Shown here one piece after another: positions 1-53,962 of a stretch of 53,962 nt of DNA. The notes under the pieces are model-generated. The model did no database searches. It worked only from the letters and a program-made list of their open reading frames with translations, and was not told the DNA's origin. Origin of the DNA: Nitrospirota bacterium (GTDB lineage Bacteria; Nitrospirota; UBA9217); the NCBI GenBank assembly GCA_045403145.1, contig JAXIPA010000102.1:1-53962 (forward strand), in the 5' to 3' direction. Both the position numbers and the translations under genes were made by a program. Numbering within the stretch: position 1 is the first letter of the stretch; every line of letters begins with the position of its first letter.

Positions 1-2
1 GT

Positions 3-2279
3 CACCGCAAGCGACAGACACGCGATGCTCTTGGCCGCCTGCTCGCGGTTGATGAATATGAGGGAACCTATTCCTCTTGCACCACTGATGTAGGAACCCC
101 CTATGCTACAACTACCTATCAATACGATACTCTGGGCAATCTTACCAAGGTGGTCGACGCAGCCAACAATTGGACCACGATACAGTACGATTCGTTCGGG
201 CGTAAAGACTCTATGTTCGACCCCGACATGGGCCGCTGGGACTATACCTACGATAAGAACGGCAACCTCAAGACCCAGAAAGACGCATTGATCTCGCGAA
301 CGACTATAACATTTGATTACGATGAGTTGAATAGAGTAAAAAAGAAAGATTACCCGACGGGGACAGATGTAACCTACACGTATGACCGGTATGATGACGG
401 AACAACGACAAATGCGATAGGCCGGTTAACAATTATGACCGACCCATCGGGTACGACAACATATCAATATGACTACATGGGAAGGCCGAGGACTACAACC
501 AAGAGGGTTGACGGCGTCGATTATCCAGTGACAATCGGATATGTCAACGGCAGAATGGACAGTATAGCCTATCCGGACAATGAGGTTATAAGTTACGTCT
601 ATGGAGCCGGCAATGAGTTGACCGCGGTCCGGAACAACGCGACCAATTACGCGTATGGCATTTATCAAGACTACAATGCTCTCGGGCAACCGGGGATGCT
701 TAGAAACAATAACTCCGTCAGTACAGGCTATACTTACCATCCACAGAACAACCGGCTCATCAATATAACGACGAGCAGCCCCACTCAAGCGCTCTTGAAC
801 CTCACGTATGATTACTGGGATAACGGGAACATTAAGAGCATTGCGGACAATCTCAACCCGGACATGCCCGGCATGACAACAGCCGGGTTGGCCATCAACT
901 ATACGTATTCACAAACCGAAACGTGGTATGAGCGCCATGGCCCCCATGCCGTCACTGAGACGTCCGACGGGAAGGTCTATAAGTACGATAAAAACGGCAA
1001 TATGATCTCTGACGGAGAAAGAACGATTGCTTATAATTACGACAACATGCCGTCGTCCGTAACGCTGGGCTACGCGACAACGGATTTCGTATATGACGGC
1101 AATGGAGCGCGGGTAAAGAAGATAGATTCTGGCGGTGAGAACATTTATATCGGCAAGCTCTACGAATGCAGAGCCGGAATCTGCACCAAATATATCTTCG
1201 CCGGAGGCGCTCTCATAGCCCATAAAAGCGGCACTGACGTCATGTACTACCATCAAGACCACCTGGGAAACACGAGGGTCGTTACGGAAGACATTGTTCA
1301 AAACGATTCGCCTCAGATATCTTACTATCCCTTCGGTGAGATGCAATCGGAGACCGGGGGCACGTTCACGGTAACGCACAGATATACCTCACAGGAGTTC
1401 GATTATGAAACGGGGCTGTACAATTACAATGCGCGGTTATATAACCCTGCTCTTGGCAGGTTTATCAGCCCGGATACGATTGTACCTGATCCCGCGAACC
1501 CTCAGGCGTTAAATCGTTATTCGTATGTGCTGAATAACCCTCTTCTTTTCACCGACCCGAGCGGACATGATTCTGCCGCGAATTACGCGTACATTGATTT
1601 TTATTCTCAACCTGACAACGGAGGCCAATCCAATTTCTCGACCTACGATAGTTATAACTATTATAATTACTATGACCAGATTTCCTCACAACCCTTTGCA
1701 AATAACGCATATGTTCCGTATGACTCAAACGGTGGAGGTAGCGGCACAAATCTTGGCAACGCAGCTTATAATAGCGGCATAGCGTATGGAACATACGAGG
1801 TTGGATCAGCTATTGACGATGGTCTTTCAGACGCAAGTGGCGGTCACAGCGGACAAGATGGTTTGTTTGGAAGTTTTAGGGAGTATGCACTTGAGCGAGC
1901 AAACCAACAACTACTCGCTGGCAACAATGCTGCAGCGTTTATTGATTGGTGGGGCGGTAATTTCATATACGCAACCTTCCATCCTGAGTGGTATGAAGCT
2001 CCATTAATATTTTTGGGTATTGGCAGGATAGGAATTGAAGCTCATCATCTTTTACCGCGCGCGTTTAGGTCGTATTTCTCAAAGGCCGGTCTCGATATCG
2101 AAAAGTTTACCGTAAATATGGCGACAGATACTCACAGGCGCTTACCAAATGGGGTCCATACAGGATCGAATAACTGGAATAAAGCGTGGAGAGAGTTTAT
2201 TAGACAGAATCCCAATGCAACATCTGAAGACATATTGCGCCATCTGGAACGGATGAAAAAACAATTTAATATTCTATGA
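3..2279 (+). CDS. Rhs/YD-repeat polymorphic toxin, 5'-truncated; C-terminal DUF2380/SitA6-like His-rich predicted nuclease
   Basis: The frame is open from the window edge (HRKRQTRDALGRLL...). It has YD repeats, DPDMG and PHAV motifs, and an Rhs core ending ARLYNPALGRFISPD...YSYVLNNPLLFTDPSG (about 1554). The tip reads AHHLLP...THRRLPNGVH...WNKAWREF. Confidence 0.92.
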   Translation, partial: HRKRQTRDALGRLLAVDEYEGTYSSCTTDVGTPYATTTYQYDTLGNLTKVVDAANNWTTIQYDSFGRKDSMFDPDMGRWDYTYDKNGNLKTQKDALISRTTITFDYDELNRVKKKDYPTGTDVTYTYDRYDDGTTTNAIGRLTIMTDPSGTTTYQYDYMGRPRTTTKRVDGVDYPVTIGYVNGRMDSIAYPDNEVISYVYGAGNELTAVRNNATNYAYGIYQDYNALGQPGMLRNNNSVSTGYTYHPQNNRLINITTSSPTQALLNLTYDYWDNGNIKSIADNLNPDMPGMTTAGLAINYTYSQTETWYERHGPHAVTETSDGKVYKYDKNGNMISDGERTIAYNYDNMPSSVTLGYATTDFVYDGNGARVKKIDSGGENIYIGKLYECRAGICTKYIFAGGALIAHKSGTDVMYYHQDHLGNTRVVTEDIVQNDSPQISYYPFGEMQSETGGTFTVTHRYTSQEFDYETGLYNYNARLYNPALGRFISPDTIVPDPANPQALNRYSYVLNNPLLFTDPSGHDSAANYAYIDFYSQPDNGGQSNFSTYDSYNYYNYYDQISSQPFANNAYVPYDSNGGGSGTNLGNAAYNSGIAYGTYEVGSAIDDGLSDASGGHSGQDGLFGSFREYALERANQQLLAGNNAAAFIDWWGGNFIYATFHPEWYEAPLIFLGIGRIGIEAHHLLPRAFRSYFSKAGLDIEKFTVNMATDTHRRLPNGVHTGSNNWNKAWREFIRQNPNATSEDILRHLERMKKQFNIL

Positions 2280-2286
2280 GGTAGGT

Positions 2287-2904
2287 ATGAAGTTTTACAA
2301 CTTAGATAGTGAGGATAAGTATTATGCAGAACCTGCCGAAGGGACGGACTGGGAAAGCATAACTTGCTCTGTCCATGAAGACCATCGAAGGGCTGGTAAA
2401 CGGATCGGTGATTTAAGAGTTGATTTACCATCATCTAAGGTACCTCACTTCATTGCGACAATCTTGGGCGACTGGATAATCACCGATGAGGTGGCTAAAC
2501 TATTCGAGGGTGCTGGCTTTACAGGATATGAATTGAAGCCTGTCACTGTTGATAAGGTCAGGAGGGGAAATAAACAAGAGGTACCACAGCTTTGGGAATT
2601 AATTATCACGGGTCTGGGTGGAGATGCTCATCCAAAATCAGGAATTAATTTAAAGTATGAATGTAGCGCATGCGGATATAGTAAATATAGCGGTTTTACG
2701 AAAGGTTTGTATATTGACGCAACTCAGTGGGATGGGTCAGATTTCTTTTATGTATGGCCGCTCCCAAAGTTCGTAATTGTCGCAGAACGAGTCAAAAAGT
2801 ACATTGAATCCCATAAATTGAAGAATTGCAAATTTATTCCGACTGAGGATTTAGTCAGTGTTGATGAAGAAGGCGAACTTAATCCTGGGATGCGTGTGCC
2901 ATGA
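2287..2904 (+). CDS. Putative immunity protein (Imm11/SitI6-like, CxxCG)
   Basis: Starts 7 bp after the toxin stop, with a GAGGTAGG RBS. It shares the AT-rich composition of the toxin tip and has CSACG and WDGSDFF motifs. Confidence 0.75.
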   Translation: MKFYNLDSEDKYYAEPAEGTDWESITCSVHEDHRRAGKRIGDLRVDLPSSKVPHFIATILGDWIITDEVAKLFEGAGFTGYELKPVTVDKVRRGNKQEVPQLWELIITGLGGDAHPKSGINLKYECSACGYSKYSGFTKGLYIDATQWDGSDFFYVWPLPKFVIVAERVKKYIESHKLKNCKFIPTEDLVSVDEEGELNPGMRVP

Positions 2905-3033
2905 AGAGGCATCCGTTTTTTCCTACGTTGCACTAAATAGATCAGGCTTGTTGGTCACTTCCTGCCTGCATTTGATGATGCTGAGATCATTGCAAATCAC
3001 ACACTGGCCATGAACAAGCTGTGGAGGAATAAT

Positions 3034-6000
3034 ATGCCGTCAAAAATAGGAAGTAAGGCATTCATCGCACTTATGATTGTCTCACTCATATCACTACTGG
3101 TCAGCATTGCCCTCGCCGCTCCGGTGGAATATTTCTACGACGAGCTGAACCGGCTGAAGGAAGTGCGTTATCCCGACGGCACGATAATCAAGTACGACTA
3201 TGACAAACTGGGAAACATAACGTATAAGGAAATGCTCAGAAACGGTCATACCCTTACGGTCCAGAATTCGCCTGCGGGGTTGGGCACGTTGACAAGTTCG
3301 CCGGCAGGCTTAAATTGCGGACAGCTTTGCACGGTCAAATTCAACCACGGCACCGGGGTGACTTTGACGGCCGATCCTGCGAACGGCTACGCTCTTACCG
3401 GCTGGTCAGTTGCGGGTTGCGGTCTGGCAAGCAGTTGTACGTTCACGCTGAATGCCGACACAATTGTTACCGCAACCTATGGCCAGATATTCGATATCTA
3501 TATGACGGAGGTCAGCAGTCCTTCCCTTGCCGCGGTCAATGGTACGATTACGGTTCACAATACCGTCGCGAATTCCTGGGTCCAGGCCGCAGGACCGTTT
3601 CATGTGAAGTTTTATCTGTCCGCGAACAACGTCATTGCGACAACCGACACGTATTTAGGCGAGCGTCTCGTGAACGGCCTTGCCCCGGGAGCATCCGATA
3701 CGGCGGACACGGTGTTGACCATTCCTGCCAATCTCGCGCCGGGCGCGTACTTCATCGGCGCGATTGCGAACCCAACCGGCGAGGTTACTGAAACGAGCCT
3801 GACGAATAACGCCATGGCGGGGAATCTTCTGACGACTTCATTGAGACCTGATCTCATAGTGACCGCTGTATCCGGTCCCGTGAGCGTGAACGCGGAGCCC
3901 ACGATTTCCGTGTCGAGCACGGTAAAGAACCAGGGACTTGCGGATGCGGGTATTTTCGATGTGAGATTCTATCTTTCAGTCGACAGCGTGATAACGACGA
4001 ACGATGTCTATTTAGGCTCCCGCACGGTCAACAGCCTTGGCGTAAACGCCGAGGAGACGGCCATCTCGACCGTAAGCATGCCGGTCAGTGTTACGAGCGG
4101 GACGTACTATATCGGAGCGATAGCGGATGCAGGCAATTTTGTTTCTGAGTCCCACGAAGCGAACAACTCTTTTGCCGGGACCCAGATTATGGTCTACCAC
4201 GGCTACCCCGATTTGGTGATGACGGCGGTTTCCGGACCTGCCGGCGCCTATACCGGAAAGGCCATTCCCGTTACGCACACGGTTAAGAACCTGGGGTCAG
4301 GACCGGCCGGCAGCGGCGGGTTCTCCGTTCACCTTTACCTTTCAACCGACAACGTCATAACGCCAAGCGATACCTATCTGGGCAGCAGACTCGTCGATTT
4401 ACTGGAGGCAGGAGCAGAGAAGACGTTCACGAACTTGGTCTCCGTTCCCGTGAGTTTGGCGACTGGGACATATTTCATCGGAGCGATTTCTGACGCTCAG
4501 GGCAACGCGAACGAATCTGACGAGGCAAACAATGCCTTTGCTGGAAACCAGATAAACCTGACCCTTATAGGGAATCACCTGATCGATGCGGGCGATATCC
4601 ACACCGTGGCCCTGAAGCCGGACGGTACCCTCTGGTTGTGGGGAAATAACTGGGATGGACAGTTGGGGTTGGGAAATGATCCGATAATATACAGCACACC
4701 CACCCCGACACGGATCGGTTCGGATATCCCGTGGAATGCGGTTGCTCCAGGCGGCAAGCACACCACGGCTTTGAAATTGGACGGCACTCTCTGGGCATGG
4801 GGAGACAACGGGAACGGTCAATTGGGAGATGTTACGACAACAGATAGGTATTCACCAGTACCGGTAGCGACTACTCTTCCATGGGTCACGGTCTCAGCGG
4901 GCTATATTCACACCGCAGCATTGAAATCGGACGGAACCCTCTGGACATGGGGAGATAACTACTATGGTCAATTGGGAGATACTACGACAGCGTATAAAAC
5001 CGCCCCTGTTCAGATTGGGACAGAATCCCAGTGGATGGCCGTTTCTGGTGGAGATCACCATACCATGGCTCTGAAAACGGACGGAACCCTCTGGGCATGG
5101 GGAGCCAACTGGGGTGGTCAGTTAGGTGACAGCACGATGGTAGATAAACATGTACCGGTACAGGTTGGGACGGATAACCAGTGGGTTGCCGTCTCAACGG
5201 GAGGTTACCACACCATGGCCCTCAAAGCTGACAGCACCCTGTGGGCATGGGGAACCAACTACGACGGTCAATTGGGAAATGGTACGCATGCCATCTATAG
5301 TTCGCAAAATATATCGGTCCCTCAAAAGATCGGGACTGACCGGTGGATTGCTGTTGCGGCTGGAAATTGCCACACCGTGGCATTAAAAGAGGACGGCACT
5401 CTCTGGACGTGGGGGTGCAACAGCTCTGGTCAGTTGGGATACGTTCCGGCGGTAGTAACGGAAAAATATTCGCCCAAACAGATAGGGACGGATAACCAGT
5501 GGGTCGCCGTAGCGGCGGGACGTGACCACACCCTGGCCATGAAATCGGACGGCACCGTCTGGGCATGGGGAGAGAACGTCCACGGCCAGTTGGGAGACGG
5601 CACAACAGTGAACAGATCTACACCCGTGCAGGCGTTCCTCAACATGTTCCCGCCCGTGGCGGATTTCACCGGATCTCCCACGAGCGACTTCGATACCATC
5701 ACGGTCAATTTCACGGACTTGTCTACTAATGCACCTGCGTCCTGGCAGTGGAATTTCGGCGATGGAGCTACCAGTACGCTGAGGAATCCCTCGCATACGT
5801 ATACCAGCGTAGCAAGCGCGGCGACCTATACCGTGACTCTTACTGCGACAAACAGTGCGGGATCAAGTATCGCGACAAAGTCAAACTATATAACCGTCCA
5901 GCATTGCCCGAACCTTCCGGTCCGTATTGCGGGCACGACGCCCACCTATTATTCCACGCTCCAGGCGGCCTACAATGCAGCGGGCAACAATGCCGTTATC

Positions 6001-6183
6001 CAGATGAGAAATTTGCCGTACTCGCAAAGCCTAAATGCAAACCGCACCGTAGCTGTAAGCCTGGAAGGCGGGAAATCGTGTGATTTTACAAACACGATCG
6101 GCGTTACCACGCTGCAGGGGTCGATCACGACAAGCACAAGCGCCGGCACGGTTACTATTAAGGATTTTGTATTAACGCCATAA
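3034..6183 (+). CDS. Secreted multidomain protein: YD hairpin, InlB B-repeat-like domain, 3x CARDB, RCC1 propeller, PKD, C-terminal domain
   Basis: GGAGGA RBS precedes ATG 3034, then a signal peptide (ALA-A). Motifs: YFYDELNRL...YDYDKLGN; three FYLSxDxVITxxDxYLG...YxIGAI...ExxxxNN units; about 7 HTxALKxDGTLWxWGxNxxGQLG repeats; PKD WQWNFGDG...NPSHTY. Confidence 0.9.
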   Translation: MPSKIGSKAFIALMIVSLISLLVSIALAAPVEYFYDELNRLKEVRYPDGTIIKYDYDKLGNITYKEMLRNGHTLTVQNSPAGLGTLTSSPAGLNCGQLCTVKFNHGTGVTLTADPANGYALTGWSVAGCGLASSCTFTLNADTIVTATYGQIFDIYMTEVSSPSLAAVNGTITVHNTVANSWVQAAGPFHVKFYLSANNVIATTDTYLGERLVNGLAPGASDTADTVLTIPANLAPGAYFIGAIANPTGEVTETSLTNNAMAGNLLTTSLRPDLIVTAVSGPVSVNAEPTISVSSTVKNQGLADAGIFDVRFYLSVDSVITTNDVYLGSRTVNSLGVNAEETAISTVSMPVSVTSGTYYIGAIADAGNFVSESHEANNSFAGTQIMVYHGYPDLVMTAVSGPAGAYTGKAIPVTHTVKNLGSGPAGSGGFSVHLYLSTDNVITPSDTYLGSRLVDLLEAGAEKTFTNLVSVPVSLATGTYFIGAISDAQGNANESDEANNAFAGNQINLTLIGNHLIDAGDIHTVALKPDGTLWLWGNNWDGQLGLGNDPIIYSTPTPTRIGSDIPWNAVAPGGKHTTALKLDGTLWAWGDNGNGQLGDVTTTDRYSPVPVATTLPWVTVSAGYIHTAALKSDGTLWTWGDNYYGQLGDTTTAYKTAPVQIGTESQWMAVSGGDHHTMALKTDGTLWAWGANWGGQLGDSTMVDKHVPVQVGTDNQWVAVSTGGYHTMALKADSTLWAWGTNYDGQLGNGTHAIYSSQNISVPQKIGTDRWIAVAAGNCHTVALKEDGTLWTWGCNSSGQLGYVPAVVTEKYSPKQIGTDNQWVAVAAGRDHTLAMKSDGTVWAWGENVHGQLGDGTTVNRSTPVQAFLNMFPPVADFTGSPTSDFDTITVNFTDLSTNAPASWQWNFGDGATSTLRNPSHTYTSVASAATYTVTLTATNSAGSSIATKSNYITVQHCPNLPVRIAGTTPTYYSTLQAAYNAAGNNAVIQMRNLPYSQSLNANRTVAVSLEGGKSCDFTNTIGVTTLQGSITTSTSAGTVTIKDFVLTP

Positions 6184-6214
6184 TTAGATATATAACATTC
6201 AGGAGGAATGGGAA

Positions 6215-7777
6215 ATGAAAAAAGCATTTTTTTTAATTACTGGTCTGCTTTGTGTCAGCAGCGTCCTTTATGCGGCGAATGGAGATCTTATTGTAAACGG
6301 CAACCTCGGCGTCGGGACGACTGCACCAAGTGAGAAGTTAACTGTAAATGGAAATATTGCTTTGAGTGCCTCGATTAACAAAGCTGGTTTATCTGCAAAT
6401 GCGGCTGGTTTATCTCGTTTGGGAATCAATTCGTCGGCCCTGCTCGGAGAAGATGATCATGCCAAACAGGGAGCATTTATAAGTTTTGATAGCCGCGCAG
6501 GCCAGCGCGCAGCGGCAATATGGGTCAAACTGCCGAATTCTTCTTTAGATACAGAAGTAGTTTCAGTAACGAACACCGGCAACGTCGGCATCGGGACGAC
6601 GAATCCGCTACGCACATTAGACCTTGGCACAAATGGACAAATGACCTTCGGAAACAATGGACTTTATTCAACAGGCTCTCCTGGAACATTTTGGTATAGT
6701 GACAATTTAAGCTATGGAATATATAAAACTGCCGGCAGCTGGTCTGCTCCAAACTACCAGCAGCTTGCGCTTAGGTGGGACACAGGAATTACTATTGATG
6801 GCGGGAGTGCGTATGGGAAAAGCGGTCTCATATTACAACCGAACGGCGGCAACGTCGGAATCGGGCCGGCGAGTCCATTAGCAGGCTTGCATATTAATAG
6901 AGCTGGCACTTGGGGCTCCTTGACGATCCAAAACCAATACGCAGGCTCCAATACCCATTTTGATTATCCCGATGGTAAAAATTATATCAGAGGAACTACC
7001 ATATTTGGAGATACCGGAAATAATGTCGGCATTGCGACATATAATCCCTTGTCGAGATTAAGCGTTGGGGGGGATGGTAACTCCCAAACTGCCATTTATG
7101 GCACCAACCCCGGAACCGGCATCCAAGGCTACGGCGGCATCGGTGTTTATGGTAGTTCGCCATCCGGTGGGGTAGGTGCTCTTGGTTACTACAATTGGGG
7201 CGTTATGGGCCAGGGTCCATCAGGTGGATATGATTTTTATGCTGCTGGCGCAGGTGTGAATTACGGCCCATTTACCGGCGCTCACGAAGTGAAGCTGTCG
7301 AACGATGTTCCAGCCAATATAAAGGCCGGAATGCTCGTCTCCGTGACCGGTGAAATGCAAATGAGAAAAGACGACACAGGGAAAATCAACATATCATCCA
7401 CACTGCCTACGGTAAGACTCTCAAATATTGTGAACGACAAAGCCGTTTTTGGAGTTTTTGTCATGGAAACCAACTTGCGTGAGGAGCATTGGCTCAAGAA
7501 AAAGGTCACGGAAGGCGAACGATACGCGGCAGTCAATGCCGTGGGTGAAGGCCGGGTATGGGTTACGAACATGAGCGGCGACATAGAGCCGGGAGATTAT
7601 ATAACGACCTCGCCCGTACCGGGATACGGCCAAAAGCAGAATGACGATCTTCTTCATTCCTATACAGCAGGAAAGGCAACTGAAAAAGTGGATTGGAACA
7701 AGGTAACTGAGACCGTCGAATTTGGAGGAAAAACGTACAAGGTCTATTTGATCGGAGTAGTTTATACGAGCGGATAG
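6215..7777 (+). CDS. Secreted tail-fibre-like protein with GNVGIGT repeats and a C-terminal intramolecular-chaperone-like (Peptidase G2/S74-like) domain
   Basis: AGGAGG RBS and a signal peptide (LYA-A). Four GN(V/L)G(I/V) repeats and a Gly-rich G(V/I)xG segment precede FTGAH...VNAVGEGRVWV...GDYITTS...GYGQKQ. Confidence 0.75.
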   Translation: MKKAFFLITGLLCVSSVLYAANGDLIVNGNLGVGTTAPSEKLTVNGNIALSASINKAGLSANAAGLSRLGINSSALLGEDDHAKQGAFISFDSRAGQRAAAIWVKLPNSSLDTEVVSVTNTGNVGIGTTNPLRTLDLGTNGQMTFGNNGLYSTGSPGTFWYSDNLSYGIYKTAGSWSAPNYQQLALRWDTGITIDGGSAYGKSGLILQPNGGNVGIGPASPLAGLHINRAGTWGSLTIQNQYAGSNTHFDYPDGKNYIRGTTIFGDTGNNVGIATYNPLSRLSVGGDGNSQTAIYGTNPGTGIQGYGGIGVYGSSPSGGVGALGYYNWGVMGQGPSGGYDFYAAGAGVNYGPFTGAHEVKLSNDVPANIKAGMLVSVTGEMQMRKDDTGKINISSTLPTVRLSNIVNDKAVFGVFVMETNLREEHWLKKKVTEGERYAAVNAVGEGRVWVTNMSGDIEPGDYITTSPVPGYGQKQNDDLLHSYTAGKATEKVDWNKVTETVEFGGKTYKVYLIGVVYTSG

Positions 7778-7834
7778 GGCGCTCAGGTCAGTTCGCGAAA
7801 GTAACCGAGATCACTATAAAGAAAGCTGATTGAT

Positions 7835-7887
7835 AAGAGCCATGACCATCTATCGGGATAGATACCGAAAAAATGGCCATGGCTCTT
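7835..7887 (+). terminator. Hairpin downstream of the tail-fibre-like gene
   Basis: AAGAGCCATGACCAT / ATGGCCATGGCTCTT inverted repeat; the U-tract is weak. Confidence 0.35.
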
Positions 7888-7933
7888 CGCATTAGTGGAG
7901 CCCCCTCCGGAGGCTCCCTCAATTAACGCGACC

Positions 7934-8045
7934 TCCCGCGACTTGACCCGTGCTACGCGACTGCGCTTGCGCAAGTGCCAGGCGCGGGTTGCCGCTTTCC
8001 TCCCCCGGCGGGAGTGTATAGACCGGGGGATTTCAAGTCGCGGGA
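7934..8045 (+). ncRNA. Candidate three-way-junction structured element of unknown family
   Basis: A perfect 13-bp closing stem TCCCGCGACTTGA/TCAAGTCGCGGGA encloses two hairpins; the G-U pairs favour the + strand. Confidence 0.3.
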
Positions 8046-8269
8046 TTGAACTATCATGCTGTAGGATGGGGGGGGAGACCACAGTGTGAGCCATCAATCT
8101 GTCCGCGAAAACCACCGCTCTGAAGAATCTCGTCTATAAAACCTCAATACAAATTACAGCTAAAGTACTATTGTACATCTGCATAGCCGGTGATATCTTA
8201 AAAATAAGGGATAAATGATCCTACATTAGTTCAACCCCGTCCGAAAGTACGGGAGGGAGGAGACAAATC

Positions 8270-9097
8270 ATGTTACAACGTAGAATGTTTCTCTGGTCAA
8301 TCGTCTTACTGTTCGGAGCGTTATCTCTGACCGGTTGCGGCGGAGGTGGCGATGATGGAGCACCGGCCCCAGCATCAACGGTCATTGGGACTCTGGACCC
8401 GGCAATCCTGAATGCCGGCGGCTATTACTTCCAGGTTCATACGCAGACCAACCAGCCCGGCGAGTTGAGAACAAATATCACTGTGCCGGCAGGATCAACG
8501 GGAACGGTTACGTTTAACACCACGCTGACCGCAGCGCCTGGGGTGACTACAGCAGGGACGGGAATCGCGAGTCTGACTGTTAATGTTAACACGGGCGAAG
8601 TTACGGGCGCGTCCGTGACGGTTTCCAACCTGTCGAGTCCCGTTACTGGCGCACACATCCATAATCCTGCACCTGCGGGGCAAGCAAACGGCGCGGTTGT
8701 GATTGATCTTTCCAATAGGGTCACCACGGCTCCGGCACCAACGGTCATTGGGACCCTGGACCCGGCAATCCTGAATGCCGGCGGCTATTACTTCCAGGTT
8801 CATACGACGACCAACCAGCCCGGTGAGTTGAGAACAAATATCACTGTGCCGGCAGGATCAACGGGAACGGTTACGTTTAACACCACGCTGACCGCAGCGC
8901 CTGGGGTGACTACAGCAGGGACGGGAATCGCGAGTCTGACTGTTAATGTTGGCACGGGCGAAGTTACGGGCGCGTCCGTGACGGTTTCCAACCTGACGAG
9001 TCCCGTTGTTGGCGCGCATATCCATGCTCCTGCACCTGCGGGGCAGGCAAACGGCGCGGTTGTGATTGATCTTTCCACTAGGGTTACGGTCAACTAG
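8270..9097 (+). CDS. Lipoprotein with two circularly permuted CHRD-like repeats
   Basis: GGAGG RBS and lipobox LTGC. The CHRD motifs YFQVHTxxNxPGELR and AHIH...NGAVVIDL each occur twice. Confidence 0.85.
   Translation: MLQRRMFLWSIVLLFGALSLTGCGGGGDDGAPAPASTVIGTLDPAILNAGGYYFQVHTQTNQPGELRTNITVPAGSTGTVTFNTTLTAAPGVTTAGTGIASLTVNVNTGEVTGASVTVSNLSSPVTGAHIHNPAPAGQANGAVVIDLSNRVTTAPAPTVIGTLDPAILNAGGYYFQVHTTTNQPGELRTNITVPAGSTGTVTFNTTLTAAPGVTTAGTGIASLTVNVGTGEVTGASVTVSNLTSPVVGAHIHAPAPAGQANGAVVIDLSTRVTVN
8376..9084 (+). repeat. Near-identical intragenic tandem duplication, period 363 bp
   Basis: CAACGGTCATTGGGA at 8376 and 8739; GATTGATCTTTCCA at 8701 and 9064. Confidence 0.95.
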
Positions 9098-9100
9098 GGT

Positions 9101-9291
9101 CAACACGGCAGCTGCGAGCTACGAGTCTAGCCGCGAAGGCGGCATGGGCTCTAGCGGAGTACTGTGATCCGTAGGGCTCTGCTTCTGTGAAGGTAAAGAA
9201 TCGCCGAGAAGGCCAAAACCAAAAAGCCTCGCAGGCGCATGCGGATGAGTTGGAACTCAGAGGACAAATAGATCTGATCGCGCCGTAGTTG
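9101..9291 (+). ncRNA. Candidate multibranch structured RNA of about 190 nt
   Basis: Closing stem CAACACGGC/GCCGTAGTTG encloses at least four internal hairpins rich in G-U pairs; a terminator follows. Confidence 0.35.
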
Positions 9292-9319
9292 TTTAAACAA
9301 ATAGTAAATAGAGACTCAT

Positions 9320-9367
9320 CACGCCGTCCGACTCGCTGAGCTTCCGCATCGGGCGGCGTGTTTTTTA
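9320..9367 (+). terminator. Rho-independent terminator
   Basis: CACGCCGTCCGA...TCGGGCGGCGTG followed by a T tract. Confidence 0.75.
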
Positions 9368-9471
9368 GAAGTGACGCGACTGCCTTACTTCCCGACATGC
9401 TTGACCGTCATTTCAGTATGGTTCAAGCTCAAATTTACGTGTCTTCTCTATTCACATGCGCATGTAAAACT

Positions 9472-9590
9472 CTGGATTCCCGATTGAAGCATTCACCCTG
9501 CACTCGCGCTGACATAAAGCCTGCATTCGCGCTATGCACTCATAATCGCAGGCCGCCGGCTCGTAAACGCTGGGCGCAGGCGGGAATGAC
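9472..9590. repeat. REP/MITE-like palindrome with nested insertions
   Basis: CTGGATTCCCG...CGGGAATGAC arms interrupted by a CCTGCAC...GCAGG element that is itself interrupted. Confidence 0.75.
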
Positions 9591-9623
9591 GCAAACTAAA
9601 TACGTTGAAGTATTGTGAGGGAT

Positions 9624-10343
9624 TTATAAAACGGGCGCAATGGTTCCGTTGTGACAGGATGCGCAGGATGGGGCCACGCCTGTCGTACTCAGGAGAACAA
9701 TGCTGCCGGTGAGGTTGACTCCGTGACAGGTTGTGCATCCCGACACGAGATCACGCCCGTACCGTCCGTGAAACGTTGCAGGGTTGTCCCTTCCGGCGAG
9801 CCAGCCAACAGGATGCCCGATGGAGCCGTCCGGTCCGTTGTGGCAGGCGAAACAACTTACCCTCGTGATGCCGCCGTCAAGGCCCGCGCCGTGGCACTGT
9901 GAGCAGAGCGTTGGGTCAAATGACCCGCTCACCGGCTGCGGATTCGTAGCAAGCGTCAATATATAGTTGGCGATGTCCTGAATGTCGGTCTGGGTAAGAC
10001 CTATATGACCGCGCATGATGGGTAAATTCTGTACGGCACCATTGATGATGGGGATCGTGGCCGTCTGGATGTTCGGACCGATCTTCCCGGCGGCGTTGTT
10101 GCCGTGACAGGGCGCGCAGTGCAGTACAAAGAGTGTCGGGCCTGCGGAGGCGGGCGGCACCGATTTGATGAAGGTGCCGTGGAAATCAGGCGTACCGACG
10201 CTAATATGGCTTGCCCAGTTCTCCTGATGCCCCGCTTCCGGCACGAATGCCTTGCCGTTGTCAGCACCTTTGCCGCAGCCGGATGAGATAACGATCATCG
10301 CGAGAAGAGCAAGGCAGGTCATTATTTTTCTTATTTGTGACAT
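9624..10343 (-). CDS. Lipoprotein multiheme cytochrome c (5 CxxCH), ExtD-like
   Basis: Lipobox SSGC; CAPCH, CSQCH, CFACH, CTTCH, CASCH. The start MSQIRK overlaps the upstream stop. Confidence 0.85.
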   Translation of the reverse strand: MSQIRKIMTCLALLAMIVISSGCGKGADNGKAFVPEAGHQENWASHISVGTPDFHGTFIKSVPPASAGPTLFVLHCAPCHGNNAAGKIGPNIQTATIPIINGAVQNLPIMRGHIGLTQTDIQDIANYILTLATNPQPVSGSFDPTLCSQCHGAGLDGGITRVSCFACHNGPDGSIGHPVGWLAGRDNPATFHGRYGRDLVSGCTTCHGVNLTGSIVLLSTTGVAPSCASCHNGTIAPVL

Positions 10344-10810
10344 CGTTTGCAAGTCCTGTTGTTCTGCGTTCCGTGACAGCGGTAGCAGCTTGAAGGATCG
10401 ATCCTGCCGTCGATTCTGTGCTGGAACAGGTAATCGCCCCGGTGAGGCAGCCACCGCTCGGGAGATCCTGAATATTTTTCGCTCGGCTTCAGTTCATCCT
10501 TATACGCATGGCAGTCCGTGCAAAAAGACACCTTGTGGCAGGCATTGCACAGCCGCGACGACTGCGATGCGTAAAAGCGATGTCCGCTGATGAAATCCGC
10601 GCTGTGGTTGAACGTCGCTATCGGTTTCAGTGCTACGCCGGTATCGTCGCTGTGGCATTCGGTGCACAATGGTATGTCCGTGAGTTGAATGGGATGACTC
10701 TCCGGTATCTTCCTCTCGATCGCAAGTACGGCGACCGGCGATCCCCCGAACGTCAACAAGAGCGCCGTTAACGAAATTAACAATTTTTTCCTCGAATTCT
10801 CCCAGCCCAT
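10331..10810 (-). CDS. Pentaheme cytochrome c, ExtC-like
   Basis: Signal peptide; CTECH, CNACH, CTDCH, CYRCH, CKRCH. PHRGDYLFQHRIDGRIDP resembles Geobacter ExtC-type cytochromes (from memory). Confidence 0.85.
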   Translation of the reverse strand: MGWENSRKKLLISLTALLLTFGGSPVAVLAIERKIPESHPIQLTDIPLCTECHSDDTGVALKPIATFNHSADFISGHRFYASQSSRLCNACHKVSFCTDCHAYKDELKPSEKYSGSPERWLPHRGDYLFQHRIDGRIDPSSCYRCHGTQNNRTCKRCHK

Positions 10811-10811
10811 G

Positions 10812-12065
10812 TTATTTCCCGCCTTTATAACCATACACGAGGTTCAGGAGCGCCGTCGTATTATTAATGAAATCCGGCGTCTTGCTGTAGTCTATGCTGA
10901 AACCGGACGTCAGCGAGTCGTTGATCGTATAGCGAATGGTCCCATTCAGGGAATACGCATTTTTCAGATTGTTGAAGGCGCTGTCATAATCAAGATCAAT
11001 CGCGTCGAGTGAAAGACGCCACTTTTCCAGTTTGGTTGTTGCATACGCCCTGGTCTCGACGTATCGAAGCTTTTCCACCGGGCCTTCCATCCTGTGGAAA
11101 GAGAGCCCGGTCAGAATGCCGCTCACCGTGGCCGAAACCTTGGCGCCGTAATAACCCGCATCACCCATGCCCCGGTAATCGTAATGAGCATAATCGGCGA
11201 CGCAGCCCAGATTGTCGTTTATCCGGTAATCGACTGCCCCACCCGCTTTCGTAAGCTGTTCACCCGGGCCTAAAAAATCCGGCGAGAACACCGAAAGCGT
11301 CCGCGCGGAAAATGCATCGTCAAATCGAGATTGAATGAACAACGCGGACAGGATCAGTCGCTCCGCGGGGAAAATGCGAAGGTTATACGAATGCTCCCGC
11401 CACCCTTCTGTTAAATTGTTGTAGGAGGATTGTCCCTTGATCTCGACCTTTTTGACCGGAAGCAGCCAGATGTCCAAGCCGCCTTCTTCGCGAAAGCGAT
11501 TGCCATCGTTGGCTTCCGTGAGAACGGAAACACCGAGTTCACCCTTGTTTTGAATTCTCTGAAATATCCTTCCGCCGTAGACTGCATCGCCGGCCCTCGA
11601 ATCGAATTCCGTCTCAACCGGCGCCCCCCCGAACAGGGAAACTCCGGTACGAGGCGTAATCTCCCACCGTGTCGCGATGCCGTCTATTTGCTCTGATGCG
11701 ATTCCCTCAAATACGAATTGCCTGCCTGCGGTCAGCAACAGCCTCCTGTCGGCATAAGGCGAGTACTTTAAAAAGGCATAGGTCAGTTCGTCGCGGGTCT
11801 TCTTTTCAAACTGCGAGGTCTTGAAATCGTGCCCGAGCCATCCCGAGAGATAAAGGTTTACCTGTCCGTTTTGAAGGTTTCTGCTTTCCAATTCAACGTA
11901 CTCGTAGAGCGGCGTAAATCTGTTGTCACGCGCATCCTGGTAAAACTTGAGATAGGTTTTTGAGGTGAAGTCGTTTTCCGCGGCAAAGACCGGCGCAGCG
12001 AGAGAGAGGACCAAGAATAAAAAAGAGGGCAGAACTCTATGCATGGGGCGCGGCATTTGAAACAT
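10812..12065 (-). CDS. Outer-membrane beta-barrel of a porin-cytochrome complex (ExtB-like)
   Basis: Signal peptide, amphipathic beta-strands, PLYEY and GRQFVFEG...IDG motifs; directly upstream of the multiheme cytochromes. Confidence 0.75.
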   Translation of the reverse strand: MFQMPRPMHRVLPSFLFLVLSLAAPVFAAENDFTSKTYLKFYQDARDNRFTPLYEYVELESRNLQNGQVNLYLSGWLGHDFKTSQFEKKTRDELTYAFLKYSPYADRRLLLTAGRQFVFEGIASEQIDGIATRWEITPRTGVSLFGGAPVETEFDSRAGDAVYGGRIFQRIQNKGELGVSVLTEANDGNRFREEGGLDIWLLPVKKVEIKGQSSYNNLTEGWREHSYNLRIFPAERLILSALFIQSRFDDAFSARTLSVFSPDFLGPGEQLTKAGGAVDYRINDNLGCVADYAHYDYRGMGDAGYYGAKVSATVSGILTGLSFHRMEGPVEKLRYVETRAYATTKLEKWRLSLDAIDLDYDSAFNNLKNAYSLNGTIRYTINDSLTSGFSIDYSKTPDFINNTTALLNLVYGYKGGK

Positions 12066-12168
12066 GACCGGTCTCCAATGTCATCTCAGCGAAAGCGTTT
12101 CAGATCCGTTCTTCGGAACAACGATGGTTCGGTTTAGAGGTGTGCCTCGACCTTCCAACACGGCGGAT

Positions 12169-12576
12169 TCAGTTTTTTTGACGGGCCAGCTCGTCGAAGT
12201 TTGCCTTTTTGAGTGTTTCCACGACCCTGGATTGGGCCGTCGCCCACACGGGATGGATCGGACAATGCTTCGAAAAATCACACTTCTTTTTATCCACGAG
12301 GCAAATGTTCATGGCCGGTTTTCCTTCGATCGCCTCGAGCACGTCCAGTACGGATATCTCCTTCGCCTGCCGGGCGAGTGAAAAACCGCCTTTGACGCCT
12401 CGGTACGATCGTATTATCTTTGCCTTCACCAGTTTCTGGAGGATCTTGGCCAAAAAGCTTCTGGGTATCTTATATTCCTCGGAAATCTCGTTAACGAAAC
12501 TGATCTTTTTGAAAGGCTGGCGGGCAAGATACAATACACTGCGAATCCCGTAATCACCCTCACGCGTTACTTGCAT
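12169..12576 (-). CDS. Rrf2-family transcriptional regulator
   Basis: SFLAKILQKLVKAKIIRSYRGVKGGFSLA; three C-terminal Cys (C-x6-C-x5-C). Confidence 0.93.
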   Translation of the reverse strand: MQVTREGDYGIRSVLYLARQPFKKISFVNEISEEYKIPRSFLAKILQKLVKAKIIRSYRGVKGGFSLARQAKEISVLDVLEAIEGKPAMNICLVDKKKCDFSKHCPIHPVWATAQSRVVETLKKANFDELARQKN

Positions 12577-12582
12577 GGTTTT

Positions 12583-12610
12583 AGTATATCGAACCGGAGT
12601 CCGTTGTCAA
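12583..12610 (-). promoter_or_regulatory. Sigma-70 promoter of the rrf2 operon, apparently leaderless
   Basis: TTGACA-N16-TATACT ending 6 nt before the ATG. Confidence 0.6.
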
Positions 12611-12704
12611 GCAATACACTCCGTATTTTTTACCGCCCGTTGAACCGGTCTTTTGGAAGTATATTCCAAAATCTTTTATGCTATAATGACCATCGGGAGG
12701 TTTC

Positions 12705-13442
12705 ATGCGTTCATCGTCCATCACGGCTCTTTTCCTGGCAAGTTGCCTTGTCCTCACGGTCTCCTTACCCTCCTCCCTCGTCCCCGTGGCCTTTGCCGGC
12801 AATAACGCAAGTCCGGGAAAACCGTCAATGCTTTCCTCTGTCGAGCTTGCCCGGCTGTCGGGGACTGCCGCGCTTTCCGGGACCGTTGCACCGGAAAGAG
12901 CCGGCGCCCGGGTCACGCTTTTATATGAAGGAAAAGAACATGCTGCGACGACGGTCGGTCCGGGAGGGAAATATGAATTCACCGCGCTCAGGGCCGGTAT
13001 TTATACTCTCCAGGCGGAAGCCCCGGGGTACGCCGTCGACAGCGTGGAGGTGCGCATACCGGAAAATCAAAAAGCCGCGCAAAATATCAGGCTCCTTTTC
13101 GTCTCGTCCATTGACGGAGTCGACTGGGGCAGAGGGACTATCCGCGCCAAAGGCAGAGGACTATTTCCGACCGACGCCACGAATCGGACGGTGAGGTACG
13201 AACTGGCCAAACGCGCCGCGCTGAGCGAAGCTGAGCGAAATCTCCTCAAGATTATCGAACAGCTCAAGGTAGGCCCGAACCAGGACCTGAGAACAACAGC
13301 GGCCTCTTTTACAGTGCGGCTTCAGGGGTTCATCCACGGCCACAAAATCGTAGGAGAACGGGAACTGGACAGCGGGGTGGAAGTTGAGCTGGAGCTGCCT
13401 CTAACCGGCACGGCCGGATTGACCAGACTCCTTGCCGACTGA
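12705..13442 (+). CDS. Secreted carboxypeptidase-regulatory-like plus LPP20-like domain protein
   Basis: GGAGG RBS and signal peptide; GKYEFTALRAGIYTLQAEAPGY; VDWGRGTIRAKGRG...AKRAA...RNLL resembles the paralogues at 35.4 and 39.3 kb. Confidence 0.7.
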   Translation: MRSSSITALFLASCLVLTVSLPSSLVPVAFAGNNASPGKPSMLSSVELARLSGTAALSGTVAPERAGARVTLLYEGKEHAATTVGPGGKYEFTALRAGIYTLQAEAPGYAVDSVEVRIPENQKAAQNIRLLFVSSIDGVDWGRGTIRAKGRGLFPTDATNRTVRYELAKRAALSEAERNLLKIIEQLKVGPNQDLRTTAASFTVRLQGFIHGHKIVGERELDSGVEVELELPLTGTAGLTRLLAD

Positions 13443-13467
13443 CCCGCGCTGTCCGCAAAACAACACC

Positions 13468-14022
13468 ATGGCGGAAATTCGTCCCCCCCTCTCCGTGAAG
13501 CTCTTCATCGGGATGCTGTCGCCCGAACCTGCGCTGTTTGACGCCTGCGCCGAAATACTCTCCCGTGCCTATGGTCCGCTCGATTTTTCGAGCGAGGTCA
13601 TGCCCTGGGACAATACGGATTACTATCGGGACGAAATGGGACCGGGCATTGTCAGAAAATTTTTATTTTTTGAACCGCTGATGGACCCGGGGAAAATGCC
13701 GTCGATAAAAAAATTCACCGCGTCCCTTGAAAAAGATTTTGCCGTCCCTGCCGGACACATTGTCCGGCGGAGAATCAACCTTGACCCGGGCTACGTCACC
13801 GAAGCCAAGGTCGTGCTCGCGACCGCCAAAGACTTCGCGCACCGGATCTATATCGGCGAAAACATCTACGCGGAGGTAACACTGAGGTACAGCTTGAAAG
13901 AACTGAGTTTTGCACCTCTTGCGCATACATACCCCGATTTTAGTACGGCTGTCTATCTTGCGCTGTTCAACAGAGTCCGGGAAAACCTGAGAAGAAATCT
14001 CGGCAAGAAGAAGCGGCGATGA
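13468..14022 (+). CDS. DUF4416 family protein
   Basis: TDYYRDEMG, RRINLDPGY, KDFAHRIYIG and TYPDF motifs. Confidence 0.8.
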   Translation: MAEIRPPLSVKLFIGMLSPEPALFDACAEILSRAYGPLDFSSEVMPWDNTDYYRDEMGPGIVRKFLFFEPLMDPGKMPSIKKFTASLEKDFAVPAGHIVRRRINLDPGYVTEAKVVLATAKDFAHRIYIGENIYAEVTLRYSLKELSFAPLAHTYPDFSTAVYLALFNRVRENLRRNLGKKKRR

Positions 14023-14042
14023 TCTTCCAAATGAGCGCGGAA

Positions 14043-14573
14043 TTATGAGCTGGGGGAGGATGCGGCGGCCGGTAATGACTTGCCGGACGAGGACGTCTCG
14101 ACTGACAAGAAGGTTTTTGCGGACTGCATGGTGTCCGGGGGAATGAATTCACGAATCATCAGGTGGATGTGGTCGTAGGGCGTGATTTTCTTCTCGATGA
14201 AGCTGAAGCTGGCGTTGTTCCACGACTGAAACTCTTTTACCGACTGCCTGATTTGTTCATGGACCATCATTTCGATGACTTCGTAAGTCACCCTGCCCAT
14301 CTTGAGCAGGATCACGCCCAAGGGTAAATGGATGTTCCTTTTTTGAGTTTTCAGGCTCTCCATCAATTCCTCGTCGGTGATCAACCCGTCCTCAACCAGA
14401 AGATCGCCGATTGCGCGCGAATACGGAGAAGAAGCCTGGAGAATCTTCCCACCGTGCACAAGAAGGGTGCCGATATTATTTCCGGACTCGATGACCAGTT
14501 CCCCCGTCCGCGCCCTGACACCGAGCAGCAGGAGAACGTCCCCGAACGTAAGGCCCAATAAATTGTTCTTCAT
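14043..14573 (-). CDS. DUF4388 (PatA-N-like) domain protein
   Basis: DVLLLL...RTGELVI...GGKILQA...IGDLLVEDGLI pattern. Confidence 0.75.
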   Translation of the reverse strand: MKNNLLGLTFGDVLLLLGVRARTGELVIESGNNIGTLLVHGGKILQASSPYSRAIGDLLVEDGLITDEELMESLKTQKRNIHLPLGVILLKMGRVTYEVIEMMVHEQIRQSVKEFQSWNNASFSFIEKKITPYDHIHLMIREFIPPDTMQSAKTFLSVETSSSGKSLPAAASSPSS

Positions 14574-14669
14574 GGAGTGCTATTTAATCATAAAAGGGAG
14601 GAAGTGTCAAACGGGATTATAACGGCCGTATTCGCGCAGAAACGGTCTTATCACGATGCTTTCCCATTG

Positions 14670-15101
14670 TCATGCCGATTTCAGTTTTACCTGCTGCGCT
14701 ACGGCGCTGCCGTTGCCGTCCCGCGCTGCGGTCTCATCCGAACTCTCAAGAGCCGCTTTTACAATTCTGCCCAATTCTTTTGCCTTGACCGGCTTGTTCA
14801 CATACTCAAAAACGCCAAGACTGAGCGATTTCAAATAGGTCTCTACTGCGCCGTACGCTGTAAGCATCACCACCGGAACTGACGGGAGCATCTGCTTCAA
14901 CTGGACCAGAAACTCCAACCCGTCCATTCCCGGCATGCGGTAGTCGGTAATCACGAGGTCCACTGCCGTCCCCTCACGGATCGCACAGAGGGCGGACTTG
15001 GCGTCAGGCTGGGCGAGAACCTTATAGCCGAACCGGTTCATGATCTCCCCGAGACTCCGCAGATTCTCGAGTTCATCGTCCACCAAGAGTACTGTTTTCA
15101 T
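14670..15101 (-). CDS. Single-domain response regulator
   Basis: LLVDDE, ITDYRMPGMDG and YVNKP receiver motifs. Confidence 0.93.
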   Translation of the reverse strand: MKTVLLVDDELENLRSLGEIMNRFGYKVLAQPDAKSALCAIREGTAVDLVITDYRMPGMDGLEFLVQLKQMLPSVPVVMLTAYGAVETYLKSLSLGVFEYVNKPVKAKELGRIVKAALESSDETAARDGNGSAVAQQVKLKSA

Positions 15102-15243
15102 GGGTTGTCTTCTCCGTCTCCGATGACGCAGTTCGTTGCGCCCTTACTCATAACTGTTACGTGCCTAATTTTCTCTTATCCCGGTATGAACGCCGAACTA
15201 CCCACGAGAGAAACGTGTTTATTCCGAACATAATGGATTACAT

Positions 15244-15259
15244 TGCAAATGAAGTGCCC
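15244..15259 (-). promoter_or_regulatory. Sigma-54 -24/-12 promoter
   Basis: GGGCAC-TTCAT-TTGCA on the minus strand, upstream of the receiver gene. Confidence 0.6.
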
Positions 15260-15384
15260 TTGTATGAAGGCCTGAAATCAGGAAGTTAGAAAATGTCGAA
15301 GCCCGGAATCAGACAGTAAGAAAGGCAGGTTGACATTGAGCAGCAATGATAACCTGTTGATTTACAAGAAAAACTCAGTAGTGT

Positions 15385-16806
15385 CTAATTCTGGACAGCG
15401 AGTCGTTCCAGCCCACCGTGCAGGTTTTGCTGCGCAGCACCTGACTCCGCGCGCGTATCCAGTTGGATTCCATGCTTCTGGAGCTTGCTGTAGAGTGTCG
15501 ACCGGGGGATCCGAAGGATTTTTGCGGCAAGGTGCTTATTGCCGTGACAATCCCGAAGGGTTTTGAGAATCAGGTCTTTTTCCGTGTCCCGCAATGACAT
15601 CGTCTCATGGTTCTGTTGCTGCTCAACCTGTCTGTCCTGAATATTTTCAGGAAGGTCCGTGGGCATGATCTGCGTTCCTTTCGCCATGACCATGGCGTAC
15701 TCAACTGCATTCACCAGCTCTCTGACATTTCCCGGCCAAGAATATCGAAGGAGAAGATCAAGCGCATAAGGCGATACGGACTGTACCCGGCTCCGCCCCT
15801 TGAAGCGCTCCATGACATGACTGATCAGGAGGGGAATATCGCTGGGCCGCTCGCGCAGTTCCGGAAGCATGATCGTGATGACGTTCAAACGGTAGTACAG
15901 GTCATCGCGAAAATGCCTCTTGGCCACAGCTTCCTTGAGGCTCACATTCGTCGCTGCAACCAGCCGGAAATCCACATAAATCGATTTGGTACCGCCAATC
16001 CGCTGTAAGGTGTGTTCTTCCAGGACCCGAAGCAGCTTTACCTGGGACGCGAGCGGCATGGTGTCGATCTCATCGAGAAACAGCGTCCCGCCTGCCGCGG
16101 CCTCGACCCTGCCGATGGTCCGCTGGATCGCGCCCGTATACGCGCCCTTTTCATGACCAAACAGTTCGTTCTCGATGAGGGTCTCGGTGAATACGCCGCA
16201 GTTTACCGCCTGGAACGGACCATCGCTCCGAAGCGAGTGGTTATGGATCGCCCTGGCCACGAGTTCCTTGCCCGTCCCGCTTTTTCCCTGAATGAGGACG
16301 GTGCTGTCCGACGGAGCAATGTTTTCGATTATTTCGCGGATGCGTTCAATCTTGGGGTGCGTTCCGATGATATCGTAGTTCTTCTTTAAGCGCCGGAGTT
16401 CACCCCTAAGCTGCTTGTTTTCCACGAGAGAATCGTAATAGGCGCGGGCCCGGTCCAGGATTTGGAGAAGGTGGGGCGGAGAATATGGTTTGGAAAGAAA
16501 ATCAAAGGCGCCCATTTTCATGGCTTCCACCGCAAAATCGATGGTTCCTTTTCCGCTGACCATGATTACCTGGGTTTCGGGGGTGCGTGTCTTTATAGAT
16601 TTAAGCAGCTCTATGCCGGTAATATCCGTGAGCATCAGGTCGGTGATGACGACGCTAAAGTCGTCCTGCAGCGCCTTGTCAAGAGCGATAGTGCCGCTTT
16701 CCGCGAGCTCGATCTGGTATTTATCGTCCCGGCTTACTATGCTGTGAAGGGAATCAAGCACCAGGGGTTCGTCATCAACAAGGAGCACCTTCGCTTTTGT
16801 TCTCAT
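15385..16806 (-). CDS. NtrC-family sigma-54-dependent response regulator
   Basis: Receiver domain, GKSGTGKE, ELFGHEKGAYTGA, WPGNVREL and a Fis-type HTH. Confidence 0.95.
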   Translation of the reverse strand: MRTKAKVLLVDDEPLVLDSLHSIVSRDDKYQIELAESGTIALDKALQDDFSVVITDLMLTDITGIELLKSIKTRTPETQVIMVSGKGTIDFAVEAMKMGAFDFLSKPYSPPHLLQILDRARAYYDSLVENKQLRGELRRLKKNYDIIGTHPKIERIREIIENIAPSDSTVLIQGKSGTGKELVARAIHNHSLRSDGPFQAVNCGVFTETLIENELFGHEKGAYTGAIQRTIGRVEAAAGGTLFLDEIDTMPLASQVKLLRVLEEHTLQRIGGTKSIYVDFRLVAATNVSLKEAVAKRHFRDDLYYRLNVITIMLPELRERPSDIPLLISHVMERFKGRSRVQSVSPYALDLLLRYSWPGNVRELVNAVEYAMVMAKGTQIMPTDLPENIQDRQVEQQQNHETMSLRDTEKDLILKTLRDCHGNKHLAAKILRIPRSTLYSKLQKHGIQLDTRAESGAAQQNLHGGLERLAVQN

Positions 16807-17115
16807 GTCACGGTCCCACCTTTATCTGTTTGCGCTATGTGACGTTCCGCAGCCTCAGCAGCTCCTTCACCCGGTATTTCAGATCGCCGGAGCGAAGACA
16901 GCGGTCAATTTCTTTGCTCATGGAGTTCCGGGAATATCTGCGGAACCGGACGATGGGATGCCAATCACTTCTGTCCCGACTCGGATTCAAACCAGTGTCA
17001 TGTTACTTGTCGGAATATACCGGTAAAAACTTTAGCTTTTTGCGAGGGCGCTCTGGTAGCCGGACCACGGGCTCACAGCACCGATGCACCAGCAAATGAT
17101 TTTTGCTTCTTCCTG

Positions 17116-18216
17116 TCAAGAAGCCGGCGGCAGTGTTATGACAAATTTTGTTCCCTGCCCGTCCTTGCTGGAAACGGCGATTTCGCCGTTATGCTGTTTG
17201 ATGACATTATAGCAGATAGCAAGGCCGAGCCCTGTGCCCCGACGCTCTATCCTTTTCTTGGTGGTGAAGAAAGGCTCGAAAATTTTCGCAATGTCCTTTG
17301 CTGCGATCCCCGACCCCGTATCGGCAACCTCAACAGTAAAACGGGCCGGATCGCAGAAAGTCGTAAGAACGATGCTTCCTCCCGGCATCAAGGCATCAAG
17401 CGAGTTCTTTATCAGATTTTCAAAGACCCGGCGTAACATACGCTCTGATCCCATGACCAGTCTGTCCCGGTGTCCATAATGTCTCACTACCTCGATGCGG
17501 TTTTCAGTCATATGCTTTTCAAAGAGCTGCAGAGACGTTTCGATGACATGGCGGAGGTCCACAGGCAAAAAGGCATCTGTCTGGGGCCGTGAAAATTCGA
17601 GCAGGTCCTTCGTAAGCTCGGCAAGGTTATCTATACCTGTCTGGATTTTCTCCAGATATTCTTTTTTTGCGAAATCAGCAGGCAAGGATTCAAAGAGCAG
17701 ATAGAGATAGTTGTTGATGTAATGGAGCGGGTTGTTTATCTCATGGGCAATCTCCGCAGCAAGCGTTCCGATCGCCGCCATCTTTTCGGACTGCGCCATC
17801 AGGTCTTTGATCCGTTTCTGCTCGGTTATGTCCCGAAAAACATGCACAGCGCCCCGGGGTTCCCCCGCTGCGTCGTAACTGGGGAACAGTGATACAGCGA
17901 ATAGTGCCCCCCTGATTTCGACGGTCTGCTCCTGTTGCGCCTGCCCGGTGGTGAGAACGGGCGTGGAGGGTACGGCTGAGGGCGGCGGATACGCATGAAT
18001 TACATCGGAGATGCGGACGCCGATGAGCTCGTCATAGGATTTTTGCAGCCGCGCGCTGAATGACCGGTTGACCCGAATAATTCTGGCGTCCCTGTCGAGG
18101 ATGCAGATCATGTCGGGACTGGAGTCAAATATGTTTTGCCAGTCATCCCTGGCCTTGACAACCTGTTCGAACAACCGATCTGTTTCGGCGGGATTTTTGG
18201 GAAGGTCCGTAGACAT
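17116..18216 (-). CDS. PAS-domain sensor histidine kinase
   Basis: PAS domain, H-box AHEINNPL, and NLIKNSLDA, DTGSGI, FEPFFTTK, GTGLGL boxes. Confidence 0.95.
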   Translation of the reverse strand: MSTDLPKNPAETDRLFEQVVKARDDWQNIFDSSPDMICILDRDARIIRVNRSFSARLQKSYDELIGVRISDVIHAYPPPSAVPSTPVLTTGQAQQEQTVEIRGALFAVSLFPSYDAAGEPRGAVHVFRDITEQKRIKDLMAQSEKMAAIGTLAAEIAHEINNPLHYINNYLYLLFESLPADFAKKEYLEKIQTGIDNLAELTKDLLEFSRPQTDAFLPVDLRHVIETSLQLFEKHMTENRIEVVRHYGHRDRLVMGSERMLRRVFENLIKNSLDALMPGGSIVLTTFCDPARFTVEVADTGSGIAAKDIAKIFEPFFTTKKRIERRGTGLGLAICYNVIKQHNGEIAVSSKDGQGTKFVITLPPAS

Positions 18217-18422
18217 AAAACATCCTTTTGGGCATATATGACTTAGTCCTTACAGGATTATAGCCAAGGTGGCGCGGATGTCAAGGAAATGACGAGCACG
18301 CTGCTGCCTGCTCGTTTGCCGGTAAAATCCCCCTCTGTCGGAACGGTTATAAAGCACCGTTTCCCGACGAAACGTTGAATAAACCCTTCTCCAGAAGCAT
18401 AGCCGCCTAAAGATAAAGAACC

Positions 18423-18450
18423 TTGACATTTTCGTAACACATGTTACAAT
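18423..18450 (+). promoter_or_regulatory. Sigma-70 promoter with overlapping palindromic operator for the chr operon
   Basis: TTGACA-N16-TACAAT, with GTAAC-ACAT-GTTAC at 18434-18447. Confidence 0.6.
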
Positions 18451-18507
18451 AACATCATAGGTTACATGAAGCATGGGAAACGGTGAACCACCGGGGAGGC
18501 GCAAATA

Positions 18508-18792
18508 ATGAAACGCTTACTGCATACGATTGAAGATATGCTGGCGGCAACGGCACTTGCTGAATGGGGTTTGACAGAAGCGGCCAGAGATATGGTGAAA
18601 ACGACCATGGCGGCGGAGAATGCGGGAAACGTCGAGGAAATTTCTGCGGCGGCGGCCTTCGCTGAGTCCGGCGAATACGAGACCGCGCGTGAACTCTCCG
18701 CAAGGAGATGGGGGAAAACTCGTGAGCTCGAAGTGACGCACCCTGATGATTGCCAGTACGGGGACAATGATCTCTGCTTTGTTCAGTCATAA
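18508..18792 (+). CDS. Small hypothetical protein (AAAFAExGE motif)
   Basis: GGGGAGG RBS; internally repeated AxAExG; first gene of the chr operon. Confidence 0.65.
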   Translation: MKRLLHTIEDMLAATALAEWGLTEAARDMVKTTMAAENAGNVEEISAAAAFAESGEYETARELSARRWGKTRELEVTHPDDCQYGDNDLCFVQS

Positions 18793-18848
18793 CGGTCAGG
18801 CACTCAATTGCGGCGCAGTGCTGTTGCCCCGGGATGAAAGGAATCTGA

Positions 18849-19838
18849 ATGGCCCCATCAACGCAGGACAAATGGCTCATGGTTTTTTACAGCGTGCCGT
18901 CGAAGCCGGTCAGCAAAAGGATGAAGTTGTGGCGAAAGCTTTCGAAAGTGGGAGCAATCCAACTAAAGGGTGCGGTGTACATACTGCCTTATTCCGAAGA
19001 GCATTATGAATTGTTCCAGTGGATCATTTCCGAAGTGGTTTCCATGGGGGGAGACGGTTCTTTCATCCGCACAGGACGGGTTGAAACCATGGAAGATGAA
19101 GATATCCGGCAGCTTTTCAATCAGCAGCGGGAGAAAGAATATCGTTCCCTTGGTAAGAAGCTTGATGACTTGGAACGAAAAATACAGAGCTTCAGAAAAG
19201 GAACAAAAACGCAGGATGTAATCCGGATCTCCGATGCGTTTAACAAGCTCAAGAAGGACTTCGGGGACATCCGGACCATTGACTTTTTCTCTTCAGAGGC
19301 AGGAGCGGCCGTGAGCAAACGGATCCGGATGCTCGAGACCGGATTGAAAGAAATGAAAGCCAGCCCCAAAGGACCGGCAGCGGCAATGCCGATCGCGCCG
19401 AAGCGGGTTGAAGAGTACCGGGGTCGTGTATGGGTGACGCGCAAAAAACCATTTGTCGACAGGATGGCGTCGGCATGGCTGATCAGGCGGTTTATCGATA
19501 AAGACGCGGTCTTTCAATTTATTGACGAACGCGAACGGAACAGTCTCGGAAATGAAGCCGTGGTCTTCGATGTCCGGGAGGGCGATTTTACTCATCAAGG
19601 TGACTTGTGTACGTTCGAAGTGCTGATGCAAACATTCGGCGTAAAAGACAAGGCCGTAAAAAAAATAGCCGAGCTCGTGCACGATCTCGACATCAAGGAC
19701 GGGAAATATGACAACTCTGAAACAAGCGGCGTAGAGGAAATCCTGTCCGGAATCCGAAAAACGGCGAAAAGCGACGCCGAAACAATCGAAAAAGGGATGG
19801 CAGTGTTCGGGATGTTGTATGCTGCAAAAAGCAGTTAG
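18849..19838 (+). CDS. chrB: Chromate resistance protein ChrB
   Basis: RMKLWRKL N-terminal domain; WVTRKKPFVDRMASAWLIRRFID and FTHQGDLCTFE. Confidence 0.9.
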   Translation: MAPSTQDKWLMVFYSVPSKPVSKRMKLWRKLSKVGAIQLKGAVYILPYSEEHYELFQWIISEVVSMGGDGSFIRTGRVETMEDEDIRQLFNQQREKEYRSLGKKLDDLERKIQSFRKGTKTQDVIRISDAFNKLKKDFGDIRTIDFFSSEAGAAVSKRIRMLETGLKEMKASPKGPAAAMPIAPKRVEEYRGRVWVTRKKPFVDRMASAWLIRRFIDKDAVFQFIDERERNSLGNEAVVFDVREGDFTHQGDLCTFEVLMQTFGVKDKAVKKIAELVHDLDIKDGKYDNSETSGVEEILSGIRKTAKSDAETIEKGMAVFGMLYAAKSS

Positions 19839-19944
19839 TCTTACAGTGCTGCAAGGGAATACGCCTAAACATTGAAAGCCTTCCCCTCTTCTTTACCTTT
19901 TACACAGACATCCTCCTGTTTATGTACGGCTGAAAAGGACTTCC

Positions 19945-21219
19945 ATGTCATCAAATACGGTATCATTTCAACAGGCTTTCCGGTACTGGCTTAAACTCGG
20001 GTTCATCAGTTTCGGCGGCCCCACAGGCCAGATCGCCATTATGCACAAGGACCTGGTCGAGAAAAAAAAATGGATCGCGGAAGATCATTTTCTTCAAGCG
20101 TTGAACTTCTGTATGCTCCTTCCCGGGCCCGAGGCGCAGCAGCTCGCAACCTATATCGGCTGGCTGTTGAACGGCAGGTGGGGCGGCATCATGGCGGGCG
20201 GTTTATTCGTTTTGCCGTCCATATTTATCCTGTGGGCCCTCACCTGGCTTTACGCCACGTATGGCAGCGTGCCGGTTGTCGCTGCATTGTTCTACGGATT
20301 GAAACCTGCTGTTGTCGCCATCGTGTTTGAAGCTGTGTTGCGCATAGGCGAAAAATCGTTAAAAACAAGGTTTCTGTACTCACTCGCCGCCGCTGCATTC
20401 ATCGGTATTTATGCCTTTAACATCCCCTTTCCCGTCATCGTTCTGTCAGCAGGGCTCGTAGGATATATTACTCGCGTCACTCCCCTGAACCTTGGGGCGG
20501 CGCACTCCCCTTCCCCTTCAATCACGCTGAATAGCGACGTTCGTCGCGGATGGCTGCGCGTCGCAAAAGTGCTCGCTGTTTTCCTCACCCTCTGGGCACT
20601 TCCGATCCTTATACTCGGGCTTTGGCGCGGTTGGAGCGACATCTTTATCGACATCGGCATCCTCTTCAGCAAAGCTGCCATAGTGACGTTCGGCGGCGCC
20701 TATGCCGTGCTCGGCTACATCGGCCAGCAGGCGGTGGGCCACTATCATTGGATCATGCCCGAACAGATGATGGACGGTCTCGGACTGGCTGAGACGACTC
20801 CGGGCCCGCTAATCATGGTGAACCAGTTCGTGGGATATCTCGCGGGATATTATCATGCCGAAGGACTCACCCCGGCCCTTGGCGGTGCAATCGGCGGTCT
20901 TCTCGCCACGTGGGTCACGTTTATACCTTCGTTCCTGATGATATTCCTTCTGGCTCCCTACATTGAGACGCTCAGAAAAAACGCAAAGCTCGGATCAGCC
21001 CTGTCGGCTATAACCGCCGCCGTGGTCGGCGTTGTCCTGAACCTTGCTGTGATCTTCACGTACCACGCGCTCGTGCCGGACAAAGGCGGTTTCGACTGGT
21101 ATGCCCTCATTGCGTCAGTCGGTGCTTTCATCGGCATGCAGCGTTTCAAATGGGGAATGATCCCGGTTATCATCGGTTCATCGGCAACAGGATTTGTCTG
21201 GACAATGGCAGTTCATTAA
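19945..21219 (+). CDS. chrA: Chromate efflux transporter ChrA
   Basis: LGFISFGGPTGQIA, LLPGPEAQQL, FGGAYAVL and AETTPGPLI motifs. Confidence 0.95.
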   Translation: MSSNTVSFQQAFRYWLKLGFISFGGPTGQIAIMHKDLVEKKKWIAEDHFLQALNFCMLLPGPEAQQLATYIGWLLNGRWGGIMAGGLFVLPSIFILWALTWLYATYGSVPVVAALFYGLKPAVVAIVFEAVLRIGEKSLKTRFLYSLAAAAFIGIYAFNIPFPVIVLSAGLVGYITRVTPLNLGAAHSPSPSITLNSDVRRGWLRVAKVLAVFLTLWALPILILGLWRGWSDIFIDIGILFSKAAIVTFGGAYAVLGYIGQQAVGHYHWIMPEQMMDGLGLAETTPGPLIMVNQFVGYLAGYYHAEGLTPALGGAIGGLLATWVTFIPSFLMIFLLAPYIETLRKNAKLGSALSAITAAVVGVVLNLAVIFTYHALVPDKGGFDWYALIASVGAFIGMQRFKWGMIPVIIGSSATGFVWTMAVH

Positions 21220-21233
21220 ACAAGGAGGTTTCC

Positions 21234-21788
21234 ATGAAACAGGTGGCTGAAATGGCGGTAAATTTTATGGCGGCATCGGCGAGGACCGCCCCCAAGGCGG
21301 GAGGAAAGGATTTTCTCGAAATCGTTGTCATCACGAAAGAAGAAGACTTGAAAAAGATTGCCGATGCAATGAAGGAGTACGCGTCCAAGAGCACGAACGA
21401 GGCTTTCTGGCTCCGGGACGCGTCTAACATCGAAAATTCGCAGGCGCTCCTGCTCGTTGGCCTTTCCAAGCCCGTGACCGCCGGATACGACTGCGGAGGC
21501 TGCGGTTATCCCACCTGCGCCGAATTCAACAGAAATAGAGCTCTGAAAGCAAAGGAGATGGGATATACCGGGCCGCACTGCGTTATGAGGATGATGGATA
21601 TCGGCGTGGCCCTGTCTTCAGCCGCAAAGACCGCGAGTATCCATAATGTCGATAACCGGGTTCAGCAGCGCGTGGGAGCGGCAGCACGGGCTTTGGGATA
21701 TATTCAGGCGGAGGTGGCCATGGGCATCCCCGTCAGCATCGGCGGCAAGAGCATCTACTTCGACCGCCAGGCCACGGCCAAACATTAA
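21234..21788 (+). CDS. DUF2148 ferredoxin-like domain protein
   Basis: AAGGAGG RBS; ARTAPKAGG, DCGGCGYPTC, DIGVAL and VDNR motifs. Confidence 0.8.
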   Translation: MKQVAEMAVNFMAASARTAPKAGGKDFLEIVVITKEEDLKKIADAMKEYASKSTNEAFWLRDASNIENSQALLLVGLSKPVTAGYDCGGCGYPTCAEFNRNRALKAKEMGYTGPHCVMRMMDIGVALSSAAKTASIHNVDNRVQQRVGAAARALGYIQAEVAMGIPVSIGGKSIYFDRQATAKH

Positions 21789-21802
21789 CAGAGAGCGTGA
21801 CC

Positions 21803-23011
21803 ATGAGACCACTGCTTTCACCCTTCGCTGCATTGTGCACCGTTGGCTTCTTTGCCAGGCTGTCCTATGCCTTGGCGAGAAGCCCGGTGCTGCCCCTTTT
21901 CGCTCTTTATCTGGGCGCAGGCCCCGAAGCCATCGGCCTTGCTGTAGGCATATCAACGGTGACGGGCATCTTCTTCAAACTCCCGGCAGGCGCGCTTTCA
22001 GACATAATCGGCAGGAAGAGGACCATGCTCATCGGTCTCCTGTTCTTCGCCTTCATGCCCTTCACCTATCTCTGGGTGCATAGCTACTATCCATTGATCA
22101 TCATCAGGTTCGTTCACGGACTCGCAACGGCAATATACGGTCCCGTATCCATGGCGGTGGTCGCAGATGTGGCAGGCGCGAAAAAGGGCGAGATGCTCTC
22201 CTGGTTCTCCTCCATCACGATCATCGGAAACCTGCTCGGTGCGCCGCTGGGCGGATTCATACTCCATAGCGCAGCCGGAGCCGCCACCCCTGCCCTGCCG
22301 GAATTCCAGAGAGCATATCTGATGAGCGGCGTCTCCGGTGTGCTGTCGCTTCTTTTGGCCTTCGCCATATTGCACGGCAAAAACGGGGAAGCCGGGAAAG
22401 GGCTGAAAGAAGCGTACAAACGATTTACCTCAGGCATCAAAGAAGTAATGAGCGACAAACGCGTCGTCATCACGTCGGCCATGGAAGGACTTCAGAACCT
22501 CACGGTGGGCGCGCTCGAAGCGTTCCTTCCGATCTACGCGGTAACCAGGGCTGGATTGAATGAATTCCAGGCAGGACTTCTCTGGGGGACTCAGGTCGTG
22601 GTGACCATCATTTCGAAGCCGGTGATGGGGCGGACTTCCGACCGGTTCGGAAGAAAACCATTGATCGTGGCCGGAATGATTCTCTGTGCAGGGGCATTCG
22701 GGGCCATCCCTCTCCTGAAGGGCTTTTATACTCTTATGATCGCGGCAATATTCTTCGGTTTCGGCGAAGCCTTCGTTACATCCTCATCCGCGGCCCTCGT
22801 GGCTGACGTCTGCAAGGAAAAGCATTTCGGCACGGCCATGGGCACCTTCGGAACGATCTTTGACATTGGCCACGCCTCAGGCCCGATTCTCGCGGGCTTG
22901 CTCATCGCGCGGTACGATTATCTTGTATCGTTCTGGATACTGTCGTCGATCCTTGTTGTCGCGATCCCGGTGTTCATAACAATGGTAAAAACAGAAAAGA
23001 ACGTCACGTAA
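21803..23011 (+). CDS. MFS transporter
   Basis: About 12 hydrophobic segments; MFS motif A in GALSDIIGRK and GRTSDRFGRK. Confidence 0.9.
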   Translation: MRPLLSPFAALCTVGFFARLSYALARSPVLPLFALYLGAGPEAIGLAVGISTVTGIFFKLPAGALSDIIGRKRTMLIGLLFFAFMPFTYLWVHSYYPLIIIRFVHGLATAIYGPVSMAVVADVAGAKKGEMLSWFSSITIIGNLLGAPLGGFILHSAAGAATPALPEFQRAYLMSGVSGVLSLLLAFAILHGKNGEAGKGLKEAYKRFTSGIKEVMSDKRVVITSAMEGLQNLTVGALEAFLPIYAVTRAGLNEFQAGLLWGTQVVVTIISKPVMGRTSDRFGRKPLIVAGMILCAGAFGAIPLLKGFYTLMIAAIFFGFGEAFVTSSSAALVADVCKEKHFGTAMGTFGTIFDIGHASGPILAGLLIARYDYLVSFWILSSILVVAIPVFITMVKTEKNVT

Positions 23012-23047
23012 TCGTTGTCATCGACCGCCTGAATATCGAGATGGTGC

Positions 23048-23087
23048 AAAAAAAAGAGCCGGGGATCCGCCACGGAAGTCCCCGGCC
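23048..23087 (-). terminator. Terminator after bfr
   Basis: GCCGGGGA...TCCCCGGC hairpin with an A tract on the + strand. Confidence 0.7.
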
Positions 23088-23144
23088 CGGTCATGGCCGT
23101 TTCTCGAAGTTTCTTATTGATGTTTATCGGCCAACGGGCCGGCG

Positions 23145-23612
23145 TTACTTAACCTGCGTCGTCAGGAAAATCGGCAGCGTCATATGAGAAATCTGGTCCT
23201 GGAGCGCTTCTATGCCGTCGATATGTTCGTCTTCGTCATTCAGGATGTGTTCCAGCACTTCGCGCGTGGCAAAATCACCCACTTCTCCCGCCAGTTGTAT
23301 TCCCGCATTGTATGACTTGATGGCGCCTTCCTCCGCGTTATGGTCATACTCAAGCTGCTTGGGAACTTCGCCGCCGATGGATATTTTTTTCAGATTCGTG
23401 ACTGTGGGAATGCCTTCGAGGAAAAGTATCCGCCCGATAAGCTTTTCCGCGTGCTTCATCTCGGCGATTGCCCGTTTTTCAAAATGTTCGTGCAGCTTCA
23501 CGTAACCCCAGTTCGCGCTCATCTCGGAATGCACCATGTACTGGTTGATCGCCGTCAGTTCGTCGGCAAGCAGCGAATTCAGCGTTTCGATCAGTTTCGG
23601 GTTTCCTTTCAT
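23145..23612 (-). CDS. bfr: Bacterioferritin
   Basis: MKGNPKLI...ELTAINQYMVH...EMKHAE...RILFLEG. Confidence 0.95.
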   Translation of the reverse strand: MKGNPKLIETLNSLLADELTAINQYMVHSEMSANWGYVKLHEHFEKRAIAEMKHAEKLIGRILFLEGIPTVTNLKKISIGGEVPKQLEYDHNAEEGAIKSYNAGIQLAGEVGDFATREVLEHILNDEDEHIDGIEALQDQISHMTLPIFLTTQVK

Positions 23613-23733
23613 GATGTGACCTCCTTGGATATTATATTAAGCTTATGAATCCGCCTCAGCAGCGGCGTCACCATGCCAATATTGGATATAAGTGTAGCAG
23701 GCTTCTTGCCGAAGTCAAGATATCGCATGCACG

Positions 23734-23761
23734 AAAAAAAAGGGCGGTCATTGCTCCGCCC
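23734..23761 (-). terminator. Terminator of the feo operon
   Basis: GGGCGG...CCGCCC hairpin with an A tract on the + strand. Confidence 0.7.
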
Positions 23762-23787
23762 CTGAAATTCCGCATCAGTACTCCGAA

Positions 23788-23943
23788 TCAATGGCAACCC
23801 GTTCGTTTGTTGATGCCCTTGACGGTGCAGGTTCCCACGTCGCACCCCGGGCAATGCCCCTGCTTTTTCCAGACGGAGCGGTAGAGAAGATAAGCCGCTC
23901 CACTAAGAATGAAAATCATAACTATTATGTCCGTAAGCCCCAT
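23788..23943 (-). CDS. FeoB-associated Cys-rich membrane protein (51 aa; below the ORF-track cutoff)
   Basis: MGLTDIIVMIFILSGAAYLLYRSVWKKQGHCPGCDVGTCTVKGINKRTGCH; the ATG lies 1 bp after the feoB stop. Confidence 0.85.
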   Translation of the reverse strand: MGLTDIIVMIFILSGAAYLLYRSVWKKQGHCPGCDVGTCTVKGINKRTGCH

Positions 23944-23944
23944 T

Positions 23945-26194
23945 TTATCCTCCAATCCCCAGCAACCTGCCTCCCTGGTATATAGCGAACGCCACGACCC
24001 AGGCCAGGACCATCTGGTACGCGAACGCGATGCCGAACCACTTCCAGGTGCCGAACTCCTGTTTCATGGCGATGGCCACGACTATGCAAGGCATGTACAA
24101 TAAGACGAACGTAATGAAGGCATAGGCGCTCAAGGGGGTAAACTGTCCCCGGATGACTTCTCGCAAAGGCGACCGTTCTTCCTGTTCTTCCGTCGATTCG
24201 TCGGCAGACATACTGGAAATGCCGAACCCCGAAACGACGTTAACAGCGGAATCGCGGACAGCACCGGCAAAGCTCGTCCCTATCTCCTTAAGGTCCTCGG
24301 TCAAAGTCGGCGTCGCCTTCTTTTCTTCGTCGCCCGCCTTTGGTACGTAAATCTCTCCCATGGTCCCGACCACGATCTCTTTCGCGATGAGGCCCGAAAC
24401 GAGCGACGATGCAGCCTCCCAGTTTCCGAAGCCGAGGGGTTCGAGTACGGGAGCGATCACCTGGCCCATCCGGCCCAGGTAGGAGTCCTTCTTGTGCTCC
24501 ACGCCCCAGGGTAGATTTAAGAGGAACCAGACGAGGATCGAGACGGCCAGAATATAGGTTCCGGCCTTTATCAGGAAGTGTTTGCCCTTCTCCCACGTGT
24601 GGATCATGAGGCTCCGGAACGAAGGCATGCGGTACGGAGGCAGCTCCATGATGAACATGGGCGCCTCGCCCTTAAAGAGCGTTCTTTTGAAGATGACCCC
24701 CATCATCACGGCAAGAAGGATTCCCATGACATAGAGCGACCAGAGGACCGTACCGGCGTGTGCGGCAAAGAAGACGCCGATGAAGACGACGTACACCGGA
24801 AGCCGCGCCCCGCAGGACATGAGCGGGATGAGAAGGGCCGTCAGGGCCTTGTCCCGCTCGTTTTCAAGCGTTCGTGTAGCGTAAACAGCCGGTACGTTAC
24901 AGCCGAACCCCAGAAGCATGGGGATGAAGGATTTCCCATGCAGTCCCATGGCATGCATGGCCCGGTCCATCACAAACGCGGCCCGTGCCATGTAGCCGCT
25001 TCCCTCAAGGAAGGTGATAAAAAACATCATGGCAAAGATCACGGGCACGAACACGAGCACGAAACCCACGCCGGCGATGATGCCGTCGGTTGCAAGGGAG
25101 ACCATCCAATCCGATGCGCCGATGAAACCGAGTACAGCCTCGGTCCACCGTTTGAACGGCCCGGCGGCCATGGCGTCGATCCAGTCAACGAAAGGCGTTG
25201 ATACGTCAAAAGTAAACTTGAACATGAGCCACATGGCAGCCAGAAAGATAGGAATGCCGAAAAAGCGGTTCAGCACAAATCGGTCGATCTTTTCAGTCAA
25301 CTCCGTTCTTCTAGTTTCCGGCCTCCGCAGCACTTCACGGGTCAGCCCCGCGGCCTGCGCATAACGCGCATCAGCCATGAGAGTCTCAATATCGGACTCG
25401 TGGGCCTCTTCGAGATGCGCAGTCGCCTGCCCTACTGCTGAATCAACGTTCTTCAGATCGATTTCCTTCAAGACCTGCTCATCGCCTTCCATGATCTTGA
25501 ACGCAAGCCAGCGTCTGGGATACCGTTTAACAAGCCCTTTATGCGGGCTGATTATTCTTTTTTCGACAGCCGATGCCGCGGCCTCGATGTCTTCGCCGTA
25601 GCGCAGTTCCTTGGGCCGTCGCCGCGACGGGTCGCCGGCCGCTTCCAGCGCAGCTTCCAAAAGATATTGCAGACCCGACTTTTTCGTAGCCACAGTCGGG
25701 ACTACGTTCACCCCGAGCATCTTCTCCATTGCCTTTACGTCGATCCGGTAGCCTTTCTGCTCCGCCTCGTCGTAGATGTTTAAAGCCATGACCACGGGGA
25801 TGCCCAGTTCCAGAAGCTGGACAGTGAGATACAGATTTCGTTCCAGATTGGTGGCATCCACGACGTTCACGATCACGTCGGGCCGCTCATGCACTAGGTA
25901 ATCCCGCGCGATGATCTCTTCCTGCGTGTAGGGGCTCAGGCTGTAGGTGCCCGGCAGGTCGACAAGCTTTATCCTCCGGTCTCCATATTCGAACTGTGCT
26001 TCCTTCTTTTCCACGGTGACGCCCGGCCAGTTGCCTACATGCAACCGGGTGCCTGCGATGGCGTTGATAAGGGTCGACTTGCCGGAATTGGGATTGCCTG
26101 CCACGGCAATAGTAATAGTTTTCAAACTTTTAATCGTGAGTCTTGAGCTTTCGCTCCTGACTTCTGGCTCCTGACTACTGACTCCTGCATTCAT
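23945..26194 (-). CDS. feoB: Ferrous iron transporter FeoB
   Basis: GNPNSGKS, VGNWPGVTVE, DLPGTYSL, GFGCNVPA and ELPPYR motifs. Confidence 0.97.
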   Translation of the reverse strand: MNAGVSSQEPEVRSESSRLTIKSLKTITIAVAGNPNSGKSTLINAIAGTRLHVGNWPGVTVEKKEAQFEYGDRRIKLVDLPGTYSLSPYTQEEIIARDYLVHERPDVIVNVVDATNLERNLYLTVQLLELGIPVVMALNIYDEAEQKGYRIDVKAMEKMLGVNVVPTVATKKSGLQYLLEAALEAAGDPSRRRPKELRYGEDIEAAASAVEKRIISPHKGLVKRYPRRWLAFKIMEGDEQVLKEIDLKNVDSAVGQATAHLEEAHESDIETLMADARYAQAAGLTREVLRRPETRRTELTEKIDRFVLNRFFGIPIFLAAMWLMFKFTFDVSTPFVDWIDAMAAGPFKRWTEAVLGFIGASDWMVSLATDGIIAGVGFVLVFVPVIFAMMFFITFLEGSGYMARAAFVMDRAMHAMGLHGKSFIPMLLGFGCNVPAVYATRTLENERDKALTALLIPLMSCGARLPVYVVFIGVFFAAHAGTVLWSLYVMGILLAVMMGVIFKRTLFKGEAPMFIMELPPYRMPSFRSLMIHTWEKGKHFLIKAGTYILAVSILVWFLLNLPWGVEHKKDSYLGRMGQVIAPVLEPLGFGNWEAASSLVSGLIAKEIVVGTMGEIYVPKAGDEEKKATPTLTEDLKEIGTSFAGAVRDSAVNVVSGFGISSMSADESTEEQEERSPLREVIRGQFTPLSAYAFITFVLLYMPCIVVAIAMKQEFGTWKWFGIAFAYQMVLAWVVAFAIYQGGRLLGIGG

Positions 26195-26418
26195 CCCACC
26201 ACCTCCACCGCGATCCCCTCAGCCTCTTTTTTTCTGAGCGAGAGGTTGTAGTTCTTGATCGTCACTTCGATGGGATCGCCGAGAGGCGCGATCTTTTCCA
26301 CCATTATCTCTTCACCCACGAGCACCCCCATGTCCATGAGCCTGCGCTTGAGCGACCCCAAAGCGCCCATTTTCGTTATTTTCCCCTTCTCACCGGGCTT
26401 CAGCATTGCCAGATTCAT
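26191..26418 (-). CDS. feoA: FeoA
   Basis: RRLMDMG...APLGDPIE...LSLRKKEA. Confidence 0.95.
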   Translation of the reverse strand: MNLAMLKPGEKGKITKMGALGSLKRRLMDMGVLVGEEIMVEKIAPLGDPIEVTIKNYNLSLRKKEAEGIAVEVVG

Positions 26419-26669
26419 TTCTCAGTCCTCCTTACCATGATTTTCATCGCCATGCCGCGGCCCATGGCAATACGCGATTCGTCCACCTTAAACAGGATTG
26501 GCCCGCGGCCTTCATTGTTCAGAACCTCCACAATTTTGCCCGCACGCACACCCATGTCTTCTACGCGGTCCTGACAGCTCCTGGCTGCTACGCCGGGGGC
26601 GTGGCAGCCGCTTTTTACTTCGACTACTTCTGCGCGTTCATCGGCGCCCAGCAACCCAAGTGGCATCAT
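26415..26669 (-). CDS. feoA: FeoA (second copy)
   Basis: GAGGAG RBS; MPLGLL...RVEDMGVRAG...SRIAMGRGMAMKIMV. Confidence 0.9.
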   Translation of the reverse strand: MMPLGLLGADERAEVVEVKSGCHAPGVAARSCQDRVEDMGVRAGKIVEVLNNEGRGPILFKVDESRIAMGRGMAMKIMVRRTEK

Positions 26670-26680
26670 GGCTTCTCCTC

Positions 26681-27475
26681 CTATAATCTCCACGTGATCC
26701 CCGCAAGGACCGTATAATCCGTCTCGGCCCTGTTCAGCCCGCCCTTGACGCCAAAATCAAGATCCATATGTTCGCCCGCAGCATAGACAAGTCCGCCGAG
26801 TACAAAGGCCGGATTCACATCGGATGTGACGTCAGGATTCCGTTCCATACCGATATTCGCGACAACGTTCAAGTCCTTCGAGACGTTCACCTGTGATGCA
26901 AAAGAAACATGCCAGATGTCTTTTCTGTTGACCTCTTCGTCCCCCTGAAGTTTGTACTCGTTGCGGATGTATCCCACGTTGAAATGGAACGCCCAGGGAC
27001 CGGCCTCCTTGGTTGTGATCAGGAACGTGCTGTATGAAATTTTCCCGTTGCCGAGCCCCTTTTCTTCGTCTCCCGTGGGGAGGCCCACGCCCGGCTTCAC
27101 CGCTAGGCTCAGTCCAGCTTTTTCATAAATACGTGCTTTTAACTCAATCGATGCATCCGTGAACCCGCGCACGGTGCTGGTTGTTGCACCATCATCGACC
27201 GTAATGGAGATGTAAGGCAAACCGAACACAAGATCTATGGTGTCGCTCAACCCATAGGACAGGAATGGAACCGTCGGCACCTCGAAGCCCTTCTCGGTGA
27301 TGCCGTTTTTCTTGTCGATTCCGTATTCGCCGATGAATTCGAACTGCATTTTCCCTTTTCCCTGAGTGCCCGTGTCGTCCGTGATGAGGGGATGGGCGGC
27401 AAAGGCCGTCCCCGCCGTCATGATTGCAACCATGAATCCGATAATTAAAGCAACCGCTCCAGTCCTTTTACGCAT
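26681..27475 (-). CDS. Putative outer-membrane beta-barrel transporter
   Basis: Signal peptide, AHPLITDDTGT, LPTGD, and a C-terminal beta-strand GITWRL. Confidence 0.7.
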   Translation of the reverse strand: MRKRTGAVALIIGFMVAIMTAGTAFAAHPLITDDTGTQGKGKMQFEFIGEYGIDKKNGITEKGFEVPTVPFLSYGLSDTIDLVFGLPYISITVDDGATTSTVRGFTDASIELKARIYEKAGLSLAVKPGVGLPTGDEEKGLGNGKISYSTFLITTKEAGPWAFHFNVGYIRNEYKLQGDEEVNRKDIWHVSFASQVNVSKDLNVVANIGMERNPDVTSDVNPAFVLGGLVYAAGEHMDLDFGVKGGLNRAETDYTVLAGITWRL

Positions 27476-27770
27476 TCCTTGCTCCTCCTTTTGTGTTTAA
27501 GCAATTCAAACACTCTCTCAGCGTGCATACGCCGCATGAGTGGTACTGATAAACGGGAAGATTCATCGACCGCGCCGTATTCATCACTTCCCTCTTTGCG
27601 CGGTGCGACACCTTGTTAGTAAAGATCACCACGGCATCCACATTTTTCACCGTTGACGTCATCCCGACGGCGGAGGTATTGAACACCTTGAGGTCAATGC
27701 CGACCTTTTTCGCCTCGCTTATATAATGTCGCTCAAGCCGGTCCATCCCTCCGATGAGTGCCACACACAT
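27468..27770 (-). CDS. DUF2325 family protein
   Basis: IGGMDRL...DAVVIFTNKVSH...HSCGVCTL. Confidence 0.8.
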   Translation of the reverse strand: MCVALIGGMDRLERHYISEAKKVGIDLKVFNTSAVGMTSTVKNVDAVVIFTNKVSHRAKREVMNTARSMNLPVYQYHSCGVCTLRECLNCLNTKGGARNA

Positions 27771-27792
27771 ATTTGTCCTCCCCTCTCCTTAT

Positions 27793-27817
27793 TGGTATTG
27801 ATTTTCAATTTCAATTT
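27793..27817. promoter_or_regulatory. Fur box
   Basis: TGGTATTGATTTTCAATTTCAATTT; aligns with the two other copies. Confidence 0.7.
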
Positions 27818-27930
27818 AAAATCAAAAAAAATCTTTTCCTGGCGGAGACAGCCTAAAGAATTTGCGCTTCTCAATGAGGACGGCGGCCCTGTCCGTCCCG
27901 GCCAGGTCGTCAAATTCCCTTGAGACCGGG

Positions 27931-28395
27931 TCAATACTTCACGGTTATGCCGGTCACGTCTTCCTTGGTCATCTCAGGCCATCTTTTCAGCACCCAGTTG
28001 CCCACCCATGCCTTGAACATATCCAGGTTCTTCTGTCGCTCTGTCTCGTCTGCGCCGAGATGCTGATACATATTCCCCGGCTTTTTGTCCTTGGTGTTCT
28101 TTCCATCGTCAAGTCTTCTCATGAGTGCTCCGGTATCTGGCCAGGCGGTAAACTGGACCAGATGGGCGTAGCTGTCCATCTTGGGTCCTTTGGACAGGGA
28201 GACAAATTTCTCCTTCTCCTTTTTAAAATCCCCGTACTCGGGCGCACCGCTCCCATGACAAGCCGCGCACAAACGGTCAAAGACGGCCTCGATGTGGGTC
28301 GTGTACCTCACCTCCTGTGCGTTCACATCCAGGGAAACCAAAAACAGCATCGCTGCCGTAAACAGTATTGTCTTTTTCATTGACAGTTTCTCCAT
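27931..28395 (-). CDS. pccH: PccH-like monoheme cytochrome c
   Basis: Signal peptide and CAACH. AWPDTGALMRRLDDGKN..KPGNMY.HLGA..ERQ.NL..FKAWVG matches my recollection of Geobacter PccH. Confidence 0.8.
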   Translation of the reverse strand: MEKLSMKKTILFTAAMLFLVSLDVNAQEVRYTTHIEAVFDRLCAACHGSGAPEYGDFKKEKEKFVSLSKGPKMDSYAHLVQFTAWPDTGALMRRLDDGKNTKDKKPGNMYQHLGADETERQKNLDMFKAWVGNWVLKRWPEMTKEDVTGITVKY

Positions 28396-28405
28396 TTTTC
28401 CTTAG

Positions 28406-28430
28406 TGGTATTGATAATCATTTTCATTAT
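28406..28430. promoter_or_regulatory. Fur box
   Basis: TGGTATTGATAATCATTTTCATTAT. Confidence 0.8.
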
Positions 28431-28480
28431 GATGCCCAAAAAAGACGCGCCCGCCTCCGGCACGTCATTCCCCACCGTCC

Positions 28481-29188
28481 CTACACCTTTTTTACGAATA
28501 TTTCCTTCGTGATGTCCTTGTCCACTGCGATCATGGTTTCGCCGAGCTGAAGCACGTACGACGGCCTTTTCTGGTGGAGCTTGACGATGCTGCCCGGGAC
28601 CACGCCCATGGCAGACAGCCGGTCGAGACGGGAGTGAGAGCCGGGAGTGATAAAAACGATCTTGGCCTGTTCACCGGGAGCCAGGTCGGCGAGTGGCGCG
28701 ACCAGCGGCTTCATCTCTTGACGAAACATGGAGCAGCATTCGCCCCGCGGGATCGGTTTGCCGTCCGGCGAGTTCGGCGGATGGCCGAGCAGGGTACAGA
28801 CGCTGTCCGTCACTTCGGGGGACAGGATATGCTCGAACTTGCATGCCTCGGCTTCGGCGCCGTCGAGCGCGAAAAGGTCAAAGAACATGCGAAGTGAGAG
28901 CCTGTGTCTCCGCACCAGCTCCCGCGCCCGCTTTTCCCCTTTGGAGAGAAGTTCAACAGTCTGCCCCTTGATGTCGAGCCATCCATTCTTGGCCAGGTCC
29001 GTAAGGATATTCCCGCAATCCGGGATGCTGCAGCTCTGAACGATCTGGTCAAGGGTCAATTTCCCCTCCTCCCGCAACGTCCAGATTATCTCGAACAGCT
29101 CATCTTCTTTTTCGATCTCCGGCAGAACGCACAGCGCGGGATGACCGGCTTTTCCTTCAATGGTATCTAATCTTTTATGCTCTGCCAT
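28481..29188 (-). CDS. DtxR/IdeR-family metal-dependent regulator with C-terminal FeoA domain
   Basis: VRRHRL, ACKFEH and LGHPPNSPDGKPIP motifs, then a FeoA-like RLSAMGVVPG. Confidence 0.9.
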   Translation of the reverse strand: MAEHKRLDTIEGKAGHPALCVLPEIEKEDELFEIIWTLREEGKLTLDQIVQSCSIPDCGNILTDLAKNGWLDIKGQTVELLSKGEKRARELVRRHRLSLRMFFDLFALDGAEAEACKFEHILSPEVTDSVCTLLGHPPNSPDGKPIPRGECCSMFRQEMKPLVAPLADLAPGEQAKIVFITPGSHSRLDRLSAMGVVPGSIVKLHQKRPSYVLQLGETMIAVDKDITKEIFVKKV

Positions 29189-29261
29189 AGTTTCTCACTT
29201 TTGGATTGGCGATTGTTGATTTATGATTGACTTTCAATCGCCAATCAACAATCAATAATCT

Positions 29262-31247
29262 CTACAATGCGACCTTCAATGTCCTCAGCACCCAATTCAG
29301 CGCCCCTCCGACTGCGAATGCGAAGGGGAAAATGAATGCAACCATATAAAGAGCGGCCTTCATTCCCCGCTCCTTCACCATCATGAAGAAGTTGGCGATG
29401 CACGGCACAAAGAGGGTAATCACTACCAGGCTCACGACGACCTGGATCGGGTCAAGCAACCCCTGTTTCTGCATCATGAACAGCCCGGCCGCGCCGTAAT
29501 CCCTGCGCAGAAACCCGATGACGAACGCCTCGGCTGCCTTGCTCGGGAGACCCAGGATGCCGACAACCAGAGGGTCCGTCAGTTTCTGGATATACTCAAG
29601 CGCGCCCAACTTGTTACCCACGAACAGGATGAAGGTCCCGAGAATGAAGAGCGGAACCGCTTCCTTGAGATACCACTGCACCCGGGCGAGGGTTTTAATA
29701 ACGATATTCGTGAGCTGCGGCACCCGTATCGGCGGCAGTTCAAGCACAAAATCAGACGGATCGCCGGGGATCGCCTTCGCGGCAAGATAGCCTACAAGCA
29801 GCATCACCAGCACCACCGTCCCGATCCATATCGCCGTCGCAAAACCGGAGATACCCGATACCATGCCAAGTACGACTCCGAGCTGCGCGGAACAGGGCAC
29901 CCCCAGTGCCAGGAGCAGAGTCACCAGAATCCGCTCTTTCTTGGTTTCCAAAATGCGCGTGGTAAGCGTCGCCATGGTGTCGCACCCGAGTCCCAGCACC
30001 ATGGGCAGCACGGCCTTGCCGTTGAGACCCATGATCTTGAATATTTTATTCACCATGACCGCCAGTCTCGGCAAGTATCCCGAGTCTTCGAGAATGCCGA
30101 AAGCAATGAAGAAAAATCCGACGATCGGCAGCACGATGGCAATGGCATAGGTGAGCGCCATGGTGATCAGGCCGTAGTCGCCGATGAGGAGTTCCTGGAT
30201 AAACGGCACCGGGAAAAGAAAGGTTATGATTTTCGTCGCCCACGGGTTCAGGTAGTCGCCGAACACCGTCTCTTCCAGGAACCCGACGGCGTCCCCCGCT
30301 CCAAGCACACCCACAAACTGATAGACGAGGTAAAGCACCACAAGGAGCACCGGCAGGCCGTACACGGGGTGCATGGACAACCGACCGATATGGAATGCAA
30401 GCGTGGACCCTTTTCCCGTCTCGTGCCGGGTCATGACCTGTGCCAGGATCTCGTCCGCCTTTTTCATCCGCTGCTGGTTGATGAGATAACCGAGCGAGTT
30501 GTGGTATTTTGCCTGAATGCTCTGACGGATGTTGTCGATTTCCGCGATGACGTGGTCCGCAATGTGGGCATGAAGCCAGGCCTTGAGGCTCTCGTCGCCG
30601 GCAAGGAGCATGAGCGACAGGGCGCGCTGCGAAATATTCGCTTCCGGCAGCAGGACGGAAATATCGCGCACACCGGCCTCGATGCCGTCGTCGTACCGGA
30701 CGCGCAGAGGAGATTTGTTCGGGTTCGTCAGGCTTTTCAGGAGCTTGTCGATCCCGCTCCTCCGGGTTGCGACGGTTTTGACCACTTCGATTTCGAGGAT
30801 TTCCGAGAGCTTTTCCTGGTTGACGGCTATGCCGCGGCTTCTGGCCTCGTCATCCATATTAAGATCAAGAATGAACGGGACTTCCATCTCGGCGAGCTGC
30901 AGGGTGATCAGGAGGCCTCTGCGCAGGTTCTTCGTGTCCGCAACCTGGACGACAACGCCCGCCCGGTCCGAAAGCAGCATGTCCCGCGTCACTCGCTCGT
31001 CCTCCGACATGGGCACCAGGCTGTTGACCCCAGGAGTATCGATGACCAGGGAGCGGGTCTTGTTCAGGACGGCGTTGCCGTAAGTCACCTCGACGGTGGT
31101 TCCGGGATAATTCGAAACCGTAACGTATTTCCCGGTCAGCAAGCCGAAGAGCGCGCTTTTCCCGACATTCGGGTTGCCGATTAAAAGGACCTTGTTCAGA
31201 GTGGAGTCGCGGTAGCGTTCCCCGTCGTTGGAACTGTGGTCGTGCAA
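29262..31247 (-). CDS. feoB: Ferrous iron transporter FeoB (second copy)
   Basis: TTG start after GGAGGT; GNPNVGKS, SNYPGTTVE, DTPG, LEDSGYLPRLA and ELPPIR motifs. Confidence 0.95.
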   Translation of the reverse strand: MHDHSSNDGERYRDSTLNKVLLIGNPNVGKSALFGLLTGKYVTVSNYPGTTVEVTYGNAVLNKTRSLVIDTPGVNSLVPMSEDERVTRDMLLSDRAGVVVQVADTKNLRRGLLITLQLAEMEVPFILDLNMDDEARSRGIAVNQEKLSEILEIEVVKTVATRRSGIDKLLKSLTNPNKSPLRVRYDDGIEAGVRDISVLLPEANISQRALSLMLLAGDESLKAWLHAHIADHVIAEIDNIRQSIQAKYHNSLGYLINQQRMKKADEILAQVMTRHETGKGSTLAFHIGRLSMHPVYGLPVLLVVLYLVYQFVGVLGAGDAVGFLEETVFGDYLNPWATKIITFLFPVPFIQELLIGDYGLITMALTYAIAIVLPIVGFFFIAFGILEDSGYLPRLAVMVNKIFKIMGLNGKAVLPMVLGLGCDTMATLTTRILETKKERILVTLLLALGVPCSAQLGVVLGMVSGISGFATAIWIGTVVLVMLLVGYLAAKAIPGDPSDFVLELPPIRVPQLTNIVIKTLARVQWYLKEAVPLFILGTFILFVGNKLGALEYIQKLTDPLVVGILGLPSKAAEAFVIGFLRRDYGAAGLFMMQKQGLLDPIQVVVSLVVITLFVPCIANFFMMVKERGMKAALYMVAFIFPFAFAVGGALNWVLRTLKVAL

Positions 31248-31369
31248 TTGATAGACCTCCGAACTGATAATTACAAACAACAAACCCAAATCACAAATAA
31301 AATCCAATTGTTAGTGCCATATTCCAAACTGTTTGATGGCTTGATTTGGAATTTATCTTTTATTGAGAC

Positions 31370-31813
31370 TTACAATTTTTTGCGGTTCTGACAGTGAGAA
31401 CACAGACCGTAAAGCTCCAGCTTGTGGCTTTGAACCTGAAAATCGTTTTTCCTGGCCACGTCCTGCTGGAGGGCCTCGATACGCTCGTTCTCGAATTCAA
31501 GGATCGCTCCGCATTTCGTGCAGATCAGGTGGTCGTGGTGATTGTTCGAGGACTTATACTCATACCGGGTAAACCCGTCCTCGAACCGTCGTTCCTCGGC
31601 CAGCCCCGCCTCGGCCAGCAGCTTCAGTGTCCGGTACACGGTGGCATAACCGATGCCGGTATGGTTTTTCTTCACGAGGAGGTACAATTCCTCCGCGCTC
31701 AGGTGCCGACCGGCATCCACAAAGATCTGCAGAATCTGGTCACGTTGGCTCGTGGACCTGAGCCCCTGGCCGGACAGATATTCCGTAAGTTGTTGAACGG
31801 CGTTTCGGGTCAT
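31370..31813 (-). CDS. fur: Ferric uptake regulator
   Basis: GLRSTSQR, ATVYRTL, HHDHLICTKCG, and a C-terminal CSHC. Confidence 0.93.
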   Translation of the reverse strand: MTRNAVQQLTEYLSGQGLRSTSQRDQILQIFVDAGRHLSAEELYLLVKKNHTGIGYATVYRTLKLLAEAGLAEERRFEDGFTRYEYKSSNNHHDHLICTKCGAILEFENERIEALQQDVARKNDFQVQSHKLELYGLCSHCQNRKKL

Positions 31814-31816
31814 AAT

Positions 31817-31841
31817 TGATATTGAAAACCATTTTCAATAT
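31817..31841. promoter_or_regulatory. Fur box at the fur start (autoregulation)
   Basis: TGATATTGAAAACCATTTTCAATAT directly upstream of the ATG. Confidence 0.75.
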
Positions 31842-31922
31842 GACAATCTTATACCATAAGCTCCGCGCTTCTGTCAAGACTTTTTTTACCGGCACTTCAT
31901 TCGTAGCGAAAATGCGGTTCAG

Positions 31923-31955
31923 AAAAAAAAGGCCGTCCCACATTGGGACGGCCTT
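31923..31955 (-). terminator. Rho-independent terminator
   Basis: AAGGCCGTCCCA-CAT-TGGGACGGCCTT with an A tract on the + strand. Confidence 0.85.
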
Positions 31956-31980
31956 GATGTTATCACTCTGCCTATTCTCA

Positions 31981-32742
31981 TCAAAACTGAACTTGTTTGT
32001 CCCTCTCCTGGTTCCACCTGACCCAGTCATCCAGATCGGCCTTTGGATCGAAATCCTGCGGCTTCGAGGGCTTACCCTCCGGTGAGATGGTGATTTGCTG
32101 CATGGACTTCACGATGGCGGTCCATTCCTCCATCGATACTTCATGGACGGGCGGCGGGACTTCATGCGGGCCGGACACCTCGTGGGGTTGGATCGCCTTG
32201 TCGACCGGCTTCGAGGCATCGCGCGGAGGATTGGCAACGTAAACCTCTCCGTCGTACACCTTGACGAGGGCGCTCTTGTCGGCTTCCACGTTTACCCGGT
32301 ACACCGTCCCGCGCACGCCTGCAACGGCATTTGACGTCTTGACCTCCACCGAGGAATCGGAGGTGGTAAGCTTCTTCACATTCGCCCAGAGCTTGCCCGC
32401 GGACAGGTCGACCTTCACGTTTTTACTGTCCGTTCGTTTATTGAATGCAAGCTCGTTCATTTTGACATGAGATTTTTCCGCGAGTCTCATGACGGTCCCG
32501 TCGGGGAAACGTATTTCAAGCCGGGACTTTTCGGCGACCTTCACTTCATGCTCTTTTTTAAGATGATCGCCCTTTTTCAAAACGCGGCCGGATTTGGAAC
32601 CCGCGGAGTATACCCGGGCAGCCCCCTGCGCCATCGTCACCACAGCATCGTTTCCGCCTGATTCCCCGGCAATTACCAGGGACGCCCCGAACACCAGCGT
32701 CATGATTGTGACAAGAGCAAAATCGGCGTAACGTTTCAGCAT
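31981..32742 (-). CDS. FecR-domain protein
   Basis: RLEIRFPDGTVMRL, VKTSNAVAGVRGT and VKVYDGEV motifs. Confidence 0.85.
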   Translation of the reverse strand: MLKRYADFALVTIMTLVFGASLVIAGESGGNDAVVTMAQGAARVYSAGSKSGRVLKKGDHLKKEHEVKVAEKSRLEIRFPDGTVMRLAEKSHVKMNELAFNKRTDSKNVKVDLSAGKLWANVKKLTTSDSSVEVKTSNAVAGVRGTVYRVNVEADKSALVKVYDGEVYVANPPRDASKPVDKAIQPHEVSGPHEVPPPVHEVSMEEWTAIVKSMQQITISPEGKPSKPQDFDPKADLDDWVRWNQERDKQVQF

Positions 32743-32773
32743 GGGATCATCCTTTCGTCCACTGTTTCGCGGT

Positions 32774-33757
32774 TTACTTGCCGACGAACTTTACCATATC
32801 TCCCTGTTTGAAGCCCATGCCGGACGTGGTTAGCGCTACAGACATATCCGCCTTATCGCCGAGGTCATTTTGCTGAACAATAGCCTGGCCGACTTTATCT
32901 TCTGTTGCTCCTATTTTTTGGTGCGTATCGGGGTCAATAATATCTTCTCCTACATGGTACACATCAAGTTTGTCGCCAACCTTCAAGCCCGTTTTTCTGC
33001 CGGCGTTGATATAGATTTTATTGCCGGCGACCTTGGCGATCTTGCCTTTCCAAGGCTGACTTTCAAGTTGTTTCATCATGTTAACCATGGCTTTCGCGAG
33101 AGCATCCCTGAGCGCTCCATCGCGGAGATCGGTATCATAAGCCGCCTTGGTCCCCATTCCGAGGACTGACCCGGCCTTCTTCTCGTAGATTCCGGCTCCT
33201 GAATCCGCCAATAACTGAACACCAGTCGTCGTATCGACAATCCGATAATCGACCGTGACCCTGGCAATTTGCTTCTTGCCCTTGCTGACAATATAATCGT
33301 AACCCTCTTCCGTCTCGGAATAAGCGGTGATCGCACCGGTCACGATAGCGTTGAGGCCCAATATCTGACCCATCTTCGCAGCGGTCTCGGGTTTGATGGC
33401 GCCCGTCGCGTCCTTTCTCTGCTGCGCGAGGATGGAGTCCATATCCTGCTGCGGAATGATGATGAAACGTTCCGTCTTCTGCAGGATAGTCCCGAGGATG
33501 TCCGCGGCGGCCTCGCCGATGCCGAGTACGCGGGAAGGAGTCTTGTTCTGGAAATTGACCACGCCAACCCTGAGCTTCGGACCTTTATACTCCGAGACAT
33601 CACTGCTCGTCTTCAGCTGCTTCGAGGTATCGGTTAGCGTGGTGTCGTCCTTTACCGCCCCGGACATCGTCGGAGAACAGCCCGCCGCGATGAATACAAC
33701 AAGTACGACAAGTACGACCAACATTCTCCTCTGCAATAACCATGGACCTTTTCCCAT
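32774..33757 (-). CDS. CsgG/HfaB-family lipoprotein with FlgT-C-like domain
   Basis: Lipobox AAGC; KLRVGVVNF, AAKMGQILG..IVTGAIT and IYINAG..TGLKVGD motifs. Confidence 0.8.
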   Translation of the reverse strand: MGKGPWLLQRRMLVVLVVLVVFIAAGCSPTMSGAVKDDTTLTDTSKQLKTSSDVSEYKGPKLRVGVVNFQNKTPSRVLGIGEAAADILGTILQKTERFIIIPQQDMDSILAQQRKDATGAIKPETAAKMGQILGLNAIVTGAITAYSETEEGYDYIVSKGKKQIARVTVDYRIVDTTTGVQLLADSGAGIYEKKAGSVLGMGTKAAYDTDLRDGALRDALAKAMVNMMKQLESQPWKGKIAKVAGNKIYINAGRKTGLKVGDKLDVYHVGEDIIDPDTHQKIGATEDKVGQAIVQQNDLGDKADMSVALTTSGMGFKQGDMVKFVGK

Positions 33758-33798
33758 TGTGCATCCTCCTTAAATGAGTTTATGGATTCTTTCGTTCG

Positions 33799-35175
33799 TT
33801 ACTTGTTCTTCGGGTCCGAGGCCATCACGTCCATGGGTCCCGTGGCCTCGGTATATCCAGCCGGTATCTCGAACAGCGTCGCCGGCGGGGTTTTCAGGAC
33901 GATGTGCCTGAGTTCCGTCGTGACTTTATAATCCTTATTCTCCACCTCGCTCCTGATGGTCATGCCGTCGAGGTCCCTGGCGTTCCAGATAAAGCCTTCC
34001 TCGACCCGTCCGTCCTTATAGGTTATTCTCACCTTAAACTTGTCCGTCGGGTGTTTGTTGACGACCTCGCTGCCAACTTTGGTCTTCTCAACAGTGGGTT
34101 TTTCATCGGCCGTTTCCGTTTCCGTGTGGACCAGATACCGCTGATTGATGGGATAGAGCGTGTAACCGATTTTCTTGTCGCCCCGCTCGATCATGACCAT
34201 TTTGCTGAACGGCGACTGAGTATCGCCTTTCATCATCTTGGACATGTCCATGTCCATCCGCATCTTGCTGCCCGCGATCGCCATCGGGATCTCCATGGTG
34301 AAAGGCTCGTTCCTGCCCTTATCGAGGGACGTAGAGAAAACGACGGCGGAAAAATCCCGTTTCCCTTCCCAATCCATGTAGCCGAACGACGGAGGTTCAG
34401 GCGTCTTGATTTCAGGCATGGCTGCCGGAGGAGCCGGGACCGGAGCCGATGGGGCCTTTGCCGTACCCGGCCCCCAAGGCAGATTGTCCGAGACCCTCTT
34501 CGCAAGTTCCGAGGATTCATGGTCCAGATGCTTGCCTATTGCCTTGCTGATCAGCTTTGTCCCGAGGCCAACAACAAAGGACTTTCCAATGTCGTCACTG
34601 CCGGTCGTGGTGCTCTGGATCGTCACCCACGGCGCTTCCTTATCGCGCGCATCCGAGGCCCGCGCGGCAATGGCCGCTGCCGCTCCGGCTCTGCTTTGCA
34701 TCATCATCTCGCTCCGCACGCCGAGTCCCCGCGTCCATAGGGCCTGGCCGGTCATGGCATTCACCAGTTTGAACCTGCCCCGGACCTTTTTCACGTTGAT
34801 CGCGCCCAGCGTCGACTCCTCGAAATCCATGAGTGTTCCGTACAGAACACCCTCGACCCCGAGGGTCTCGCCGAGTTTCTGCGCCGTGGTCATATCAAGC
34901 TGGCCGCCCATGGTAATCCCCATCCGGTCTCTCAGGATTTGATCGGTTTCCTTAAGGTCTTGCACGACATAGGAGTGCCGCTCCAGGGCCTGAACCATCT
35001 TTTGCCGCATCACGTCCGGACCGTCCACATCCGCTGTATCGTTCTTCAAGGGCAGCACTGCCACTCTCTTGAGCGGGTTGCTCACATCATAAGGGAGCGG
35101 CGGATGCGGTACTGAACAACCCGCAAAAAAAATCAGTATGCCGAGCGTGAGGAAAGGTTTATGATGCTTCATCAT
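33799..35175 (-). CDS. DUF799/GNA1162-like lipoprotein fused to a DUF4412-like domain
   Basis: Lipobox FAGC; VAVLPLKN...KLGETLGVEGVLYG; Pro-rich linker; C-terminal VGSEVVNKHPTDKF...LFEIPAGY. Confidence 0.7.
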   Translation of the reverse strand: MMKHHKPFLTLGILIFFAGCSVPHPPLPYDVSNPLKRVAVLPLKNDTADVDGPDVMRQKMVQALERHSYVVQDLKETDQILRDRMGITMGGQLDMTTAQKLGETLGVEGVLYGTLMDFEESTLGAINVKKVRGRFKLVNAMTGQALWTRGLGVRSEMMMQSRAGAAAAIAARASDARDKEAPWVTIQSTTTGSDDIGKSFVVGLGTKLISKAIGKHLDHESSELAKRVSDNLPWGPGTAKAPSAPVPAPPAAMPEIKTPEPPSFGYMDWEGKRDFSAVVFSTSLDKGRNEPFTMEIPMAIAGSKMRMDMDMSKMMKGDTQSPFSKMVMIERGDKKIGYTLYPINQRYLVHTETETADEKPTVEKTKVGSEVVNKHPTDKFKVRITYKDGRVEEGFIWNARDLDGMTIRSEVENKDYKVTTELRHIVLKTPPATLFEIPAGYTEATGPMDVMASDPKNK

Positions 35176-35353
35176 GTAAGTTACTCCTTCACCAATCTTC
35201 TTTATAATAATTATCAGGGTCAGATCCGTACACGGGAAGGCGATCCTCTCCCAAAGAACACAACTTACAGAATTTTCCACGGACTGTCAAGGCTTCAAGG
35301 GAGATACAGGCAAAGAACCGCGATCCAAGCGCCCCGAACCCGACTCGGCATAA

Positions 35354-36439
35354 TCAATATACGATGATGACTCTGCAGTATTGAAGGAAATCACCTTCCC
35401 CTCCCAGCCGGCGCAGCATCTCCGCATCGGATTGTCCCACGACAACATCGGTCTTTGCGGCGCCAGAGGCGCGCAGTCCCTTGATGATTGCGGGGTTGTC
35501 GGTGACCCGGAAGTTGTTGGATGCTGCATTGACGTCTTTTGCATACCCGGCGACACCCTGTTCAACCGCGTTGGTTCGGGTGGCGATCCGGCCGACGTAG
35601 ATTTCCCGGCCCTGCGTATCAACAATCCGCGGAAGGAGCGCGGGCCGCAGGCCGAGTCCCCTGCCGTCGATCACGAGACCGGTTGCCGCGCCGCCCTTGA
35701 ACACCGTCGTCGATTCCCCTACCGGGGGAACAACCGGTTTCGGCGGCTCCGGCTGTTTTAGCGGCTCCGGTTTCTTCTCCGGCGCTGTTGCTGCCGGCGG
35801 GGGCGGAGCCGGCTCTACAGGCTCGATCTTACGATCAGGAGAGGCCGGTGCGGGAACGGCCGGTGACGGCTTCCGTGGTTCCGGCTGTGTCGGGACGGCC
35901 GGTTTCTCAGGCGCCGGTGAAGGGACAGCAGGTCTCGTCGGCGGCGTGGATGGTTTCGGTTTCAGAACCGGCTGGCCTGAGGGCCCGCCGAAATTGTCCG
36001 GCACCAGGGCATCCATCAGCGGACCTCGGAGCGGCATGACCACCTGCACTTCAACGGACCCGTCGGACATGTACTGCGTCCGTATAATCCTTGCGCCCTT
36101 GACGATCCCGTCGACCCGGGTTCTGATCACATCGCTTTTGACCATGAAGTTTTCGATGATGGATTCGGAATCAACACGGACCCCCTTTACGACTTCGAGG
36201 AGGTTTCTCAAGGCCACGACGAAAGCCGCCCGCTGGGCCATGGCGCGCGCCTGCGCGGCGTTTGCTGCGCGAGCAGGGGGCGCGCCGATGCCGGTCGCAT
36301 GGATTTCACCCGCGGTCCAGTCGATCTTTCCCGAGCTCGTCGTTTCAATGGCATCACCCGGATTGCCGCTCTGTGAAAAAACTGCTCCGGATAGTGACAG
36401 GATGCCCATAAGCAAGGCAATCGATAGACGCTTTTTCAT
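35354..36439 (-). CDS. LPP20-like secreted protein with Pro-rich linker
   Basis: IDWTAG...ARAMAQRAA...RNLLEVVKGVRVDS; Pro-rich spacer; TGLVIDGRG. Confidence 0.75.
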   Translation of the reverse strand: MKKRLSIALLMGILSLSGAVFSQSGNPGDAIETTSSGKIDWTAGEIHATGIGAPPARAANAAQARAMAQRAAFVVALRNLLEVVKGVRVDSESIIENFMVKSDVIRTRVDGIVKGARIIRTQYMSDGSVEVQVVMPLRGPLMDALVPDNFGGPSGQPVLKPKPSTPPTRPAVPSPAPEKPAVPTQPEPRKPSPAVPAPASPDRKIEPVEPAPPPPAATAPEKKPEPLKQPEPPKPVVPPVGESTTVFKGGAATGLVIDGRGLGLRPALLPRIVDTQGREIYVGRIATRTNAVEQGVAGYAKDVNAASNNFRVTDNPAIIKGLRASGAAKTDVVVGQSDAEMLRRLGGEGDFLQYCRVIIVY

Positions 36440-36541
36440 GCTTACTTCACCCCTTCTTCGTATACGACGGAGGAAATCCGGACTCGGAACTCACAAGCCG
36501 TTATTTGACCTCTGCCGCATCTTCGGGCAAATAAAACCCTT

Positions 36542-37918
36542 CTATTTTAGCACAAAATCCGTTACAGCAACCTTACCGGCTTCGACCTGAATCCTGCGAA
36601 CAACTTCCTTATCCCCGATCATCACGGAAACCCTGTACTGGCCAGGCGCCAGCCCCTCGATTTTGTACGTTCCATCCCTGTCGATCGAGACACCGTAGCT
36701 CGTATTGCCGTCCTTATAGAACACATCACCGTCCTGGACCGGCCTGCCGTTTCCATCGACGACCTTTCCCCTGATCACCCCGCCGGGATGGAGGGTGAAA
36801 TTGATCCGGTAGATCTGCCCTTCCTCCACAAGCAGCTCCTGCGACGATTTTGCAAACCCCGGTCCCTTAAGCTCGACCCGGTACTTGCCTGACTTCACAA
36901 GAGCCGCTGAGAATCTGCCGTCCGAGAAGGGCATCGGCGTCCCGCGACCGTCTTTCCAAAGGACCACGGAACCCTTCGGCACCGGCTGTCCAGCCTTGTC
37001 GGACACGCGGCCGGTCACCAGCGCGGAATGCTGTTTCTCATCCAGCCGGCGCCCAAGACGCTTCTCCTTCGGAAGAGGCAACTCATCCACCATGACGGTG
37101 CTGTCAATCTCTTCGAAAATGGTATAGAACGTGGCCTTGTCAACATCGAGGTACCCGCCCTTGTACGCTCCGGGCATGTCCATTCCGTCGAGACGGAGGA
37201 TGATGTGGAAAGGATCGACGAAGTTATGGGAATGTTCAGCATCGGAAAAAACCCACCCCGCGTCCGGATAGTAGATCTCCAGATAGGCATGGAACCCGCC
37301 GTCGTTCACTTTGACGCCCCAGTACTCCTTGGAAAAACCCCATTCATAGCCCGGCGGCAAGTAGCCGTGCGCAATACGCGCCGGGATCCCTGCTGCCCGG
37401 AGCAGCGCAACTGCCAGATTGGAATATCCCACACAGTAGGCTTTCCTGTATTTCAGCGCAGACAAGGCGTCGGTGGGCACCGTTATGCTGGTATCAAAGG
37501 TAAGGTTGTCTGCTACCCACGACAAGACGGCGTTTGCCGCCTCATGTGCCTGGCTGCTTCCCCTGGTGATCTCTCCGGCCAGCCGCCTGATTAAGGGGTC
37601 GTTCGTCTGCCGGTCCCGTTCCGGTGCGAGATACTGTTGGACTGAAGAAAGCCGCGAAGACGGGACCGGAAAAGGCGTCCGCGAATGAAGGGGCTTCATT
37701 CGGGAAGTCACCTTTACTCGCTTGCTGAATTCGTCCTGGCTGATGACTTTTTGTTCGAATGATTCGTTGACATAATCCGGGATGAAAGCGACGCCGCGGG
37801 GATTCACGATGTCATACACGACAGTGTGTTCACCCTCGAGGATTTTGAGTTCCGCCCGAGCACCGTTCGGGCATATGATGAGTATGAAAAGAATGACTAT
37901 GAAAGGGAGTCTATGCAT
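36542..37918 (-). CDS. Transglutaminase-like protein with carboxypeptidase-regulatory-like domains
   Basis: Triad motifs YCVGYSNLAVALLRAAGIPAR, HAYLEIY and GWVFSD; two C-terminal beta-sandwich domains. Confidence 0.85.
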   Translation of the reverse strand: MHRLPFIVILFILIICPNGARAELKILEGEHTVVYDIVNPRGVAFIPDYVNESFEQKVISQDEFSKRVKVTSRMKPLHSRTPFPVPSSRLSSVQQYLAPERDRQTNDPLIRRLAGEITRGSSQAHEAANAVLSWVADNLTFDTSITVPTDALSALKYRKAYCVGYSNLAVALLRAAGIPARIAHGYLPPGYEWGFSKEYWGVKVNDGGFHAYLEIYYPDAGWVFSDAEHSHNFVDPFHIILRLDGMDMPGAYKGGYLDVDKATFYTIFEEIDSTVMVDELPLPKEKRLGRRLDEKQHSALVTGRVSDKAGQPVPKGSVVLWKDGRGTPMPFSDGRFSAALVKSGKYRVELKGPGFAKSSQELLVEEGQIYRINFTLHPGGVIRGKVVDGNGRPVQDGDVFYKDGNTSYGVSIDRDGTYKIEGLAPGQYRVSVMIGDKEVVRRIQVEAGKVAVTDFVLK

Positions 37919-37926
37919 GGGCACAC

Positions 37927-37957
37927 AAAAAAGCCCGCTCCGCAATGCGGAGCGGGC
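37927..37957 (-). terminator. Rho-independent terminator
   Basis: GCCCGCTCCGCA-A-TGCGGAGCGGGC with an A tract on the + strand. Confidence 0.8.
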
Positions 37958-37968
37958 GTCATTCGCTG

Positions 37969-39126
37969 TTAAATTTTCAGCTGGTCTTTAAACGCACGGA
38001 TTGACAGCAGCGCGTCAGCGCCGGAAACCGGGTCCCCCGGCTTGAACTCGCCGGTCGCCTTGTCGGCCTCGATATATCCCCGCGAGGTAGCAGTCATGGC
38101 GGCGCTGAAAAAATACTGATCGTTCCTGATGTCCGGGAAAGGAGAGGTCGCACCCAGGAACTTGGTGGCCAATTTCTCGTCGCCGGACACCTTAATCAGG
38201 ATGTCCTCGAGCATGAGCGCAAACTCACCCTTGGTGATGAGCTTGTCCGGATCGAACGTGTGGTCCGGACCCGCCTCAAGACCGCGAATCTGGAGCTTGA
38301 GCACCGCATCAATGCTCGGTTTGAGCCAATGGTTGGCGATGTCCGTGGCAGGCTCCATTTTTATGATTGTTTCCGGGTTAATTTTTGTGCTCGATTCCGT
38401 CGGCGCCTTGAAGCTCGTGTCGTAGGTCCTCGTGCCGCGCTTGGTGTAGAGTTTCTCGAGACTCATTTCCTGATCAAAAAGCGCGGCGACGTCGGCCCGG
38501 TCGATTCTGTCGATGAGTGCGATCTTTTTGCCGATCTCGGTTCCCGGCGCCGCCCGCTGTATCTTCTGGATAAGGGCCCACTCGGCGTTGGCCTCGTTCG
38601 TGAATTCCTTGTTCAGGTCCAGCACCTTGCGGAACATTTCCGCGGCCTTGTCGAAATCGAAGGAGACCTTGTACGCCATGCCCATATAGTAGTGGAGCGG
38701 GGCGCTGTTCGGGTCTTTCTTCCCGGCCGCCTTGAACTCGTCTTCAGCCTCCGGCAGCCAGCCTTTGGCGCGCTGCATGCTGTGAAGCCGGATCAGGCCG
38801 ATATTGGCCTCGATTCCCTTGTCCAGGCTCTTGCCCTTGGACATGTTCTCAAAAGCCGGTTTGAAATCGCCTTTCCTGCCGAGAGCCAGGCCCTTGCCGA
38901 TGTACCCGAGAGGCGACTTGGGATCGAGCGCAATGGCGCGGTCGAACGATTTCAGGGCGTCATCGGGCTGATCTTTATCAAGATACCGCAAACCTGTTTT
39001 GTAGTGGTACTCGGGCGAATCCATAACCGATGTGGACGGGGCCGCCTTGGGACCACAGCCGGAAACCACGACTGCCAAAGCCGCCACAACCAGAATGAGG
39101 CTTTTTATCTGAGTAAACATTGCCAA
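37969..39126 (-). CDS. TPR plus S-layer homology domain lipoprotein
   Basis: Lipobox VSGC; TPR repeats; SLH-like TDIANHW...FDPDKLITKGEFA and FPDI...FKPGDPVSGADA. Confidence 0.8.
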   Translation of the reverse strand: MAMFTQIKSLILVVAALAVVVSGCGPKAAPSTSVMDSPEYHYKTGLRYLDKDQPDDALKSFDRAIALDPKSPLGYIGKGLALGRKGDFKPAFENMSKGKSLDKGIEANIGLIRLHSMQRAKGWLPEAEDEFKAAGKKDPNSAPLHYYMGMAYKVSFDFDKAAEMFRKVLDLNKEFTNEANAEWALIQKIQRAAPGTEIGKKIALIDRIDRADVAALFDQEMSLEKLYTKRGTRTYDTSFKAPTESSTKINPETIIKMEPATDIANHWLKPSIDAVLKLQIRGLEAGPDHTFDPDKLITKGEFALMLEDILIKVSGDEKLATKFLGATSPFPDIRNDQYFFSAAMTATSRGYIEADKATGEFKPGDPVSGADALLSIRAFKDQLKI

Positions 39127-39182
39127 CCTCCGATGAATAATAATTCAGAGCCTGTTATTGAAACTCTGTTTTACCTTCGTTT

Positions 39183-39246
39183 GTCATTCCCGCGGGAATC
39201 CAGTGCCTTTTGAATATTATAGATGCCGGATCAAGTCCGGCATGAC
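39183..39246. repeat. REP-like palindromic element
   Basis: GTCATTCCCGCGGGAATCCAG...GATGCCGGATCAAGTCCGGCATGAC. Confidence 0.8.
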
Positions 39247-39268
39247 GGCAAAAACAACAATAGAGACT

Positions 39269-40129
39269 CTAATCCACCAGGATGATGACCCTGCACTTTT
39301 CGAGCATGCTCAGGTTCTGTGATGCGCTCTGCAGCATGGCGGCGTCGGCATTGCTGATCACCGTGTCAACGCGTGCGTCTCCCGAAACCTTGATAGCCTT
39401 GACCATGAGCGGCTTGTCCGTTACGCGGGGGTTCGTCTGAGCGGCCGCCGGGTCCTTGAGATATCCGACCATGCCCTCGCGCACGGCGTATTCCCTGTTG
39501 ATCCAGGCCGAGCCGTAGACTTCCTTGCCTTCTTCATTCAGGATTTTGGGCGCCATAGCGGGCCTCGCGCCGAGCCCCCTCGCATCCACGATAAGGCCGG
39601 TATAAAGCTGGCCCGATGCCTGAGACCCCGCGGGAGGGGCTGTAATCGCCGGCGGCGTTGCAGACCCCTTCGGGAGGAGTGTGTCTGCCAGCGCGCCCGA
39701 CAGCTTCATGCCCACCGTGACCTCGACCGAGCCGTCGGACATGTACTTTTTGTCCATGACCATCGCTCCCTGGATAATGCCGCTCACCTCGGTTTTGATC
39801 ACATCGCTCGTGACCATGAAGTTCTCGACGGTGGTGGTAGAATCCACCCGCACGCCCTTCACGGACTCGAGCAGGTTGCGGTAGGCGACCACCTGGGCCG
39901 CTCGCTCGGCCATGGCCCTGGCCTGTGCAGCGTTCGCCGGCTGCGCAGGCGGCGCGCCGATGCCGACGGCAGTGATCACACCCGTGGTCCAGTCTACCTT
40001 ACCGGTTGACCCGGCCGGTTCAATCACATCCTTGATTGTCCCCATGAGCTGGGCCGATGCGCTCCCTGTGGTGAGCGCCAAAAGGACTATGACGACCACC
40101 GCGAAAATCGCTGATTTATTCATGAACAT
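39269..40129 (-). CDS. LPP20-like secreted protein
   Basis: Paralogue of 35354-36439: VDWTTG...ARAMAERAA...RNLLESVKGVRVDS and YTGLIVDARG. Confidence 0.75.
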   Translation of the reverse strand: MFMNKSAIFAVVVIVLLALTTGSASAQLMGTIKDVIEPAGSTGKVDWTTGVITAVGIGAPPAQPANAAQARAMAERAAQVVAYRNLLESVKGVRVDSTTTVENFMVTSDVIKTEVSGIIQGAMVMDKKYMSDGSVEVTVGMKLSGALADTLLPKGSATPPAITAPPAGSQASGQLYTGLIVDARGLGARPAMAPKILNEEGKEVYGSAWINREYAVREGMVGYLKDPAAAQTNPRVTDKPLMVKAIKVSGDARVDTVISNADAAMLQSASQNLSMLEKCRVIILVD

Positions 40130-40350
40130 GATATCCCTCCTTCACTGTGTTCAAATATTATATTTATTTCGCAGAACCGAAAAAAACAGTCGTGATGTAT
40201 CCGCCGCTTCACCTCCTTTAAAATATCAATGAACGACAGAATAAGGTAATGCGATTCGTAAAGGATAGCAGCATATGGTCTTGTGAGTCAAGATAATATT
40301 CACATCAAGAGTCACGGCGGTTCCCCTGTTTACCGGGAACCGTCGCAGGG

Positions 40351-41082
40351 TTAAAGCGCCCGTGCAAGGGTAAATGCCGTGACCCGCGCCGCGCCGGCTT
40401 CTTTAAGAACAATGGCGCATTCATTCATTGTCGCGCCGGTCGTGAACACGTCATCCACCAGAAGGACATGCCGCGAATCAACCTCAGCAGGCCGAAGCAA
40501 GGCAAACGCCCCTGCCACATTCTTTATTCTCTCCGCACCGGTAAGTTCAACCTGCGGCCGCGTTGGTCTCACCCTGACGAGGTTGTCACAGGAGAGCGGC
40601 GTCCCGTGCCGCTCGCTCATCCGGTGGGCCAGGAGGAGCGCCTGATTAAAACCTCGTTGTCTCAGCCTTTTGGTATGAAGCGGCACGGGCATGATGATAT
40701 CGATGCCGGTAAGGACCCTGACCCGATCAACCATCCACTCGCCGAGCGGTTTCCCCAGAGAGCGGCAGGGACGGTATTTAAACTGGTGAACTGCCTCACG
40801 CAGCGGCCCCTCGAACTGTCCGACCGATAGAGCTTGATCGAACGTCGGCGGAGACAGCCGGCATTCCCGGCATTGATGTTCGGGGCTGTGAGTCAGGGCC
40901 TCCGGCGACTCAAAAGGTCTGCCGCAGGAGGGGCAGACGGGACCATGAATCACGGCAAAATCATTCCAGCACACTGAGCAAAAATGAGGGATACCCGAAT
41001 CGCCGACCGGGGAACGGCAAAAGGAGCAGGAGGACGGGAGCAGAAAGTCGAGAATGCTGCGGAGGATAGACATATGAACCAA
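40351..41082 (-). CDS. comF: ComF-family phosphoribosyltransferase-like protein
   Basis: N-terminal CxxC pairs; PVPLH..R..QRGFNQ; LLVDDVFTTGAT. Confidence 0.9.
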   Translation of the reverse strand: MVHMSILRSILDFLLPSSCSFCRSPVGDSGIPHFCSVCWNDFAVIHGPVCPSCGRPFESPEALTHSPEHQCRECRLSPPTFDQALSVGQFEGPLREAVHQFKYRPCRSLGKPLGEWMVDRVRVLTGIDIIMPVPLHTKRLRQRGFNQALLLAHRMSERHGTPLSCDNLVRVRPTRPQVELTGAERIKNVAGAFALLRPAEVDSRHVLLVDDVFTTGATMNECAIVLKEAGAARVTAFTLARAL

Positions 41083-41117
41083 ATCCTAAATCACAAAAAA
41101 CACATATGATGTAAAGT

Positions 41118-41271
41118 CGTCATTCCCGCTTGCCTGCACCCAGCGATTACGAGCGAAGCGTAGTGCAGGGTGTCGGGAATCGTAGTGCATTATAACGTAC
41201 TCATAAAAACCGATTCCGGGCAAGCCGGAATGACGTCAAAAGATGGCCATTCGACTTTTTTCGAGACCATC
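41118..41271. repeat. Nested REP/MITE-like element
   Basis: CGTCATTCCCG...GGAATGACG with a 37-bp CCTGCAC...GTGCAGG insert and a GACTTTTTTCGAGACCATC outer arm. Confidence 0.8.
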
Positions 41272-41289
41272 AATTTCAGAATTTTCTAT

Positions 41290-42840
41290 TCAACGCCCCG
41301 CGTTCATAATGAGGCTCTTCCCGGTCATTTCCGGCGGGATGGTAATCCCCATGAGTTCAAGCACGGTCGGCGCAACATCAGCAAGCACTCCGCCGCTTCT
41401 GAGTTTCGCATCCTTGCTCGTCATGATGAACGGCACCGGGTCGGTGGTATGCGCGGTGTGGGGCTGCCCGGTTGACGGGTCGAACATGACCTCGATATTG
41501 CCGTGGTCCGCGGTGATAAGCGCTAGCATTCCCTCTTCCCGGGCGGCGCTCAGCACCCTCCCCAGGCACTCGTCGAGAACTTCAATGGCCCTGACCGCCG
41601 CCTCAACGATCCCCGTATGGCCCACCATGTCGGGATTGGCGTAGTTCACCAGGATAAAACCGTACTGGCGCGACGTGATGTGCGTTATGAGTTTATCGGT
41701 GATCTCGCGCGCGCTCATCTCGGGTTTTTTGTCATAGGTGGCCACATCCCGCGGCGACGGCACCAGCACGCGGTCCTCCAGCGGGAACGGCTGCTCTACG
41801 CCGCCGTTGAAAAAAAAGGTGACGTGAGCGTACTTCTCGGTCTCGGCAATGCGCAGCTGCCGGACCCCGTGACCGCTCAGCACCTCGCCCAGGATGTTCG
41901 TGAGCTTGACCGGGCCGAACGCCACCGGCAAATCGAACGTCTCGTCATAGGTGGTGAGACAGACGAAGGTTGACAGCTTCGGCACCATGCGTCTTTTGAA
42001 CCCCTGGAACTCAGGGTCGGTGAGTGCCCGCGTGATCTCCCGCGCGCGGTCGGAGCGGAAATTGCAGAAGATGACGGCATCGCCGTTTCGGATCGCGGCA
42101 AAAGGCTTGTTCGTCTCCGGATCGAGAATCACCGCCGGAATTACGAATTCATCGGTCCGGTTGTGCTCATAGCTCTGCTCCACCACCTCGGCCGCGGAAT
42201 ATTTCCGTATCCCCTCCGCCGCAACCATGGCCTCATAGACCTTCTGGATCCGCTCCCAGCGCTTATCGCGGTCCATGGCATAGTACCGGCCGGAAACGGA
42301 GGCGATCCTGCCGACGCCGATCCCGGCAAGATGGTCCTCGAGCTGTTTGATGTACCGGATGGCGCTCGATGGAGGTGTGTCCCTCCCGTCAAGAAAGGCA
42401 TGGAAGAAGATGTTCGTGATTCCCTGGGCTTTCACCAGGTCGAACATCGCAAAGATGTGGTCGAGCCGGCTGTGCACTCCGCCGTCCGAGAGCAGTCCCA
42501 TAAGGTGGAGTGCTGCGCTGGAGTTTTTTACGGCCTTAAGCGCCGAAAGCAGCACCGGATTCTGAAAAAATTCTCCGTCCCTGATGGCCTTGCTGATCCG
42601 CGTTGAGTCCTGGTACACGATCCTGCCGGCGCCGAGGTTGAGATGGCCGACTTCGGAATTTCCCATTTGCCCGTCGGGAAGACCGACCGCCTCGCCCGAG
42701 GCCTGGAGCTCCGTATGCGGGTATCCGGCGACGAGACCGCGATAAACCGGAGCTTGGGCCGCGGCGATAGCATTCCCCTCTTTATTCATGTTGACGCCCC
42801 AGCCGTCGAGGACGATCAGCAGCACCCGTTTGTTGGGCAT
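41290..42840 (-). CDS. gpmI: 2,3-bisphosphoglycerate-independent phosphoglycerate mutase
   Basis: LDGWG, GQMGNSEVGH, AETEKYAHVTFFFNGG and NPDMVGHTG motifs. Confidence 0.97.
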   Translation of the reverse strand: MPNKRVLLIVLDGWGVNMNKEGNAIAAAQAPVYRGLVAGYPHTELQASGEAVGLPDGQMGNSEVGHLNLGAGRIVYQDSTRISKAIRDGEFFQNPVLLSALKAVKNSSAALHLMGLLSDGGVHSRLDHIFAMFDLVKAQGITNIFFHAFLDGRDTPPSSAIRYIKQLEDHLAGIGVGRIASVSGRYYAMDRDKRWERIQKVYEAMVAAEGIRKYSAAEVVEQSYEHNRTDEFVIPAVILDPETNKPFAAIRNGDAVIFCNFRSDRAREITRALTDPEFQGFKRRMVPKLSTFVCLTTYDETFDLPVAFGPVKLTNILGEVLSGHGVRQLRIAETEKYAHVTFFFNGGVEQPFPLEDRVLVPSPRDVATYDKKPEMSAREITDKLITHITSRQYGFILVNYANPDMVGHTGIVEAAVRAIEVLDECLGRVLSAAREEGMLALITADHGNIEVMFDPSTGQPHTAHTTDPVPFIMTSKDAKLRSGGVLADVAPTVLELMGITIPPEMTGKSLIMNAGR

Positions 42841-42854
42841 GAAGACTCCTTACG

Positions 42855-42937
42855 TCAGATGTCAGAAGGCAGAGGACAGAAAAGAAAAGACAGAACTCTG
42901 TTAGTCTGTCTTCTGTCCTCTGACTTCTGTGTTCTGT
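42855..42937. repeat. Inverted heptamer array (CAGANNN / NNNTCTG)
   Basis: CAGATGT CAGAAGG CAGAGGA CAGA ... TCTGTCT TCTGTCC TCTGACT TCTG. Confidence 0.75.
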
Positions 42938-42942
42938 TTTTT

Positions 42943-44250
42943 TCAGCAGGGTTTTTCCAGATTTACCCCGAAGGTGTTCCACTTGCCGCAGTTCGGACAG
43001 CGGCCCGACCAGTCCGTTGTCCGCAAATCACAGTTGGAGCAGGTATAGGGAATAATGATCTGTTTCCTGAAGCCCAGCGCTTTTTTGAACTCGGAAGCGG
43101 CCAGGCCGAGGGACCCCCGTCTCAGGTAGATATTTCCCAGGAGCTTGTGCACGTCCGGGAGTTCTTTGTCGCCCCAGTCTACGGTGGAAAGGATGTCGAA
43201 GGCCTCATCGACCATCTCGAGCCGGTAGTAGAGCTTGCCGAGAAAAAACTTGAGCGCGCTGTCCTGCGGCTTCCAGCTCACGGCTTGCGTGTATATCTCG
43301 ATGGCCTTGCCCGGTTCGCCCTGCTTAAGGTAGAGGTCTTCGAGCCGATGGAGCAGCAGGGTCGAAGAGGTCATCTTGTATGCCTTCTCCCAGAGCCCGG
43401 CGGCATCCGCGGCCTTGCCTTCCTCAAGGTACACTTCGCCCAGTCCGAGGTAGGCGGGAATGAAGTCCTTATCGAGTTTTATTACTCCGCGAAAGGTTTT
43501 TTTTGCGTGCTCCAGATCGCCCGCTTCGAGGAGCGAACGGCCGAGTTCGTACTTAAAGCCGGCGAGCCTGCGGTGCTCTACTTCCTGCTCCGACGGCGTG
43601 AGCGGATTGGCCACAAGCTTGCGCTGCGTTTCGTACAGTTCCTCCCACTGATTCAGCCGCTGGTAGAGGTCGCGCATCCTGATGAGAGCGGTAAGGTTCG
43701 AGGAGTCCCGGGACAGAATTTTTCTGTACATCTCGAGCGCATCGTCAAAGCGTTTCGCTTCCTCGTAATCGGCGGCGAGCGAGAACATCACTTCCTGATT
43801 GTCCGGGTTGAGGCCAAGGGCCTTCTGATGTACGAGGATGGCCTCCTGGGGATTTTTCTCGCGCAGCTGGCTGATGCCCATGCGGAGCAGCGTATCCACA
43901 TGGTTCGGGTCGATGGCGAGCACTTTCTGAAAGTAACCGGCGGCCTCAGGGTTGCGTTTTGCAAGCATCGCGTTCAGGCCTTTCGTGTAGAGTTCCTGAA
44001 CTTTCAGCCGTTTTTTCTGCTCCCGCTGCACCCGCAGGCCGCGCAGGAACCGCTTGAGGTCGCGGGTGAAATAAAGGATAAAGACAACACCGGCGCCCAT
44101 GGAAAGGGAGAGGAGAAAGAACGTCGACTTGGCGATATCGTAGGACTTCGACGGGAGGAGATGAACCGTGACCATGTCGGGGTTGAACTCCCGCAGCAGC
44201 ATGACAAAGATGACGGCGCCGATTACCAGGAGGGTAAAGAGTAATCTCAT
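42943..44250 (-). CDS. LapB-like TPR protein with LapA-like N-terminal TM hairpin and C-terminal rubredoxin-like zinc finger
   Basis: Two TM helices, TPR repeats, and YTCSNC...WSGRCPNCGKWNTF. Confidence 0.8.
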   Translation of the reverse strand: MRLLFTLLVIGAVIFVMLLREFNPDMVTVHLLPSKSYDIAKSTFFLLSLSMGAGVVFILYFTRDLKRFLRGLRVQREQKKRLKVQELYTKGLNAMLAKRNPEAAGYFQKVLAIDPNHVDTLLRMGISQLREKNPQEAILVHQKALGLNPDNQEVMFSLAADYEEAKRFDDALEMYRKILSRDSSNLTALIRMRDLYQRLNQWEELYETQRKLVANPLTPSEQEVEHRRLAGFKYELGRSLLEAGDLEHAKKTFRGVIKLDKDFIPAYLGLGEVYLEEGKAADAAGLWEKAYKMTSSTLLLHRLEDLYLKQGEPGKAIEIYTQAVSWKPQDSALKFFLGKLYYRLEMVDEAFDILSTVDWGDKELPDVHKLLGNIYLRRGSLGLAASEFKKALGFRKQIIIPYTCSNCDLRTTDWSGRCPNCGKWNTFGVNLEKPC

Positions 44251-44315
44251 CCGCGGTCCTTTCTTGTGAAACGGTCTATTAACGGTCTCATAATAATACC
44301 ATCATAAAACAGCTT

Positions 44316-44387
44316 GTCATCCCCGAACGTACCTATCGGGGATATGGTTTTAAACACCGGATTCCCGATAAAATCCTCGGGAATGAC
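44316..44387. repeat. REP-like palindromic element
   Basis: GTCATCCCCGA...TCGGGGAT...GGATTCCCGA...TCGGGAATGAC. Confidence 0.8.
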
Positions 44388-44467
44388 AGTTTAAAGGCCC
44401 AAGATTATGTCATTATTATTTCAAGACCGTTAATATGCAGTTTAAACCGTTCAAGCGGTTTCAACGG

Positions 44468-44938
44468 TTAGTAGTGGTACGTTTTCCCTTTTATGATCGT
44501 AAACGCCCGGTAGAGTTGTTCGAGCAGGACAAGCCGCGCCATCTCGTGGGTGAAGGTCCAGCGGGACAGTGCGACCACTTTGTTCGCTCGTTCCGTAATG
44601 CTCTCGTCCAGCCCCATGGCGCCGCCGGTGGCGAACGCCATTTCCCGGACGCCGGACTCAAGCTGGTTGTTCAGGAACTGCGCGAACTCATGAGACGTGA
44701 ATTCATGCCCCCGCTCGTCGAGCGCGCACAGAAAGGCCCCCGCGGGAACCGCCTTGAGTATTTTATCCGCCTCCCGCTTCCGAACGAGCGGCGCTTCCCT
44801 AAGGTCATGGATCTTTTCTTCCTTGAGATCTCTGAGCTCTATGTCAACGTAGGGTTTGAGATACCGGAGGTACTTGGCGATCCCTTCCTGGACGAACCGT
44901 TCCTTCGTTTTCCCCACAAAGATGAGGACCAGCCTCAT
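44468..44938 (-). CDS. rlmH: 23S rRNA m3psi1915 methyltransferase RlmH
   Basis: LDERG, TFTHEMARLVLLEQLYRA and terminal YHY. Confidence 0.95.
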   Translation of the reverse strand: MRLVLIFVGKTKERFVQEGIAKYLRYLKPYVDIELRDLKEEKIHDLREAPLVRKREADKILKAVPAGAFLCALDERGHEFTSHEFAQFLNNQLESGVREMAFATGGAMGLDESITERANKVVALSRWTFTHEMARLVLLEQLYRAFTIIKGKTYHY

Positions 44939-45312
44939 AAAGAGGCGCCCTGGAGCTCCCGGGGCTGGAGAACGGCGGGGATTCGCGGAGCATCGCTCCA
45001 GAGTTTTTCGAGGCTGTAAAAGGCCCTCGCCTGATCATCGAAGATGTGCACCACGACGTCGCCGTAGTCCATGAGCACCCAGTTCGACTCGTGTCCGCCT
45101 TCCACATGGGAGGGATGGACGCCTTTTTTTGCAAGGGCCTGACCTATCTCATCCGCGATTGCGGACACCTGCGTCGTATTGGTTCCCGAGCAGATAACAA
45201 AATAATCGGTGATATAGGTAAGCCTGCGGAGGTCCAGGATCAGGATATCGAATGCCTTTTTATTGTCCGCTGCCTCGGCGCAGAGCTGCGCGGTTTCTAA
45301 TGAGTTATCCAT
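44935..45312 (-). CDS. rsfS: Ribosome silencing factor RsfS
   Basis: DYFVICSG and WVLMDYGDVVVHIF...FYSLEKLW. Confidence 0.95.
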   Translation of the reverse strand: MDNSLETAQLCAEAADNKKAFDILILDLRRLTYITDYFVICSGTNTTQVSAIADEIGQALAKKGVHPSHVEGGHESNWVLMDYGDVVVHIFDDQARAFYSLEKLWSDAPRIPAVLQPRELQGASL

Positions 45313-45964
45313 AGAGTTTATTTTTTATTATATAGGTTTCGACCGCGTCAGGCAAGAGATATTTGATGCTTCTGCCCTCGTGCATCCTTCTGCGGATATC
45401 GGTTGATGAGATATCAAAGTGAGGAATCACTTCCAGGAACACCGTAAACGCTCCCGTCCGGACCATCGCATGCGTGCGTTCGCCGCGCTCAAGCGCGGCT
45501 ATTTCTCCGGCAGCGGGTTTCATGAAATCGATCTTCAGGAGGTTGGTAAAACGGTAGCCGGGCCTGGAGAGCACGACAAAACTGCAAAGCGTCAGCAGCC
45601 GTTCCCAGTGGTTCCAGGTCTGGATTTCCAGAAAGGAGTCGAGACCGGTGATGAAATACAATTCCGTCCCGCCATAGGCCTGCCGCAACGCCTCGATCGT
45701 ATCGATGGTATACGACCTGCCTCCGCGCCTGATCTCGATATCCGACGGTTCAAAGGCCGGATTGCCCGCGGCCGCCCGCCGTACCATCTCCATCCGGTGA
45801 AGAGCGGAGGGGACTGCCTCTTCCTGTTTATGGGGAGGGATGAAGGATGGGATGAACAGGATACGGTCGAGAGGAATACGATTGCGGACCTCTTCGGCTG
45901 CCGCAAGGTGGCCGTAATGGATGGGGTTGAACGTTCCGCCGAGGATACCTAATTTTTGCGACAA
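45305..45964 (-). CDS. nadD: Nicotinate-nucleotide adenylyltransferase
   Basis: GGTFNPIHYGH, SYTIDT and ISSTDIR motifs. Confidence 0.95.
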   Translation of the reverse strand: MSQKLGILGGTFNPIHYGHLAAAEEVRNRIPLDRILFIPSFIPPHKQEEAVPSALHRMEMVRRAAAGNPAFEPSDIEIRRGGRSYTIDTIEALRQAYGGTELYFITGLDSFLEIQTWNHWERLLTLCSFVVLSRPGYRFTNLLKIDFMKPAAGEIAALERGERTHAMVRTGAFTVFLEVIPHFDISSTDIRRRMHEGRSIKYLLPDAVETYIIKNKLYG

Positions 45965-45981
45965 CCGATCCCCTTCCCCTT

Positions 45982-46068
45982 GCGGATATCGGATTGCGGA
46001 TTTCGGAATACTAAACGGCAGATCACGTCTTCCTTAGTTCTTCATTCCGCAATCCGCATTCCGAAATT
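45982..46068. repeat. Inverted heptamer array (GCGGATT / AATCCGC)
   Basis: GCGGATA TCGGATT GCGGATT TCGGAAT ... ATTCCGC AATCCGC ATTCCGA. Confidence 0.75.
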
Positions 46069-47323
46069 ATCTTCTTATCTGTCCGTTCCCGAATACGATG
46101 AACTTGGTGGACGTGAGTTCCTCAAGCCCCATTGGGCCGCGCGCATGGATGCGCGTCGTCGAAATACCGATCTCGGCGCCGAGACCGAACTCGAACCCGT
46201 CGTTCAGGCGCGTCGAAGCGTTCACGAAAACGGCAGCGGCGTCCACTTCCCGTTGGAAACGCAGGGCGTTTCGGTAGTCGTTCGTAACAATCGCCTCTGA
46301 ATGCTGGGAGCCGTGGGTCGCGATGTGCTCCATGGCGTCTTCCATGCTGGCGACGGTTTTTACGTTCAGGATGAGGTCGTTATACTCCGTGTCCCAGTCC
46401 TTGTCCGTCGCGGCAGTGATGCCGGGGACGAGCTCCAGGGTCCTCGTGCAGCCTTTGATCTCGACGCCCGCATTCTTCATTCTGCTGATGATGGCGGGCA
46501 GAAACGCCCCGGCCACGTCCTGGTGAACGAGCATGGTTTCCATGGCATTGCAGGTCCCGGGCCGCTGGACCTTGGCGTTGAAGCAGATCTCCTCCGCCAT
46601 GGCGAGGTCCGCCTTGTCGTCTACATAGACATGGCACACGCCCTTGTCGTGCTTGATCACGGGTATGGTAGAGTTCTCCGAGACCATGCGAATGAGGCCT
46701 TCGCCGCCGCGCGGGATGATGAGGTCGATGAAACGGTTCAGCTTCAGCATCTCCATGACGCAGGCCCGGTCGGGGTTCTCGATGAACGATACCGCTCCCT
46801 CGGGGATGCCCGCATCCGCGCCGGCCCTTGAAAGCACCTCGACAATCGCATTATTGGAATGCACGGCCTCCGATCCGCCGCGAAGCAGCACGCCGTTTCC
46901 GGATTTGAGACAAAGGGCCGCCGAATCGGCGGTCACGTTCGGCCGGGATTCGTAGATGATGCCGATGAGCCCGATGGGCACGCGCATCCTGCCTACTTCC
47001 ATTCCGTTCGGCCTGCGCCACATCCTGAGCACCTCGCCGACCGGGTCCGGAAGCGCCGCGACCTCTCGAAGGCCGTCCGCCATGGCCTTGATGCGGTCGT
47101 GGGTAAGCGTGAGACGGTCGATCATGGCCTTGGACAGCCCTTTTTTCTCGGCCTCCATCAGGTCCTTCCGGTTTTCGGATATGAGCCGGGCGGCTTCGTG
47201 CTCGATACCGGCGGCCATCTTGAAAAGCGCATTGTTCTTGATTTCCGTCGAAATGTTCGCGAGCTTCCGTGACGCGGCTTTTGCCTTTTGCGCTTTTTCA
47301 GAAACGAATTGTTTGATGTCCAT
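46067..47323 (-). CDS. proA: Gamma-glutamyl phosphate reductase
   Basis: IYESRPNVT, IPRGG, CNAMET and GAEIGIST..HARGPMGL motifs. Confidence 0.97.
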   Translation of the reverse strand: MDIKQFVSEKAQKAKAASRKLANISTEIKNNALFKMAAGIEHEAARLISENRKDLMEAEKKGLSKAMIDRLTLTHDRIKAMADGLREVAALPDPVGEVLRMWRRPNGMEVGRMRVPIGLIGIIYESRPNVTADSAALCLKSGNGVLLRGGSEAVHSNNAIVEVLSRAGADAGIPEGAVSFIENPDRACVMEMLKLNRFIDLIIPRGGEGLIRMVSENSTIPVIKHDKGVCHVYVDDKADLAMAEEICFNAKVQRPGTCNAMETMLVHQDVAGAFLPAIISRMKNAGVEIKGCTRTLELVPGITAATDKDWDTEYNDLILNVKTVASMEDAMEHIATHGSQHSEAIVTNDYRNALRFQREVDAAAVFVNASTRLNDGFEFGLGAEIGISTTRIHARGPMGLEELTSTKFIVFGNGQIRR

Positions 47324-47351
47324 TGCCGCCTCCGATAGTTCTTCTCAAAAT

Positions 47352-47520
47352 GATGGTCTCGTAAAAAGTCGAAAATCGCCGCAGAACCGTCATTCCGGCT
47401 TGTCCGGAATCGTTTCTTTTCAGAATGTTATATGGCAAAATGATTCCCGACACCCTGCACTACGCTTCGCTCGTAACCGCTGGGTGCAGGCACGCGGGAA
47501 TGACTTCTTACGACTTCATC
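47352..47520. repeat. Three-level nested REP/MITE-like element
   Basis: Outer GATGGTCTCGTAAAAAGTC...GACTTCTTACGACTTCATC; middle GTCATTCCG...GGGAATGAC; inner 37-bp CCTGCAC...GTGCAGG. Confidence 0.85.
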
Positions 47521-47524
47521 AAAA

Positions 47525-48034
47525 TTATTGCAAAAGTTTTCCCGCGATTGCCTTCAACTCCGCGGCATCCTTGAGCTCTCCGAAAATCATGTCCTTCACT
47601 TTGCCGTCAGCACCGATAAAAAACGTCGTGGGCAGGAACCTGACGCCGTATTTCTCGCCGACCTTGCCGTACCGGTCGCTGAGAACGAGGGGTTTGGTGA
47701 CCTCCAGTTCCTTGAGGAGTTCTCCGATCTGATCGAAATCCTCTTTAAACCCAACAATAACCACTTTAATGCCCTTCCCTGCCAGTTCGTCAGTCAGGGA
47801 GTTGATTAGCGGAAGTTCATTCCTGCACGGTACACACCAGGAGGCGAAAAAACTCAGGATAACGCCCTTGCCCTGTTCCCCGCTCTGCGCGCCCACGGCA
47901 TTGCCTAAATAAAAATCTTTTCCCTCGTCATCGCGGAGGGAAAAGGTCGGCGCGGGGTCATTCAGTTTAAGAGCGGCAGAGGCTGCTGACGCAAGCAGGA
48001 AATGCAGCAATATCATGAGAATTATTTTTTTCAT
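47525..48034 (-). CDS. TlpA-family disulfide reductase
   Basis: Signal peptide; FFASWCVPC and LPTTFFIG motifs. Confidence 0.9.
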   Translation of the reverse strand: MKKIILMILLHFLLASAASAALKLNDPAPTFSLRDDEGKDFYLGNAVGAQSGEQGKGVILSFFASWCVPCRNELPLINSLTDELAGKGIKVVIVGFKEDFDQIGELLKELEVTKPLVLSDRYGKVGEKYGVRFLPTTFFIGADGKVKDMIFGELKDAAELKAIAGKLLQ

Positions 48035-48050
48035 TTAATAACCCTATGCT

Positions 48051-48122
48051 GTCATCCCCGAAAGCTCTTATCGGGGATACGGTTTAAAACCTGGATTCCC
48101 GATAAAACATTTCGGGAATGAC
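48051..48122. repeat. REP-like palindromic element
   Basis: Close copy of the 44316 element. Confidence 0.8.
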
Positions 48123-48155
48123 GATTGTGGACCCTATTATTAAGCCATATTCCCG

Positions 48156-49283
48156 TCATAGTATGACGAGATCGTCCCGATGGATCACCTCATCGTAATC
48201 CTTGTGCCCGAGCACGGAGGCGATCTGCGACGTTTTGAGACCCTTGATCCGGTCCAGATCCATCGACGAATACTTGGAGAGCCCGCGCGCGAAAACGCTC
48301 CCGTCGAGCCCGGCACAGACCACACAGTCACCGATCTTGAAATTCCCCTCGACCTTCAACACGCCGCCGGGAAGAAGGCTCCTGCCTTTTTGCAGGAGTG
48401 CGTCCCGCGCTCCGTTGTCGACCACAAGCCGGCCGCTGGAGCAGGCAGTATAGGCGATCCAGTGCTTCCTGCTCTCCCGTTTCTCGGGACGGGGCAGGAA
48501 CAGCGTGCCGACCTCACTGCCTTCGAAAAGCGCCGGGAGCACGCCGTTTTTCTTCCCATTCACGATCACCATGGGCGCGCCGATGGCGCCGACCTTCTTC
48601 GCTGTCATGAGCTTGGAGCGCATGCCGCCCGTTCCCACCGGCGTCTGCGCGTCTCCCGCCCCGCGCTCCAATTCAGCGGTGATCTTTTCAACGAGCGGGA
48701 TCAGTTTCGCCGAGGGGTCGATCTTTGGATCGGCAGTGTACAGGCCGTCGATGTCGGACAGGATCACGAGCAGGTCCGCGTCGGCCAGGTGCACCACCAT
48801 GCCCGAGAGGTTGTCGTTATCGCCGAACTTGATCTCGTCCACGGAGACCGTGTCGTTCTCATTGATGATGGGGATAACGCCGTAGTCCAGGAGCGTCTGG
48901 AGAGTGTTTCGCGCATTCAGAAACCGCGTCCGGTTCGAAAGGTCCTCGCGAGTGAGCAGGACCTGCGCCACCTTCAGGCCGTGTGCCGCGAAGGACTTTT
49001 CATAGGCCCACATGAGGCTTGACTGGCCGATGGCGGCCGCCGCCTGCTTGAGCGACAGGGGCATGGCCTTTATCTTCTTCAGTCCGAGTTTCGCCATCCC
49101 CGCCGCGATGGCGCCGGACGATACGAGCATGACTTCCCGGCCCTGGCTCACGATCGATGAGATGTCCGACGCAAGCCGTTCGATGCGGCCCTGGTCAAGC
49201 CCCTGCCCGGAATTCGTAAGCACCGCGCTGCCTACCTTGATCACGACGCGGCGGGACCTGGAAAAGATCGTTTTTCTGGTCAT
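48156..49283 (-). CDS. proB: Glutamate 5-kinase
   Basis: VIKVGS, VSSGAIAAG, INENDTV, FGDND and GTGGM motifs, plus a PUA domain. Confidence 0.97.
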   Translation of the reverse strand: MTRKTIFSRSRRVVIKVGSAVLTNSGQGLDQGRIERLASDISSIVSQGREVMLVSSGAIAAGMAKLGLKKIKAMPLSLKQAAAAIGQSSLMWAYEKSFAAHGLKVAQVLLTREDLSNRTRFLNARNTLQTLLDYGVIPIINENDTVSVDEIKFGDNDNLSGMVVHLADADLLVILSDIDGLYTADPKIDPSAKLIPLVEKITAELERGAGDAQTPVGTGGMRSKLMTAKKVGAIGAPMVIVNGKKNGVLPALFEGSEVGTLFLPRPEKRESRKHWIAYTACSSGRLVVDNGARDALLQKGRSLLPGGVLKVEGNFKIGDCVVCAGLDGSVFARGLSKYSSMDLDRIKGLKTSQIASVLGHKDYDEVIHRDDLVIL

Positions 49284-49329
49284 CTGGATATTCTTCCTAG
49301 CGCGGCCCCCAGCCGCGACCGAAAAAACA

Positions 49330-49432
49330 GTCATCCCCGAATCTTCCCCTCGAATGCTCTAATCGGGGGATTCTATCGGAGGTCCGGCACTCACCCAAAA
49401 ACCATATTCCCGCTAAAAGATCCGGGAATGAC
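49330..49432. repeat. REP-like palindromic element with internal insertion
   Basis: GTCATCCCCGA...ATTCCCG...CGGGAATGAC. Confidence 0.7.
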
Positions 49433-49455
49433 AACAAATATGGATGTCGGGACAG

Positions 49456-50520
49456 CTACTCCTGACTTCTGGCTCCTGACTCCTGGTTTCTTGCCTCTTG
49501 CCCCTGATCCCCCGCACCCTTCCCTTCCTCCACCTTGTCCACGAGAAAATTGAGGAGCGGACCCAAACCCGCGCCGGTCACGGCGGAGATGGGAAAAAAC
49601 CGGTGGCCGTTCTCGCGGCAGTACGCGGCCAGCTCATCCAGCTGTGCCGGGTCCGCGGCATCGATCTTGGTCGCCGCGACAGCCATGTACTTCTTCAATA
49701 ACGATTCACTGTAGAGTTCAAGCTCTGTATTTATCTTTTTGAAGTTGTCCACCGGGTCTCCGGGCACCATGCCCGACACGTCCACCAGGTGAAGAAGGAT
49801 GGAGGTGCGCTCCACGTGGCGAAGGAATTCAAAGCCCAGGCCCGCGCCCTTGTGCGCGTTTTCGATCAGACCGGGGATGTCGGCGACAACGATACTCCTC
49901 CGTCCTTCAGGCTTGACGACTCCCAGCACGGGAGACAGCGTGGTAAAGGGATAGTCCGCGATCTTCGGCTTTGCCGCCGAGATGCGCGAGATGAGTGTGG
50001 ATTTTCCCGCGTTCGGGAAGCCCACCAGTCCCACGTCGGCCAGAAGTTTGAGCTCCAGATACAGCCACTGTTCCTCGCCGTCCTCCCCGGGCTGGGCATG
50101 CCGGGGCGCCTGATTTGTCGCGGACTTGAAGAAGGCGTTCCCTTTGCCCCCCCTGCCGCCCAGGGCGATGAAGTATTGCTGGCCGTCGGTGTTCATGTCC
50201 ACGATCATCGTGCGCGTCTCGACATCGTTCACGATCGTGCCCACGGGAACGCGGATTATGGTATCCTCGCCGTCAGCGCCGGACGACTGTTTGCCGCGGC
50301 CCTGCTTGCCTTTATCGGCATAGTAATGCTGCTGGTACTTGAGGTCGATCAGCGTGCCGAGCTGCTTGTCGGCCACGAGGATCACGTCGCCGCCCTTGCC
50401 GCCGTTGCCGCCATCCGGGCCGCCTTTGGGGACGTAGGCCTCGCGCCGAAAGCTCACGCACCCGGGTCCGCCATGACCGGCTTTTACATAGATTTTGACC
50501 CTATCGATGAAGTTGGACAT
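49456..50520 (-). CDS. obgE: GTPase ObgE/CgtA
   Basis: GGPDGGNGG, GFPNAGKST, YPFTT and DIPGLIE motifs. Confidence 0.97.
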   Translation of the reverse strand: MSNFIDRVKIYVKAGHGGPGCVSFRREAYVPKGGPDGGNGGKGGDVILVADKQLGTLIDLKYQQHYYADKGKQGRGKQSSGADGEDTIIRVPVGTIVNDVETRTMIVDMNTDGQQYFIALGGRGGKGNAFFKSATNQAPRHAQPGEDGEEQWLYLELKLLADVGLVGFPNAGKSTLISRISAAKPKIADYPFTTLSPVLGVVKPEGRRSIVVADIPGLIENAHKGAGLGFEFLRHVERTSILLHLVDVSGMVPGDPVDNFKKINTELELYSESLLKKYMAVAATKIDAADPAQLDELAAYCRENGHRFFPISAVTGAGLGPLLNFLVDKVEEGKGAGDQGQEARNQESGARSQE

Positions 50521-50640
50521 GTGCTCTGCAAGTCTCCCTTGTATGCCTGATTCTCACCTCATGAAAGGGAGATTTGAACAATGTTTTCAATGAAATATAC
50601 AGTGATAGCGCAGAAAATGCAAGCCAGGAATTTTTCTTAC

Positions 50641-50674
50641 AAAAAAAAGCGGCATAGAGTTCTATGCCGCTTTT
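50641..50674 (-). terminator. Terminator after rpmA
   Basis: AAAAGCGGCATAG-AGTT-CTATGCCGCTTTT. Confidence 0.85.
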
Positions 50675-50700
50675 CCGGGTAGATCCTGTTTGCGAACCGT

Positions 50701-50964
50701 TTATGCCACCGCCACCGCGTACACGCTCACCTGCTTGCGGGTCTTGTCGTAGCGCTCGAACTTGACAACGCCGTTGATCTTGGCAAAGAGCGTGTCATCG
50801 CAGCCCTTGCCCACGTTCGTGCCCGGGTGGATCTTGGTCCCGCGCTGGCGCATGATGATCGTTCCCGCGCTCACCTTCTCGCCGTCGTACCGCTTCACGC
50901 CGAGGTACTGCGGATTGCTGTCTCTGCCGTTCCTTGAACTGCCGACGCCTTTTTTATGAGCCAT
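50701..50964 (-). CDS. rpmA: 50S ribosomal protein L27
   Basis: [16 protein letters not shown]. Confidence 0.98.
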
Positions 50965-51054
50965 TTTAAATCCTCCAAAATGTTTCTACCACTTAAGACA
51001 CCAAGACACGAAGAACTTCTTAATTTTTTCTTGATGACTTTGTGGTGAATATTT

Positions 51055-51366
51055 CTAAGCGATGATCTCTTTCACCTTGATCGACGTATAATTCTGGCGG
51101 TGACCGTTGGTATTGCGGTAACCCTTGCGGCGCCGGTGTTTGAAGATGATGATCTTCTCGCCCCTGCCGTCTCCCAGCACCTCTGCCGTGACCTTTGCTG
51201 TCTCGAGCTTGGGCTTGCCGACCGACACCTTGTCGCCGTCTGCGATCATGTAGACGTCCTTTATCTCGATCATATCGCCCTTCTTGGCATCAAGGGTCTC
51301 CACCCTGACCACATCGCCTGGAGCGACCTTGTACTGTTTACCGCCGGTATTGATGACTGCGTACAT
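51055..51366 (-). CDS. rplU: 50S ribosomal protein L21
   Basis: MYAVINTGGKQYKV...GHRQ. Confidence 0.98.
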   Translation of the reverse strand: MYAVINTGGKQYKVAPGDVVRVETLDAKKGDMIEIKDVYMIADGDKVSVGKPKLETAKVTAEVLGDGRGEKIIIFKHRRRKGYRNTNGHRQNYTSIKVKEIIA

Positions 51367-51485
51367 TTCTGAAACCTCCCTGAAAAATCGAACAACTCTC
51401 TTGCGAAGAGCGAATAAATTACCACGTAACCTGTGGACTTGTCAAGGGAAAAAATAGAGATAGATGCCCGAAGGGTTCGGCGCCC

Positions 51486-52553
51486 CTACGGTTGATTTAT
51501 CTCTTCGTACTTACGTGTCCTGTTCCTCCCGCCCGTCTTTGCGGCATAGAGGGCCTTGTCGGCTTTAGCGAGGACCTCGGCCGTGGTTTTTGCATTATCG
51601 GGATAAGTACAGAGACCGCCGCTGATCGTGATCCTGAGCGGGCCCTGGGCAATGCCGGCAAACTCCGTCTCCTCGATCTTTTTTCGAATGCGCTCGGCCA
51701 TTTCCAGCTCCGCCCCCCTGCTGTCCGGCATGAGAATCACGAATTCCTCGCCGCCGTAGCGTGCCACCGTGTCCATCCCGCGTGCGTTCGTCGCAAGGAT
51801 CCCGGCAACGGCCTTTAACAGGACGTTCCCTTTTTCATGACCGTACGTGTCGTTCACTTGCTTGAAGCGGTCGAGGTCGAAAATGATGATGGAAAAATGC
51901 GAGTTGTTCCGGTCGGCCCGGTACTGTTCGTGCTTCAACCTGTCGATGAAGTAGGCGTAATTGTGGAGCCCGGTGAGATAGTCCGTAATTGAAGCCATGC
52001 GGAAGTCCGACATGACCTTCATGGTGAACCGTTCTCCCAGGGAAAATATGGCCCCATAGAGCGACGCCGCAACCAGCGAACTCAGCCCCAGGAGAAGCCG
52101 GTTGATGGCATCAGGGCCGGAGTTGCCCATATCGCGATGGACGAGATAGACGTAGAACCCCGCCATGGGGATCAGGAGCAGGAGAGATTGCCTCAATCCG
52201 AAACGGATGCCCGTCGCAAAGAGGGTCAGATACCAGATGAAGAGAAAGGGGCTTGTCACACCTCCGGTGTACGACAATCCAACGGCAACAGCCAGCATGT
52301 CGAGATACAGAAAAAGAAGAGTCAGTTTGACCGAAAAAAATTTCGCGTTTCTGATGTAAAGACTGATCCCGAGATTGTAGAAAGCGGCGAGCACAAGGAG
52401 TGAGTTGAAAAGTCCGCGGGGCCAGTCCGTCAACCCCGGGATATTAAGATAGAGCAGCAGGAACCCGATGACGAACCACCGGGACTTCGTGATCCAGCGC
52501 TCCGTGTTCAAATAATTCTGGGCTTTCACATACTCAATAAAGGGGTCGGCCAT
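51486..52553 (-). CDS. Membrane-bound diguanylate cyclase
   Basis: N-terminal TM helices; DLDRFKQVND, RGMD I-site and RYGGEEF. The start codon is uncertain. Confidence 0.92.
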   Translation of the reverse strand: MADPFIEYVKAQNYLNTERWITKSRWFVIGFLLLYLNIPGLTDWPRGLFNSLLVLAAFYNLGISLYIRNAKFFSVKLTLLFLYLDMLAVAVGLSYTGGVTSPFLFIWYLTLFATGIRFGLRQSLLLLIPMAGFYVYLVHRDMGNSGPDAINRLLLGLSSLVAASLYGAIFSLGERFTMKVMSDFRMASITDYLTGLHNYAYFIDRLKHEQYRADRNNSHFSIIIFDLDRFKQVNDTYGHEKGNVLLKAVAGILATNARGMDTVARYGGEEFVILMPDSRGAELEMAERIRKKIEETEFAGIAQGPLRITISGGLCTYPDNAKTTAEVLAKADKALYAAKTGGRNRTRKYEEINQP

Positions 52554-52740
52554 GGGTCGGATATGCCTTCCTAATATACTGCTGCAAGTCGAGTTCTGTA
52601 GCTCACAATCGAAATGGTTATCATTCCGGATCAAGTGCAGAAGCAGTTACCGTTAGTTTATCAAGGCGGAAGGGACAAAGTCAAACATTAAAGACCCTGT
52701 GAAGTTCGACGGGGAGACGTTCCTCCCGCCCCGAGCGTCA

Positions 52741-52756
52741 TATGACGCCAATCATA
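52741..52756 (+). promoter_or_regulatory. Crp/Fnr-family-like palindrome TATGA-N6-TCATA
   Basis: TATGACGCCAATCATA; a second copy lies at 53223. Confidence 0.55.
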
Positions 52757-52878
52757 GGATTCCTGCTACTCTTATAGTATCGTATCTGCATTGAAACACC
52801 ATAAAGTCGATTGTTGAAAACTTGCGGGGCCGGCGGGACACGCTGTACTCCGAATTCTGACTCAAAGGGAGGAATACC

Positions 52879-53193
52879 ATGGAAATACTCGATCTCAAAA
52901 AGCTCATCAAATTCAGTTCTGACAGGATTTCGCGCGAGATGCTCTCCGACAAACCGGAGATGAGGGTCGCGCTCATGTGCCTCGAGGCCGGGCAGAAACT
53001 CGATCCCCACAAGGCGCCGCTCCGGCTCATGATGTACTGCGTGCAGGGAAAAGGCACCTTCACGGTGGGCGACGAGAAGATAGAAGCCGGAGAAAAGACC
53101 TGCATCCTCTGCGACCCCGGCGTCCCTCACGGGTTCGCGGCGGACAAGGGCGAGAAGCTCGTGGTCATGGCAATCGTCACGCCGGTGGATTAG
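52879..53193 (+). CDS. Cupin-domain protein
   Basis: GGGAGG RBS; LEAGQKLDPH...VQGKG...PHGF. Confidence 0.88.
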   Translation: MEILDLKKLIKFSSDRISREMLSDKPEMRVALMCLEAGQKLDPHKAPLRLMMYCVQGKGTFTVGDEKIEAGEKTCILCDPGVPHGFAADKGEKLVVMAIVTPVD

Positions 53194-53222
53194 GCTCGGA
53201 CGGAAACCCTGTTTTAGCACCC

Positions 53223-53238
53223 TATGACCCAAATCATA
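53223..53238 (+). promoter_or_regulatory. Crp/Fnr-family-like palindrome TATGA-N6-TCATA
   Basis: TATGACCCAAATCATA, with TATATT at 53260. Confidence 0.55.
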
Positions 53239-53305
53239 TCCATATTTTGATAAACTCGTTATATTTGCCACAGGTTGGATTGAAAATCCTGTTAAGGAGG
53301 TGCGT

Positions 53306-53962
53306 ATGACTAACAAGGCAGCAAGGAATTTGTTCATTTTTGGCAGTCTCTTCTTTTTCGTGATCTTCCTGGGCCTCACCGTCGACACAATGAACCAGAT
53401 CGACGGAAGGGCCCCGGAGATAACGAAGGAAGTGGACGCCGGCAAGATGGTCTGGCAGAAGTACGACTGTATCGGCTGCCATACCATACTCGGCAACGGG
53501 TCCTACTTCGCGCCCGACATGACCAAGGTCGTGGAGCGCAAGCCCGCAGGATATCTCAAGCAGTTCCTGATGGACCCGCGCGGTGTGAACCCGAAAGCGG
53601 CCATGCCGAAGCTGGGGCTCAACTCGCAGGAAGCGGACGACCTGGTAGCATTCCTCACCTGGATATCGAAGATCGACACGAATGACTGGCCGCCCAAGCC
53701 CATTCTGGCCGCTGCGGCAGGCGTCGCCGGGCAGCCGCAGTCCCGGGGACAGCAGATCTACCAGTCCCAGGGGTGCTCGAACTGCCACAATATCAACGGA
53801 ATCGGCGGCACCAGCGGGCCCAGCCTGACGCGCGTCGGCGCGAGCGGCAAGGATGTGGAATGGCACGTGAAGCATCTGAAGGACCCGCGTTCGGTCGTTC
53901 CCAATTCGGCAATGCCGCCCTACGCCAGCCTGTCCGATGATGACCTTAAGTCGCTGGCTGCG
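53306..53962 (+). CDS. norC: NorC-like nitric oxide reductase cytochrome c subunit with an extra c-type heme domain; 3'-truncated
   Basis: AAGGAGG RBS. My translation reads MTNKAARNLFIFGSLFF...GKMVWQKYDCIGCHTILGNGSYFAPD...DTNDWPP, then a second domain with CSNCH...AMP. Absent from the ORF track because there is no stop in the window. Confidence 0.85.
   Translation, partial: MTNKAARNLFIFGSLFFFVIFLGLTVDTMNQIDGRAPEITKEVDAGKMVWQKYDCIGCHTILGNGSYFAPDMTKVVERKPAGYLKQFLMDPRGVNPKAAMPKLGLNSQEADDLVAFLTWISKIDTNDWPPKPILAAAAGVAGQPQSRGQQIYQSQGCSNCHNINGIGGTSGPSLTRVGASGKDVEWHVKHLKDPRSVVPNSAMPPYASLSDDDLKSLAA

What the first reader, a model, noticed from the sequence alone, without database searches (positions are those of the whole stretch)
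3..7777. Candidate undescribed Rhs toxin delivery/targeting system: Rhs cage plus immunity, YD-capped adhesin and secreted tail fibre
Seen: four co-oriented genes encode an Rhs toxin, an immunity protein, and two Sec-exported proteins. One of these begins with an isolated YD hairpin and the other is a phage-fibre-like protein. No T6SS, VgrG, PAAR, TcA or two-partner secretion genes lie downstream. Known: Rhs shells are built by beta-strand addition and normally need a dedicated delivery partner. Inference: the two downstream proteins are modular receptor-binding accessories that dock on the Rhs shell, giving a secreted toxin particle with swappable targeting parts. The Rhs N-terminus and upstream genes are outside the window, so the export route cannot be seen.
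Basis: partly seen in the sequence, partly recalled or inferred. Interest (0 to 1): 0.78.

Follow-up and report, generated by a model that had tools for sequence, protein, structure and literature searches.

The report
Rhs toxin with adaptor and fibre
A secreted Rhs "caged" toxin of a Nitrospirota bacterium is encoded next to an adaptor protein carrying a two-hairpin Rhs-like tag and a fibre predicted to plug into that adaptor, a recurring gene set that may be an undescribed way of aiming such toxins.

Summary
The four co-oriented genes are real. Gene 1 is the C-terminal 758 aa of an Rhs toxin. Its missing N-terminus lies on contig C260 of the same genome: signal peptide, SpvB, FG-GAP propeller, TcdB_toxin_midN. 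Intact orthologues show the two contigs abut with one residue missing, so this is a Sec-exported fused TcB/TcC-like cage. Its tip is SitA6-like (DUF2380); gene 2 is its likely immunity gene. No T6SS sheath or PAAR was found in the 97.5%-complete genome. TcA was not found either, but that control rang nowhere.

Gene 3 starts with a signal peptide plus two YD repeats ("YD2 tag"). Such proteins sit within 10 kb of an Rhs gene at 6 of 7 Nitrospirota places. In metagenome contigs with at least 3 kb upstream, 13 of 19 follow an Rhs gene (14 counting one fragmented Rhs), against 1 of 80 control loci.

Gene 4 is a fibre related to Bdellovibrio MAT fibres. Its conserved mature N-terminus (GDLxVxG) occurs only in loci that hold gene 3's C-terminal domain. 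A complex model docks three fibre N-termini on that domain (ipSAE 0.77, best control 0.01).

The parts
3..2279 (+). C-terminal 758 aa of the Rhs cage toxin. The N-terminal 1243 aa lie on contig C260, minus strand, 1..3729.
   Evidence: for the domains. Searches found the other half on C260; intact orthologues (L103, 2076 aa; L108, 2054 aa) align to the N part up to residue 1268 / 1247 and to the window part from 1270 / 1249, so one residue is missing at the contig break.
1323..1568 (+). Rhs-associated core (residues 441-522), ending in FTDPSGH.
   Evidence: TIGR03696 at E 1e-22; the motif is read.
1995..2276 (+). SitA6-like / DUF2380 toxin tip (residues 665-758), with an AHH-type motif EAHHLLP.
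   Evidence: PF09533, E 1.7e-15 on the tip alone. That AHH marks a nuclease fold is recalled, not tested.
2287..2904 (+). Probable immunity protein with no signal peptide; one CxxCG motif is kept.
   Evidence: TIGR02264, E 3e-3, far under its cut-off. (Gmx_para_CXXCG, E 0.16; orthologue 0.096); a 64% identical orthologue follows an orphan SitA6-like tip.
2896..2912 (+). Weak terminator-like hairpin with a T run at the end of the immunity gene.
   Evidence: Such sites are no more frequent here than in shuffles (7 found, 8.7 expected).
3010..6183 (+). YD2-tagged adaptor/adhesin (1057 aa; the likelier start is 3034).
3118..3237 (+). YD2 tag: two YD repeats directly after the leader (residues 37-76).
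   Evidence: Y, D, L, N, R, G positions are invariant or nearly so across 44 tags; four beta strands, pLDDT 86-95; local matches to Rhs shells (35 aa, rmsd 0.5-0.6).
3328..3486 (+). InlB B-repeat (Flg_new_2) Ig-like domain.
3517..4524 (+). Three CARDB domains (approximate limits).
   Evidence: PF07705 at E 1.7e-40, three stretches.
4582..5589 (+). RCC1-type beta-propeller.
   Evidence: PF25390 at E 9e-86.
5650..5898 (+). PKD domain.
5872..6180 (+). Adaptor C-terminal domain (residues 955-1057, no Pfam family), the predicted seat of the fibre.
   Evidence: no family; the interface is its local residues 81-103, that is about 1035-1057. for the profile hits.
6215..7777 (+). Secreted MAT-like fibre (520 aa).
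6275..6301 (+). Mature N-terminal motif ANGDLIVNG, the predicted docking strand.
   Evidence: invariant A20, G23, D24, L25, V27, G29; residues 20-29 of all three copies touch the adaptor. for where the motif occurs.
7226..7774 (+). Conserved fibre C-terminal domain (residues 338-520), fold not assigned.
   Evidence: (pLDDT about 90).

Best explanation
The locus encodes a TcA- and T6SS-independent Rhs toxin set with four parts.

(1) A Sec-exported fused TcB/TcC-type cage of about 2,000 aa. It has a signal peptide, SpvB, an FG-GAP propeller, TcdB_toxin_midN, a YD shell and an autoproteolytic core. It encloses a SitA6-like (DUF2380) toxin tip.

(2) A cytoplasmic immunity protein, which implies the toxin acts in a bacterial cytoplasm.

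(3) A secreted adaptor. It has an N-terminal tag of two YD hairpins, an array of binding-type domains (Ig-like, CARDB, RCC1 propeller, PKD) and a C-terminal domain.

(4) A secreted trimeric fibre of the Bdellovibrio MAT kind.

Proposed mechanism: the first strand of each of the three fibre chains (GDLxVxG) stacks on the last strands of the adaptor's C-terminal domain. The adaptor's YD2 tag joins the Rhs shell by beta-sheet addition. Cage, adaptor and fibre would then form one particle, or a cell-surface assembly, whose binding parts differ from locus to locus.

Shown here by computation: the domain identities, the recurrent gene linkage, and the motif/domain co-occurrence. Predicted only: adaptor-fibre binding. 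Inferred only: tag-to-cage docking, the route across the outer membrane, the target and its receptor.
For: Cage identity:
- The two halves abut: in L103 the N part aligns to 8-1268 and the window part from 1270. In L108 the limits are 1247 and 1249.
- GC is 0.484 and 0.475 in the two halves, against 0.56 and 0.54 for their contigs.
- It is the only Rhs in the genome.

Toxin and immunity:
- In G019 an orphan tip 46% identical to the window's tip is followed by an immunity orthologue at 64% identity.

Tag-to-Rhs linkage in genomes:
- Seven places in 6 of 401 Nitrospirota genomes match from the leader onward, among the 150 matches listed of 609.
- Six of the 7 have an Rhs ORF within 10 kb, in three gene orders: downstream, upstream and divergent. 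The Rhs types and tips differ between them.
- G000 and G006 each have a single Rhs, and the tagged gene sits beside it.

Tag-to-Rhs linkage in metagenomes:
- 43 of 80 loci hold an N-terminal tag ORF.
- 18 of the 43 have an Rhs ORF with core and tip upstream on the same strand. That is 13 of 19 with at least 3 kb upstream and 5 of 24 with less.
- L112 has a fragmented Rhs upstream.
- Control: 1 of 80 loci chosen through the fibre's C-terminal domain holds an Rhs, and that one is the syntenic locus L002.

Tag conservation and passengers:
- The tag is almost invariant, while the domains behind it vary: Ig-like, dockerin, TSP3, fn3, cadherin-like, CHB_HEX_C, GDSL lipase, FG-GAP.

Same gene order elsewhere:
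- The order Rhs, immunity, tagged adaptor, GDL-fibre recurs in G127 (L108), G019 (L002) and a metagenome contig (L114).

Fibre-adaptor link:
- The leader+GDLxVxG motif was found in 7 real ORFs of 7,593 scanned (plus one spurious hit without a leader; the window's own ORF was not in the scan).
- All 7 lie in loci that hold the adaptor C-domain.
- In the window and 4 other loci with a terminal C-domain and room downstream, the motif ORF is the next gene.
- Complex model: ipSAE 0.77/0.77/0.78 against a best control of 0.01, with 96-103 contacts and partner pLDDT 89. The runs agree in at least 95% of contacts. That mark was reached by 58 of 80 solved complexes and 2 of 110 mismatched pairs. Those counts hold only roughly here, because my own alignments and three copies of one chain were used.
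- The interface falls on the invariant motif.

Fusion hint: in G019:C2 the adaptor C-domain is inserted in a hairpin of the Rhs core itself (profile E 4e-19), and a GDL-motif gene lies in the same locus.

Precedent: passages read in PMC12705794 say chitinases are mounted on the YenTc ABC toxin by complementary beta strands, as in pili.
Against: - No test of YD2-to-cage contact was possible.
- Five of 19 tagged genes with at least 3 kb upstream have no Rhs nearby, and G055's has none in the 11.4 kb examined. The tag therefore does not always need a neighbouring Rhs.
- In 5 metagenome loci the tagged gene follows the Rhs stop by 5-45 nt. In four of the five (L129, L136, L172, L174) no further short same-strand ORF follows the tagged gene; L179 has more same-strand ORFs downstream. 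The tagged gene thus sits where an immunity gene is expected, which fits a protective role.
- The related genomes are kin, so the genome counts are not independent.
- A weak terminator-like hairpin follows the immunity gene, so the Rhs pair and the adaptor-fibre pair may be separate transcripts.
- The fibre's C-terminal domain family is not Rhs-linked (1 of 80). It may be a folding chaperone rather than a binding tip (leads only: and S74 at the same position in paralogues).
- Nitrospirota have two membranes, and nothing found here explains how a periplasmic 220-kDa cage would leave the cell.
- The complex score is a model's own confidence, not a measurement.
Confidence: 0.45

Rival explanations
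1. Two separate systems sit side by side. The Rhs gene and its immunity gene form an ordinary polymorphic toxin pair. The adaptor and fibre form an independent cell-surface adhesin, a MAT-type fibre seated on a surface protein. The YD2 tag would anchor that adhesin to something other than the Rhs cage, or simply start its fold. The linkage would reflect shared regulation or joint transfer in islands of surface and competition genes.
For: - A terminator-like hairpin lies between the two pairs.
- GC differs along the locus: 0.41-0.45 around the immunity gene and 0.51-0.58 in the adaptor.
- Some tagged genes have no nearby Rhs: 5 of 19, and G055.
- Passages read in PMC10769870 say MAT fibres sit on the predator's surface through an N-terminal domain whose partner is unknown.
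- The fibre's C-domain family is unlinked to Rhs.
Against: - The enrichment is 13-14 of 19 against 1 of 80.
- The linkage persists through different gene orders, Rhs types and toxins.
- The tagged gene sits beside the only Rhs of G000 and of G006.
- The tag is itself an Rhs shell element.
- In one Rhs the adaptor C-domain is fused into the core.
Confidence: 0.25
2. The YD2 tag is a sorting or export signal. After Sec export, the same unknown outer-membrane route that handles YD shells would recognise the tag, so tagged proteins are co-exported with the Rhs without staying bound to it.
For: - The tag always follows the leader directly and is nearly invariant, while the passengers vary.
- Some tagged genes are not next to an Rhs.
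- No known route for the cage was found in the genome.
Against: - No conserved transporter gene recurs in the loci read.
- The N-terminal secretion tags I can recall are not folded beta hairpins predicted at high confidence; this comparison is from recall.
- This reading does not explain the tight adjacency to Rhs genes.
Confidence: 0.12
3. The tagged protein is a guard for the producer. It would bind the cage in the periplasm, for example at its opening, to hold the toxin in or to chaperone the shell. In loci without another candidate it would stand in for an immunity protein.
For: - In 5 loci it follows the Rhs stop by 5-45 nt. In four of the five (L129, L136, L172, L174) no further short same-strand ORF follows it; L179 has more same-strand ORFs downstream.
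- It carries a signal peptide.
Against: - The window has a separate immunity gene with a conserved orthologue.
- The passengers are large, varied binding or enzyme domains, including dockerins and lipase. Such domains are not expected of a guard.
- The adaptor is predicted to hold a fibre.
Confidence: 0.08

Closest known systems
BC (TcB-TcC) cocoon of ABC/Tc toxin complexes, for example the Yersinia entomophaga BC component (PDB 4igl)
   Same: SpvB N-terminal region, FG-GAP propeller, TcdB_toxin_midN, YD shell, Rhs core and an enclosed variable tip. The tag model matches 4igl_B locally.
   Different: - It is one fused chain with a Sec signal peptide.
- No TcA was found in the genome (those controls rang nowhere).
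- The tip is of a bacterial-competition family and has an immunity gene.
- The host is an environmental Nitrospirota bacterium.
Chitinase subunits mounted on the YenTc ABC toxin (PMC12705794; passages read)
   Same: Accessory binding subunits are encoded beside the toxin genes. They join the complex non-covalently by complementary beta strands and take the place of built-in receptor-binding domains.
   Different: In YenTc the acceptor is a domain of TcA. Here there is no TcA, the proposed acceptor is the YD shell, and the donor is a YD hairpin pair. Contact is not shown here.
Mosaic adhesive trimer (MAT) fibres of Bdellovibrio bacteriovorus (PMC10769870; passages read)
   Same: Signal peptide, repeat-built trimer-type stalk (profile match to Bd2133 at E 1.2e-10; VIA Z about 5). 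There is a non-S74 C-terminal end in the window's fibre and S74 ends in neighbouring paralogues of L002. The N-terminus is expected to bind an unidentified partner.
   Different: It occurs in Nitrospirota next to Rhs genes, and a partner for its N-terminus is proposed here. The ~130-aa N-terminal domain that defines MATs was not compared. The C-terminal domain is a different, very widespread family.
SitA6 toxin / SitI6 immunity of myxobacteria (names as given by NCBIfam). SitA biology is known here only from the search listing and abstracts of PMC5562445 and PMC8546572.
   Same: The toxin tip matches DUF2380/TIGR02269. The next gene weakly matches the cognate double-CXXCG immunity family.
   Different: SitA toxins are lipoproteins passed on by outer-membrane exchange. 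Here the domain is the cargo of an Rhs cage, and both scores lie under NCBIfam's family cut-offs.
Sec-dependent Rhs/WapA toxins of Gram-positive bacteria, and T6SS Rhs effectors with their adaptors
   Same: YD cage, autoproteolytic core, variable tip and immunity gene. WapA also has a signal peptide (recalled; PMC12704720-type reports were seen only as a search listing).
   Different: The host has two membranes. PAAR and TssC were not found. The accessory proteins carry a YD2 tag, which I did not find described in 6 literature searches.

Membership tests
Rhs / YD-repeat polymorphic toxin | Many RHS/YD repeats forming a shell | tested here: met
   PF05593 at E 5e-19 in the window part and also in the C260 part. 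TIGR01643 at E 7e-12.
Rhs / YD-repeat polymorphic toxin | Rhs-associated core with a DPxG-type self-cleavage motif before a variable tip | tested here: met
   TIGR03696 at E 1e-22, residues 441-522. FTDPSGH is read. Cleavage itself is not testable here.
Rhs / YD-repeat polymorphic toxin | Immunity gene directly downstream | tested here: inconclusive
   The gene starts 7 nt after the stop. Family matches are weak. A conserved 64% orthologue lies beside a like tip. Protection was not assayed.
ABC/Tc toxin BC component | SpvB region, FG-GAP propeller and TcdB middle region ahead of the shell | tested here: met
   PF03534 at E 3e-25, PF01839 at E 5e-46 (7 stretches) and PF12256 at E 1e-31, all on C260.
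ABC/Tc toxin BC component | A TcA partner encoded in the genome | tested here: inconclusive
   PF18276 and PF03538 gave no match in the 97.5%-complete genome, but neither family rang in any control genome. Upstream neighbours on C260 are a FixG-like protein, a TetR-type ORF and RND efflux-like ORFs. Only the FixG-like protein was checked with Pfam; the other two names are my reading of the ORFs.
T6SS Rhs effector | PAAR/VgrG mounting and a T6SS in the genome | tested here: not met
   No PF05488 and no PF05943 match in the genome; both controls rang. The N-terminus is a Sec leader plus SpvB. VgrG was not searched.
SitA6 / SitI6 pair | Toxin domain of the DUF2380 / TIGR02269 family | tested here: met
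   PF09533 scores 53-57 bits, over its cut-off of 26.3. TIGR02269 scores 60.6 bits, under the equivalog cut-off of 85.75. Membership is therefore at domain level only.
SitA6 / SitI6 pair | Lipoprotein toxin delivered by outer-membrane exchange | tested here: not met
   The domain is the C-terminal tip of an Rhs protein, not a lipoprotein.
SitA6 / SitI6 pair | Double-CXXCG immunity protein | tested here: inconclusive
   TIGR02264 scores 16.9 bits against a cut-off of 100. PF09535 gives E 0.16 and 0.096 in two orthologues. One CxxCG motif (CSACG) is read.
MAT fibre superfamily | Signal peptide and trimer-type beta-helix/prism stalk | tested here: inconclusive
   The leader is read. The profile matches Bd2133 at E 1.2e-10, with two weaker MAT chains. 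VIA Z is 5.1-5.3, below the level that counts as clear. Trimer formation is assumed.
MAT fibre superfamily | Conserved ~130-aa N-terminal domain after the leader | not tested
   The feature is taken from passages of PMC10769870. No full-length MAT sequence was compared over this part.
MAT fibre superfamily | S74 self-cleaving chaperone, or another (NS74) tip, at the C-terminus | tested here: met
   The window's fibre has no PF13884 match. S74 is present in two neighbouring paralogues of L002.

The most novel reading that the evidence does not exclude
The leader+YD2 tag is a general docking tag, found in many phyla. It would mount interchangeable binding, enzyme or fibre-holding proteins non-covalently on Rhs cages by beta-sheet addition. 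Sec-exported Rhs toxins would then have an aiming and delivery apparatus of their own that needs neither TcA nor a T6SS. In one Nitrospirota clade a second joint (adaptor C-domain to GDLxVxG strand) adds trimeric fibres.
Probability: 0.3. Interest if true: 0.85.

Novelty: new variant of a known kind. Interest (0 to 1): 0.7.

Why it matters
How Rhs cages that lack a T6SS or a TcA syringe find and enter target cells is an open question. Such cages are common in environmental bacteria.

A small, sharply conserved tag recurs beside Rhs genes on otherwise unrelated binding proteins. A predicted joint also links one such protein to a fibre. Together these give a concrete hypothesis that can be tested at the bench: do cage, adaptor and fibre co-purify, and does that depend on the tag and on nine fibre residues?

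The work also proposes a first candidate partner for the N-terminus of a MAT-type fibre. Passages read in PMC10769870 describe that partner as unidentified in Bdellovibrio.

Finally, it marks three unnamed domain families for curation: the YD2 leader, the adaptor C-domain, and the fibre C-terminal domain.

Tried and rejected
- Cage-with-tag complex: not run. The full cage has about 2,000 residues and the tool takes 1,000. A cut shell would show an artificial free beta edge that any YD hairpin could extend, so a pass would have meant little.
- Profile search of 1.84 billion representatives with the tag alignment: 103,775 hits, but all 150 listed are giant Rhs proteins with 14-81 matched stretches. 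It gave no size for the tag family.
- Atlas look-up of the adaptor N-terminus: no usable hit.
- Fold of the fibre C-terminal domain: Foldseek gave nothing at E <= 1e-3. The best VIA Z was 5.6 over 55 residues (phi29 head-fibre base), below the level that counts as clear. Atlas leads to 'gp53 minor capsid' and, on 15% of one cluster's members, Peptidase_G2 remain leads only.
- Pfam at E <= 5 on the adaptor C-domain and the fibre C-domain gave only noise.
- Promoter and terminator scan: terminator-like sites were no more frequent than in shuffles, and promoter-like sites somewhat more (19 against 11.1, sd 3.0). Operon structure is not settled.
It was repeated with five closer sequences.
- One literature search failed on a two-letter term and was redone.
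- Six literature searches showed no report of YD-tagged accessory proteins of Rhs toxins. Subscription journals and supplementary files were not seen.
- Earlier notes of this scan returned nothing.
- Rejected idea: that the tagged ORFs are mere Rhs gene fragments. They have their own leader, exactly two YD motifs, and long non-Rhs passenger domains.

Full report
**1. What is in the window**

One search lists four co-oriented ORFs:
- 3..2279 (758 aa, running off the contig start);
- 2287..2904 (205 aa);
- 3010..6183 (1057 aa);
- 6215..7777 (520 aa).

The gaps between them are 7, 105 and 31 nt. The next gene (a CHRD protein) follows after 492 nt. Good ribosome-binding boxes precede the ATG at 3034 and the ATG at 6215, so the third gene probably starts at 3034. 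GC is 0.41-0.50 over the Rhs end, the immunity gene and the fibre, and 0.51-0.58 over the third gene. The contig average is 0.54.

**2. The Rhs toxin and its missing half**

The window part carries RHS repeats, the Rhs-associated core (TIGR03696, E 1e-22, residues 441-522, ending FTDPSGH) and a DUF2380/SitA6-like tip.

The window is the start of contig C64. The only other RHS repeat in the genome lies at the start of contig C260, in a 1292-aa frame that runs off that contig. tblastn found no further Rhs piece. From its first plausible start, that frame reads: hydrophobic leader, SpvB (E 3e-25), seven FG-GAP repeats (E 5e-46), TcdB_toxin_midN (E 1e-31), then the first RHS repeats.

C260 ends on a complete codon, and the window begins with the last two bases of a codon. 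Two intact orthologues settle the join:
- In L103 (same genus, 2076 aa) the C260 part aligns to 8-1268 and the window part from 1270.
- In L108 (same family, 2054 aa) the limits are 1247 and 1249.

So one residue is missing, and the protein has about 2,002 residues.

Upstream on C260 lie a divergent FixG-like membrane protein (Pfam) and ORFs that I read as a TetR regulator and an RND efflux set (these two were not checked against a family library).

In the 97.5%-complete genome, TssC/VipB and PAAR were not found, and their controls rang. TcA_TcB_BD and VRP1 were not found either, but their controls rang nowhere, so that absence is weak.

The protein is therefore a Sec-exported, fused TcB/TcC-like cage without a visible syringe.

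**3. Toxin and immunity**

The tip matches DUF2380 over Pfam's cut-off and TIGR02269 (SitA6) under NCBIfam's equivalog cut-off. It contains EAHHLLP. That AHH marks a His-Me finger nuclease is my recollection and was not tested.

The next gene has no leader. It matches the cognate SitI6 / Gmx_para_CXXCG family only faintly: E 3e-3, and E 0.16 with 0.096 in an orthologue. The better evidence is comparative. In G019:C2 an orphan Rhs tip 46% identical to the window's tip is followed by a gene 64% identical to the window's second gene.

A cytoplasmic immunity protein implies a toxin that acts in a bacterial cytoplasm. This is inference.

**4. The third gene and the YD2 tag**

After the leader (…ALA|AP) come two YD repeats (residues about 37-76), an InlB B-repeat, three CARDB domains, an RCC1 propeller, a PKD domain and an unassigned last ~100 aa.

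Searching relatives with the first 177 aa, and 401 Nitrospirota genomes with a profile, mostly found the very common B-repeat. 165 of 401 genomes match, and only 150 of 609 matches are listed. Among those listed, seven places in six genomes match from the leader onward: G000, G006, G019 (two places), G127, G209 and G055.

Six of the seven have an Rhs ORF within 10 kb:
- directly upstream of the orthologous cage in G006;
- about 5 kb away and divergent in G019:C2;
- downstream of Rhs plus a small gene in G000, G019:C15, G127 and G209.

G055's copy has no Rhs in the 11.4 kb held. A 94-aa YD-only ORF in G044 also follows an Rhs.

Rhs cores per genome are few: 1 in G006, 11 in G019, 6 in G127, 6 in G209 and 2 in G055. 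G000 has one Rhs. Allowing about 26 kb per Rhs, a random gene would lie that close in roughly 1-5% of cases. That is my estimate, and these genomes are kin, so the cases are not independent.

**5. An independent sample**

A metagenome scan with five tag sequences returned 80 loci.
- In 43 of them the best-matching ORF begins with leader+YD2: the match starts within 55 residues of the ORF start, there are at most two YD motifs, and there is no long Rhs alignment.
- Most of the remaining loci are matches inside true Rhs genes, and 3 have no ORF hit.
- 18 of the 43 have an Rhs ORF, with core and a 38-285-aa tip, upstream on the same strand. That is 13 of 19 with at least 3 kb upstream and 5 of 24 with less.
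- L112 has three YD-bearing ORF fragments upstream, which would make it 14 of 19.
- L116, L149, L150, L160 and L162 have no Rhs upstream.

As a control for Rhs density, the 80 loci drawn through the fibre's C-terminal domain (plus or minus 10 kb, many phyla) hold an Rhs in 1 of 80 cases, and that one is the syntenic locus L002.

The tag is nearly invariant ([ST][IV]xYTYDDLNRL…Y.DGT.I.Y.YD..GNR). What follows it varies: Ig-like and PKD domains, dockerin, TSP3, fn3, cadherin-like, DUF11/CARDB, CHB_HEX_C, a GDSL lipase, FG-GAP. In L136 the passenger is of the same DUF285 LRR type as the N-terminal arm of its Rhs. The upstream Rhs genes are of several N-terminal types.

AlphaFold2 on 44 tags gives four strands at pLDDT 86-95. 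These superpose locally on solved Rhs shells (35 residues, rmsd 0.5-0.6). The whole-model Foldseek E-values are weak.

**6. The fourth gene**

The fourth gene encodes a leader (…LYA|A) followed by GN(V/L)G(I/V)GT-type repeats. The family profile matches the Bdellovibrio fibre Bd2133 at E 1.2e-10, with two more MAT chains more weakly. VIA gives Z about 5 for the stalk.

Passages of PMC10769870 define MAT fibres as follows: a signal peptide, a conserved N-terminal domain expected to bind an unidentified surface element, a trimeric stalk, and S74 or non-S74 ends.

The last 183 residues are a separate matter. They are 50-65% identical in more than 715 database proteins with quite different stalks. 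They occur in 80 genome loci from Nitrospirota, Desulfobacterota, Chloroflexota, Planctomycetota, Patescibacteria and several archaeal MAGs. The domain folds confidently (pLDDT about 90), but its fold was not assigned. In L002 two paralogous fibres carry S74 at the same position, and the Atlas gives leads to phage minor capsid and Peptidase_G2 clusters. It may therefore be a folding chaperone rather than a binding tip. This is open.

**7. The adaptor-fibre joint**

The same order (Rhs, small gene, tagged adaptor, fibre-like gene) recurs in three other loci:
- G127 (L108);
- G019:C15 (L002, with three fibres);
- the metagenome contig L114.

L135 shows adaptor plus fibre on a 1.5-kb contig.

The adaptors of these loci share the last ~100 aa (alignment A5). 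The genes after them share only the mature N-terminus, with invariant A20, G23, D24, L25, V27 and G29 (A4). In L108 and L109 the rest of the protein is not fibre-like at all.

A scan of 7,593 ORFs from the fetched loci found leader+GDLxVxG in seven real ORFs, plus one spurious hit without a leader. The window's own ORF was not in that scan. All seven are in loci that hold the adaptor C-domain. In the window and four other loci with a terminal C-domain and room downstream, the motif ORF is the next gene. C-domain loci without the motif also exist: L004, L043 and L080, and the short loci L085, L086 and L126.

- ipSAE was 0.77, 0.77 and 0.78, and the best of three controls was 0.01.
- There were 96-103 contacts, the partner pLDDT was 89, and the runs agreed in at least 95% of contacts.
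- That mark was reached by 58 of 80 solved complexes and 2 of 110 mismatched pairs. Those counts hold only roughly here, because my own alignments and three copies were used.
- The interface is fibre residues 20-29 (and 36) of all three chains against the last 23 residues of the adaptor. This is exactly the invariant motif.

My reading is that the last strands of the monomeric adaptor domain offer three faces on which the first strands of the trimer stack. No similar solved complex is known to me, so recall by the model seems unlikely. Even so, this is a model's confidence, not binding.

**8. A fusion hint**

In G019:C2 the hairpin of the Rhs core between DHLGS and YxPFGE is 13 residues long in the window's protein. 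There it is replaced by about 115 residues that match the adaptor C-domain profile (E 4e-19). The orphan tip downstream begins with the same domain, and a GDL-motif gene lies a few kb further on. So in one locus the fibre seat is part of the Rhs itself.

**9. Weighing**

Established by computation:
- the domain identities;
- the whole shape of the cage;
- the recurrence of tagged genes beside Rhs genes;
- the exclusive co-occurrence of the fibre motif and the adaptor C-domain.

Predicted only: the adaptor-fibre contact.

Inferred only: that the YD2 tag joins the cage. The reasons for this inference are as follows:
- The tag is a piece of shell.
- It is far more conserved than its passengers.
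- It sits beside Rhs genes.
- TcB and TcC join their shells by sheet continuation (recalled).
- YenTc mounts chitinases by strand complementation (passages read).

Points against:
- Some tagged genes have no Rhs neighbour.
- In five loci the tagged gene sits where an immunity gene is expected.
- There is a possible terminator between the two gene pairs.
- No exit route across the outer membrane was found.

I put the full cage-adaptor-fibre reading at 0.45, adaptor-fibre binding alone at about 0.6, and tag-to-cage docking alone at about 0.4.

**10. Novelty**

Rhs cages, BC components, SitA-type tips and MAT fibres are all known. Six full-text searches showed no description of a leader+YD2 accessory family beside Rhs genes, nor of a partner for a MAT-type fibre N-terminus. 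Subscription journals and supplementary files were not visible to me.

I file this as a new variant of a known kind.

Noticed in passing
window 7226-7774; loci L002-L081: The fibre's last 183 residues form a very widespread unnamed domain. It is 50-65% identical across many bacterial phyla, Patescibacteria and archaeal MAGs, on stalks of quite different kinds (collagen, YadA-like). It has no Pfam family. It sits where paralogues carry the S74 chaperone, and Atlas leads point to phage minor capsid and Peptidase_G2 clusters. It may be a new self-assembly chaperone domain.
   Followed up: partly
L109:8371-9900 (-) and L109:6611-7891 (-) (genome G019, contig C2): An Rhs protein carries the adaptor C-domain inserted in the core hairpin between DHLGS and YxPFGE. 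The orphan Rhs tip behind it (SitA6-like, 46% identical to the window's tip) starts with the same domain and is followed by an immunity gene 64% identical to the window's.
   Followed up: partly
L129, L136, L172, L174, L179: In five metagenome loci the YD2-tagged gene starts 5-45 nt after the Rhs stop. In L129, L136, L172 and L174 no further short same-strand ORF follows it, so no separate immunity gene is visible.
   Followed up: partly
L136:4344-9956 and L136:9992-11629: The tagged protein carries the same DUF285 leucine-rich-repeat type as the N-terminal arm of its neighbouring Rhs, plus a dockerin. Several small tagged proteins are little more than tag plus a dockerin-like or TSP3-like calcium-binding module.
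   Followed up: no
window 8270-9097 (+): A secreted CHRD-domain protein is built of two nearly identical halves of about 125 residues each, so it holds a recent internal duplication.
   Followed up: no
window 9624-12065 (-): Two ORFs with several CxxCH haem-binding motifs and leaders lie here, followed by a 417-aa leader-bearing protein that looks like an outer-membrane barrel. This may be an extracellular electron-transfer set. No tool was run on them.
   Followed up: no
L114:5903-8755: The Rhs of the closest metagenome analogue starts just after where the DUF6531 domain would lie. It overlaps the stop of an upstream zinc-ribbon-like ORF, so it may be truncated at its N-terminus.
   Followed up: no
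L103:17719-18639: In the same-genus genome G006 the locus ends with a 307-aa ORF that looks like an IS200/RAYT-type transposase (by recall, not tested). That locus has no fibre gene, and its tagged protein has a shortened C-domain.
   Followed up: no
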